Positions 1-64,000 of a DNA stretch of 64,000 nt are shown here, in pieces; position 1 is the first letter of the stretch, and each line of letters opens with the position of its first letter. Location: positions 18,786,001-18,850,000 of the forward strand of contig JANJGN010000019.1 in NCBI GenBank assembly GCA_026770705.1, read 5' to 3'. Under the pieces are notes generated by a model. That model did not search any database and was not told where the DNA came from. It saw nothing but the letters and a program-made list of their open reading frames with translations. The stretch comes from Isurus oxyrinchus. Its lineage: Eukaryota. The position numbers and the translations under genes were made by a program.

Positions 1-912
1 GCTCTGGGTGGCGCTGCTGAGGTTGCCAAGCTGCTAGCCCTCCGATCGGGCCGAGCAGCTCAGTGAGGCAGGCCATGGTCCTGCATTAATAAAACGCTGC
101 TGTAATCCCTCTGCCCTCCCACACAGACCTGCCTGGGGTCCCGACATTGGAACTTCCATCATGGCAGCTAAATCCAGGCCATATTTTCTCTTCTGCTGAA
201 TCCTGGCAAGGTTATGTGCCAAATAACACAAGTTGGGGGCACAGGTCAGGTTCAATACAATCAAAGAATATTTTATTAGAATTCAACACATTGTTCAAAT
301 GTGTTGGGCACCTTGAATGTGCACAGGAATGCAGAAGGAGACCAGTGTGCGCTAAATTAAAATTCCAAAAATAATGCATGATGTTTCAAGCCTCAAGGCA
401 TTTTGTTTGATATGAAAGGGACTATAGAAAAGTACAGGGTGTGGTAGTTAACTCCTAGCAGGAAATATGAAGCATGGCCCCATGAAGCATGCGGACTATT
501 AGGAGTCTTCCAACCCACTGTGGGCCTCTGTTGTTTGCTTGCATGGCTATGGGGTAATGATTGAGCTCAACAATGGAAGGTGAGGATTAGAAACAAAGGT
601 CGTTCGACAGGTTTCTCTTAAAATATTTCTGATTCCATTACCGGTTGACCATGATTTATAACCTATGTTCCTTACATCATTCCTTTTCCCTAATCAGTGT
701 TCATCTATTTCATTTCCTTTTATTCCTGTGGTAAATGCCTACAGTTGTACGATAGGAATTAGTTGAACACCCATGCGGGGGAATCGCAAGGGTGCATCAT
801 CCCCCACCCCCCCGCCCCCTCCCCCCCCCCCCCCAACCCAACTAGAGTGTCCTTCAAGCAGACAATACGGCCCTTGATAAATAGCAAGTGAACAATGCCA
901 ACTACCCTTTAC

Positions 913-1035
913 CTTGGCAGCTCCTGTTGTCATTGTACATGGTGTAACCCTCAGGGCAGATACAGAAGTAATCGCCTGGCTCATTCACACATCGGTGCTG
1001 GCAGAGGAAATCTGAGAAACTGCACTCATTGATAT
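913..1035 (-). CDS. fbln5: Fibulin-5 cbEGF exon (human exon 8 equivalent); the gene continues left of the window
   Basis: catttctag|AT ATC AAT GAG...CAA G|gtaaag; 123 nt. DINECSFSDFLCQHRCVNEPGDYFCICPEGYTMYNDNRSCQ, with the NRS sequon retained. Confidence 0.97.
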
Positions 1036-1579
1036 CTAGAAATGAGAACCAATATCTGGGTTGGAAACTGTAGACAGAGCAGCGTTGTGTTGTGCTTTTT
1101 AGATTTATGAACAATCGGTTGCTTTTCTACCACACTGTTACATTTGTGACGTATTTACCCTGCTCAGAGGCGTAACAATATGTTTCGCTTTGTGCATAAA
1201 GTTAAAACGGCCTTTCATTAAAACTTTATTATAAACATCTTACTCAAAAGATGTCCTTTAATGCTGTGTAATGCTCCAGGGCCTGTGCTGACACTGCCCC
1301 AAACTCAAAACAGATTGGAACCTTACAACCTCAGGAAAAGCAGCCATTCATCCCAGTACTCTGGCTCAAACACAAGTCCAAGAGGTGGAAGGCCAACTAG
1401 TTAGCCCACTGTTTCATTCTAATTCTCATTTCTTTTAAATTTGAATATGTTTATTTGCCAGATCATGCAACAGTATAATAGGAATTAGTAAACTAGGACT
1501 GAAAGCAAGTTTATAAGTAAAATAAGATGGAGTTATGCTTGCACTGAAACACTTACAAACATAAACTAATATAATGATA

Positions 1580-2661
1580 GGGCAGGATTTTCCCTTGGGA
1601 TGGAAATCCAGAGGTTGGGATTGTTTTCAGGTCCCAAACGCACCCTGCGGTGGTGGTGGTAGCTTGGAGGGAAACAGTAACTCATTGTGATTTTCATTGG
1701 GGTGTCCAATTAATGGTCACTTAGTTGCCAGATGGTGTCTGATTAAAGATAGTGGTCAGGCTCTCAGAGATGGAGAGTCAATCTAAGGCCTTCTACTCTG
1801 AAAGGGGCAGAGCGCTGCAATAGAAGGTGTGTAAAAGAGAGAGCCTTTCAAAATGCTGGTATCCTCTCTCCAAATTTTGTAAACTTAAATAGGGTCTTGC
1901 ATCCCAGACCACCACTGTTGGGGAGGAACCCTACACCAAGCAGCCTAGGCCTGCTCCTACAACCAGGGGGAGCCCCAAGGCCAGCCTAGAGTGCTATCCA
2001 AACCACACCCACCCCCCTCCCCACTCCCCATCACTCTGGGAGCATGATTTCAAATCCCACCATGGCAGCTGGTGGAATTTAAATTCAATTAATAAAGTCT
2101 GGAATATAAAGCTAGTCTCAGTAATGGTGACCATGGCAACTAGCTGGTTCACCAATGTCCTTTAGGGAAGGAAATTTGCCATCCTTATCTGGTCTGACCT
2201 ACACGTGACTCCAGACCCACACTAGTGTGGTTGACTCTTAACTGCCCTCTGAAATGGACTAGCAAGCCACTCAGTTCAAGGGCAATTAGGGATCGGCAAC
2301 CAGTGCAGGCCTTGCCAGTGAGGTTCACATCCCATGAAAGAACGCAGAGAAAAAAGAAATTTTGTGATTGCAGAAATATTTTAAAGCATTGTAAATAAGC
2401 CTGTTGCACACTTCGAAACTAGTGTTATCTCTACATTGCTGTGAGGTAAATCAAATACATAAAATAGATAATAAACCAGTGAAAGATAACACTGTCTGCT
2501 ATCCACTGCACGCAGGAGGGTAGCTCTGCTGCTTCCCCCCACCCCCAATCCTGTCTCGGGATGGGTGGGATGGTGCCACGGAACTGACAAGCAGGCCACC
2601 GGGGCTATTTCTAGCTCCCAACTGCCTGTTTCCAGCCCCAGTAGGGGCTCGAAATCCTGCC
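1580..2661. mobile_element. Degenerate Harbinger-type MITE, apparently interrupted by a SINE
   Basis: Starts gggcaggattttc and ends gaaatcctgcc(t), an inverted pair like the other MITE ends in the window. Internal continuity is uncertain. Confidence 0.45.
2040..2345 (+). mobile_element. tRNA-derived SINE (5'-truncated) with LINE-derived tail
   Basis: Same body as the copy at 61110-61480 (tcaaatcccaccatggcag...ctggttcac.aatgtcctttagggaaggaaat...). The tail aagggcaattagggat...cacatcccatgaaagaa matches the LINE 3' end near 7110-7180. Confidence 0.8.
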
Positions 2662-3253
2662 TGTGTCTGCACTGATCACAATTTCGTTGAGCAAGCTTTT
2701 GGTTACCTGTCCTAATATTGCCACATGTGGCTTGCTGTTAAGTTTTGTCTGATTACACTCCTGTGAAGCACCTCAAGCCTTCTTAAACCATGTTAAAGGC
2801 ACTATAGAAATGCAAGTTGTTGTTGTATTTTTACCTGCATTTTCTTTCCTGATAAAGCTTATTTTAGTCTCAAAGAAATAAATTCCAAGTATATATATAT
2901 ATATAAAGCTACACCTGTGAGTTATTTCATTCTGAATGAGTTTCGTTGGGTACAATGGCCTTTATCATTCATTGCCGCCTTGCAATCGTCTGAAGAGTAA
3001 GCTGGAAGAATATATTTTTATGCAGTTTACTCCTGATAATTCAAAACTTATGCTAGAATATATTTGAAATATGTGATCATTTAAATTCAACAAAGTGAGA
3101 ATTTAGTGCTGAGAAAGACTGGTTGATTAGATAATTTAAATGACTGAATATAGCCATAATTACATTCCAAGCCAGGACATGAGACAGCTCAAAGCTACAA
3201 TTTAACTCCAAAGTATAGATATTACATATTTTTTAAAAACCCTTACTATAAAT

Positions 3254-3278
3254 TTAGATTAGATTAGATTAGATTAGA
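3254..3278. repeat. (TTAGA)5 microsatellite
   Basis: Read directly from the sequence. Confidence 0.9.
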
Positions 3279-4084
3279 ATCTGAAGTTTCCCGCAAATGA
3301 TGAGCACTGTTACAGAGAGGCCACAAGGTGGCGATCCTCAGCTTTACAGCCTCAGAGAGTTAATGGAGACTGAGCAGTTGCACTAAATGCCCATTCAGGT
3401 TCTCTTATACTGTGATTGCTTTTACATTGTTTTGAAGTGCAAATCAGAGGGAAAATGTGTTAATTTTTTCTGTTTCTCCCTTACGCTCTCAAGGTATTGC
3501 CCCCGACTTAAGTTTCCATTCGCTCTGTTTTTGCAATACAAGGGGGAGATTTTCTGCTATGGTCAACCATGGTGGGGTGGAAGGAATCACAGTGCGGGGC
3601 CTGGGGTGGGCGGAGAGATGAGCAATTTCTAAATAGCCATTGGCCAGTGGGCACAGTCCAATAGCAGAAGTGGCAAAATGGAAAGTCTTTTCTTAACGCT
3701 TTTCCCTGAAGCCTGCATATTTACAGCCTGTCTGGAGGATCTTTAATTTTAAAAAAGTTTCCTGATTCCTCAGAGACAAAGTCTTCATCTTGAGCTCTCA
3801 GGGACCCAGGAGTCCTGTGGTTTGAGCCTTACTCTGTGTGGAGTTAGCTGATCTTCGCCTGGGTAGCAGTAAGGATGTTACAGTTGGTTTTAAAACTGCC
3901 GGCAACTGTGTGTGTATATTTGTGGACATCAGGTCAGGATAGGATCAAGCTCGGCTGCGATGCCCTCCATAGTCTGATAACCGGCTGTCGGTCATTGTAA
4001 AGACTCACCCTGAAAAAATGTTCACTTGGGCAAATTACCCGAGGGTGACTGGTAGTCACATGGAGTAGTTCAGGTGAACATTGT

Positions 4085-4495
4085 TAGCTGTGGCTCAATT
4101 CTTGCCTCTGAGTTAGAAGGTTGTGGGTTCATGTTCTTCGCCAGTAATCTTAGTGCAGAAATCTAGGGTAAAACTGCAGTGCATTGTTCAGACGAGGCAT
4201 TAAACCAAAGCCCTGTCTGCACTCCCAGGTGGGCAAGTTCCCACTGGCACAATTTCAAAGAAGAGTAGGGAGGTTCTATTTGATGCCCTGGTCAATATTT
4301 ACCCCTCAATCAAGATCACAAAAAAGTGTTTATCTAGTCATTATTGCACTGTTGTTTGTGGGAACTTACTGTGTAGAAACCAGCTGTTATGTTTCCTACA
4401 TTACAACAGTGACTAAGCTAAAAAGCACTTCATTGGCTGTCAAGTACTTTGGGACACCCTGACATCATGGAAAGTGCTGTGTAAATACGAGTTAA
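4085..4495 (+). mobile_element. Deu-domain SINE (SacSINE1/AmnSINE-like)
   Basis: tRNA-like head (tggctca...gggttca) and the conserved 3' block tttcctacattacaacagtgact...cacttcattggctgt..agtactttgggaca.cctga. The family recurs several times in the window. Confidence 0.75.
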
Positions 4496-5254
4496 GTCAT
4501 TCAATAGCCTAAGTGTATTTAAAGGAAAAGCTGGATAAGTACATGAGGGAGAATGGAACAGAGGGTGATGTTGATAGGCTGAGATGAAGTGAGGTAGGAG
4601 AAGCCTCATGTAGAGTTTGAACAACCAATGTGGACAGCTGACTTGTTCCTGCGCTGGGGAATCCACATGAAATTAATTCTATGTGGCTGTGAAACTAAGG
4701 GAATATTTTCAAGGAAGGAGGGCAGAAATTGGGAAGCAAGAAATGCCCTGCATCGAAGGAGTACATGAAATACAAGCTTACGACATATTGACACACTTCT
4801 TCTCGGACTGTAATTACATGTTGGATGATGCAAAGGGTAATTCGACAAAGGTGTCTATGGTAACACACATTAAAATATGTTATTCTGCTGGGACTAGCAT
4901 TTGTGGAGTTTAAGGAGTATGTGACAAAATGCGCTGATGGGGTCTATTAGTAACTGTTCTTCAAACTCTCTGAGACATGGCATCACTCTTTCTGTGTGTA
5001 TTCTTTTATTTGATTTCCATCCATGAGTAACATTTTCCTGTTGTGAAACAAACTCCACTGCACAGTTTCACAGTTGGTTGATTCCATATACCCCAAACTA
5101 CCTTAATATCCACAGTAGCAGAACACTAAAAAACACTGTAATTTTAGACGATGCTGCTCATTTTTGTAAAGCGCTGTTGCACACGTTTTGTTAAAACTTT
5201 GCCTTTTTCATTGAGTTCAGTTCATTCTAATAATGAGCTAAACTGGACATTATG

Positions 5255-5690
5255 CCTGTGGCCTAAGTGTCAGTGGTCGCGCTCTCATCTTTGGGTCATA
5301 GGTTCAAGTCCTACTCCAACAACTTAAGCACATAAGTTAGATGGACGCTTGACAGTGCTGTACTGAGGGAATGCTGCACTGTTGGATGTGCTGTCTTTCA
5401 GATGCAATATTAAACTGAGGCCTTGCCTGCTCTCTCCGGTGGATGCAAAAGATCCAATGGCATTATTTCAAACAAGGCCAGGGATAATATCCCCAAGGTC
5501 CTGGTCAATATTTGTCCATCAATTAACATCAGTGATAAAAAAAACTCAGGTTCTCTGCTTATCACTGATCTGGGAGCTTCCTAAGTGCAAATTGGCTGCC
5601 ACATTTCTTAGTGACTTGAGAAATGTAGTTCTTTGAGACATCCTGAGGTCATGAAAGACGTTATGCAAATGCAAGTCTTTCTTTCTTTAA
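5255..5690 (+). mobile_element. Deu-domain SINE copy
   Basis: Collinear with 4085-4495; ends ctttgagacatcctgaggtcatgaaag...aaatgcaagtctttcttt. Confidence 0.75.
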
Positions 5691-5969
5691 GATTGATGGC
5701 TAGCTGTAACATCTCATATAAGGATTAAATTCTGTATCCGCTCACCCACTATGGTCTGTTGTGCAACTACCAAGATCCAGGGTTGGAGCAAGAAGCAACA
5801 AGCTGTCCTACTACCTATTGTTGTTGGTGTGGAAGCTTTACTTTCTAATCAATGCTGTTCCCTTAACTGACTCATTCCAGGTTCCTGCACAGACTTTAAC
5901 CTGAATGTTTGCGTGAATATAAAACTGCAGCTCATCTCACATCACTCCTGAGTTTTACTTGTCTGGATT

Positions 5970-7184
5970 TGGTTCAAACATGGACAAAAGAGCTGATCTC
6001 CCGAGGTGAGGTGAGAGTGACTGCCCTTGACATCAAGGCCGCACTTGACTGAGTGTGACGTCAAGGAACCCGGGCAAAACTGGAGTCAATGGGAATCAGG
6101 GGGAAAACTCTCCGCTGGTTGGAGTCATACCTAGCACAAAGGAAGATGGTTGTGGTTGTTGGAGATCAGTCATCTCAGTTCCAAGACATCACTGCAGGAA
6201 TTCCTCAGGGTAGGGTTCTTGGCCCAACCATCTTCGGCTGCTTCATCAATTCCCTTCCTTCTATTATAAGGTCAGAAGTGGGGATGTTCACTGATGATTG
6301 CACAATGTTCAGCACCTTTCACGACACCTCAGATGCTGAAGCAGTCCATATCCAAATGCAGCAAGACCTGGACAATATCCAGGCTTAGGCTGACAAATGG
6401 CAAGTAACATTCACACCACACAAGTGCCAAGCAATGACCATCTCCAACAAGAGAGAATCTAACCATTGCCCCTTGACGTTCAATGGCATTATCATCACTG
6501 AATCCCCCACTATCAACACCCTGGGGGTTACCATTGACAGAAACTGAACAGGACTAGCCATATAAATACTATGACTACAAGAGCAGGTCAGAGGCTAGGA
6601 ATCTGGCAACATGTAACTCACCTCCTGATTCCCCAAAGTTTGTCCATAATCTACAAGGCACAAGTCAGGAGTGTGATGGGACACTCCCCACTTGTCTGGA
6701 TGAATGCAGCTCCCGCAACATTCAAGAAGCTTGACACCATCCAGGGCAAAGCAGCCCACATGATTGGCACCCCATGCACAAATATTCACTCCCTCCACCA
6801 CCGACGCACAGTAGCAGCAGTGTGTACCATCTGCAAGATGCTCTGCAGGAATTCATCAAGGCTCCTTAGGCAGCACCTTCCAAACCCAGGACTGCCATCA
6901 TCTAGAAGGACAAGGGCAGCAGGTGCATGGGAATACCACCACCTGGAAGTTCCCCTCCAAATCACTCACCATCCTGACTTGGAAATATATCACCATTCCT
7001 TCACTGTCGCTGGATCAAAATCCTGGAACTCCCTCCCTAACAGCACTGTGGGTGTACATACACCACATGGACTGCAGCGGTTCAAGAAGGCAGCTCACCA
7101 CCACCTTCTCAAGGGCAACTAGGGATGGGCAATAAATGCTGGCCAGTCAGAGAAGCCCACATCCCGTGAATGAATAAAAAAAAA
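5970..7184 (+). mobile_element. 5'-truncated non-LTR retrotransposon (CR1/L2 group), RT C-terminal half plus 3' tail
   Basis: ORFs 6089-6388 (GIPQGRVLGPTIF...MFTDDCT) and 6571-7122 are broken by a stop and a frameshift. Ends gaatgaataaaaaaaaa. Confidence 0.9.
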
Positions 7185-8239
7185 CCGGGGGGGGGGGAAG
7201 CGTAAAGCGGATTGTGACTCACTGTCACCTCCTTCTCACTTTACACAGTCAGGATCTGATCCCTCACAATGGAAGATACATTTTCATAATTTACCTCACT
7301 GACATTCTTTGCTTTATGGATGTCAGTCATCATGTTACTTTCCTTGAGGCTTTAACTGCAGTGTGTAACATTTATTGTTTTAAAAGATCAATCAGTTGGT
7401 AAGATTAATCCCTAATGTTAACCGTCTTTCTGTTTTGCTGGCTTTATTTATGGGCATTTCAAGGTTTATTTTGTTTAACTAACATGTGCTGATGGCACCA
7501 CTGAAAGCAATCCTCTTGGATAGAGTGATCTCACCTCACAGCTGTGGAAGAAGAATGAATGTCGATAGCACTGACTAACCCAGGATTATTCACAACTGTT
7601 TCACACTGCTGGATGCAGTAACCCCTCCAGGTCCATCCCTTCATCCATCATTCATTCATCACTAGCTCTTTTCCAAACAGAAACATACAGTGTAATCATT
7701 TCCTTGTAAAAGATTTTCCTAAAAAGGACTAGGAGGTCGGCAGAGGAACACACTGTCCTAACCCCTCGGCAACACAATCCAGTTGACACACACAAGACAA
7801 CAGCCTTTTCCCCTCGGCAGTCACAACCGTTCCAACCTGAAACAAGAGACTGTGGGAAATGAAGAAACCCCCTCCTGTTTCAGGAGTGAGAACTGCTTTA
7901 AAGTTGAGAATAAGGCATGTTGTTGAGACCTGGCCTGAGCTGGGCATGTGCAATCACTGACATTGAGCAGAACAAGTTGGAAAATGTTCCATTCTCCAGC
8001 AATTACATTCCTGAAAGAAACTGATTCACCAAAAAACAAACATATATATTAATGGGCACCGATGGGAAAGCGCTTTAAAACCTTTGATTTGTCAGATCTG
8101 GGAACACACATGAGGTTCAAAGCATTAGGGAGAATGTTAGTTAGAAATCAGACATACACCTAATTACATAGAGGTGGAATTAGCACATACATAAATGTGC
8201 AACTTAGATACTAAATAGCATAGCAGTCAACTCCATGTG

Positions 8240-9530
8240 AAATAGTTAGAGGCCAATCAGCCCATCATGTCTGTGTCAGCTCTTTGCAATAGCAACTCTT
8301 AAAGCCCCTCTCTCCGCCCTCTCCCTGTAGGCCTGCAAGCTCTATCTCAAAGAACAAAGTACAAAGAAAAGTACAGCACAGGAACAGGCCCTTCGGCTCT
8401 CCAAGCCTGCGCTGATCATATTGCCCGTCAACTAAAACATTTTGCACTTCTGGGGCCTGTATCCCTCTATTCCCATCCTATTATCCAAATCCCCTCTGAA
8501 AGCTACAATTGAACCTTTTTCCACCACACTCTCAGGCAGTGCATTCCAAATCTTAACCACTTGCTGCGTAAAAAAAATTTTTCCTCATGTCGCTGTTGCT
8601 TTTTATTGCCATTCACCTTAAATCCATGCCCTTTGACCTTTCTGTCAACAGGAACAGTTTCTCCCAATCTACTCCCTTCAGACCCCTCGTGATTTTGAAC
8701 AACGATGTCAAATCTCCTCTCCAAGGAGAACAGCCCCAGCTTCTTCAACTTATTCACATAACTGAAGTCTTTCATCCCTGGAACCAAAGTCCCTCTTCAC
8801 CTCTCTAATCCCTTCACAGCCCACATAAAGTATGGTCCCCAGAACGGAACACAATACTCCAGCTGAGGCTGAGCCAGTGTTTTAAACATGTTCATCATAA
8901 CTTCCTTGCTTTTGTACCCAGCCTGTATTTATAAAGACCAGGATCCTGTGCGTTTTTTTAACTACTTCCTCAACCTGCCCATCCATCCTTAACAAGTCAT
9001 ACACGTCAGCATGCAGATCCCTCTGCTCCTGCACCCTGTTTATAATTGTATCTTTAAGTTTATATTGCCTCTGCTCATTCCCCCTTCCGATATGTATCAC
9101 TTCACGCTTCTCTGCGTTAAATTTAATCTATCACGTCTCCACCCACTTCGTCAGCCTGTCTATGACCTCTTGAAGTCCATCACTACCCTCACAGTTCACA
9201 ATAGTTACAAGTTGGTGTCATCTGAAAATTTTGGCATTGCGCCCTGTACGCCCAGCGGGGGTCATACATATATACCAAGAAAAGCAGTGGTTGGAGTACT
9301 GACCCCTGGGGAGCCCACTGTATGCTTCCTCTCAGTCCAAAAAGCAACCGTTCACCACTACTCTGTATTTCCCATCACTCAACCAGTTTTGTAACCATGT
9401 CACCACTGTCCCTTTTATTTCATAGGCTTCAGCTTTGCTGATAAGCCTGTTATGTGGCACTTTATCAAATGCCTTTTGGAAGTCCACGTACACCACATCA
9501 ACCGCATTAATCTCATCATCCCTCTCTGTT
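8240..9530 (-). mobile_element. Degenerate CR1 LINE 3' fragment with a second CR1 tail nested at about 8350-8480
   Basis: Minus-strand remnants of the VYVDFQKAFDKVPH motif and MVPGMKDFSY...LGLFSLERR. Confidence 0.85.
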
Positions 9531-11676
9531 ACTCCCTGAGAGAAAGCTAGAGCTCCATTTAAATTAATAAGTAAGTAAATAGAACTTTAAAATAAAAAAT
9601 TATATTGTTTACACCCATTCTGTTCACTAATTATAAAGTTTAACCACAAACTGCAGTTAAGTAATTATTTTTTAAACCAAGTCTCCAGTTTCAGTTATAA
9701 TATCCTCTGTGTATTCTGTTATTCAACCAAATTACAAAATAACTACAATTCAAAAAATGCTCATTTATAATAAAAAATTGTCTGCAGGAAATTACTTAAT
9801 ACAAATTAATATTTTATTTGGAATTCAAGGTGGATAAAATGTAACAAAAATGTAGCAATTACAGCATTGCTTCTCTTTCCAGCAGCTGATGAATTCACCA
9901 TTTGTTTAATATTAATCACAGTTAATTTTAAATCCTTCCATACAGTGCAACTTGCAGTTTCTGATGATACGTACTCCAGTTTATGGCAACTGTAGGTCAC
10001 CTTGGTCCTGATTAGGGCTCCCCCTGGTTAATCGCTTGTTTTCTTATTCATGTCACAGAAACGCCTCCCCAACCCCAGCCCCCATGCACCCCGCCTCCCC
10101 ACCCCCACACCCCTACCCCCACCCCCTCCCCATGCCACCCCCAACCCCCCAATCCTTCATAGTTGGGTAAAATGTTCCAATTATCTCATTTGTTCCAATT
10201 GAAGAAAACCTGGTAAAATACTCAAAGATTGAAACAGAGTTAGAACAAACAGCCCCTTTGAAAAGACTCTCACCACTGGTGCTCCTTTTTCCTATAATTC
10301 CTCTCACCTCTCCTGAAAGCTCATAGGCAGAAATCAGAGATTTCAGTACAGAAAAGGGTAGTTTTGGCTTTGTGTGATAGTGTATAGCAGGTGATCAGGA
10401 CCCCATTTACCCCCCTCCCCATCTTTATTTCCAATTACTTCAATGGCAGAATGTCAAAATTTACTCAAAGGAGCCCAATCGACCCATCGAGGCCACGGCC
10501 CTGCTGAGCTCTACATTGGGCTATTTCTCTATTATCAACCCTAATCCCACATCCTCGTTTTTCCACCATACCCTTTCCAAATCTACCCCTCTGATTCCCT
10601 CTTAACTCTTGACTTAGCTTCAGAAGCCACTATCCTGTTTGAAGCAGCAGAATCAATTTGAATTTATTATAATTGTACAGACTTGTTAGGCTAGATGAGA
10701 AAGTGAGTAGATGTCAAGGCATTGATTGCTTCACATGTCAAAATATGGCTGAGTTGATTATATATACACTCCAACATTCAATCCATCCTAAAGCGTGTCT
10801 CACCACAGGATTAGCTGGAAGTAGGTGAGCAGCGCAGACCAAGATATGGAATCCTGTCTTTTGTATGTCTCAGTGCCTGACCATATGGTGCAATTCTTAC
10901 TCAACAACAACGGCAACAACAACTTGTATTTATGTAGCATATTTAACATGTTTTCAATGTTAAACAGAAAGGAAGCAACTTTCAAATTCAAATGCTATGG
11001 CAAATTCAAAGCTGAGACAGGAATCAAATTATTTTTTAAACACTGCACGGTGAACAGATTTTAATGAGCTCATTAAAAGACTGCTAGCAAATAGCAATTT
11101 AGCACAATAGGCAAAATCTAGCCTCTTCATTTTCTCTTTGTCTGGTGACAACATGTTTATTTTGCTACAGACTACTCATAAAACCTTAATATTAGTCTAA
11201 CGTTTTGACTGCTTCCTTTCTGTATCTAACATTAAAAACGTGGTCCCATGAATAAATATTATAGTTTGAGCTTCAGGTATATTTGAAAAGCAATGTGGAC
11301 ATTGCAGTGATATTCCCTTTAGGCGATTGGTCACTTCTTTTCATTGACTCCACTAATTTAGTAGGTACAGATATAAGTTTGTTCAAACACACTGGCTATA
11401 GATTATTGAGTCTTGCTAGTTTTCAGTGGTTGTGTACTGGTCATGGCACATCATGAGGTTGGAAGGGGAAAGGTCTTGGGAGTGTAGCCAACAACAACCA
11501 GATCTCCAGTTGACTCAAGTATGAAGTAATAATGTTAGCAAAACCATGGAGTAGTTCATGCATTGCTCAATGAAACATATATCTGAGTTAGAAACTTGTC
11601 GGTGGTGGAATGTTGGGGATAGAGGCAGGAAAATAAAGACAGGCATTTTTAGGAAAAGCTTTGTTCCATTTCTTAC

Positions 11677-11796
11677 CCTCACAGCCTGTTCCCTCTGAGT
11701 TTAATTCATATCCAGTATCACAGCGACAAAGGAAGGAACCATATGTGTTGATGCAATGCTGGCTGCAAGGATTCTCTCCAGCACATTCGTCAACAT
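11677..11796 (-). CDS. fbln5: Fibulin-5 cbEGF exon (human exon 7 equivalent)
   Basis: actctag|AT GTT GAC GAA...GAG G|gtaaga; 120 nt. [40 protein letters not shown]. Confidence 0.97.
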
Positions 11797-12646
11797 CTAG
11801 AGTATGGAGGTATAGAACCAGTGTCAGCACAGTGAGTCACTTGTTGGGATAGAATATACAAGATACCCTTTATCCTGTTCTGAAAATCATGTCCTAGTGA
11901 GCTTCAGGCGACTACTGCCAAAGACCACTGCACCAACTTTCAAGGCTGGTGAAGAGACCACAAAGAGGCTACAAGAGGAAGCTAGCAAAGAAAACGGCAT
12001 CAAAGACAAGCACATAGCCAAATCTGTGTACCTGAGATGAAAAGATACCACAATCTTGATTCATAAGCAAGGGAAATATTCGTAAAAATTAGAAACAGCT
12101 ACATGAAAAACATTCTGTCCAAAGCAGCAAGGGAGTTTGAAGACCACAATTGGATGTGACCTACCTCACTAGACGTGAGGGTAAAGTTTCAAACAGTTTA
12201 CATCATATACTCCATATTGTTGTTTGTGGGAGCTTATTGTTTGCAAATTGGCTACCGCGTTCCCTGAAACGATGATTACTTTATTGGCTGTAAAGTGTTT
12301 TAGGACATCCTCAGAATGTAACAGACACAATATTAATGCAAATTCTTTCCTTTGCAACAAGTGTTCATTGAGTTGAAGAGTTCTCCAGTTGAGACCATCC
12401 TAACCTGTCAGGCATCGGAAAAGAAGAATTGGCAAAAAACATTGTATCGCTTGATTACTCAAGGAACCTGAGATAAACAGTGCTCCAAGTGTGAGTAATC
12501 TGAGTAAAGAGTTACTGATGACATCTATTTTGTTGAGGCAACAGTGGTACCAGCATCTCCTAGTCTTGGGGTTAATGTTTCACTCTCCTGTTAGGTTCAG
12601 CCTGCTACAGGGTGAAGGGCCTTGAGAAGAATAGAAACAAGACCAT

Positions 12647-13342
12647 GGGCATGTTTTCAATGGGGGTGGGTGGGGGGCACATAAAATATGGTGGGTTCCA
12701 ACCCCATCACCTTCCTGCCCACCCCCGAGCTCACCTCTATAACATGGAAATCAGCAGCCTACATGCCGTATTTAAAAAATCAAGGGTCAGTTGAGCTTGT
12801 TAACAAGCCAAATGACCTCAATAATATGCTGCCCATGCTATATTACAGTTAGTGTGGGCAGTCAGATTGAAGTGGGCAAGCTATTTTTAAAAAGTTTTTA
12901 AAAGGGTGGGAAGGAAGGGGGAGTGCTGTCTTTGGGGGGGGCGGGGGGGGGGGGGGGGGGGGTGGGGTACACTCTGTGCATCAGGGACAGCCCCTCCCAA
13001 GATAGTAATCCCCCTCTCTTCCTACCCACCTCCTCTCTAAAACCAACTGCCCCCAACCCCAAACCCCTTCCCAAGCTGCTTAAGCCATTGGGCCTTTTTC
13101 TTGGGGCTGGTTGCAGTCCCAGCAGTAGCCACTAATGCGCTCTTGGCGCTGCCAGGACTGCTGGAGATGCCGGCCAATCAGATTGGCCAGCAGTTCCCGA
13201 GGACGGGACTTCCTCCCCAGTGAGGGATGGAAGTCCCACTGGCAGGCGATTTAGCCCGCACGCAGCATGTTATGACTGCGGGGTGGGCTGATGTGGAGTG
13301 GATCAGCTCCTCGCCGACTTTGCTTCCTTAAAATGTAGCCCC
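12647..13342. mobile_element. Harbinger-type MITE
   Basis: Ends gggcatgtttt / aaaatgtagccc. Internal ccaatcagattggc and gggacttcc...ggaagtccc motifs are shared with elements near 49040-49712 and 61563-62257. Confidence 0.55.
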
Positions 13343-14051
13343 ATGTTTGTAAGCAGTTCAGCAGTTACCCTTGAAATACTAGCTGGAGGTACCTGGCATG
13401 AAGTGCTGTTTGGCACTGCCTACCTGGACAGTAATATTTCTTGAAATGGCAAGTGGTAGGCAGGGGAGAGCTAACCCCTTAGATCTATCCACAGCTGAGT
13501 CAGAGAATTACTGCGGCCGGGTGCTCAAGTGTTTTCTTCATGTTAGATAAAGTGAGATATATAGATTACAACATCAAGATCCATATTGTACATGCCCAGG
13601 AAAGGGTACTGTCTCTGTTTGTGTCTTTGTATGAATGTAAAACTAACATCTGTGCCATGCCTCAAGTACTGCTTCCAGTTTTGGACATTCAGCTTACAAA
13701 AATGAACCCTGGTTTTGGAAAGGGTTAAAGAAGTACATGGATGAAAGAATCTCCTAATTCATGACCCATGTATCGAGAGGAGTGCAGACTGACAAGTCTG
13801 TTCTCAGTGAAAATGAAGATTAAGTAGCCACACAATCAAAAGTTGAAGAGTAATTAGCAAGTGAATATGGAGAAGTTATTTGTGCCAAATAGGTGAAGGA
13901 AACAAAGGGATTTAGTTATGAGCTGAGGAAACAAATCCAAAGGTGATTTAGCAGTAACTAATTCTTACCTGGAGCTATTAACCTACTGCTAAGGCCACAA
14001 TGCACTACTACAAATGATGCCTCAGTTCAAACAGGCAAAGGTAGACAGTAA

Positions 14052-14475
14052 AGAAAGATTTGCATTTATATTGTGTATTTCATCCCAAAGTACTTCAATG
14101 AAGTACTTTTGAAGTGCAGTCACTGTTGTAGGAAACATGACAGCCAATTTGCACATAGTGAATCCCCACATACAGCAATGTAATAATGATCAGATAATCT
14201 GTTTTGGTGAGGTTGATTGAGGAATAAACATTGGCTAGGACACCAAGGTTGATTCCTCTGTTCCTCTTTGAAATAGTGCCATGGGATCTTTTACGCACAA
14301 TTGAGAGGGCAAACAGGGCTTCAATTTAACATTGCATCCAAACAGGAACACATCTCACCCTCAGTACCACATTGTGGTGTCAGCCTTGATTTTTGTGCTC
14401 AGGTCTTGGAGTAGGACTTGAACCCACAACCTTTTGACATGGAGACAAATGTACTACCAACTGAACCATGGCTGA
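14052..14475 (-). mobile_element. Deu-domain SINE copy
   Basis: Reverse complement of the 4085/5255 family, including the tRNA-like head at about 14400-14475. Confidence 0.78.
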
Positions 14476-14782
14476 TACAAGTGGGGACATTTTTGCTTCC
14501 ATGAGTGGGTAGAGTAGGCTTGGTTCCAATAAGGAAGGGAGCTGAAAATGGTCTGTACCATTTAATGATGAGGTGAACCTCTCTTTCCAGCTTCTCATGG
14601 ATTTATGTTGGACATTGTGAACAACATAGAAGAATGCCAGCAAGCAACAAGAAGTAACGCTTTGCATTAACTCAGATACTTGGTACACACTTGGCTTATT
14701 GGACTGGAACGTCCAATGATTTCTAAAGTCAGTTCAGGGGTCTCCCAGTCTGTGTTTTATCACTTAGGGGGAATGATTCTAC

Positions 14783-14899
14783 CTTGACATGACCTTCCAT
14801 CGGTGTTCAGCAAAAATCCAGCATTACACTGGCAGGAGTAGGAGCCAGCGATGTTAGCACACAGCTGCTGACAATATCCATGCCGACATTCATCGATGT
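14783..14899 (-). CDS. fbln5: Fibulin-5 cbEGF exon (human exon 6 equivalent)
   Basis: ctcatcag|AC ATC GAT GAA...CAA G|gtagaa; 117 nt. DIDECRHGYCQQLCANIAGSYSCQCNAGFLLNTDGRSCQ. Confidence 0.97.
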
Positions 14900-15689
14900 C
14901 TGATGAGGAAATAGAGAGTAGTTTAAGCTTAATATTTTCATGCTCAGAGCAAGAGATATTCATGTAACATTTCACCATTTCATTTACTCTTTATCTTCAG
15001 GGATAAACTTAAGTTAAAAGCTTACTCTTGTGTTATGGCACAGATAATGATATTTTAGGTCATCTGATAGTCATAAACGCAGGAGACTTTTTTTATTTCA
15101 ACGTTTGATCCTTCTCATTCCAATTAACTGAACACGTGCATTGAAAACTAATTTGCTCACTTCAAGGTCGGGAAATGAGCATAAGAATACCTCGAATCCC
15201 TGAGTGCCCACTCTCTGGCAGGGATTTTTCTGATCCTGCCCATGGTGGGACCCGCCACGCAACGGAGGGAAAATTTGGCGAACCAGCAAAAAGGTCCGTT
15301 GATTTTTGACAGGAATTTCCAGGCCTCTATCTTGAACCTGGACAACACCTGAGCTTTTGCAGCCTCTTGGGTAGAGAATTCCAAAGATTCACAGCCCCCT
15401 GAATGAAAAAATCTCTCCCCACCTCAGTCCTGTATGTCCGACCTTGACCCTGAGATTGTGATCCTCAGTTCTAAATTCTCCAGCCAGGAAAAGGAGCAGC
15501 CTCTCAGCATCTAATTGCAAATCCTCTAAGAAATTCGTTCAATGAACGACTTCTCATTCTTCCAAACTCCAGTGAATATAGGCCCCATCCACTCAATCTC
15601 TCCTCCTAGGTCAATCCTGTCATTGCAATGAGTGAGGTCCAAATTACACTGGTTCAGGTCAAACAAAACCAATGCATTGCTTTGTATAG

Positions 15690-16285
15690 CTCGGCCACAA
15701 TCTTCCATTCTGCTCGCCGACGCATAAAATAATATGCAATGACATCAGGCATGTGTCCCGAGGTCAGTGCATGTCATTCTGATCTTCAGTTCAGTGGGCA
15801 CGCACCCGAGTCAGCTGCACACCCGCCGAACTGTCAAAGTCCTGTTAAGGCTGTTAATAACCCAATTAAACTGATTGCCTGGGCTGCCTGTCCAACCTTA
15901 AGGGTGGGATGAGGTTTCATGAAGGGTTTATAAATTTTAAAAATTTTTATTAAAATACATAAACATGTTCCAGCTCATGTGACACTGTCACATGAGGGGA
16001 CATGGGACATGCCTGAGTAATTATTTTTCTTTTTTGCAAAGTTTCATTCTTAAATTAATCTCCCTGAGGCAGCTCCATGCCTCACGGAGAGGCCCCTTAT
16101 CTTCCTCCTCCCCCCGCCCGCACAGGTAGTGCTGAGCGCTTCCGGGTGTGTGACACGCTGGATGGGCCTTAATTGGCTCGCCCACGCAAAATGACAGCGC
16201 GCAGCCAATCGCGGGCGGCGATCGGCTCTGTGCCCACCAGCGCCCGCTCCCGAACCACCCGCTTGACGGGGAGAAAATTCTCCCC
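15690..16285. mobile_element. Harbinger-type MITE, same family as 59165-59862
   Basis: Shared blocks cagctcatgtgacactgtcacatgaggggacatg, aatctccctgaggcagctc and acgctggatgggccttaattg. Right end gaaaattctcccc. It lies within a degenerate minus-strand CR1 tail. Confidence 0.75.
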
Positions 16286-17449
16286 CTGGAATATCTATGG
16301 GATTTCTCCAATGGGAGACCTGCACCTTCCCTGAAGAAAACGGTGCGAGGAGATAAAAATGGCTGTCAAGTTGGAGGGAAATTAGGAATAATCTATAAAA
16401 TTGCTTATTCCAAAGCTTTATTGTTAGCTGTCCTACTTATAATTTGTTACTGATGAACAGAGATAGATAAGAGCAAGGAAAGTGCCAGAGCTGACTCAGG
16501 CAACTCTTTGGTCTGATGGGACGCAGATGTGTGACCACAATGACTCCTGGCAGGAATGATTTCCTCTTTACAATCATTGAAAGCAAAATTGGGAAGATTT
16601 CCTTTCATCAGTACCGTGAGGAATATTGTGAGCCTGCTTCTGAATGTACTTATTATTTCACCAGGGAAAATCATTGGTTTGTCATGTTGCTGCATAGCAA
16701 CTGGAGGGTATTATCCATGCCCATCTCAGCCATGCTGATCCAGGGCAGGGACTGAGCACATGGTAGGCAGGTCCTCATGGGGAGGCAAGACTGAGGTGGG
16801 GAGAGATTTCTTCATTCAAAGGGCTGTGAATATTGGGAATTCTCTGCTCAAGAGACTGTGAATGCTCAATCATTGCGTATATTCAAGGCGGAGAGTGAGA
16901 AATATTTGCCCTAAGATTAATTGAGAGGCCAGGATGGCGCGGGTATTGCTCAATAGCTTGCGATGAACCCACCATGATCCAAGGCTTGGAGGCCCTGCCA
17001 ATCATAATGGCATCACTTTGTTTAAATAAAAGAATGCAGAGTCCTGCATCAAACCCGGATACACTGACTGACAGATCTGTGAGTGGGAGTGGGAGTGGGA
17101 ACTTGTGGCAGGAGGGTTGTAGCAATGATTCCTGGCAGTTATTTGGACGGCGGGGTGGGAGTTGGTGGAGTGTGAGTGGAGAGGGGCTGGTGGGGTCCAG
17201 CTGCAATTGGGGGTTCCGATCAGAGTTGGGGCTTCTAGCCTTGATAGGTTGGGTAATCTAGGCAGGATTAGTGTTTGGGAGGGATGTGAGGGTACAGGGG
17301 GAGATCAGGGTAGTCTGGGATGGATAGGTGGGGTCTGGGCATAATCGCCATATAAAGTAGGATTGGGAGGGGGGTGCTGGGGAGTCTGGCCATGATTGAG
17401 GCAGGGTGACCAAGTGGGATCGGTAGTTCTAGGACGGGATGTAGTCTTA

Positions 17450-18288
17450 GACTACAGGACGGTATAGACAGGCTGGTCAGATGGGCAGGACAGTGGCAAA
17501 TGGAATTTAATCCTGAAAAGTGTGAGGTGATGCATTTTGGGAGGACTAACAAGACAAGGGAGTAAATGATGAATGGTAGGACCCTAGGAAGGATCAGAGG
17601 GAACTTGGTGTGCATGTCCGTAGATCTTTGAATGCAGCAGATCAGTTAGATAAGGTGTTAAGAAGGCATACAGGATACTTGCCTTTATCAGTTGAGGCAC
17701 TGAATACAAGAGCAGGGAGGTTATGATGGAGCTGTATAAAACATTAGTTAGGCCACATCAGGAGTACTGTGTGCAGTTTACACTATAGGAAGGATGTGAT
17801 TGCACTGGAGAAGGTGCAGAGGAGATTCATCAGGATGTTGCCTAGGCTGGAGCATTTCAGCTATGAAGAGAGATTAGAAAGGCTGGCGTTGTTTGCCTTA
17901 AAGCAGAGAAGGCTGAACGGGGACCAGATTGAAGTGTACAAAATTATGAGGAGCATAGATAGGAAGAAACTTTTCCCCTTAGTGGAGGGCTCAATAATAG
18001 ATTTAAGGTAAGGAGCAGGAGGCTTAGAGGGGATTTGAAGAAATATTTTTTCACCCAGAGGGTGTGGGGGTGGTATCTGGAACTCACTGCCTGAAAGGAT
18101 GTAGAGGCGGGAACCTTCACAACATTTAAGAAGTATTTAGATGAATACTTGAAATGCAATAGCATACAAGGCTACGGGCCAAGTGTTGGAAAATAGGATT
18201 AGAGTAGACAGGGACTTGATGACCAGTGTGGACGCAATGGGTCAAAGGGCCTCTTTCTATGCTGTAAAACTCTATGACTCTATGACTC
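17450..18288 (+). mobile_element. CR1 LINE 3' fragment
   Basis: WQMEFNPEKCEVMHFG and YRKDVIALEKVQRRFIRMLP motifs; ends in the tandem tail ctctatgactctatgact. Confidence 0.9.
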
Positions 18289-18484
18289 AGTTGTGTTGCA
18301 GGTTCAGACTCTTGCTGTTTGCTACCTCACTCACCCGATGACTCTTCACACACGAGCTCCAACAGCAGAAGACTTGAGTGTGGAAGCTGCAACAATTTGA
18401 GGCCTAATCTATTTTCTGCTCAATTTTTCCTGCAGAGATAGCATCATGAGTAGGAATCCTGGGCGATTTATTTTATTTCCTTCA

Positions 18485-18763
<279 letters not shown>

Positions 18764-18892
18764 TCAAATAGCATCACCCTGTGTGGGACAGATTCTCTTT
18801 TTACTTACACATTATGCCGGCTGCAGATCCCCAAATGAAAAGCTTGACTGTTTCCCCTGTTCATCTTACAGGCAGACAATAGGACAAAGGTA

Positions 18893-19250
18893 GACTTGTA
18901 TTCAGATAGCATCTTCCACAATCTCAGAATTTTCAAAAGCACTATACTGTCAATGAACCACTTTTGAAGTGTAGTCACTCTAGTGCTTTAGGAACCCCAC
19001 AGCCAATTTGCACACAACCAACTCCCACAAATAGCAGTGTGATGATGGCCAGATTACCTCCTTCAGTGATGTTGGTTGAGGGGTAAATGTTGACCGGGAC
19101 AACAGCCTCACTCTTCTAATCAATAGAGTCACTCAATCTTTTATGCCCACCTCAGAGGAAAGGCATGGCCTCAGTTTACCATCTAATCTGAAAGATGGCA
19201 CCACCTCATTGCTGAACTGGAGGGGATGTTTGTGTTCAAGTCTCTGGAGT
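18893..19250 (-). mobile_element. Deu-domain SINE copy
   Basis: cttttgaagtgtagtcact...cagccaatttgcacaca...cccacaaatagca block, as in 14052-14475. Confidence 0.7.
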
Positions 19251-21569
19251 GGGACTGACAATGTGGGAAAGGCGCACTTGTGTTTTTCAGTGGGCAAGGG
19301 GAGTTTAGCCCAGTCCATAGTGATCAGATTTGGTTCCATCAGTCACTCATTGATAGAAATTTAAGCATGGCTGTTTGAGTTTCAATGACTGAAAACAATG
19401 CATTGGATTTTATGGGCCACTGCTGGGAGTTCCACCAGGCAGCAACAGCAGCAGCATTGATGGGGGAGGCCCCAGAATTCAGGTGAGTGTGGTCAGGCTT
19501 GCTGGGGTCAGTTAGGCAGGTTTTGGTGAGGGGATTAATGGGGAAGGGGTGTTGATGTGTCCAAGGGGCCCATTTAAGTGCCTCAGTTGGCCTCAGGGCA
19601 GGAGGACCATTCACCACCTTCGCTGCCGCTGGGAAAATGCTCCCCCCCACATGCCCTTCCCCCCACCTCCAGGCCTCCCACCCAATTTTCACCCCCTAGC
19701 TCCCTGCAAATTCCCTGATTGTTTCAATCCTCAGTTCTACCAAGAACTAACGAGTGCTTTGTCACAGATCCCTCCCTGGATCAATTTCCTTCAGCAGGTC
19801 AGGGTTCTCCTGGGCCCTCAGTAGCTTTGAGCTAGTTCTGCTGAAGCAGTATCAAAATTGTAAAAGGTGAAACTCCTGGTGCAGCCCATGTTTGCCCCAG
19901 GAGCAAACTGGTATATTAACTCTTATGATAGCTTTTAATGATGGCTCAAAGGCAATTGAGGGTAAGTGTCCTGCTTTTGCATTCTCAAAGAGCAAAGCAT
20001 CAGATGCTGGTAAAACCTATAACAAGGACTTGCATTTATATAGCGCCTTTAACATCCAAACAGGCTTCATGGAAGTGATTATCAAACAGAATTTGGGATA
20101 CAGGCCACATAGAATCATGTACCCATGATATGAACTGCCCAATATGCTAAAAGCACAAAATTATACCTTTGGTTCTTTCAACTCTGTATTGGTCCCCTAA
20201 TATAACATGCTGATCTCTGATTTAACAAAAAAAAAATCATTACTTATACACGTTCGACTGAAATTTCACCCATCTTAATAGCATTTAAATCCCATTAGTA
20301 GAGGGGCCCAAAAGTAGAGACGGAGGATCTGGGAGCTGTGTGCTCAGTCAGGACCCCTGGGAAAAGAAAGGTTTGACCACCAACTAAGGGGGTGAACTGA
20401 ACTGGTGATAAATTGCTGATGAAAATGGCTGTATGATTATCAAGGCAGCACCTCCAGAACAAATATTACCAAATGGATCTCTCTGGGGAGAAACTCTCCC
20501 AATGAATTCCTTGCCAGCATCTGCAGAGGCCCAGATATTTCTACAAAAATATCACACAGACCAAATGGAAGGATTCCATTGCGGTAATTATATTATTATA
20601 TTCCTGCAGTTCTGGTTATTTCTGGTTCACTTGTCGGACAATAATAACCCATTCCTGCTCTATATCGCTGATCACAATTCCCAGGTGGTTATTTATCTGA
20701 CATTACAATTAAGGGTAGAATTTATTATAACAATCCTTAGGGGGAGTTTCGCCATCAGTACATAGAGCTACAAAGCACTCTCACAAAGCATGGCAATTTT
20801 CATACAGTTCTCAGCACAATGGAGGCCATTCACCCATTTAGTCCTAATCAGGATATTAACGTTTTAGTCCTTTGTGCTGTTTAGTTCTGTATATTTATAA
20901 CTCCTGCTTCCTTGAACAAATCTCGTTATGGGGATTCTCTTGATAAGGAAAGCATATTTCATGCTCTCAGGACGTTCTAAGACAGCAGGTTGGTACAAAA
21001 GGTACTTTATCTTAATTGTTCTAATTAAGTCGACCTGAATGATGTTGTGGAGCCAAATAGCAAAGTCAAATCAAGTGTATGATTTTCAACTCATACAGGT
21101 GTAGTTGGCAAGGCCAAAGTTTATTGCCCATCCCTAGCTGTCCTTGAGAAGGTGATGGTGAACCTCATTGAACTACTGCTGAATGGGTGGTGAATTTACT
21201 CTCAGTGTTGTTAGGGAGAGAGTTACAGGATTTTGATCAATCTGAGGATGTAACTATGATATTTGAACCATTACTTAATGTGACCTTGACAAAAATATCT
21301 TATCAACAGGGAGATGTGGAGCTGTTCTTTTTCATTTTCTGACAGGTGTGGGAGCAACAGACATAGATAGAGTCTGACATCACCCAATGTAACGTGTATC
21401 CATATCTTAGATTTCCAAACTTAATTTTGCAACAAAATACTTAGTAAACCCATGCAGATTGTAAGGGAACCAAATACTATTAATTAAATTAAGGGACACC
21501 AATATCAGCTCATGACGAGGTGTGAAATGAGAAGGCACTTGCTAAGGTATTTCATAGATATTGTTAGTT

Positions 21570-22330
21570 ACAGTTGAAGCTCATGGATAACTGAGTGATT
21601 GAAGACAGAGAGCGGGCATAATAGGCAGGTATTCTGGCAAGTTGTAGCTAGTGGCATTCCATAGGGATCTTTTATCTCAACTATTTACTATGTTTATTAG
21701 CAACTCAGGTGATAGAATAGAAAGCCACATATTCAAGTTTAACCAATGATAGGCTGCATCATATGCAGTGTAGGTCAAAGCATAACATGGCAAAGAGATA
21801 CTAAGAGATTAAGAGAATGAGCAAAACTTTGGCAAATGGATTTCAATACAGGTGTGGTCATCCACTTTGGACTTGAAAAGGATAGATCAGAGTACTTTCT
21901 ACTTAAAAACAGCAGCTCATATCTATATAGCACCTTTAATGTAATGAACTATCCCAAAATGCTTCACAGGAGCATCATAAAGCAAAATATGTCACTAAGC
22001 CACTTAAGGAGATATTTGGTCAGATGACCAAAAGCTTGGACAAAGAGGTAGTTTTAAGGAATGTCTTATCTGAGGGAAGTGAGTTAGAGAGGCAGAGAGG
22101 TGTAGGGAGGCAATTCCAGAACTTGGGCCTAGGCAACTGAAGGCACGGTCACCAATGGGGGAGCAATTAAAATTAGAACTGCACAAGAGGCCAAAATTAG
22201 AGGATCTCAGATATCTCAGATGGTTGTGGGGCTGGACAAGAGTAGGGAGCAGCATGAATGAGAAATTTTACATCAAGATATTAAATAGTGAGAAGTTGGA
22301 AACAGTGGAGGCCCACAGAGACTTAGTAGT
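21570..22330. mobile_element. Old plus-strand CR1 fragment interrupted by a minus-strand L2-like 3' fragment (about 21905-22260)
   Basis: WQMDFN...VIHFG remnants on the plus strand; LRSS...IGDRAFS motif on the minus strand. Confidence 0.6.
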
Positions 22331-23199
22331 CCATGTCTTTCTCTCCCCTCCCTTGTTACCACCAGATTTAATGGCCTTGCCATCATTGGCCATATGTCCC
22401 AGGATAGCATCAAATACACAGAGTTGAGTAGAAAAACAGCAAAGTAGAAAGAAGATTGTGCAACTTGAAATGCGAGGCGCGAGCCAGCGAGAGTTAGTGT
22501 GTTTAAACGTAACCCTATATTTCAGCCAGAGAGATTAAGAACAACAGATTCATGTGGCCTCTGAGTGCAAAAGATATTCCTTTTTTGGACTTGTTCACAA
22601 AATAATTTGCATTGTTTCTGGAAGATATAAAAAAAGGGCATTGTTACAGAATGAAATCATTAGTACGGTCAGTGGAATTCATCAAGATAAAGATGAAAAT
22701 AATAGAAGGCACCAAGTGCCTATGTAGGTCAATCCCAAAGCACAGTGTAGATTGTTACATTTGCACATAAAAGCCTATTTTACAATCACCCTGGCCCAGC
22801 AATGGCTGTTAGCCAGTGTTAACAGAGGCCACCTGTTTCCAGTTAAAGTCTCACACTTCAGAGAATTTGGCTTCAACAATCTCGACATCTGTTCCAAATG
22901 TGAACTCTTCCTCTGGGGCCCACAAAAATAATTCAACACTTAACTTTAATGGGCCTCTTCAGTTCCATCGCCCGCAGAAAAGCAGTCCTGTTTACGTCAC
23001 AGAATGGCGGTTTACTTATTCTAGCACCTAAAGTGGCCAGGCGACTGGACATTTCAAAATGGCAGATGTTCTCAGATGTGTCCTTCTACCTTGGGCCTTA
23101 GGCATGGGACTTGATTCTTAGACAGACTGTAGATGTTCTCTGGTATCTGCTTAACACTTGTTTATTAGCACTACGTCTTACAGGTTACAGAGTAGGTAC

Positions 23200-23767
23200 T
23201 AAAATAAAAGCAAAATACTGCAGATACTGGAGACCTGAAATAAAAACAGAAAATGCTGAAAAAACTCAGCAGGCCTGGCAGCATCTATGGAGAGGGGAAC
23301 AGAGTTAACGTTTCAAGCCCAATATGACTCTTCCTTGGAACCAGATAGAGGTAGAAATATGAAGAGTTTTATGCCGTTGAATAAAGGGGTGGAGCAGGTG
23401 GAGCAGAATAGACGATCAGGAGTAGGTTGGAGGACAGAAGAGTTTAAATGACAAAGATGTCATGGAACAAATGACAAAGGAAGTGATAATGATAGTATTA
23501 AAGACTAAAGCTTTGATTCAGAATAGGTATTAACAGCAGAAAAAGGGCCAGTACTGTCTGAAAGCAAAACGTGAGAACAAGATACAGACTGGCGCTAGGG
23601 AGAAAAGGATCGAAATGGAGGACAGAGTTCATGGTCTGAAGTTGTTAAAGTCAATGTTGAGTCCAGAAGGCTGTGAAGTGCTTAACTGGAAGCGAAGGTG
23701 CTGTTCCTCCAGCTTGTGTTGGGCTTCACTGGAACATTGTAGCAGGCCGAGGACAGAAACGTGAGCC
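23200..23767 (-). mobile_element. Penelope-like element 3' end (older subfamily) with degenerate hammerhead at about 23301-23341
   Basis: Minus strand encodes a GIY-YIG C-terminus (GLLQCSSEAQHKLEEQHL...QPSGLNIDFNNFR), followed by ...gaagagtc-atatt-gggcttgaaacgttaactc. Confidence 0.8.
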
Positions 23768-24136
23768 ATTGTTTGTGTGTTGGTGCTTGAGTGCTTACTT
23801 CAGAATCCAGGGAAACAGGATCGAAGGAAACAAGATTGAAACCCTGTGAGGTGGCCAATTGTTGATGCTGTCCGAGTTGGAGAAACTTTTGGAGAGAATG
23901 CCAGGTTAGATCTTCGAAAGTGAAGACTGGAATCCCTCCTGAGAGAGGCAGAGTTTCATGAGATTGGCTAACTCACAGTGTTACTGACACCTGGGTGGGT
24001 TGTTGAGAAATCCGTGGGCACTGTCTTGGTCGCATTTGCCAATAATTGTGTAGTGTGATGTGTTCGACCACCGTTTGCTTGTTAATTCACATGTACCTCA
24101 TATTTATCCTGAATGAGTATAAGTTTATTTTTATAT

Positions 24137-24769
24137 AAAAACAAAAAACTGCGGATGCTGGAAATCCAAAACAAAAACAGAATTACCTGGAAAAACTCAG
24201 CAGGTCTGGCAGCATCGGTGGAGAAGAAAAAAGTTGACGTTTCGAGTCCTCATGACCCTTCAACAGAACTGAGTGAAATTAGGAGAGGGGTGAAATATAA
24301 GCTGGTTTAAGGTTGTTGGGGGGGGGTTGAGGAGAGAGAAGTGGGGTGGGGGGGGGATGTGGTTGTAGGGACAAGCAAGCAGTCATAGGAGCAGATAATC
24401 AAAAGATGTCACAGACAAAAGAACAAAGAGGTGTTGAAGGTGGTGATATTATCTAAACGAATGTGCTAATTAAGAATGGATGGCAGGACACACAAGGTAC
24501 AGCTCTAGTGGGGGTGGGGTGGAATAAGACTAACCGAGCATAAAAGGTATAGATTTAAAAATGATGGAAATAGGTGGAAAAGAAAAATCTATATAAATTA
24601 TTGGAAAAAACAAAAGGGAGGGGGAAGAAACGGAAAGGGGGTGGGGATGGAGGAGGGAGCTCAAGATCTAAAGTTGTTGAATTCAATATTCAGTGTGGAA
24701 GGCTGTAAAGTGCCTAGTCGGAAGATGAGGTGCTGTTCCTCCAGTTTGCGTTGGGCTTCACTGGAACAT
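24137..24769 (-). mobile_element. Penelope-like element 3' end / pseudo-LTR (young subfamily)
   Basis: CSSEAQRKLEEQHLIFRLGTLQPSTLNIEFNNFRS* at 24661-24768. The tail is near-identical to the copies at 35.5 kb and 45-46 kb. Confidence 0.88.
24232..24270 (-). ncRNA. Minimal type-I hammerhead ribozyme-like motif (core CUGUUGA)
   Basis: AGUU CUGUUGA A GGGUC AUGAG GACUC GAAA C GUC AACU. Confidence 0.6.
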
Positions 24770-26760
24770 CTCCCCCAAATAAGTAAAGTTGCCTGAGGGG
24801 CCTTGAGAGGGTGGATGTGGAGGAGATGTTTCCTCTTGTGGGAGAATCTAGAACTAGAGGTCAAGGTTTAAAAATAAGGTTGCTCATTTAAGACAGAGAT
24901 GAGGAGAAACATTCTGTCAAAGGGTCGTGAGTCTTTGGAACTCTCTTCCTCAAAAGGCAGTGGAAGCTGGGTCTTTGAGCATTTTTAAGGCAGAGTTAGA
25001 TAGATTTTTGATAAACAAGGGGGTGAAAGGTTATCAGGAGTAATTACAATCAGATCAGCCATGATCTTATTGAATGGCAGAGCAGGCTTGAGGGAACCAA
25101 GTGGCCTACTCCTGCTCCTAGTTAGTATGTTCATAGGAAAATCTGTCACTAGAAGAGTTCAAAATTGATAAGGAGGAAGTATTGGATAACCTATCGGTAC
25201 TTAATGTTGACAAGGTACCGGGACCGGGTGAGATGCATCCAAGAGTATTGAAGGAAGTGGGCGGAAGTTGCAGGAGCACTGGCCATAATCTTTCAGTCTT
25301 CCCTGGACTCAGGGAAGGTGCCAGAGGACTGGCGAATTACAGGCATTGTGCCCTTGTTCAAAAAAGGTTGTAATGATATGCCCACCAATTACAGACCAGT
25401 CAGTTTTACTTGGCTGGTGGGGAAGATTCTACGAACAATTATTTGGGATAGAAATAATAGTCACATGAAAAATGTGGGTTGATTAGGGAGAACCAGCATG
25501 GATTTCCTAAGGGAAAATCATGTTAAATTAACTTGCTGGAGTTTTTTGAAGACATAACAGACAGGGTTGATGAGGGTAATGCTGTTGATGTGGTGTACAT
25601 GGACTTCCAAAAGACATTTGATGCAGTGCTGCATGGCAGACTTGTGAGAAAAGTTATAGCTCATGGAATAAAAGGGGCAGTAGTAACATGGATAAAAAAT
25701 TGGCTGAGGAATAGGAAACAGATTGCAATGATTAATGGATATTTTTCGGTTGGAGGAAGGTTTGTAGTGGAGTTCCCCACGGATTGGTATTGGGACCCTT
25801 GCTTTTCCTAATATATATTAATGATCTAGATCTTGCTGTGAAGGGGACAATTTCAAAGTTTGTGGATGATATAAAACTTGGAAGCATTATAACCTGTGAG
25901 GAGGACAGTGTAGAACTTCAAAAGGACATGGACAAGTAGGTGGAGTGGGCAGGTAGGTGGCAAATGAAGTTCAATACGGAGAAGTGTGATGTGATCCATT
26001 TTGATAGGAAGAACATAGAAGAATATAAAATAAGGGGTAGGGTACAACTTTAAAGGGTGCACAGAAGCAGAGGGATCTGGATGTATATGTGTACAAATCA
26101 TTAAAGGTGGCAGGGAAGGTGGAGAGAACAGTTCAAAAAGCATGCAGTATCCTAGGCTTTATTAATAGTAGCATGGAGTGCAAGAGCAAGGAGGTTATGA
26201 TGAACTTGTTGGACCTCAGCTAGAATATTGTGCATAGCTCTGGGTGTCATTATTTAGGAACACATTGGAGAGAGTACAGAGGAGGTTTACAAGAATGGTT
26301 CCAGGGATGAGAAACATCAGTTATGAAGACAGATTGGACAACCTGGAGCTGTTCTCCTTGGAGAGGAGAAATTAAGAGGAGACTTGATTGAAGTGTTCAA
26401 AATCATGAGGGGACTGGACAGAGCAGACAGAGAGAAACTGTTCCTGCTTGTATAAAGATTGAGAACGAGAGCTCACAGATATAAATTGATTTGCAAAAGA
26501 AGCAAATGTGATGTGAGAAAAATCTCTATTCACACAGCAAGTGGTTTGGTTCTGGAATGTACTGTCTGGAAATGTGATGGAGGCAGGTTCAATCAAAGCA
26601 TTCAAGAGGGCATTTGATGATTATTTGAATAGATACAATGTGCAGGGTATGAGGGCAAGGCAGGAAAATGGCGCTAAGTCATAATGCTCATTCAGAGAGC
26701 CGGTGCAGACACACTGGGCTGAATGGCTTCCTTCTGCATGGTAATAATTCTGTGATTCTG
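24770..26760 (+). mobile_element. Two CR1 LINE pieces: a 3' tail (about 24770-25133) and a longer RT fragment (about 25140-26760)
   Basis: DKVPGPGEMHPRVLKE and LLEFFEDITDRVDEGNAVDVVYMDFQK motifs; ends attctgtgattctgtg. Confidence 0.9.
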
Positions 26761-28044
26761 TGTTTTTCCCTTTTCCTTGAACAATTTCACTAATTAGTTA
26801 TTAAAATATTGAAGATGGGAAAGCAAAAGCTGTTTCACTAACAGTCAATCCAATTGGGTGGGAAATAGCCCATTTGCTTTCCAATTTACAGTGGGAAGAC
26901 AGTGTTTCTGGAGAATGGATCGATGGCAAGAGTGTAAGGTTGGGGCAAATGAGGCAGGTGCTCATGTGATGACACCTCCAGGAATGTACCCTTCTAGAGT
27001 TGGCAACCCTACCTCTCATTCAAAGAATCTCGATTTTGTCGCTCTCAGTTAGTGGGTTGGAACAAAGAACTTGTACACTATAAGAGAAGCCATTTTGCTT
27101 TGAATCAGCAATTGATTTTCTATTGAAATGAAATACATGGAATATTAAGAGGTGTGTTCTTACACAATCTTTCTATTCTAAAACAGCTTTGTGCACATCT
27201 AGTTCCACCTGAGAAACATGTGACTTTCAGCTCAGGCTGCACTTGGAGCATTACTGCTCATGAACTAACACGAGGAACAGTTAGGTAGAGTTCCTACTCC
27301 TTATTGCTACACACTGACCTACTGCCTGTGATGTCTTCTTGCAATCTCTCACTGTCTGTGTTCTCCTGTGAGGAACGCCAATGTTATATTGTTATATTAT
27401 TCGTAAAGAAATAGGAACTAATTGTTTTGGGAATGTACATTCAAGGTGCTGCGTTTTACTGCTGCACTGGAGTCGAGTAACAGTGTATCAGCCTTTCAGT
27501 TCACCAGCCACATGGAGAGCAGAAGGAAATATGCTCAAAGAAGCTCCAGCAATTTGAATCATAAGTGTGATTATTTCTAACTTATGGAACCAGTAAAGAC
27601 AAAACAGCCAACATCCTAATGCAGGAAGAATCGATGCCTTTCAAATAGGCAGTAAATGGTGGGGAGGCAAGAAGGAAAAACACTTGACACCACATGAATT
27701 ATGCTGTAAAAGTCTCGTTGACTCACTGAGTATGATGAAAGCTACCCTTCCCTCTCCCTCACTAACTGACACAGTGCCCTTTGAACAAAGTAATCTCTAT
27801 TACTTCTAGTGTAATGCTTGGAGCAGTGAACTCCAAAAGCTCAAGAGCGCCACTAGCAGGTGTCCAGTGATACCAGCTGCCAGCCAGGTGTGAATTTATG
27901 CAATAATGCTTTAAAAACTTAAAAACTAAAGGGCACAAAAGGGAAAGACCTCTGAAATATTCTGAAGGAATCTACGCAGAACTTACTTCCCGCCCTGGTA
28001 TGTTCAGTGGGGAAAAGATGTGCAGCAAATAATGTGATCTCTGC

Positions 28045-28850
28045 AGTCAAGCACAGGAGACACAACACCTGCCCTTTATACCTCCTCCCTTCCCACCCCG
28101 TCCAGGGTCCCAAACATGCCTTCCACATGAAATAGCGATTTGCTTGTACTTCTTTCACTTCAGTATGCTGCTGCTCATGAAGTGGTCTCCTCGACACTGG
28201 GGAGACCAAACACAAACCGGGGGATCACTTGGCAGAAAAGCTCCATTTCGTCCACAAGCGTGATCTCGCGTTTCCAGTTGTCTGATGATTTTAATCATCC
28301 ACCTCACTCCCACCCTGAGCCCAGTTTTCTAAGCTGCTTCGCTGAAACTTTACATGAGCTCGAGGAACAGCATTTCATCTTTTGATTCTTAAGAAGAGTT
28401 ATACGGACTTGGAATGTTAGCTCTGTTTCTCTCTCCACAGATACTGTCAGACTCGCTGAATTTTTGCAGCATTTTCTGTTTTATTTTAGCTTTGCAGTAT
28501 CCACAGTGTTTTGCTTTTATGCTTTCATCTTTTTATTAGCCATTTTACAATCTTCCAGAATCAACATTAATTTCAACAATTTCAGATCGCTGGCCCCATG
28601 TTTTCAGACAGCAGCTGTCAGTAATGATCCTGCCAGTCGCATTTACCCCTCCTCTAGACCCATCTTTTGTTTCTTTGCTTGTCCCATTGTCACCCGCTTT
28701 TGCCTTGCCCCATCGCCTTTGTCATTTAATATCACGGGCCTTCCACCCTATCACAGACCTTCCCTTTAGTTCTTCCTGCCCCCACCCTCTCCTCACTCAC
28801 TCCACTTTTCCTGCCTCAGTATTTGCTTAAAACCCGCTGCATCGCTAACG
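28045..28850 (+). mobile_element. Degenerate Penelope-like GIY-YIG fragment with an inserted hammerhead-tail mini-unit (28388-28522)
   Basis: Remnants QGPKHAFHMK.RFACTS, GLLDTGETK, ELEEQHFIF and INFNNFRS. Confidence 0.75.
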
Positions 28851-30418
28851 TGGACAGGCTTTGGGGCATCAGGAGGCAAGTTACTCACCACAGGATTCCT
28901 AGCCTCTGACCGGCTCTTGTAGCCACAGTATTTATACGGCTAGTCCAGTTCAGTTTCTGGTCAATGGTAACCCCCAGGATGTTGATAGTGGGGGATTCAG
29001 TGATGGTAATGCCATTGAAAGTCATAGGGCGATGATTGCATTCTCTCTTGTTGGAGATGGTCATTGTCTGGCACTTGTGTGGCTCACCCCTTGTCAGCCC
29101 AAGCCTGGATTTTGTCCAGGTCTTGCTGCATTTGGACATTTTTTTTATTCATTCACAGGATGTGGGCTTTGCTGGCTGGGCCAACATTTATTGCCCATCT
29201 CTGGTTGCCCTTGAGCAGATGGTGGTGAATCGTTTTCTTGAATCGCTGCAGTCCATGTGATGTAGGTACACCCACAGTGCTGTTAGGAAGGGAGTTCCAG
29301 GATTTTGACCCAGCGACAGTGAAGGAACAGCAATAAATTTCCAAGTCAGTGACTTGAAGGGGAATTTTCAGGTGGTGCTGTTCTCATCTACCTGCTGTCC
29401 TTGTCCTTCTAGATTGTAGTGGTCATGGGTTTAGAAGGTGCTGTCGAAGGAGCCTTGGTGAATTCCTGCAGTGCGTCTAGTGGATGGTAGTCCAAGCTGC
29501 TACTGTACATCGGTGGTGGAGGGAGTGAATGTTTGTGGATATGGTGCCAATCAAGTGGGCTGCTTTGTCCTGGACGGTGTCCAGCTTCTTGAGTGTTGTG
29601 GAAGCTGCACTCATCCAGACAAGTGAGGAGTATTCCATCACACTCCTGACTTGTGCCTTGTAGATCTGTGAACAGACTTTGGGGAGTCAGGAGGTGAGTG
29701 ACCCTGGATTGCCCGACACTTGTGTGGCAGGAATGTTACTTGCCACTTGGCAGCTCAAGCCTGGATATTGTCCAGTTCTTGCTGAATTTGGACATGGACT
29801 GCTTCAGTATCTGAGGAGTCGCAAATGATGCTGAGCATTGTGCAATCATCAGCGAACATCCCCACTTCTGACCTTATGATGGAAGGAAGGTCATTGTTGA
29901 AGCAGCTGAAGATTGTTGAGCCAAGGACACTACTCTGAGGAAATCCTGCAGTGATGTCCTGGTGTTGACATGACTGACCGCCAACAACCACAACCATGTT
30001 CCGTTGTGCTAGGTATGACTCCAACCAGGGCAGAGTTTTCTCCATGGTTCCCACTGATTCCAGTTTTGCTAGGGGTCTTTGATGCCACACTCAGTAAAAT
30101 GCTGCCTTGATGTCAAGGGCAGTCACTCTCACCTCACCTCGGAAGCTCAGCTCTTTTGTCCATGTTTGAACTAAGGCTGTAATGAGGTCAGGAGCTGAAT
30201 GGCCCTGGCGGAACCCAAACTGAGCATTAGTAAGCAGGTTATTGCTAAGCAAGTGCCACTTGATAACACTGTTGACGACCTCTTCCATCACTTTACTGAT
30301 CATTGAGCCTAGACTGATGGGGCAGTAATTGGCCGGGTTGGTTTTGTCCTGCTTTTTGTGTACAGGCCATACCTGGGCAATTTTCCATATAGCTGCATAA
30401 ATGCCAGTGGTGTACAGG
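28850..30418 (-). mobile_element. Non-LTR retrotransposon fragments of the same family as 5970-7184, in permuted order
   Basis: WKIAQVWPVHKKQDKTNPANYCPISL, LDIKAAF and MFADDCT motifs; a 3' tail lies internally at about 29138-29210. Confidence 0.9.
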
Positions 30419-31314
30419 AACATCTTGAGCTCACTCCAGCTGTCCCTTCCTCTCAAGGAGTCAACCAGGGGCCTTTGAGAACCCATAGGGAGGAGGATCA
30501 GAAGATGCACACCCCGGGGCCATCCACCCAAGTGACTCTGGGAGTGACTGACCCAACCAAATCCCCCCTTTCTGTGACTTCAGCAGCTCCAGATCCACAG
30601 GCTGAGGAGGATGGCACACAGCAGGACACCAAGAGCAGGCTGGGGCCCTTCAGAGGATGCCCGCCAAGCTCATCACAGACAACAGGATGTAGTAGTCAGC
30701 AGGCCACCCTCACCTCTGCTGTGGGTATTGGGGGAGCACCAAGACGTAGTGGCAGGGTTAGTAAGGTCATGAAGGCTTAGTTACACAACGTAGGCACGGG
30801 TGTTAATCAGTTGTACTTAATATCAACCATTTTAAATATGCTCTCCTTGACTATGGCCCCCTGTTATGTTGAGTAGTGCTCATATCAAGCAGTGCGTCTA
30901 GCACAAAGCGAAGGCTACTGTCACAGTCTAGGGCCTCTCCCCTGTGCAGAGTGTAACCTTTTGAGCACAGTGATTGTCCGGCTTCAAAATCACTGTCCAG
31001 ATGAGAGACATCCACCTCCATGTGGCTTGTGTTTGCTGCAAGAATCTCGTACCCAAGCGTCAATGGGTTCCATAATGTTCTCTGTGTGCTCTCAGCACCT
31101 TTGAGGTGGGGCTGCCCTCCCATCTTGACAGCATTCCTGACAGGTGAAGGTGTGGTGTTGAAGGGAACAGGTGATGAAGCCTGACAAAGTATCAGGTTGT
31201 CTTCAAGTACATGCGGCCGCTGTTTCTTAGCAACGTCTCAATGATCGAGCCTCCTCACAGAGCGTAAGTGCACTTACTTAGGTGTCAGACGTTCCCAGAT
31301 GCAATATGGAGACC

Positions 31315-31821
31315 TCAGGAGTGTCCTCGCTGCATCTTTTCATCATCATCCTGGAATCTTGCGGCAATGAAGGCCTCACGTCTACGCTTGCCTCGTCTGG
31401 CCTCATCGCCTGCACCCTCACCAACCTTATCCACTTCCACCTCCTCCTCAGAGGAGACATGCAGCTCTTGCATCTCCTCATCATCCAGATCCGCCCCACT
31501 TTGCATTGCCAGGTTGTGTAGTGTGCAGCTCCCTCTGGGGAGTGTACTGCAGTGCTCCACCAGATCTGTCCAGGCATTGGAATATCATTTTCAGGATGCC
31601 AATGGTGTGCTCAACCAAACCTAGGGTTGGGGCATGAGCTTCGTTGTTCCTTCTCTCACCAGGAGTCTGAGGCTGCCGCACAGGTGTCATCAGCCATGTC
31701 CCTTGTGGGTAGCCATTGTCCCCGAGGAGCCACCCCTGCAACCCGTGTGGTCCCTGGAAGATGTCATGGGTCTGAGGCCTGCTGAGGATGTACGAGTCAT
31801 GGACACTTCCAGAGTATCTTG

Positions 31822-31852
<31 letters not shown>

Positions 31853-32917
31853 CTGCATGATCCGTTTGTTATGGTCGCAGACCAGTTGAACATTGAGAGA
31901 GTGGAAGCCTTTACAGTTCACATACTGGACTACTTGTTGCCAGGGAGATTTAAGAGCCATGTGGGTGCAGTCGTTGGCACCCTGCACCTCTGGGAATCCA
32001 GAAATCTGAGCAAATTCCAGGTGTACAAGATTATGAGGGGCATGGACAGGGTGGATAGGGAGCAGCTGTTCCCCATAGTTGAAGGGTCAGTCACGAGGGG
32101 ACATAAGTTCAAGGTGAGGGGCAGGAGATTTAGGGGGGATGTGAGGAAAAACTCTTTTACCCAGAGGGTGGTGACGGTCTGGAATGCACTGCCTGGGAGG
32201 GTGATTGAGGCGGGTTGCCTCACATCCTTTAAAAAGTACTTGGATGAGTACTTAGCACATCATAACATTCAAGGCTGTGGGCCAAGTGCTGATAAATAGG
32301 ATTAGGTAGGTAGGTCAGGTGTTTCTCACATGTCGGTGCAAACTCGATGGGCCGAAGGGCCTCTTCTGCATTGTGTAATTCTGTGATTCTGATTCCCTTG
32401 CTTCCTGGCTTGCCTGATCCCTGTCCCAAGGTGAGTGCCTTGGCAAAAAGGGTGTCCGTGACTTCCTGGATACATTTGTGGGTGATGACTTGCAAGACCC
32501 AGCAAAGGTCTCCAGTGGAGCCCTGAAAGGAGCCACTGTCATAGAAATTGAGCATGGCGATAACTTTAACTGTCAATGACAATGGATGCCCTCTGAGCTG
32601 CCGTGGTGCCAAATGCTGCCGAAGGTGACATATATACGTGACCAGTTCTCTTGACACGCACAGGCGGCCGGCGACAGTGGTTCTCGCCTATCTGCAGATA
32701 GCACCTGCACCGTCGGTGGACCCTGGGTCTAGTGATGTACCTACGAATAACAGCTCTGTGGGGCTCATCTTGCTACGTGCAGAGGAGGCTGTGCTGCCTC
32801 TTGGTCTTCAGGGTTCTGCTCCTCCCTTTGGCGAGCCAGGTGCCTCCATTGCATTCTTCTCCTTCTTCTCTCCTGCCTATAGGCAATGAGGCAGACAGCG
32901 AGATCACCAGACTCCAT
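31315..32917 (-). pseudogene. HARBI1-like DDE transposase pseudogene
   Basis: Motifs LNFYDSGSFQ, GFPEVQGANDCTH, NCKGFHSLNVQLVCD, YSGSVHDSYIL, LLGDNGYP and VEHTIGILK.IFQCLDRSGGALQY, plus an acidic C-terminus. Disrupted by stops, frameshifts, a CR1 insertion and a (CA)n tract. Confidence 0.9.
32018..32390 (+). mobile_element. CR1 3' end inserted into the Harbinger transposase
   Basis: VYKIMRGMDRVDREQLFP...FTQRVVTVWNALP; tail attctgtgattctg. Confidence 0.9.
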
Positions 32918-34856
32918 GTTCCTGATGGTCCCCTCATTGCAGTATCAAAGAGAGAGACGCAAGGGTCAGCAACTGTCTCCTAAGGGCCACTCTTGGTTAA
33001 GCCATCACCGGCAGCTGCCTCTCAAGGCCCCTTAATGCATGCTGGAGAGTCCAGGCCCACACGTGGATGCCCAGTGTTTAATGCACTGTGCCCACACCCA
33101 GCACTACCCCATACATGACCGAGTGGCGGCAGCTTTGGCCACTGGACTACACCCTGAACTCTCAATCTCAGGCACAGACATTTTCTCAACCTGGACTCCA
33201 AGGCTTTGTGGTTTGCTTGAGGCTGGCTTTTCAATATCAACTGAAATATAATGCAAGGGGCTAGGAGCGTACCCCTCCGTTAATGTTCGATGGCCACCTT
33301 TCCCAACGGGATCCTCAGACTTGCCCAGTCACGCAATGGTTCTGCAGCACCATAGCATTCATTCCAGTTTGAAGTGTGCTCGTGAGGGGTTAACAGTAGA
33401 GGAGCAATCATTGGCACTGTGAGGAATTAGTGCTGTTGAGTGGGCACAGTTGTTAGACTAGGCTGACTCCAAGCATGTCACTTGAGGTCAAGCTAAACGC
33501 TCTCAGCTGCAGTGGAGTGCTCATCTTTGACATGTTTTGCCATTAGATGGGCCATTTTCATTCCCCCACCCTGTCCCCACCCAAGTGTGTTTGCTTAAAT
33601 TTCAGTCGGTGTTACCATGACCACCCTCCAAGAATTGTTGCCCTTACCTCAAGGTTCCCTTCCCCCCCTTTGCACTGTTGCCCTTGCTCCAGGGCCACAA
33701 GCCAGTCGTGAAGAAGCCGCTGCGGAGACCTGCCTGTGGCCCCTCGGCCCCCCCCCCCCCCCCGCCGCCGAATCCGCAGAGCTGCAGGGTTCATCGTCAG
33801 CGCAGCGCAAAGTCGTGTGCCACTCGCCTCCGAGTTTCCCTCGAAATTGAGGTCAGCAGGTTCACACCTTTTAGAGGCAATTGTAAATCACGCCATTGTG
33901 ACATTACGCTGTCGCGGCATTTAAATTTGACATTGTGGGTGGGGGGATGATTCTGCCGTGTGGCCACAATAATTAGATGCAAATTCAATACAATTAAGTT
34001 GCCCGTGTTCGATGGCGGGTACCATGGCCCGCCATTGCTGGGGGTGGGGGAGGGGGATAATCACGTCCCGAATTAACGATATTGGGAAATGCGACTAGGG
34101 CCTACTCGCGTGATTCTTCGATCTTGCCGCCGAACACACCCACTCCGAACAAGGGCCAGAAGATTCCGGCCTATGATTTTTCTCCTGGATTGCTCACTGA
34201 GGTGATCCAGAGCTTAGATTTTAATTCCTGGAGATTGCAGGGCAGTCCTAGGGGGTCGGCAACCCAATAGAATGGCAGCAGTCTAAGGATGCATAGAACC
34301 CAGAAGGGCAGATTTTCCTACCCCGCCTCCACCCACCCCACCATCCCCTCTCCCTTCTAGACAGGGACAGTTCGTTAAAAGTTGGAACTTGCTGATTATC
34401 AAGGTTTTAGCTTAGTTGTTTACTTAGAGGAAACATTTTGATAAGAAACTCACAACTTGGTTGGAATGGAGACTCATGCCAGTGTTTTGCTACACCATGA
34501 AAGTAATAGCTGTGCAAAAGTGTTTTTTTGAATAGGATACTGCCCCGGCAAGGAGGGTTTTTTTTTGTGGCTTCCTATTCTCCCAGTGTTAATCAGTGGA
34601 AGCACAAGTGGTTGTCTTAGAAAGCATTGAATATTTAGCCAAACTGCTCCCCAGACACTGCTTAATGGTAGTTAATTTCAGTGATTGCCAAATGTTTTCA
34701 ACAGTTAAGCACTTGATTCAAAGTGACCAAGATTGACTTTAGTGAAATGTGGGCATTAATTTTATTGTGCCTACAATACGATGAATGCAGAACCAAAAGA
34801 GGGTCTGAAGTCATTAACATCAGCCATTTCAAACGCCTGAAGTTCAGCTTTGGCTT

Positions 34857-35120
34857 TGTTATATTCTTCTCTTCAGCGTAAGTGTACCAATCGTACAACA
34901 AAGACTGGTGAAACAATAATGGTGGTCTTTTATTTGAAGATAAGGCTATATGCAAATAGAGTTAACTAGGAGAGGCTAAATATAGTACATCTGATCTCGA
35001 CTCCTGTTGCTTGTGGACAAGCCATGTGACTAGTGCATCACACCCTGTCGAGGTAGCAGTGATTGACTGCAGTTTGAAAATATCACACCCTTAAAGGTAC
35101 ACATTCCTCATATCACACCA
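34857..35120 (-). mobile_element. Candidate solo LTR
   Basis: TG...CA termini, GGCTT direct repeat on both sides (34852-34856 and 35121-35125), and AATAAA on the minus strand at 34929-34934. Confidence 0.55.
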
Positions 35121-35557
35121 GGCTTTTGGTGGCTGATAGATAGTACACTGGTCACCCATTCCCGTGGTGAGGATTTGGAGGCCCTGGCCTCATTTTGTGT
35201 GCAGCCAGTCCGGAGGCCAGCGGAGTAGTCCAAGGTAGCTGACCAGCTTTGACCCACAGGAAGGTGGACCTGCTGAGACACTGGAGATTGCACCCTGCAG
35301 TTTTTATTTCGTTGCTACCCAGAGGAGCAGTTATTCTTCTCTTAGCCTCTCAAAAATAATATCAAACTTACCTTCTCAGAGCCTCTTCAGCTCTACTGCC
35401 CACAAAACCCATCAGTTTAATGCTAAAATGGCATGTGAGGCTCTATGTATATAATAAAAACAAAAAAACTGCGGATGATGGAAATCCAAAACAAAAACAA
35501 AAACAGAATTACCTGGAAAAACTCAGCAGGTCTGGCAGCATCGGCGGAGAAGAAAAG

Positions 35558-35596
35558 AGTTGACGTTTCGAGTCCTCATGACCCTTCGACAGAACT
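35558..35596 (-). ncRNA. Minimal hammerhead ribozyme-like motif (core CUGUCGA)
   Basis: AGUU CUGUCGA A GGGUC AUGAG GACUC GAAA C GUC AACU. Confidence 0.65.
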
Positions 35597-35792
35597 TGAG
35601 TTCGAGTCCAAGAAAGAGTTGAAATATAAGCTGGTTTAAGGTGTGTGTGTGGGGGGCGGAGAGAGAGAGAGAGAGAGAGAGGTGGAGTGGGGGTGTGGTT
35701 GTAGGGACAAACAAGCAGTGATAGAAGCAAAACAAAAACAGAATTACCTGGAAAAACTCAGCAGGTCTGGCAGCATCGGCGGAGAAGAAAAG

Positions 35793-35831
35793 AGTTGACG
35801 TTTCGAGTCCTCATGACCCTTCGACAGAACT
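35793..35831 (-). ncRNA. Minimal hammerhead ribozyme-like motif, identical tandem copy
   Basis: Same 39-mer as 35558-35596, offset by 235 nt. Confidence 0.65.
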
Positions 35832-36577
35832 TGAGTTCGAGTCCAAGAAGCATCAAAAGATGTCAACAACAATAATACAAAAGAACACATAGGTGTTAAA
35901 GTTAAAGTTGGTGATATTATCTAAACGAATGTGCTAATTAAGAATGGATGGTAGGGCACTCAAGGTATAGCTCTAGTGGGGGTGGAGGGAGCATAAAAGA
36001 TGTAAAAATAAATAAATAATTTTTTTTTTTCTCTTTTTATAATGGAAATAGGTGGGAAAAGGAAAATCTATATAATTTATTGGGAAAAAAAAGAGAAAAG
36101 GAAGGGGGAAACAGAAAGGGGGTGGGGATGGGGGAGGGAGCTCACGATCTAAAGTTGTTGAATTCAATATTCAGTCCGGAAGGCTGTAAAGTGCCTAGTC
36201 GGAAGATGAGGTGTTGTTCCTCCAGTTTGCGTTGGGCTTCACTGGAACAATGCAGCAAGCCAAGGACAGACATGTGGGCAAGAGAGCAGGGTCTTTTATG
36301 CTCTCCCCACCCCCACTAGAGCTATACCTTGAGTGCCCTACCATCCATTCTTAATTAGCACATTCGTTGAGATAATATCACCAACTTTAACTTTAACACC
36401 TATGTGTTCTTTTGTATTATTGTTGTTGACATCTTTTGATGATCTGCTTCTATCACTGCTTGTTTGTCCCTACAACCACACTCCCACTCCACCTCTCTCT
36501 CTCTCTCTCTCTCTCCGCCCCCCACACACACACCTTAAACCAGCTTATATTTCAACTCTTTCTTGGACTCGAATTCA

Positions 36578-36616
36578 AGTTCTGTCGAAGGGTCATGAGG
36601 ACTCGAAATGTCAACT
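36578..36616 (+). ncRNA. Minimal hammerhead ribozyme-like motif in the inverted pseudo-LTR (GAAAUGUC variant)
   Basis: agttctgtcgaagggtcatgaggactcgaaatgtcaact. Confidence 0.55.
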
Positions 36617-37639
36617 CTTTTCTTCTCCGCCGATGCTGCCAGACCTGCTGAGTTTTTCCAGGTAATTTGTTTTTGTTCTATGTATATCATGGTTGGCAAA
36701 TTGCAAGTTAATAGTGGCTTATCATAGTGGTGTGCTTTTTATAGACACACAGCAGTAAGCACCTTTCAAAAATGGCACCTGTCGCATTGTCAGGGATAAT
36801 AACATAAGAAACAGGAGCTGGGGTAGGCCATTTGGCCCTTTCAGCACTGCCATTCAACAAGATCAAGGCTGATCTTCTATCTCAACTGTACCGACCCCAT
36901 TCAGAGGCCCATTTTTGAGGCGGTCAAAAAAACCTGACTCTCTTCTTTCAATTAGCCTTCCTGTGTTGCATTGGAAGGTATTATTCATTCGCCTTTTCTC
37001 AGCGATGATAATTATTCACTGTCACAGCATACGTTAATTTTCTTCTCAAAGGGATTTTTTATTTTAGCAATGAGTTGTGAGCAACAGTGTGCAACAATCC
37101 AAAACTCATTTATTTTCAGCGAACATTCTGCCCAGAGTCTAAACAAAAGATCTCATCCATAACAACAGAATCCAGGCATTCGTTCTCACATGCCAAAGAT
37201 CAGCGAGTTTAACTGGTGCCAGCAGCAGTCATGAATTATTTGCTCTTTCATACTTGTGTTAACCTTATCATAGCTGGTGAATTTTTTTTCTCTGATAATA
37301 ATATAAAGGATCTGGAATTATGTAAGCATTATGGGGCAGGCTGTCCAGTTCCTGTTCCTGTAAATTCCTCCAGCTCTATAACCCACCGAGATCTGTGCTC
37401 CTCCATTCCTGGCTTCTTACACATCTCCAATTTTCACTGTTCCATCACTGGTGGCTAGGAATTCAGCCCAAGGCGAAAGGACCTTATGAGTGAGTGAACT
37501 GTGAGCTCATTGTTGGTGGGTTTATTTGATTTCTATGTGCTTGGCCAGAAACTCTGAGTTGTATGCCAGGATTTTTCGGACCAGCCAGGCAGGGACCAGA
37601 AGATCCCAGTGGTGGGCGAGGCTGGAAAATCCCAGCCAT

Positions 37640-38390
37640 CGAGTCATTGCACCACAGAAGGAGGCCATTCAGCCTATCAAGTCCATGCCAGCTCTCCATA
37701 AAGCACCCAATCAGTGCCATTCCCATGCTCCACCCCTGTAGCCCTGCAAGTTTTTCCCTCAAGTGCAGATCCAATTTCCTCTTGAAATCATTCATCATCT
37801 CTATTTCCACCACCCTCGTAGGATGCAAGTTCCAGGTCATAAGCACTCAGTGCAAAATTAAATTCTTCCTCATCTCCCTCTGCCTCTCTTGCACAAAACC
37901 TTAAATCTGTATCCCCTAGTCTTTGTACTAGCAGCTAATGAGAAGTTTTTCTTTCTCCACCTTAACTCGACCCATCACAACTTGTACGCCTCTATCAAAT
38001 CTCCCCTCATATGCTTTTGCTCCAAGGAGAACAATCCCAGTTTCTCCAACCTAACCTAGTAGCTAAAATCCCTCATCCCTGGAACCATGCCAGTAAAGCT
38101 ACTCCCTCAAGGGCCCTCCCTTCCTAAAATATGGCAACTGGATGCAATACTCTAGTTCTAACCTAGCCAAAGTTTCTGCATAACTTTCCTGCTTTTGTAC
38201 TCAATACCTTTATTTATGGATCTCAAAATTCCACATGCTTTGCTAATTACTCTCTCAATTTGTCCTCCCAACTTCAAAGGTCTATGCATATGAACCCCAA
38301 GGTTCCTCTGCACCTACACATTATTTAGAACTGTGCCCTTGAGTTTAAATCATCTCTTCCTATCCCTTCTGTCAAAATGCATTAAATACT
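37640..38390 (-). mobile_element. CR1 LINE 3' fragment, preceded by a roughly 70-bp mini-MITE (37565-37636)
   Basis: WNLHPTRVVE...FKRKLD motif on the minus strand. The mini-element ends are gccaggattttt / aaaatcccagcc. Confidence 0.75.
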
Positions 38391-39612
38391 TTCTTCACCA
38401 GTAGAAGAGTGGGAATATGAAAGTCATCCTATCCTGTGAGGAGATGTCATTTTCTTGTATCCCTATTGTTATTAGGAGTGTATGAGGAGAAGTGTGTTAT
38501 GAAAGATGTTATTCAAGACAGTTACAGTAGGACACAGGGCATAAAAATTTAGCCACTCAGTGCCTGTTTCTCTGGCGGTGATTGGCCTCTAATCATCCAA
38601 TATTGCAAGAGGTACATGGACATTTCCAGCTGCAAGTGCACCACCCACCATATTGGACGAGGTGGTTATAAGGCCCGGTAATTAGGACCAACAATCAACA
38701 GTGATTGAGGGTGGCACAGAATGCAATCTCAAAAATGGGCACAGCAGAATTCCTAGGCCAAGAATTCTGCATTGCAGGCAGGCCCAGTAACAAATGGAGA
38801 TACACGTTGCTGTTTTCGCAATGATGTTAGTACTGGAAGTTGGCTGGATGCATGTTGCCTTAGCCTCGCTGGCACCCTTACAACAAGTTCAAATGCAGCC
38901 AAACCAGGACCCACATGTGCATATTTGTGGTTTCCCACAAATCTGCTGTAAACAAGATAGATTTATGACTGAATTAGAGCATGGTGCACATGTTTTAAAG
39001 AATGGGGTAAAGCTTTGTGCAACAGTGTAAAATGAGTAATTGCGAGTCAGAATTCTCTTTTTCATCTCTCCTGATATTTTATTTCTAATGAAATCAGTGG
39101 AAAGAAGAAAAGGGAGGGATGTTTTGTACTGTTGAACAAAGTCAAGATTTACCTGCATCACTCTCCACATCTCCCAACTCATGCACAATGCGGACTTGTA
39201 AAATCATCTCTGGTGTTCAGATGTGAACACCATGGTGGAGAAATATAGTGCTGCATCATAGCCTTATCTTGATTCCCTGTGGGCACATAGTGCCATGCAT
39301 GTCACCCACGCTGTGTTCTTCAATGTTATCAATAGCCCCTCAATTTGAAACCATTAAATAAGTTGAACTTTAACATGTCCCAATGAGATTTTTTGTAACG
39401 AGCACTTATTCTTTGCATACTTGCACTCCCTGAACCTCAAAACACTACCTCAGGACAGCAACATGCCCCAAAAACTCTGCAGAGCGTAAAGAAATTGTTC
39501 TGCGATGGTACTTGACAGAATGTTCTGCTTCCTATTGCCAAAATCCAAACAAAACGAGAATTCAGAAGCCATTTGAAATGTAAGCACAAATTAATTACCT
39601 TAGAGAGTGAGC

Positions 39613-42200
39613 ATAGGAACATAGGAACAGGAGTAGGCCATGCAGCCCTTCAAGCCTGCTCCACCATTCAATATGATCGTGGCTGATCATCTACTTCAAT
39701 GCCTTATCCCACGCCATTGCCCTATCCCTTTTTGTCATTGACAGATTTCTAAATACCAATCTCTGCTTTAAACATATGCAATGACTGATCTTCCACAGCC
39801 CTCTTGGATAGGGAATTCCAAAGATTCAGAACCCTCTGAGTAAAAGAATATCTCCTCATCTCAAACTTAAGTGGCTTCCTCATTTTGAAATTGTGTTCCC
39901 TGGTTCTAGACTCCCTGACCAGGGGAAACATCTTACCTGCATCCACCCAGTCTATTTCTTTAAGTATTTTGTAGGTTTCCTCGAGATCACCTCATTTTTC
40001 AAAACTCTAGAGAATACAGGCCTAGTTTTCCCAATCTCTCTTCATAGGACAGTCTTGCCAACCCAGGAACAAATCTCATGAACCTTTGCTGTACTCCCTC
40101 TATGGCAATAATATCCATCCTAAGGTAAGTGGACCAAAACTATGCACAGCACTCCTGGTATGGTCTAAACAAAATTCTATACAATTGAAGCAAGACTTTG
40201 CTACTCCTGTACTCAAATCCTCTTGCGATAAAGGCTAACTTAATTGCTTCCTGCAATTGGATGTTAACTTCAGTGACATATTGACAAGGACATCCAGGTC
40301 CCTTTGTGCATCTATACTTTTTAATCTCCCACCATCTAAGAAGTACTCTGCACATCTGTTCCTCCTACCAAAGTGGATAACTTAATTTTTCCACATTATA
40401 TTCCATCTATTATGTTCTTGCCCACTCACGAAGTCTGTCCAAAGCCCCTTGAAGCCACTTTGCATCTTCCTTACAACACATTCCCATCTAGTTTTGTGTC
40501 ATCCACGAACTTGGAAATATTACATTTGGTCCCCACATCCAAATCATTGATTTATATTGTGAACAGCTGGAGCCCAAGTACTGATCCCTGCTGTACCCAG
40601 CTAGTCACTAGACTGCCAGTGCGAGAATGACCCATTTATTCCAACTCTGCTTTCTGTTTGTTAATCAATCCTTAATCCATGCCAGTATATTATCACCTCC
40701 TATTCCATGTGCTTTAATCTTGCTAACCAACCTCCTGTGGGGGACTTTATCAACAGCCTTCAGAAAATGCAAATATACTACTTCCACCGACTTTCCTTTA
40801 ATCAATTCTGTTAGTAACATCCTCAAAAATCTCAACAGGTTCATCAAACATGATTTCATATTCATAAATCCATGTTGAATATGCCAAATCAGATCATTAT
40901 CCAAGTGTCCATTCATCACATCCTTTATAACAGATTCCAGCATTTTCCCTAGTGCTGATGTAAGGCTAACAGGTCAGTATTTCCTGATTCTTTTCCCCCT
41001 TGCCCTTCCTTCAATAGTGGGGTGACATTTGCTACATTCCAATCTGCAGGAACATTCCAGAATCGATAGAATTTTGGGAAGTGGTCACCAATGCATTCAC
41101 ATTCTTCGTAGCTACCTCTTTCAACACTCTGGGATGTAGAATATCAGGTCCTGAGGACTTTTCAACATTCAGTCCCATTAATTTCTCCAACACACGTTTT
41201 TACTCATACTAATTTCCTTCAATTCCTCATTCTCCCTAGTCCCTTGCATCTCTAATTCTGGGAGATTTCTCAGTGAGGACAGACACAAAGCAATCATTTA
41301 GCTTCTCTGCCATTTCTCTATTCCCCATTAAAAATTCTCCTGACTCTACTTGTAATGGACTCACATTTGTCTTAGCCAAACATTTCCTTTTTACATGCCT
41401 ATAGAAGATTTTAAAGTCTATTAATGTTTTTGCCAGTTTATATTCATATTCTATTCTCCTGTTCTTTATCAGTTTCTTAGTCCTCTTTTACTGTATTCTA
41501 AAATGCTCCTAATCCTGAGATTTACTACTATTTCTGGCAACTTTATAGGACTTTTTGTTTAATTTTATACAATCCTTAACTTCCTTTGTTGGTCATGGCT
41601 GACTGACTTTTCTTTTTTGGGTTTTTGTGCCTTGAAAGAATGTATAATTGCTGTAAACTATATAATAATTCTTTAAGACTATCCATTATCGATTTACCAC
41701 CGTGCCTTTTAATGTGTTTTGCCAATCTGCCTCAGCTAATTTGCACCTCATATCTTCATCATTTCCTCTGTTCAAATTTTAACACCCTGGCTTCAGATTG
41801 AACTACCTTGCTTTTAAACATAGTGTGAAATTCTATCCTATTATGGTCACTCATCCCTAAAGTTTCTCTTACAACAAGATTATTCAATAGTTCTTTCTCA
41901 TTACATAATACTAGATCTAAAATAGCCTGTTATCTAGTCAAAACCCTCTCTGCCTGCATGCTCCTAACTGTAGTGTGACCACCTCTCTGAACATGCTATT
42001 CAGATAGTTCTCTGACTCACAGATGCAGCACAGTAACTCCAGCTGCCACTTGAATTCCAAAACCCAGAGCTCAAACTTCTGCAGCTGGTGACACTTCCTG
42101 CAGATGTGTTCCTCTCGGGCACATGGTACATCCATGATTTCGCACATATCACAGGATGGACATTCCACTCAGCCAAGCTGACCTGCCATACCCGCAAAGA
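39613..42200 (-). mobile_element. Long degenerate CR1 LINE: ORF2 remnants (about 39613-41936) plus an ORF1 zinc-finger remnant (41938-42190)
   Basis: QHGF..MKSCL.NLL and FLKAVDKVPHRRL motifs; tail cataggaacataggaaca; CPSCDMCE...HICRKCHQL followed by a coiled-coil-like stretch. Confidence 0.85.
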
Positions 42201-43369
42201 ACAGGGCCCTGTTTATTAATGTATGTAGCTTCCAGTACACACATGCTTAGCTTTCTCTTTCATTAAACCCATCTCCATATCTCATTTTTTCTTTTTATTT
42301 AAGACCCTCTAGGGCTTTGGCCAAGCTTTTGGTCCCCTATGTCGCTTGGTGTCATTTATTTTGATAATCGTTCCTGTATAGTGCCTTGGAACAATATACT
42401 AAGCTAATGGCACTATATAAATCCAAGTTGTTGTTATAATACATTGGACTGCTGCAAATGTTGCACTCTTGATCTACTTGGCCTGTTCACATTCCCACAG
42501 GACTTAACCCTGCCAGCCATTGGCTCTATTAGAACCACAGCAATTTTGTCCAAGAGTCTCTCTGATTTCTCTTTGTCCTACCTTGAAAGGTTTCGCTACA
42601 TGTGTTTTCTCTTTTCCACATCTGTTACAGTTTGTTTCTCCTGCAAAGTTGACATTTCTGTATTTCTATCCAGGCAATTTCTAGTAAACATTGGAAGCCA
42701 AGAGCTTCTCACTTACATCTTCCATTAACAAAGCTGGGTATCAGGGAGCTGTCAGGTGGCTCATTACAAGGAGACAGAGAGAAAAGAAACTTTCCTCATG
42801 TATTATACCAGCCATCGCATACACCAGGCCAATCATATTTTCACCAACAGCGTCTGCTATAAGTGGTGGGACTCTAAAAATAAGCTATAGATATTGTCAA
42901 CAAGATGTGGCTCTGACTCATCATTGTGATACATATTGAGCCCCTTTGGTGAACTAATAATGTGTTCTTGAGATTGATATATAGAACAAGTCATTCAGCC
43001 CCTCAAGCCTGTTCCACCATTCAATGAGATCATGTCTGATCTTTACCCTAACTCCATCCACTGGTCTTAGCTCCATAAAGTGACCCCATGACCCCCACAG
43101 ACCTCTCATGTGGAGTCAATGTGCTCAATTTCTACCAGTTCCACTCCATGTATACTAACTCCCACAGACCTGTGGCTGACTAGCTGCAGTTGATTTGCTA
43201 CCCATGTGCTCTGATATCCTCAGAGTTAAAACAGTATGTCCTTCCAGCCTCCATAAGTCTTACCTCCTGAACTAACTGTTCAGGTTGGTGAATCTTCTCC
43301 CCAGTCAGGTCCATTCCAGGTGGTTGTACAGTTCCTGTTTTGGCCCAGCTCTTTTTATCTGCTTCACCC

Positions 43370-44520
43370 AGGCTCCTATCTCAGGCTGAATCAAACCATT
43401 CACAGCTCTGAGTCCTACTTGATGCCAATCTGAGCTTCCTACCCCAGAATGTTCTCCATTAAAAAGATCACCAACGTCTACCCCTGTAATATCACCCACC
43501 TTTGACCAGTCTCTCCATCTGCCTCTGAATCACTCAACTGTATCTTTGTTTTACTCACTTACACCATTGCTCTCCTGGCTGACCTCCCATTCTCCTCCCT
43601 TCACCTCCATAAAACCTCTGTTCATCCAAAGCTCTGCTTCATTTCTTCTATTCCCCACTACTCGCCTGCTCACCCCTAACACCCATCCTTGTTGACCTAT
43701 ATTGGCTCCTCATTCACCAGCAACTCAAATTTAAAATTTTCATTCTCTTGTTTAAACTTTTTCATAGGCTCACCCCTCCCTATCTCTGAAACCTCCTCCA
43801 GCACCACAAACCCCACCTGTGAACTCTCCATTCCTCTGATTCCAGCCTGCTGTAAACACCCCCACACCTTTCCTTAACTGGCCATGCCTCCAGCCACATA
43901 CATCTCTGCTTCTGGAATTCCCTAAATTCTGCAACCTTCTTTGGATCCTCTTTAAAATAGACAGGTTTGTCATCGTTTATGATTACCTTTATAGATTTTA
44001 ATGTCTTTTTATCCTTACACCTTTGTGAATGGGCCTTGGAATGTACGAATTAGGACCAAGAGTAGGCCATTCAGCCCCTCACGTCTGCTCCACCATTTGA
44101 TAAGACCATGGCAGAACTGATTGTGGCCTCAACTCTACTTTCCTTTGACTCTCTTGTCAATCAAAAATCTATCTAACTCAGCCTTAAAAATATTCAATGG
44201 CCCTTCCTCCACAGCTCTCTGGGGAGGAGAATTCCACAGACCAACAGCCCCCTGAGAGAAAAAAATCGGTTTTAAATAGGAGACCTCCTATTGTTAAATA
44301 AATTCCCTAGTTCTAGTCTCTCCTATAAGGAGAAGCATCCTCTCAGTATCCACTCTGTCAAGTCCCCTCATGATCTTAGATGTTTCAATAAGATCACTTC
44401 TCATTCTTCTAAACTCTAGTGGAAACAGGCTCAACGTGTCCAACCTTTCCTCATAAGATAACCACCCCCCCACCACCACCCCTCCCTATCACAGGTATCT
44501 GTCAAGTGAACCTTCTCTCT
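43370..44520. mobile_element. Old L2-like fragment (plus, about 43370-44040) followed by a CR1 3' end (minus, about 44040-44520)
   Basis: Pyrimidine-rich L2-like decay; LSYEERLDTLSLFPLEFRRMRSDLIE on the minus strand. Confidence 0.65.
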
Positions 44521-45192
44521 TTTTCTTTGTTAAGGCTCAGTATATATGCAGATTGTTGTTCCAATGAATGCTGAGTCTCCTTGTACATTAATATTTAAAT
44601 CATTCACCAACAATGCATCGTACTGCAGTACTGCTTTGTTCTAATCATCCACAATGGATAACAGCAACTCTTTGAGCGAGGGAGGTCCATTTGCTCCCAA
44701 GGACAGTATAAATGTGAAAGTCCTTCAGAAATTGTTGGCCATACATTGGTTGTGGCCACACAAGCGTCAGTCAACACCTCTTTACAATGCAACACTTTCA
44801 TTAGCTGTTTATTTACAATGATTGTGCATGAGTTTTGTGTTAGCACCCTTACAGCTACTGACCATCTCAGGTCCCATGGCGGAACTCCATCTCCTGATAA
44901 CATCCCTTTCAGACCAGAAGTGGTTGTTTTGTGATCTGCCTTTGTTGCGTGTATGACACCTAATGTCCCTAGAATCTTCTAAGGAAGAAATCTGACACAC
45001 TGATTAAATTTAACAAGGTCAATGAGCTTGGCATTTGCCTCTGTAACGGTGTGCCAAAAGTAAAGACACCTACACACACAGACACAAAAAGCTTTTGCCT
45101 TCTGATGTTCTATCCAATAGTTATATCTCAAACAAAAACAGAATTACCTGGAAAAACTCAGCAGGTCTGGCAGCATCGGCGGAGAAGAAAAG

Positions 45193-45231
45193 AGTTGACG
45201 TTTCGAGTCTTCATGACCCTTCGACAGAACT
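45193..45231 (-). ncRNA. Minimal hammerhead ribozyme-like motif (core CUGUCGA)
   Basis: AGUU CUGUCGA A GGGUC AUGAA GACUC GAAA C GUC AACU. Confidence 0.62.
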
Positions 45232-45468
45232 TGATTTCGAGTCCAAGAAAGAGTTGAAATATAAGCTGGTTTAAGGTGTGTGTGTGGGGGGGCAGAGAGA
45301 GAGAGAGAGAGACAGAGGTGCTTGTGTAGACAAACAAGCAGTGATAGCAGTCCTATCACTGCTTGTTTGTCTACACAAGCACCTCTGTCTCTCTCTCTCT
45401 CTCTCTGCCCCCCCACACACACACCTTAAACCAGCTTATATTTCAACTCTTTCTTGGACTCGAAATCA

Positions 45469-45507
45469 AGTTCTGTCGAAGGGTCATGAAGACTCGAAAC
45501 GTCAACT
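45469..45507 (+). ncRNA. Minimal hammerhead ribozyme-like motif (core CUGUCGA)
   Basis: agttctgtcgaagggtcatgaagactcgaaacgtcaact. Confidence 0.62.
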
Positions 45508-46173
45508 CTTTTCTTCTCCGCCGATGCTGCCAGACCTGCTGAGTTTTTCCAGGTAATTCTGTTTTTGTTTTGGATTTCCAGCATCCGCAGTTTTCTTTGA
45601 TTTTATCTCTGTGTTTAATTGACTGCCACTGCTCTTCAAGAAATGCCTACCTCCTTGAAGAAGTTCTGTTCCTCTCTGCGACAAGATTTCCGTATCTCTC
45701 TGTTGCCTTGTTCACCTTCTTTGCTTTCCATTTCCCTCCTAGTGTTTGACAAGGTGTTTACTAAAACCCGCTTTCACAGCCATATCTCCTTTCTCAGTGA
45801 CTGCCTCCGTCTCCGACTTACCCCACGTGGATTTCAACTGAAATTCCACCCCTCATCTTTCGAACCCACCCAGGATTACCGGTATCTCCGGGACATAAAA
45901 CGTTTCTCAGACTGCTGTTCCCATCACATTCTGAAATCCACACTCAGTGCCATGCGCCGCCATATGAACACACTCGACCTCTCCCTCCAGCAGCACCGCC
46001 GTACCCTTTCTCAAAGCTGCGCGTGCCCCCAGTTTCATTTTATCCTTCGGCTCATCCCTATCACTGCTTGTTTGTCTACACAAGCACCTCTGTCTCTCTC
46101 TCTCTCTCTCTGCCCCCCCACACACACACCTTAAACCAGCTTATATTTCAACTCTTTCTTGGACTCGAAATCA

Positions 46174-46212
46174 AGTTCTGCCGAAGGGTCATGAAGACTC
46201 GAAACGTCAACT
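46174..46212 (+). ncRNA. Minimal hammerhead ribozyme-like motif (core CUGCCGA)
   Basis: agttctgccgaagggtcatgaagactcgaaacgtcaact. Confidence 0.6.
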
Positions 46213-47007
46213 CTTTTCTTCTCCGCCGATGCTGCCAGACCTGCTGAGTTTTTCCAGGTAATTCTGTTTTTGTTTTGGATTTCCAGCATCCGCAGTTTTC
46301 TTTGATTTTATCTCTGAGTTATATCTCAAACACTATCATTAAAACAGGTTATCTGGTTATTATCATGTTGTTGTTTCTGGGACCTTTCTGTGTGTAAATT
46401 GCCTGCAATGTTAATATTTCCTACATTACAACAAGGACCTCACTTAAAAAGCACTTAATTGCCTTTAAAATGCTTTGCGCTGACCTGAGGGAAATAAAAT
46501 GCTTGTAACTGTAGAAGTGACTGGGAAGCTGTTGGATTGTAAATAAGGTCAACTAATGCCCTTTAGCAACAGAAATCTGACATCCAAGACAATCTATATG
46601 CAATTCTAATCCAATGTCAATGTGGCTGACTAAAGTGCCTTCTGAAGTGGCCTAGCAAGCTATTCAGTTGTATCAAACCACTGCCAACAACTATAGAAGA
46701 AGCTGAACACCTTCTTAGGGCAACTAGGGATGGGCAATAAATGTTGGTCTTATCTGTACCATAGGCCATTATTCAATAAGAAAGATATACAACTTTCATG
46801 TGGTCACTTTTGTTCCATAAATTAACATAAAATATGCAATCTTTAAATAACTTCAATTTTTTTCACTCACGCTAGAAGAAATCATTTATAAACGACAAAT
46901 AGTTTGCTAACAGCCATAATGCCAGAAACGAACGGGACAAGCCAATTAAGTTAATTCCAGCTTTCTCCAACTCCTAAGAGGGTAGGCATGGGGCAAAGTC
47001 TAATAAC

Positions 47008-48840
47008 CATAGAATCATAGAAAAGTTACAGCACAGAAGGAGGCCATTCGGCCCATCTTGTCCATGCCAGCCCGAGGACATCCAGGTGCACTTTCTAATC
47101 CCACCTTCCTGCACCCGGCCAGTAGCCCAGCAGCTTACAGCACTTTAGGTGCAGATCCAGGTACTTTTAAAAGAGTTTAAAGTTTCTGCCTCTACCACCA
47201 CTTGGGCAGCAAATTCCAGACATCCACTACCCTCTGCGTAAAAAAGTTCCTCATGTCCCCCTACACCTTCTGCCACTTATCTTGAATCTATGTCCCCTGG
47301 TTCTAGAATTCTCCATCAAGGGAAACAATTTGATCCTGTCCACTCTATCTATTCCCCTCATAATTTTGTACACCTCAGTCAAGTCACCTCTCAGCCTTCT
47401 TTGTTCTAAGGAAAATAAACCCAACCTATCCAATCTCTCCTCATAGCTACACTTTTCTAACCCTGGCAACATTCTTGTAAACCTCCTCCGCTCTCTTTCC
47501 AGAGCTATTCCATCCTTCCTGTAATGTGGTGACCAGAACTGCACACAATGCTCCAGTTGTGGCCTCACCAGTGTTTTATACAATTCCAACATTATATCCT
47601 TACTTTTATATTCTATACCTCTGCCAATGAAGGAGATCATTCCATATGCCTTCTTTACAATCTTGTCTACCTGAACTGCTGCCTTTAGGGACCTGTGTAC
47701 TTGTACGCCAAGATCTCTCATTTCATCTACCCCTCTTATTATATCCCCATTTATTTTGTAATCCCTGTAGCTGTTTGACCTCCCTAAATGTATGACCTCA
47801 CACTTCTCTATGTTAAAATCCATCTGCCACTTTACCGCCTCCTCCACCAACCCATCTATATAGTTTTGGAGATTATGGCTATCCTCTACACTATCCACTA
47901 CTCGGCCAATCTTTGTGTTATCTGCAAATTTCCCAATCATGCCTCCCACATTCACGTCCAAATCATTAATATATAACACAAACAGCAAGGGTCCCAACAC
48001 CAAGCCCTGTGGAACACCACTTGAGACAAATTTCCATTCGCAAGGGAATCCATCGACAATTACCCTTTGTTTCCTGTTACAAAACCAACCTTTTATCCAG
48101 TTTGCCACATTACTCTGAATCCCATGGGCTTTTACTTTCCTGACCAATCTGTCATGTGGGACCTTGTCAAATGCCTTGCTAAAATCCATGTACACAACAT
48201 CCACCACACTACCTTCATCAACCCTGTCACTTCCTCAAAGAATTCAATCAAATTTGTGAGGCAAGACCTTCCTTTAACAAATCCATGCTGACCATCCCTG
48301 ACTAGTCCATGCCTTTCCATATGACAGTTAATCCTATCTCTCAGGATTTATTCTACTAATTTGCTCACCACTGATGTAAGACTAACAGGCCTACAATTGT
48401 TTGGCATTTCCTTTGATCCCCTTTTAAACAATGGTACTATGTTTGCATTTCTCCAGTCCTCCAGTACCTCCACTGTATCTAGTGAAGTTTGGAAAATCAT
48501 CCTCAGAGCATCTGCTATCTCCTCCCTAACTTCCTTCAGCAGCTTCAGAAACATTCCATCTGGCCCTGGTGACTTATCAACTTTCAAGGATTTCAACCCT
48601 TCAAGTACTTCCTCTCTCTTTATGAATATCCCATCCAATATCTCGCAGAGTTCCTCCTGGACTACTATATCTACATCCTCCCTTTCCTTTGTAAATAAGG
48701 AGACAAAATATTCATTCAAACCCCTTCCCACAGCCTCTGCATCTACACACAAGTTTCTATCTTCATCTCTGATAGGTCCCATTTTTTCCTTAACTAACCT
48801 TTTAGCATTAATGTATTGGTAAAACATCTTTGAGTTATCT
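47008..48840 (-). mobile_element. Relatively young 5'-truncated CR1 LINE (RT)
   Basis: ORFs 48348-48827, 48132-48320 and 47251-48207 (318 aa; MDFSKAFDKVPH, GVPQGLVLGPLLF, FADNTK with the second catalytic Asp changed to Asn). Tail catagaatcatagaa. Confidence 0.95.
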
Positions 48841-48974
48841 TTGGTTCATCAGTGCCTTTCAGAGAAAAGAACATTCCATCCACACCCAGTCTGGTCTTTA
48901 TTTGACTCCAGTCCCAGATCAGAGGGAATGATACTACATCTGACATACAGGGTAGGGTAACACAGTGAGTACTG

Positions 48975-49935
48975 TAGCACAGTGGTTATATTACCCGAAT
49001 AGTAATCCAGAGGCCAGGGCTAATGATCTTGAGACATGGGGCTACTGACACCGCCTGCCCCGCAGTGATTTCATGCTCCAGTGAGCGTTAATTGGCTGGA
49101 GGTGGGACCTTCTCCCCTCACTCGAGAGGAAGTCCTGCCTCAGGGAGCTGCCAGCCAATCTGTTTGGCCTGCAGCTCGCTAGTCTCAGCAGCGCCAGAAG
49201 CTGCTGTGGACAGAACTGGGACTGCAACCAGTCCTCAGAGCCGAAATTCCAGGATTCCAGGAAGAGGTAAGCATTGGGGGGTCTCAGGGAAGGCCTGAGG
49301 GACTAGACAGTGGGGGATTGGTGTGTTGACGGAGATGGTGTGTTGGAGGTAGGGTGGGGTGGGAAGGTAGGTCCTGCGGTTACCAGATCTTAAGGAGGGG
49401 TGCGCCCCATGTTAAAAGGGGGCATCTGATGAAGGCCCCTTACTGCCTGAGGCCTGAACCTGATTATTTTTGGGCTCCCCCCCATACCCGTGAACTCCTC
49501 CCGCCAGCTTAATAATTAAGGCTGAGCAGGAAACAGCCCTTAAGGTGTAAATAACTGGCCTCTTAAGGGGCTTCAATTCGGGCAAGTGCCGGCCGGCTGA
49601 GGCCCCACCCATCAAAGAGAGGGTGGGTGGGCAGGAACCCAGCAGGAAGCCTATCTGAGGAATTTTACACTCCCCCCCCACCCCCTACAAACTGACAGCT
49701 TAAAATTCTGCCACATGAAACCAGCAGATTATCATTAAAAGCCTATCTGGTTCACTAATGTCCTTTCAAGAAGGAAGTCTGCTATCCTTAACCACTCTGG
49801 CCTATAAGTGACTCCAGACCCACGGCAATATGGTTGAATCAGAGCCACCCTCTGATAGGCCCCAGCAAACCATTCTGTTGTATTCAACAAGGTAGCTCAC
49901 CAACACCTACTCAAGGGCCATTACTAATGGGCAGA
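48975..49935 (+). mobile_element. tRNA-derived SINE split by a Harbinger-type MITE (about 49041-49712)
   Basis: SINE head (cagtggtta...agtaatccagaggcc) at 48975-49040 and body (ctggttcactaatgtccttt...) resuming at about 49713. The MITE ends aaaattctgcc. Confidence 0.65.
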
Positions 49936-50563
49936 TTGGGAAAAATGGTGGTGGAATTTAGCAATGATTGTTCAGAGGCAGAAGTCAATTTGGCCATTGA
50001 ATGAGAAATAACTAACATTTAAACAGTTAAAAAGAAAATTGATCAAGTAATGACACGGTAATAGCTACTCATGGTAAGAAATCCATCTGCTGAAAGGTTA
50101 GTTAAAATAGGCAAGTTAATCCCTTAGTAACCATTTTATACAGAGATCAGTATACACGAGGAAGAAATATGGATCATCTAGTACCTTCTTCCAGAGAAAC
50201 CTAGGGTTTCTTCTCTACTGTCACAGTATCTAACAGCCACTGAAATACCACCAGAGATTTTTCTCTGCTGTCCCATATGGAAAACCATCCCAGGTATTAA
50301 TTATTCTTTGCTTGAAAAAGTGTTTCCTGACATCAGCCCTCAATTCAATTCCTACCTTACCTGGATGAACCTTTCCTGTCCCATTCACTATTTTATTCAC
50401 CTCAAAAAAGTCCCCATTCGTTCACTATCCTTTGAGGCTGAAGAGTCCAAATGGTTGATTTTATTCCGGATTCTGAAAGGGCACTTGACAGGCACAACAA
50501 ACTTAAGATGCACCGCACCTGTAGGAGGAGAGGTGTCTCTAGATACACTCCCAATGTAGGTGC

Positions 50564-50600
50564 CCCCACCCCAACTCCACCCCGCCCCACCCCTCCCCCC

Positions 50601-50633
<33 letters not shown>

Positions 50634-50638
50634 ACCCC
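50564..50638. repeat. C-rich homopolymer tract (G-rich on the transcribed strand)
   Basis: Read directly; similar tracts at about 801-838, 10070-10150 and 12934-12967. Confidence 0.9.
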
Positions 50639-52036
50639 AAACCAGGAGAAGAAACAGTAACAGAGTAACAAAGAGAGCCCTGTGGTTATACAAATAATCT
50701 AACATATCAGAGCCCACTGGCTATTGGCAAGTGCAACACTGATCAGAAAATATTTCTCCATAGATGTGAGGAAAACAGCCATTGCCAAACAGATCTATGC
50801 AATTCAGTTTAACTTCACCTAATCTTAACCTCATTATATTTCAATTCTCTCATTCTCCAGAAAGCATCAAGTTGCCTCTTGGCTTGTTTATGGCCTTCCC
50901 TAATTACTTCTCCCACACATACTCTGTGGGCAAAAATATTCTACCTAACATTCTCCCTCCTTACTCTGAGTTTTCTCATTTTAACCTCCATTCCCTGGTA
51001 TCTGAATTTATAGGGCTGGATTTTTCTTTTTGAGGTGGGAGTCACCAGTTGGGAGATTTCTGGACATCATGATCGCACCTCCTGCCCAGCAGTGCCTATC
51101 CACGCTATTTTCATGGTGGGGTGGTGTGGAGGGGCTGGGGTTGGGCAGCCACCTCCCGAAGCAGGCCCAAGATGGGAGCAGAGGTGGATGGTTACTGAGA
51201 CGAACAGTTTAAAAGGCCCACCTCCAATCGGCCCAGTTCTGTACATGTGTATTAGGCACCCTAGCCCTCACTCCTCACCCCCTCACCTCCATGTCCCCTC
51301 CATGCCCTCATGCCACCTCATATCCCCATGCCCCCTCCATGCTCCCATGCCTCTCCCTATGCCGCTTAATATCCCCATTCTTCCCTCTCCCATGGCCCCC
51401 TTTTCCCACCATGCCCACTCACCAAATATCCACTTTGCACAGAACCCATGTACGTTATAATAACATTGGGAATTCTTTGAGATGCTCAAGAAACTGTTGA
51501 AATAAACAAACAGCCATTCAGAAACTTCTTTAAAATATCTTGATCCTCCCAGGAGCTCATAAAACTGTCATTCAAATGCACAGCCAGTCAAACTCTGCTT
51601 GAAAATACCATAATCCTCTTAAAGTGGTCATAAAACTATCAAAATAAACAAATACCCATTCAAAACTCTCTTCAAAAAACAATCTTCTTAGGAGTTCATA
51701 AAACTTTCTATCAAAACAGAGCTCAAAATCTCTTTGACAGCTGTATCAAAAACCCCTGCTGAGCTGAATCCGTTTTTGGGGTTTAGAGATTAGCCACTTA
51801 ACAGTCTTCACTTTTTTCCTTTCCCTGCATCATTAAGTAGGAATATGACTATGTACCAGATGATTCGTGCTCCTATATTATGCTTTGTAATTTTATTCAT
51901 ACCAGTACAGTAGAGGATGCTAAAAAAACCTTCAAAAATACACTACTTCTTTCAGGTTTAAAAAGCAGGATCATTTAGGTGGGAGCAAGTAAGCAAGTTC
52001 ATTTTGCAGCCCTTGATTAATAAAGCAGCGACATAC

Positions 52037-52303
52037 CCACACAGTTGTTATTATCATCTAGGGTGTAGCCAAAACGACAGACCAGAGATCTCGGGGGAAC
52101 AGGATATCTGGGTATTGAGGCTGGTTGGTAGCCGGAAGTTTCAGAGCGCCCTGTTGGTGAAGATGCAGGGTATGTTGGGTTGGATGGTCCATTTGCCAGG
52201 ACAAGTGCAGCAGTCCTGGGCAAGCACAAGTATCCACCATTGTGATTGATACATCTCATGTCCCCTTTACAGGCATCTGGGATGGTTTGGCACTCGTTGA
52301 CAT
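52037..52303 (-). CDS. fbln5: Fibulin-5 exon (human exon 4 equivalent): modified first cbEGF domain with Pro/Ser-rich insertion
   Basis: ctccacag|AT GTC AAC GAG TGC...TGT GTG G|gtatgt; 267 nt. Encodes [31 protein letters not shown]...[25 protein letters not shown]; the C-terminal part matches FBLN5 (RPLICRFGYQMDESNQCV). Confidence 0.96.
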
Positions 52304-52759
52304 CTGTGGAGATTTTAAAAAGAGAACAATTGAGAGGTCACTTTGACTTTTACTCATTGTCCTTGTTGGCCACTTGCCTACATAAACTCACTTGAGCATT
52401 TGCAATTCTTCTACCAGCAGTTTTGTCTTATTGAGTCACTGAGTGGTTGCCATAATAGGATTTGACTATCCTTCTCCCTCCCTAATAAAAAGTATGGCAA
52501 TCAATGGATCATTCCACCAGCAGAGTGTGATCTGAAATCATGGTGACACAGATCCAGTGCTAAAATAGAGGGACGGTGTGATGTTCAGCAAGGTTTCAGC
52601 ATCATGGGTACAAGTGCTGCACTGTTAGAGTGCCACCTTTTGGTTGTGAAGTTAAATCAAGATCTTTTTTCCTGGTTTGGATGGAGGTTAAAAATTCCAT
52701 AGCAATATTTGAAGAGCAGGGAGCGCTGCAAATGTGCTGGCAGACGTTCCTCCATCAAG

Positions 52760-53170
52760 GTGTCAGCCTTGGCTTAATCGCAGCACACTCACCTCTAAGT
52801 CAAAAGTTTGATGTCTCCAAGCCTGATTTCTGGGACTTCAGCACATAATCCGGGCTGACACTTTAGTGTAGTGCTGAGGGTGCACTGCACTGCCAAAGGT
52901 GCTTTTTCCTTCAGATGAAACATTAATCTGAAACCCCAAGTGCCCTCTCGGGTGGATGTAAAAGATCCCAAAGCACTACTTCCATGGCATTATTTAACAA
53001 TTTAAAAAAGAGCAGTGGAGTTCTCCTTGTGTTTACCAACCAATATCACTGAAACGGAATATCTGCTCATGAACCTCTCTACTCTTTGTGGTACATTACT
53101 CTGTTTCCCCACATTACAACAGTGACTTCAAAGGCACTTCATTGGTTATAGAGTACTTTGGGATATCTTG
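52760..53170 (+). mobile_element. Deu-domain SINE copy
   Basis: ggtggatgtaaaagatccca...acattacaacagtgacttcaaaggcacttcattgg blocks. Confidence 0.72.
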
Positions 53171-53377
53171 ATGAAATGGCTCTATCCTTTAAACGATAGA
53201 ACAAAGGACAAATTAACTTCTCGTTCATCTCATGATGTTTGATGGATCTTGGTACACTTAAAATGGTAGCCCCATTTGCTTAAAAAAAGCAACAATCACT
53301 TTACTTCAATAATATTTACTGTAGCATTTGGGATGTTTGGAGATGTGATAAAATGCTGCGTAACCTAGAAGTCTCAC

Positions 53378-53426
53378 CTTTACATTGTCCAGTCAAACGG
53401 TCCAACCGATATCCATCAGAGCACTG
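53378..53426 (-). CDS. fbln5: Fibulin-5 exon (human exon 3 equivalent): QCSDGYRLDRLTGQCK-(D)
   Basis: tttatttccag|CAG TGC TCT GAT GGA...TGT AAA G|gtgaga; 49 nt, phase 0 to phase 1. Similar to human QCTNGFDLDRQSGQCL. Confidence 0.92.
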
Positions 53427-53973
53427 CTGGAAATAAACATCACAAAACAATCCCTTTATTTAAACATACATCAAAATAAGCAGGGAATCTTCATTTGCTG
53501 ATTTGTCGGTATTCATCAGGTAACTTTTTTCCTGATTCCCAAGTTCTGGTAAATTTTTCCTATAATTCTGGTGTAGGTCAGCTTTTCATGTCTTAATTAT
53601 GCTTGTGGTAGTTTTCCAATTTTTATTTTAATTGTGCAAAAGAAATGTTTAGTACTCACTGCTTCAATCATTCAGTGTGGTAGAACAACTTGGGCCTCAA
53701 TGTTTCTATAACAATCATCAGTATCTTAGCAAGGTCACTCACTCTAGACAGCTAAGAAACAGGAAATACCAACAGGGGGGACACAAAATAGTGACAACAT
53801 CCAGGGATTTTCCTCAGGGATAAGGCTGAAGCACGTGCTGCTCTCCAATAAAAACGACTGATACTTCTTATTTATTCATCTTCCTCCTTCACAATTTTGA
53901 CAGACACCAAATAACCATTTAAGATGGAACTGACTGCAAGTGGAGATCACAAACAAACGTCTAACACTCAATA

Positions 53974-54277
53974 TGAACATACGAATTAGGAGAAGGAGTA
54001 GGCTGTTCGGCCCTTCGAGCCTGCTCCACCATTCAATAAGATCTGATTGTGGCCTCAATTACACTTTCCTTCCTACCCTCTATACCCTTTGACTCCCTTG
54101 TCAATCAAGAATCTGTCTAGCTCAGCCCTAAAAATATTCAGTGACCCTGCCTCCACTGCTGTCTGGGGTGAGAGTTCCACAGGCTCACAATCATCTGAGA
54201 GAAAAAACTTCTCCATCCCCGTCTTAAATGGGAGACGCCTTATTTTTAGACTGTGTCCACTAGTTCTAGTCTCTCCC
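53974..54277 (-). mobile_element. CR1 3' end
   Basis: GETRTSGHSLKIR...FRAELDRFL; same tail type as 44040-44520. Confidence 0.85.
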
Positions 54278-54649
54278 ATTCAAACTACATTATTGTGGGT
54301 ATTTTTTCTATGTAGCCATTAATCCGTTTCTTGTAGATGGGTTAGGGCCTTTGTTAAATGAGTGCACACTGAAATACAATGTGAAGTGAATTCTAGCAAT
54401 TGGAAGTTCCACACCTTGGTATAGTTTCTTGGTTCCAATTGACTAATTTGCCTGTTTAATGGTGTACCACATTCTGATTCCCCAACACCAACCACCAAAA
54501 ATTATCTTTAACTATTTACCTTCACAATCCTTACAAAGTTTTAAATATTTCTACATAAATGCCAACCATTTGTCTTTCACAAGACAACAAGCATGTTGCA
54601 GTCATGATCCCCTTGATTACATTTGCAGACTAAAGTAAAAACTTCTCTC

Positions 54650-55190
54650 AGCTCTGATCCAGCCCCAAGTATTGCTCCCTCATCTGACCCCTAGCACTGT
54701 TCCCACCTCTGACCCCCAGCACTGCTCCCACATCTGACCCCCAGCACTGCTCTCACCTCTGACCCCCAGCACTGTTCCCACCTCTGACCCCCATCATTGT
54801 TCCTACTTCTGACCCCACCCCAGCACTGCTCCCAGCTCTGACCCCCAGCGCTGCTCCCACATCTGACCCCCAGCACTGTTCCCACCTCTGACCCCCATCA
54901 CTGTTCCTACCTCTGATCCCCCAGCACTGGTCCCAGCTCTGATCCCCCCAGCACTGCTCCCAGATCTGACCCCCAGCACTGCTCCCAGCTCTGATCCCCC
55001 AGCACTGCTCCTAGCTCTGACCCCCAGCACTGCTCCTAGCTCTGACCCCCAGCACTACTCCCAGCTCTGACCCCCAGCTCTGCTCCCACCTCTGACCCCC
55101 CGCCAGTATTGCCCCCAGTTCTGACCCCCAGCACTGTTCCCACCTCTGACCCTTAGCAATGCCCCCATCTCTGACCCTTAGCAGTGCTGT
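54650..55190. repeat. Minisatellite with a unit of about 25 bp (TCTGACCCCCAGCACTGCTCCCACC), roughly 20 copies, with decayed units out to about 55440
   Basis: Read directly from the sequence. Confidence 0.92.
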
Positions 55191-55699
55191 CACCACTGTC
55201 ATCCAGCATAAATATAAATTAATAAGTGGAAACTTCAATCACCTGCAGCTTCCTTCAAACTCAGGTGATGCCAGAAGTCTGTGTATGTCCAGGAGGACAG
55301 GCCTCTGACACCCAGAAATTCCCTCACCTCTGACCCCAAACATTGCTCCCACTTCTGATGCCTATCACTACTCTGACTGCTGACACCCAACATCCCTATC
55401 ATCTCCGAATCTCCAGCACACCTCCCACCTCTGACCCCAGCTATGCCTAAAATTCCAGCCCTTAAAGTACCTGTGAATGTTATCATTGATTCCCAATGCT
55501 GTATTCTTCCAAAAATTGATATTTTTTGTTTTTGACCTATATCAACTATTCACACATAAGCACTTCCGTCCTCATTCCAACAGAACAAGATCAGCCCTTC
55601 ATTCCTTCCATTGGCTAAGAATCTATTTTTTCTAAATTATGTACACTTCATTCGGGCTGTTGTAAAAACACCTTTCTAAAATTTCTCAGTGGTAATTAC

Positions 55700-55781
55700 C
55701 GTAAATGACACAGCTGAATCAACCTCCTGAGCACCCCCAGCTTGGATCAGCAGCACCATCAGTAGCAACACAGTCAGCATC
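55700..55781 (-). CDS. fbln5: Fibulin-5 signal-peptide exon (equivalent to human exon 2): g-MLTVLLLMVLLIQAGGAQEVDSAVSFT
   Basis: Minus strand reads ttctgtttgcag|G ATG CTG ACT GTG...TTT ACG|gtaatt. It is 82 nt, encodes a hydrophobic leader and ends in phase 0, matching the next exon. It resembles human ILTVTILALCL...AQ. Not in the ORF track. Confidence 0.8.
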
Positions 55782-56179
55782 CTGCAAACAGAACCAACAA
55801 AGAGAAAACAAATGATGCATTGCAATGGGAATTCAATCATTCATTCATTTCTTTGTTCACTCATTCATTCATTCCCACCACATACTTACTTCCATGCACA
55901 ACCCTCCAGAATTAAAAAATGGTTTCAATACTCTCCAATGGCCCTTAGAGTTTTTGCTATAATTGGAACAAAAATACAGGATATCTCATGGGCTCTAAAA
56001 TTTTACAAGATTTATAAGTTCAGATACATAACTGTTTATCACACAGGCACTGAAGGCCAGTGTCCTTTTCCTGTTGGACTGTGTGGTTTTCTAGTTCACG
56101 AGCTCAGAACAACAGCATTTATATAGCACCTTTAACTTAAATGTCTCAAGGTGCTTCATAAACATTATCATAAACCAAG

Positions 56180-56752
56180 TCACAATCACACCACACAAGC
56201 GTCAGGCAATGATTATCTCCAACAAGAGAGAATCTAACCATCTAATGCCCACCATCAACAGCTTGGGCATACCATTGGCCAGCCACTTAACTGGACCAGC
56301 TTTATAAATACTGTGGTAGGTCAGAGACTTGGAATTGTGTGGCGAGTAACTCACCTCTTGACTTCCCAAAGCCTGTCCACCTTTTGCAGGGCACAAGTCA
56401 TCAGTGGGATGGAATACTCTCCACTTAGAATACTCAAGGAGCTCAACACCGTCCAGGACCCTATTCACTACCTTAAACATTCAATCCCTTCAGCATCAAT
56501 GCACAGTGGCAACAGCATGTACCACCTACAAATGCACTATAGCAACCCACCAAAGCTTTAGCACCTTCCAAATCTACAATCCCTACCACCTCCTAGAAGG
56601 ACAAGAACAGCAGATTCATCAACACTGTAGGCATACCTATACCACATGAACTGCAGCAGCTCACCGCCATTTTCTCAAGGGCAATATGGGATGGGCAGTA
56701 AATGCTGGGCTTATCAATGATGCTCACATTCCATGAACAAATTGAAAAAAAA
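56180..56752 (+). mobile_element. Degenerate 3' fragment of the 5970-7184 LINE family
   Basis: GQRLGIVWRVTHLLTSQSLST; tail ctcaagggcaat..gggatgggcagtaaatgctgg. Confidence 0.8.
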
Positions 56753-57408
56753 GGAGATATTAGGAGATATTAAACAAAAGCTTGGTCAATTGTAGGTTTA
56801 AGGAGCATTGTAAAGGAAGAGAAGGAGGTAAAGAGGCTTGAGGAGGGAATTCCAGAGCTTAGAAGATAGGTAAGATGGCCATTCAGCCCATCTTCATTCA
56901 TTTCCCCAGAATGATTCTAAGCGTCATTCCCACACAGCTGCTTCGTGAATTATTCATAAGTGATGGCAGATGTTGAATAAACCAGGTTGTTAGGGCAGTG
57001 TGTTCAGGTGATAAGACAAAAAGCAAACATTGTATATATTATCTATCTTGATTGCCTCCAAGGCACTGAGCATCTGCAATGCTCCTGAGTTTCTGCCATT
57101 CAGCAGTACAAATGTCATAAAGAGATTTAAAGATAAAAGAACCACATTGGACCTCAGGTATGCAGCACTTATTAGATGCCCCTTGTGCCCCCCTCTCCTG
57201 ATAGGAAAAGCGGCCCTCGCAACTCTTGAATGCACGATATTCTACCCGCAAACCCATCAGCATTTGGATTTTAAAAATAACCCAAAAAACTTGCATTTGT
57301 GACATCTCTCAGCAAGAATTCTTCATGATAAATCACATTGTGGCAGTAGAATTACAGTCGTTTGGGGCACAGGAAGGTCACACAAACAGCCATGATTTGA
57401 ATGGCCAT

Positions 57409-58710
57409 GGGCAGAATCATCCCAGATTTGCACAAAGTGCGGTAGTGGGCAGGAGAAAAGTCATTTTACCCACCGGCCGCATTGGCGGGTTTTTGTGCTG
57501 TATCTTCGCAATCCCACCTCATTAATTATGCAGCCACAGGAGAAACGCCATGTCACTGGCGGGCGGTCTCCAATTTGCCCACCACGCTGTTAGCTCGCTT
57601 CTTCCTCACACAGGGCGTCATGTTTAAACTGCAGCTGTGCGCACACTTCTCAACGCTTGCAGCACAGGACTGTTCCGTTGAAGACATGGCCCCAAAAGCC
57701 AAGAAGAGTGCAGCCCCCCCATTCAGTGACGCATCCCTCTGATGCCTTCTGGATGCTGTGGAGGCCCAATGCGATGCCCTTTACTCCTGCTCTGGCCTCA
57801 GGAGGCCCAACAGTCTCACCACTCTGGCTTGGGAGGCAGTGGCACAGCTGGTCAGTGCCAATGCTGCACACATGAGGTCGGGCCATCCAGTGCAGAAAAC
57901 AGATGAAATCTCATCCGTTCCACCAGGGTAAAACAACCATCATATCACTTTAAACTCACACACTCACAAGCCCATCACACATTCACTGGCATCTCACTCA
58001 CTGCCAACTCAAGAGACATCACCGCTCTCTCTCTCACACCCATATTTCTATTTGGCCTCATCTGCTCTGGAAACTTCCTCCTCAGACCTCACCATCTTGA
58101 GGCCACTTGCACAGATCAACATGTGCCCCTACACACCCTGGGATAGCCCCCTTCCCCAGTAGAGACCCTGCCCTGCAGCCTCTTCCCTTGCCTGAGGCCA
58201 CTTCTTCCCCTTCCCCAAGCAAGCTGTAGCCCCGCAGCCATTGAAAAGCCTCCTCTGCCTTACGGTTGGTCTGGTAGGTAAAGACCTGCCCATGAGCCTC
58301 CCTAAAAGTGATGTGGTGCTGCTTGCGAAGCCTGGTGCTGATGACTACGAGCGCTGCCCGAAGCAAGATAGGCAAACAAACCTTGAAGTCTCGAGCAAAG
58401 TGCAGCTCACCAGGCGCATGTCGCTCATGTACATTTGTGAAAGACGTTGGCGTACAATCAGCCCAGATGATTAAGTGTGGGGTGACGATTCTGGCGAGCA
58501 GGACTTATAATGAGATGCTAAAGTATTGAAATTAGATTCCTGACATGCGGCAGTGGGAAACGCATTCAGCCATTGACAGGCAGGGTGGACAATCGCAAAC
58601 TGGTTTCACGACAGGGTGAAACCAATTTTTGGCCTTCTCACCATATTGTCCCCCACCCCCACCACCACCACCATGACGCCCAACAGCAGGGGGCAGGAAA
58701 ATTCCGGCCC
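57409..58710 (+). mobile_element. Non-autonomous Harbinger derivative with a Myb/SANT-like partner-gene remnant (57686-57927)
   Basis: Ends gggcagaatcat / aaattccggccc. Frame MAPKAKKSAAPPFSDASL*CLLDAVEAQCDALY...AWEAVAQLVSA...IQCRK is typical of Harbinger Myb-like proteins. Confidence 0.75.
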
Positions 58711-59164
58711 ACGTAACTGCTATTTGAAGCAGCTCCCTTCTCTCTAAATAGTGCCACTGGATCTTGAACACCCACTTGAGCAACTCAGTAGGCAGATGGG
58801 ATCCTAATTTAACATCTCATTGATGGACTGGACCTGTGACAGTGCAGGGTTCCCTCACTACTGCACTGAAGTGTCTAGGGTGGGACTTGACCCGAGAACC
58901 TTCTGAATCAGGCACAGGAGTGCTAATAACTGAACTAAGATGACTCCTGCCAACATTGCGTCACTTGGTCAGATGTTCAACAACTTCAGTCGATTTTGTA
59001 ATGATTTGCCTAGTTGTCCCAGCTAAAGGATGGAAACAACCTTCTCATTTCTAAACTGTGCGAAAAGAGATCTTTTCCTTCCTGATAAGATTCCAAAACT
59101 GTTACCCAGGATGTGACAGAAACACTTGGAATATTTATCTGGCAAGGTAAATTGGCAACAGATA

Positions 59165-59862
59165 GGGCAGAATATTGCCATTGAGGTGTGGGGGAGGGCC
59201 CAACACACCGACATGTAAAATGATGCGTGATGACATCGAGCGTGCATCCCAATGTCATAGCGCGTCATTTCAATATTGCGTTCGGCAGGTGCACAATGGA
59301 GGCGGCTGCATGCCCACTGAACTGTCAAAGGCCTATTAAGGCCATTAAAAAAGTCATTGATGTTGTTAACAGCACTGCCCATCCAACCTTAATGTTGGCC
59401 AGCAGGCAAAGAGCCCAAATGACCTCTGTGTTTTTCAGGAAACCTCATCCTCATGTGGGATGAGGTTTCCTGTAGGTTTAGTAAAATAATTAAATTAATT
59501 TTGAAAGATGCACAAACATGTCCCAGCTCATGTGACACTGTCACATGAGGGGACATGTTTAAATAACTTTTTAGGTCATTTATTGAAAATTTTCATTATC
59601 AATTTTCTTAATCTCCCTGAGGCAGCTCTGTGCCTCAGAAAGATTGCTGCATCCTTTCGCACACATGCATGAAAGAGCACAGATCCCGACTCTCCCTCCT
59701 CCCCCAGCCCACACAGGTAGCGCTGAGCGCTACTGGCCGCGTATTACGCTGGATGGGCCTTAATTGACCCGCCCATGAAAAATGGTGACACGCAGCCGAT
59801 CGCCTCCATGCCCACCCCCACAGACTCCCACCCAGCCCGCCGACATAGGTAAGATTCAGCCC
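59165..59862. mobile_element. Complete Harbinger-type MITE with 3-bp TSD (ATA)
   Basis: ata-gggcagaatatt...aagattcagccc-ata; homologous to 15690-16285. Confidence 0.8.
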
Positions 59863-61109
59863 ATAAAATAACATTTTGAAGGCTACCAGTCAGCATGAAC
59901 TGGTCAAGGATATCAGCATAAATTAAAGTTCAGCCAGATAGATAAAGCCCTAGGATTCACGATGCACTGAGATAGCTACAGGACAGGGCACAATTTATTG
60001 CTATAAAGGATGTCACGTGTTTATAGCAAGCAAGCTTATTTGATAACATGCCAATTGAGTAATTTAGGATTGCCTAAAAAGTGGGAAATAAATAGGAGGT
60101 AATTATGGGAATGAATTTGAGTATTAAGATATTTATCGGCATGAGGCAGGATCATGGAACAAGGCAGCAGCAATTGTTTAGTTACAGTAATTTACTCTAA
60201 ATGTTTCCTGGGGTAATTTAATAAAAATTCTTAAATGTTTTTTCTCCCACAGAAACTGACAGAGAGGTAAGTAAACATGTGAATAATGGCAGTTCGCCAC
60301 TGCAAACACAAATTGGTGGTCTAAGCATTTTTATTGAATCAGTGTTGCCTGAGGAACATGCAATCAGCTCAGTTGATCTCATTCCTGACTTTGTGATCAT
60401 ATCAAAGCTGCATTAGGGTGTTGAATCTAAAAGACTGAGAAAGCCAAGTTCTTACAGTCTATTCTTACACTGCAGCCCTCTAAGCCCCAGTATCATTCTG
60501 GTGAATCAGTGCTACACTCCCCACAAGGCTAATATATCCTTCCTGTCCTTCATGCCCACAGTTGAATGCAGTTCTCCCAATGGGATCTGGCCAAGGCATT
60601 ATACACCTGAAGCATAACTTCCTGCCATTTATATTCAATCATTCCCCATGCCCACCCACCCCACTCCACACTTTGAGATAAAGACCAAATTCCATTAATC
60701 TTTTAAATTTATTTTTGTACCTGTCAACTAGCTTTCAATGATTTGTGTCCTTTGCTCCTCTATACACCCGAGTGTCTCACCATTTAGAAACTACTATGAT
60801 TTATCTTTCTTGAATCCAAAACAAATGACCTCACATTTGCCATAATGAACACTTCATTTGCATTGCTTAATTCATTCACATACTCTGCCAATGTCTCTTT
60901 GCAATTCCCTGCTCCTCCCTGCACTACTTGCTGTCTCTCCTAACTGAGAGTTGTTTGTTAACCTTAATCCCCTGTCCTCCAGTTTGGAACTCACAGTATG
61001 AGTTCCAAACTGGAGGACTCACATATCTATCATTTCAATTAACATTTTTTAAAAATCTGCAAATAGTTGATGTCACAAATGCCCTTTCTCTGATAAAACC
61101 AATACAATC

Positions 61110-61482
61110 TCCAGGGGACACAGCATAGTGGTAATGACATGGGACTAGTAATCCAGAAGCCCAGTCTAATGCTCTGGGGATATGTGTTCAAATCCTACCA
61201 TGGTAACTTAAATTCAATTAATAAATCTGGAAAATAAAGCTAGTTTCAGTGATAGTGACCATGATAATTATTATTGATTGTTGTAAAAAACCTATCTGGT
61301 TCACTAATTCCCCTTTAGGAAAGGAAATCTGTCATCTTTACCTGGTCTGGCCTCCATGTGACTCAAGACCCACAGCAAGGTGATTGACTCTTAACTGCCC
61401 TCTGAAATAGCAATAAGGGATGGGCAACAAATGCTGGCCTTGCCAGTGACACCCACATCTCATGAAAGAATACAGGGAAAAA
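61110..61482 (+). mobile_element. Near full-length tRNA-derived SINE with LINE-derived tail
   Basis: A-box-like cagcatagtggtaatg, B-box-like gttcaaatcc, body as at 2040-2345 and tail agggatgggcaacaaatgctggcc...catgaaagaa. Confidence 0.8.
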
Positions 61483-61562
61483 AACATGCATAATCTAGGA
61501 AACTATTGACCATTAGCTGAAAAAATGCTGATAGTTCCAATACAGCCCCAAACAAAGACAAT

Positions 61563-62257
61563 GGGCTGAATCTCCTCTGGAAACCATGTTGGCATGGAGT
61601 CAACATGCTCCACAGTGACCCAACTCACAGCCATAAAGACTGATTAACAAAGATCAAATGGGGCTTCTGCCCCTCGTTGAGGCAGACGACCCACCGTCTG
61701 CCAATCTGATTGGCTGGCAGCACCAGGAAGGTGTCTTATGGCTGCTTCTGGGATGGCTGGAGAAGAAAAGACCCCAAGATCTTGGATCCCCTGAGCAGAT
61801 AAGTCCAGCTCCAGGGCTGGGATGGCTTGGGTAGGTTAGGGAGAGGGGCACTGGTGGGGGTGGGTTTAAGGGAGGGAGTGGGTAAGAAGGAAGCAGGGGT
61901 TCAACCTAAGGAGGTGCTGCCCCACGTCCCTTCCTTCCCACCCTTTAACCACTTGAGGTGAAAAATTGGGTTTCCCACACCTGACCCAAACACTTTATAC
62001 GTGGGTGTACATTATCAGTATCAACTGAGTTGATAACAACCCTAATTGACCCTTAATTGTTCATTTAAATATAGTGGGCAGGCTGTCAATTTCAGCACCT
62101 ACCTGGCCCCTCACACCCGTATTATGATGGTGAGCTCAGGGTGGGTGGGAAGGTAGTGGGATAGGTGCCCAGTTTACATGCCCCTACCCCCACCCACCCC
62201 ATTTTACCTACCCTCCTCCGTGGGAACATGACCCCTGGAGCACATGAAATGCAGCCC
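61563..62257. mobile_element. Degenerate Harbinger-type MITE
   Basis: Ends gggctgaatct / aaatgcagccc; internal gccaatctgattggc. Confidence 0.5.
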
Positions 62258-62784
62258 AAGGAGTTGGACTGAAAATGTGTCCAGCATATCATCTCTTTTA
62301 TTGTAACAGGAAAGAACTAAAATATACTAAGTTGCAGTTTGCAACAATAATGACTTCAGAAATTAAAATGAATAGTTTTATTGGTAAAGTTAACTGTGTG
62401 TTAGACTGTGCCAGAGAAGATTAACAGATACTATAAAAAAAACTATTGGTCTATGTTCCGATCCTGCTTATTGTATTTCAGGCATCACACTTTTTCATCC
62501 TATTTTGTATATTTAATTTTTTTTTGCATTTGATTGACCAAAATCTTGTGCTAATAAAACAGCATCAAATCACAAGAGATAGGGGTCCAAATTTAATCTT
62601 GCTGTTAATGATTTTTTGTTGAAAATGTAACGGTGGAAAGATGAAAATGGTAAAACAAAACAACCGTCATCACTGTAGATTTGTAGGGGGAGAGCTTTAA
62701 CTTGGTGCTAGAAATAGGCAAGAGTTTTATTAATACATTGACAGTGCTAATGAACCAGTTGCGTTTTTAATGACAATCGGATGT

Positions 62785-63185
62785 ACCCGAATGGTTCCAG
62801 GGATGAGGGAAATTAACAACAAGGTTAGGTGGAGAAGCTCGGGCTATTCTCCTTGGGATAAAGAAGATTGAGGGAAATTTGATAGAGTGTACAAGATTAT
62901 GACAGGTTTAGATAAGGTAGACGAAGAAAAGCTGTTTCCATTAGCTGATGGTACAATGACTAGAAGACAGTTTTAAGGTTTTGGGCAAGAGATATTGGAG
63001 GGATGTAAGGAAGGGCTTTATTTCACACAGCGAATGACCTAGAACTCTCCACCCACGAGAGTAGTGCAAGTGAAGACAATCAATGATTTCAAAAGGAAAT
63101 TGGATGGCCACTTGCGGGAAATAAACTTGCTGGGCTACAGGGTTAGACTGGGTCACTAGTACTAACTGGATTGCTCTACAGTGAG
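62785..63185 (+). mobile_element. CR1 3' fragment
   Basis: gaatggttccagggatgagg and gtgtacaagattatgacaggtttagataaggtaga blocks. Confidence 0.75.
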
Positions 63186-63308
63186 CTTGTTAAGAATTTA
63201 ACCCAATTAATGAAGAATTTGAATATTTGCCAAGAGCAGGAGAGCAAAGAAAAAAACAACTTTTCACAAAACACAGAAAGATGTAGTTAGCCTTGAGACT
63301 GCTCATTA

Positions 63309-63461
63309 NNNNNNNNNNNNNNNNNNNNNNNNNNNNNNNNNNNNNNNNNNNNNNNNNNNNNNNNNNNNNNNNNNNNNNNNNNNNNNNNNNNNNNNNNNNN
63401 NNNNNNNNNNNNNNNNNNNNNNNNNNNNNNNNNNNNNNNNNNNNNNNNNNNNNNNNNNNNN
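63309..63461. other. Assembly gap (153 N)
   Basis: Run of N in the sequence. Confidence 0.99.
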
Positions 63462-64000
63462 TCAAGAATTGACAGAAGATTCAAAGGGAAGTTGAAAACC
63501 TCAATGGTTATTTTATTCTTAAAGCAAAAGATTTTCTTTAAATTTGACCTCTAGATAAGCATCAATGTCAAACTTTGCAATCACTGACAAAGCAGAGAAT
63601 AAACATCTTAAATAAGATCTCCTCAAATCTGAGACAAGACAAAACTATGCTTTATACTTTAAATCTGAGTATAAACTGAGTGTATTATTTGTTTGAATAT
63701 CCTGCAGTTATTTTTAGGTGGATTTGAATCTCCTGCATTTATTTTTAAGTTGATTTCATATCCTGCATTTATACATTAGGTGGATTTGATTATTTTAAAT
63801 ATTTTACATTTTGAAATATTGTAACCATTACTGTAATGTGACATAGAATTTATTCTTATAATAAAATACAATTAAGTAATCATTATAAAAGTTGCAGACT
63901 CACTCTTTATACCTCAGGACCCTAACTTCTCCAGAATACTTAAATGGGGAATTCCATGCACTGAGAGTGGTTAACTCAGAAGAGTTTAATCTGCTATAAT

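What the first reader, a model, noticed from the sequence alone, without database searches (positions are those of the whole stretch)
35558..35831. Tandem pair of minimal hammerhead ribozymes lying sense in the fbln5 pre-mRNA
Seen: two identical 39-nt motifs (stem I AGUU/AACU, core CUGUCGA-A, stem II GGGUC/GACUC, GAAA-C-GUC) sit 235 nt apart on the minus strand, the strand fbln5 is transcribed from. Known: Penelope pseudo-LTRs carry minimal type-I hammerheads whose helix III is a short palindrome (here ACGU), and these cleave mainly as dimers. Inferred: the tandem duplication supplies a cis dimer that could cut intron 4 co-transcriptionally at 35797/35796 and 35562/35561, releasing a 235-nt retrozyme-like monomer. 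The antisense copy at 36578-36616 is transcribed first and could mask one partner, giving a built-in antisense switch.
Basis: partly seen in the sequence, partly recalled or inferred. Interest (0 to 1): 0.72.

Follow-up and report, generated by a model that had tools for sequence, protein, structure and literature searches.

The report
Shark Penelope insertion, altered-core hammerheads
This is a recent jumping-gene insertion in a shark fibulin-5 intron; its two self-cutting-RNA motifs carry a changed letter in the catalytic core and are predicted to be locked into a duplex by a neighbouring inverted copy, so they likely do not cut the host RNA.

Summary
The two 39-nt motifs are real, identical, 235 nt apart and sense in fbln5 intron 4. 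They are the pseudo-LTR hammerhead of a Penelope-like element with 52,044 exact genomic copies. The locus is a 1.2-kb 5'-truncated-plus-inverted insertion with an 11-bp target duplication; the site is empty in a related species with ~97.5% identical flanks. The pair is not a 235-nt duplication: a 116-nt copy sits in a recurrent site of the pseudo-LTR (junction found 86 times; 145 same-strand pair matches). Against cleavage: core position 6 is U, not the conserved A; the dimer fold is predicted to cost ~25 kcal/mol, ~306 with the inverted arm, which masks one copy throughout transcription. So a constitutive block, not a switch. No cleavage or RNA-end data could be obtained. The one notable point: U6 is fixed in ~75,000 copies and kept through at least four subfamilies; no paper found describes it, but a key paper was unavailable. 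The scan has filed similar shark Penelope hammerhead pairs before, in this and other genomes.

The parts
35442..35452 (+). Left copy of the 11-bp target-site duplication
   Evidence: The 11-mer occurs only at 35442 and 36677 in the window; the empty site in organism B holds it once
35453..36676 (.). Whole Penelope-like insertion (1,224 bp): 5'-truncated 3' end on the minus strand plus an inverted truncated copy
35558..35596 (-). Hammerhead motif B (native pseudo-LTR position), core CUGUCGA with U at position 6; predicted cut 35562/35561
   Evidence: 97% predicted paired to the inverted arm in the full RNA
35730..35845 (-). 116-nt extra copy of the hammerhead-plus-tail segment, set into the pseudo-LTR and flanked by a 7-nt repeat (35852-35846 and 35729-35723)
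   Evidence: 3' junction exact at 86 places, 5' junction unique, flanking repeats of 7-13 nt at 4 of 14 junctions examined
35793..35831 (-). Hammerhead motif A, identical to B; predicted cut 35797/35796
   Evidence: 97% predicted paired to the arm while B is not yet transcribed
36142..36291 (-). Last 49 codons and stop of the element's RT/GIY-YIG ORF
   Evidence: Same residues as the C-terminus of the intact ORF in L011
36292..36676 (+). Inverted 5'-truncated copy (3' UTR, pseudo-LTR, tail); antisense in the fbln5 pre-mRNA and transcribed first
   Evidence: Arms 94-98% complementary; 389 predicted base pairs with the sense part
36578..36616 (+). Hammerhead motif in the inverted copy (one change in helix III)
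36677..36687 (+). Right copy of the target-site duplication
52032..52304 (-). fbln5 exon upstream of the intron (residues 48-138 of catshark fibulin-5)
18512..18637 (-). fbln5 exon downstream of the intron (residues 136-177)

Best explanation
The two motifs are passengers of a young Penelope-like retrotransposon insertion in fbln5 intron 4, and they likely do not cut the pre-mRNA, because the core has U in place of the conserved A6 and the inverted arm is predicted to hold one of the two copies in a long duplex. Shown: element identity, target-site duplication, empty site in a related species, copy numbers, the U6 base, the recurrent junction. Inferred: the insertion arose by target-primed reverse transcription with 5' truncation and fold-back inversion; the extra 116-nt copy arose when the element's machinery primed again at a preferred site in its own pseudo-LTR (same event or later, not resolved). 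Predicted only: the folding and the lack of cleavage. The RNA is most likely spliced out with the intron as a ~390-bp hairpin with one motif looped out as an inactive monomer.
For: Element: tandem full-length copies 3.3 kb apart with an open 918-codon ORF, Pfam RVT_1 E 7e-8 and GIY-YIG E 9e-4, the latter under its cut-off. Abundance: 52,044 exact 39-mers; 7 family copies in this intron alone, 4 sense and 3 antisense. Youth: in 2 of 2 organism-B contig runs laid on both flanks, one contig (2088 nt in X5, 2087 nt in X7, same depth in both calls) covers 36876-36678 at its positions 1-199 and 35452-34500 at 190-1126, i.e. the empty site. Recurrence: junction at 86 places; 145 same-strand pair matches at 221-251 nt, 11 of 17 examined having two near-intact motifs. 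Core: 75,376 non-A6 against 114 A6 copies. Mutation of A6 to C slowed one hammerhead from 0.3 to 3.55e-6 per min in 0.3 mM Mg2+ (PMC7151607); CUGA-turn mutants other than the C3-G8 swap were of low activity (PMC9901934). Folding: stem II probability about 0.01 in context; dimer cost 25 kcal/mol without and 306 with the arm, of which about 11 is intrinsic to the model. Literature: minimal PLE hammerheads inactive singly, weak as dimers (PMC4209133); 1 of 9 Xenopus dimers cleaved (bioRxiv 2026.07.22.740005); the Anolis PLE hammerhead needs the element's protein and is dispensable for insertion in vitro (PMC11167929).
Against: No cleavage assay or RNA-end data for this sequence exist here. I found no measurement of A6U itself; the data are for A6C and for a pooled statement. 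U6 has been carried through at least four subfamilies with the other core bases and stems intact, which suggests the motif is still under selection in the element. Nearest-neighbour folding ignores tertiary contacts and proteins, and sibling A6 motifs also score poorly in it (costs 3.4-11.2 kcal/mol in 11 of 12), so misfolding of the monomer is not peculiar to U6. A-to-I editing could weaken the duplex.
Confidence: 0.85

Rival explanations
1. One reading: the two motifs form a cis dimer that cuts intron 4 during transcription, releases a 235-nt monomer that may circularise, and the inverted arm acts as a switch.
For: The dimer geometry is sterically nested and can be drawn; spacing is in the retrozyme range of about 170-400 nt, and axolotl dimers do cleave and give circles (PMC7229834); both copies are identical over 121 nt.
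Against: A6U core; dimer cost 25 to 306 kcal/mol; one copy masked at each stage; insertion absent from a close relative; same arrangement at many loci; no regulator of the arm is evident.
Confidence: 0.04
2. The U6 motif is a slow but working natural variant that cleaves only inside the element's own ribonucleoprotein, in Mn2+, or in longer head-to-tail arrays; at this locus it could cut rarely, in trans or with the element's protein, without consequence for fbln5.
For: U6 persists across at least four subfamilies in which loop II, the cleavage-site base and the flanks changed (33 U6, 10 A6, 1 C6 among 44 readable cores of 77 anchors in 864 kb); natural A6C is rescued by Mn2+; the Anolis hammerhead is protein-assisted; arrays of near-identical 229- and 243-nt units exist.
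Against: No excess of insertion 5' ends at the cleavage site: 304 matches against 299 two bases downstream and 123 four bases upstream, and 10 of 30 examined still held the ribozyme's 5' half; the test is weak. Conservation may reflect promoter, splice or protein-binding roles; PLE clades without hammerheads proliferate well (PMC8557442).
Confidence: 0.25
3. The insertion affects fbln5 RNA, but as a long double-stranded hairpin (editing, pausing, small RNAs) or through the element's promoter or splice-donor-like site, not through self-cleavage.
For: 389 predicted base pairs; a donor-like CAG/GTAATT lies sense in both copies; pLTRs are described as promoters (review PMC6765202).
Against: Untested; two further inverted pairs of the family lie in the same intron; the element is 16-17 kb from either exon and is lineage-specific.
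Confidence: 0.08

Closest known systems
Minimal type I hammerheads (min-HHR) in pLTRs of metazoan Penelope-like elements (Cervera and De la Pena 2014, PMC4209133; parts 1-2 of 4 of the text read, figures not seen)
   Same: Position in the pLTR, short helix I, unpaired base between A9 and helix II, G10.1-C11.1 pair, palindromic mini helix III, mass of solo truncated copies, pairs on opposite strands
   Different: Position 6 is U; helix II is 5 bp; sharks are not named in the parts read nor in 2 of 3 supplementary files (file 1 could not be searched)
EN+ Penelope-like elements of Neptune/Nematis type (Craig et al. 2021, PMC8557442, passages; Arkhipova et al. 2013, PMC3846280, passages)
   Same: Single RT plus C-terminal GIY-YIG ORF, a CX2-5CxxC motif before the endonuclease, partial tandems, inverted 5'-truncated copy, tail, 9-11 bp target duplication
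   Different: Clade not tested by phylogeny; the nested 116-nt copy at a fixed pLTR site is a small-scale form of partial tandem
Non-LTR retrozymes (Cervera and De la Pena 2020, PMC7229834, passages; Li et al. 2026, bioRxiv 10.64898/2026.07.22.740005, part 1 of 5 and passages)
   Same: Two hammerhead motifs a few hundred nt apart, PLE-derived, vertebrate forms dimer-dependent
   Different: Only two motifs, only 121 nt repeated, still attached to ORF tail and inverted arm, non-consensus core, no evidence of RNA circles
Natural A6C hammerhead of phage Bcep176 (Perreault et al. 2011, PMC3088659, section 8 and passages; Naghdi et al. 2020, PMC7151607, parts 1-2 of 4)
   Same: Natural substitution at core position 6
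   Different: Here U, in a minimal dimer-type motif, fixed in tens of thousands of copies; activity unmeasured
Conserved intronic hammerheads of amniotes, RECK and C10orf118 (PMC3088659, PMC6155905, passages)
   Same: Type I motif, sense in an intron
   Different: Those are single, conserved across species and active as monomers; this one is young, absent from a close relative and one of 52,044 identical copies

Membership tests
EN+ Penelope-like element | Single ORF with reverse transcriptase and C-terminal GIY-YIG endonuclease | tested here: met
   Full-length relatives: 918-codon ORF, RVT_1 above cut-off, GIY-YIG E 9e-4 below cut-off; this locus keeps the last 49 codons
EN+ Penelope-like element | Pseudo-LTRs in partial tandem, inverted 5'-truncated copy, tail, target-site duplication | tested here: met
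Neptune/Nematis clade | CX2-5CxxC zinc-finger-like linker between RT and EN | tested here: met
   Motif at residue 783 of the ORF; feature as given in PMC8557442
Neptune/Nematis clade | Placement by RT phylogeny | not tested
   No reference sequences fetched, no tree built
Minimal type I hammerhead | Helices I and II and palindromic minimal helix III | tested here: met
   Sequence; stem II varies G-U/A-U among sibling families; stem II is predicted only in the isolated motif, not in context
Minimal type I hammerhead | Catalytic core CUGANGA ... GAAA ... UH | tested here: not met
   Position 6 is U in both copies and in the family (75,376 non-A against 114 A); all other core bases match
Minimal type I hammerhead | Self-cleavage as a dimer | not testable with these tools
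   Folding only; no raw RNA reads were offered
Non-LTR retrozyme | Head-to-tail units each with a complete hammerhead | tested here: not met
   121 of 235 nt repeated; non-consensus core; true arrays exist elsewhere
Non-LTR retrozyme | Linear and circular monomer RNA in tissue | not testable with these tools
Domesticated intronic hammerhead | Conserved at the orthologous site across species | tested here: not met
   Empty site in organism B

The most novel reading that the evidence does not exclude
The dominant young Penelope lineage of this shark has fixed a U at the supposedly invariant core position 6 and kept it through several subfamilies as a deliberately weakened, protein- or metal-gated hammerhead; a recurrent self-priming site in the pseudo-LTR keeps generating 220-250 nt hammerhead-to-hammerhead units, the seeds from which retrozyme arrays are born, and this locus is one such seed.
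Probability: 0.15. Interest if true: 0.55.

Novelty: new variant of a known kind. Interest (0 to 1): 0.2.

Why it matters
For fbln5 it most likely does not matter. At family level it offers a cheap test of an open question, what Penelope hammerheads are for: a highly successful lineage with intact ORFs carries a core change that is damaging in other hammerheads. If U6 is inactive, cleavage is dispensable for transposition in vivo; if it is active, the hammerhead consensus widens and tens of thousands of shark motifs are missed by standard descriptors. The recurrent junction also shows one concrete route from a Penelope pseudo-LTR to retrozyme-sized units.

Tried and rejected
Rfam scan of 30000-42000: no hammerhead family, one chance match. 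Tandem Repeats Finder reports no array at the locus. A subfamily with a built-in double hammerhead: rejected, the 5' junction is unique and 5' ends differ at each locus. Same-event versus later insertion: within-pair differences 23 of 1325 sites, cross-pair 290 of 17225, 0 of 23 variants shared; the family is too uniform to decide. Footprint of cleavage in insertion ends: none; the +2 control is inflated by one recurrent dinucleotide, and a cleaved 3' fragment may not be a template, so this is weak. U6 arising together with the upstream repeat that can pair with the core: rejected, older U6 subfamilies lack that repeat. Script stopped after 17 of 20 loci. Orientation bias of copies in genes genome-wide could not be tested without annotation. 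PDB search gave fibulin-4 as best hit and could not separate paralogues; one search did. Lunse et al. 2017 on dimeric PLE hammerhead variants is not held; I saw only its title in reference lists and a review's account, so it may already list U6. Searches for the variant in print: 'hammerhead'+'A6U', CUGUNGA/CUGUUGA/CUGUCGA, 'hammerhead ribozyme'+'shark'+'Penelope': nothing relevant in the listings. Supplements of the 2026 bioRxiv preprint were not seen and may list the chondrichthyan family.

Full report
OBSERVATION. The two motifs at 35558-35596 and 35793-35831 are identical on the minus strand and 235 nt apart; the plus-strand copy at 36578-36616 differs by one base in helix III. The host gene is fbln5: the exon at 52304-52032 is 90% identical to catshark fibulin-5, with ray and chimaera fibulin-5 next and fibulin-4/3 far behind (10 hits among 89 candidates), and tblastn places successive exons on the minus strand, leaving a 33.4-kb intron between 52032 and 18637. 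The organism is therefore likely a shark. The motifs are sense in the pre-mRNA.

WHAT THE LOCUS IS. The exact 39-mer occurs 26,036 + 26,008 = 52,044 times in the 4.98-Gb genome, the reversed control 0 times. Copies 3.3 kb apart flank an open reading frame of 918 codons from its first methionine with Pfam RVT_1 (E 7e-8) and GIY-YIG (E 9e-4, below the curated cut-off) and a CX2-5CxxC motif before the endonuclease, the mark of Neptune/Nematis elements in PMC8557442 (passages). At the locus, 36291-36142 on the minus strand encodes the last 49 residues of that ORF, followed by 3' UTR, pseudo-LTR and tail down to 35453; 36292-36676 is an inverted truncated copy. This head-to-head form is the typical Penelope insertion (PMC8557442; PMC3846280). 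An 11-bp duplication flanks it at 35442-35452 and 36677-36687. In a related species (organism B, flanks about 97.5% identical), a contig of 2088 nt in run X5 and 2087 nt in run X7 aligns to 35452-34500 at its positions 190-1126 and to 36876-36678 at positions 1-199; I take these to be the same records from equal length and depth. Position 190 maps to both 35452 and 36687, so the site is empty there. The insertion is thus young and lineage-specific. The same intron holds 7 copies of the motif, 4 sense and 3 antisense.

HOW THE PAIR AROSE. Against the full-length element, the minus-strand copy reads 3' UTR, then a 116-nt piece with hammerhead and tail (35845-35730), then the normal pseudo-LTR with its own hammerhead. 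The piece is flanked by a 7-nt repeat. Its 3' junction occurs exactly at 86 places in the genome, its 5' junction only here. Of 14 such junctions examined, 4 show a 7-13 nt repeat of the target sequence just upstream of the extra copy; most others have a longer upstream copy that the test did not span. Same-strand pairs 221-251 nt apart give 145 matches, some within arrays; 11 of 17 examined have two motifs with at most one mismatch each (script stopped before the last 3 of 20). I infer repeated priming at a preferred site of the element's own pseudo-LTR, in line with insertion into its own pLTR proposed for the Anolis element (PMC11167929, passages). Whether this happened during the first insertion or later is not resolved.

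WOULD IT CUT? Three lines argue no. First, the core. With the rest of the motif fixed, 75,376 copies have a base other than A at position 6 (98 of the 100 listed are T) and 114 have A, so U6 is the family state; sibling families with the canonical A number at least 3,768. A6C lowered one hammerhead from 0.3 to 3.55e-6 per min in 0.3 mM Mg2+, with rescue by Mn2+ (PMC7151607); a natural A6C variant ran below 0.1 per min (PMC3088659, section 8); in a full mutagenesis all CUGA-turn mutants but the C3-G8 swap were of low activity (PMC9901934, passages). I found no figure for A6U itself. Second, folding. The arm is transcribed first: copy A is 97% paired to it before B exists, and in the full RNA copy B is 97% paired within a 389-bp hairpin. 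One partner is always taken, which is a block, not a switch. Third, precedent: single minimal motifs were inactive and dimers weak (PMC4209133); 1 of 9 Xenopus dimers cleaved (bioRxiv 2026.07.22.740005); the Anolis motif cleaves only with the element's protein, is dispensable for insertion in vitro, and RNA-seq reads did not end at its site. The intron's 3' end is 17 kb away, minutes of transcription at recalled polymerase speeds, so a useful cut would need a rate far above these. Against this: axolotl dimers cleave well and give circles (PMC7229834); the folding model omits tertiary contacts and also penalises A6 siblings; nothing was measured on this sequence.

THE U6 LINEAGE. Anchoring on a conserved block outside the ribozyme in 864 kb chosen without regard to the motif gave 77 hits; 44 had a readable 5' core (33 U6, 10 A6, 1 C6) and 33 were truncated, decayed or chance. 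The U6 copies fall into at least four groups by upstream flank, loop II (AUGAG or AUUCG), position 7 and cleavage-site base, with the other core bases and both stems kept. So U6 is old within the lineage and the motif around it has not decayed, which leaves room for a slow or assisted ribozyme, or for a non-catalytic role. A genomic footprint of cleavage was not found: insertion boundaries at the cut site number 304, against 299 at +2 and 123 at -4, about 0.4% of copies, and of 30 examined 17 were fold-back junctions, 10 still carried the ribozyme's 5' half and 3 were other. Elsewhere, true arrays exist: six motifs at 229-nt spacing and a 243-nt array, units about 99% identical, built from pseudo-LTR plus the first codons; these are better retrozyme candidates than this locus.

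COMPARISON AND NOVELTY. It works like, and derives from, the minimal type I hammerheads of metazoan Penelope pseudo-LTRs (PMC4209133) but fails the core consensus at one position, so I file it as a variant. It is not a retrozyme array and not a conserved intronic hammerhead. Searches found no paper on a U6 core or on shark Penelope hammerheads; Lunse et al. 2017 was not available and may cover it; the 2026 preprint reports retrozymes in one chondrichthyan. Earlier notes of this scan describe similar doubled shark Penelope motifs as ordinary; they came after my reading was set and are not counted as evidence.

VERDICT. Observation confirmed; interpretation partly supported for origin, not for cleavage or switch. 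Best reading: an inert passenger pair in a young insertion (0.85). Interest 0.2, mostly for the family-wide U6 core.

Noticed in passing
L114:1113-2400 (G000:C10 near 93.06 Mb) and L115:729-2243 (G000:C5 near 44.81 Mb): Head-to-tail arrays of 229-nt and 243-nt units, about 99% identical, each with a full U6 motif, the tail and the first codons of the ORF; better retrozyme candidates than the fbln5 locus.
   Followed up: partly
window 35597-35612 and 35832-35845, minus strand: The youngest subfamily has a second copy of the motif's GGACUCGAA just upstream, which is predicted to pair with the 5' core or to extend stem I; older U6 and A6 subfamilies lack it.
   Followed up: partly
G000:C1, e.g. 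2424415-2424495, 3980584-3980666, 4382615-4382699: Many fold-back insertions have their inversion point within a few bases of the motif's 5' edge, suggesting a hot spot of reverse-transcriptase stalling or self-priming there.
   Followed up: no
window 45130-46311 and 23200-24768: Further truncated and inverted insertions of the same family and an older subfamily in the same fbln5 intron; the 45.1-46.3 kb one has a 705-bp internal duplication and one motif with C at position 6.
   Followed up: partly
G000:C13:3641084-3641742, C13:2852123-2852425, C9:12541039-12541635: Minisatellites of about 47 nt and 83 nt made of the 3' half of the motif, lacking the 5' core.
   Followed up: no
window near 35750 and 35515, minus strand: A splice-donor-like CAG/GTAATT follows a short upstream reading frame in each copy, sense to fbln5; possibly the element's own 5' UTR intron donor.
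   Followed up: no
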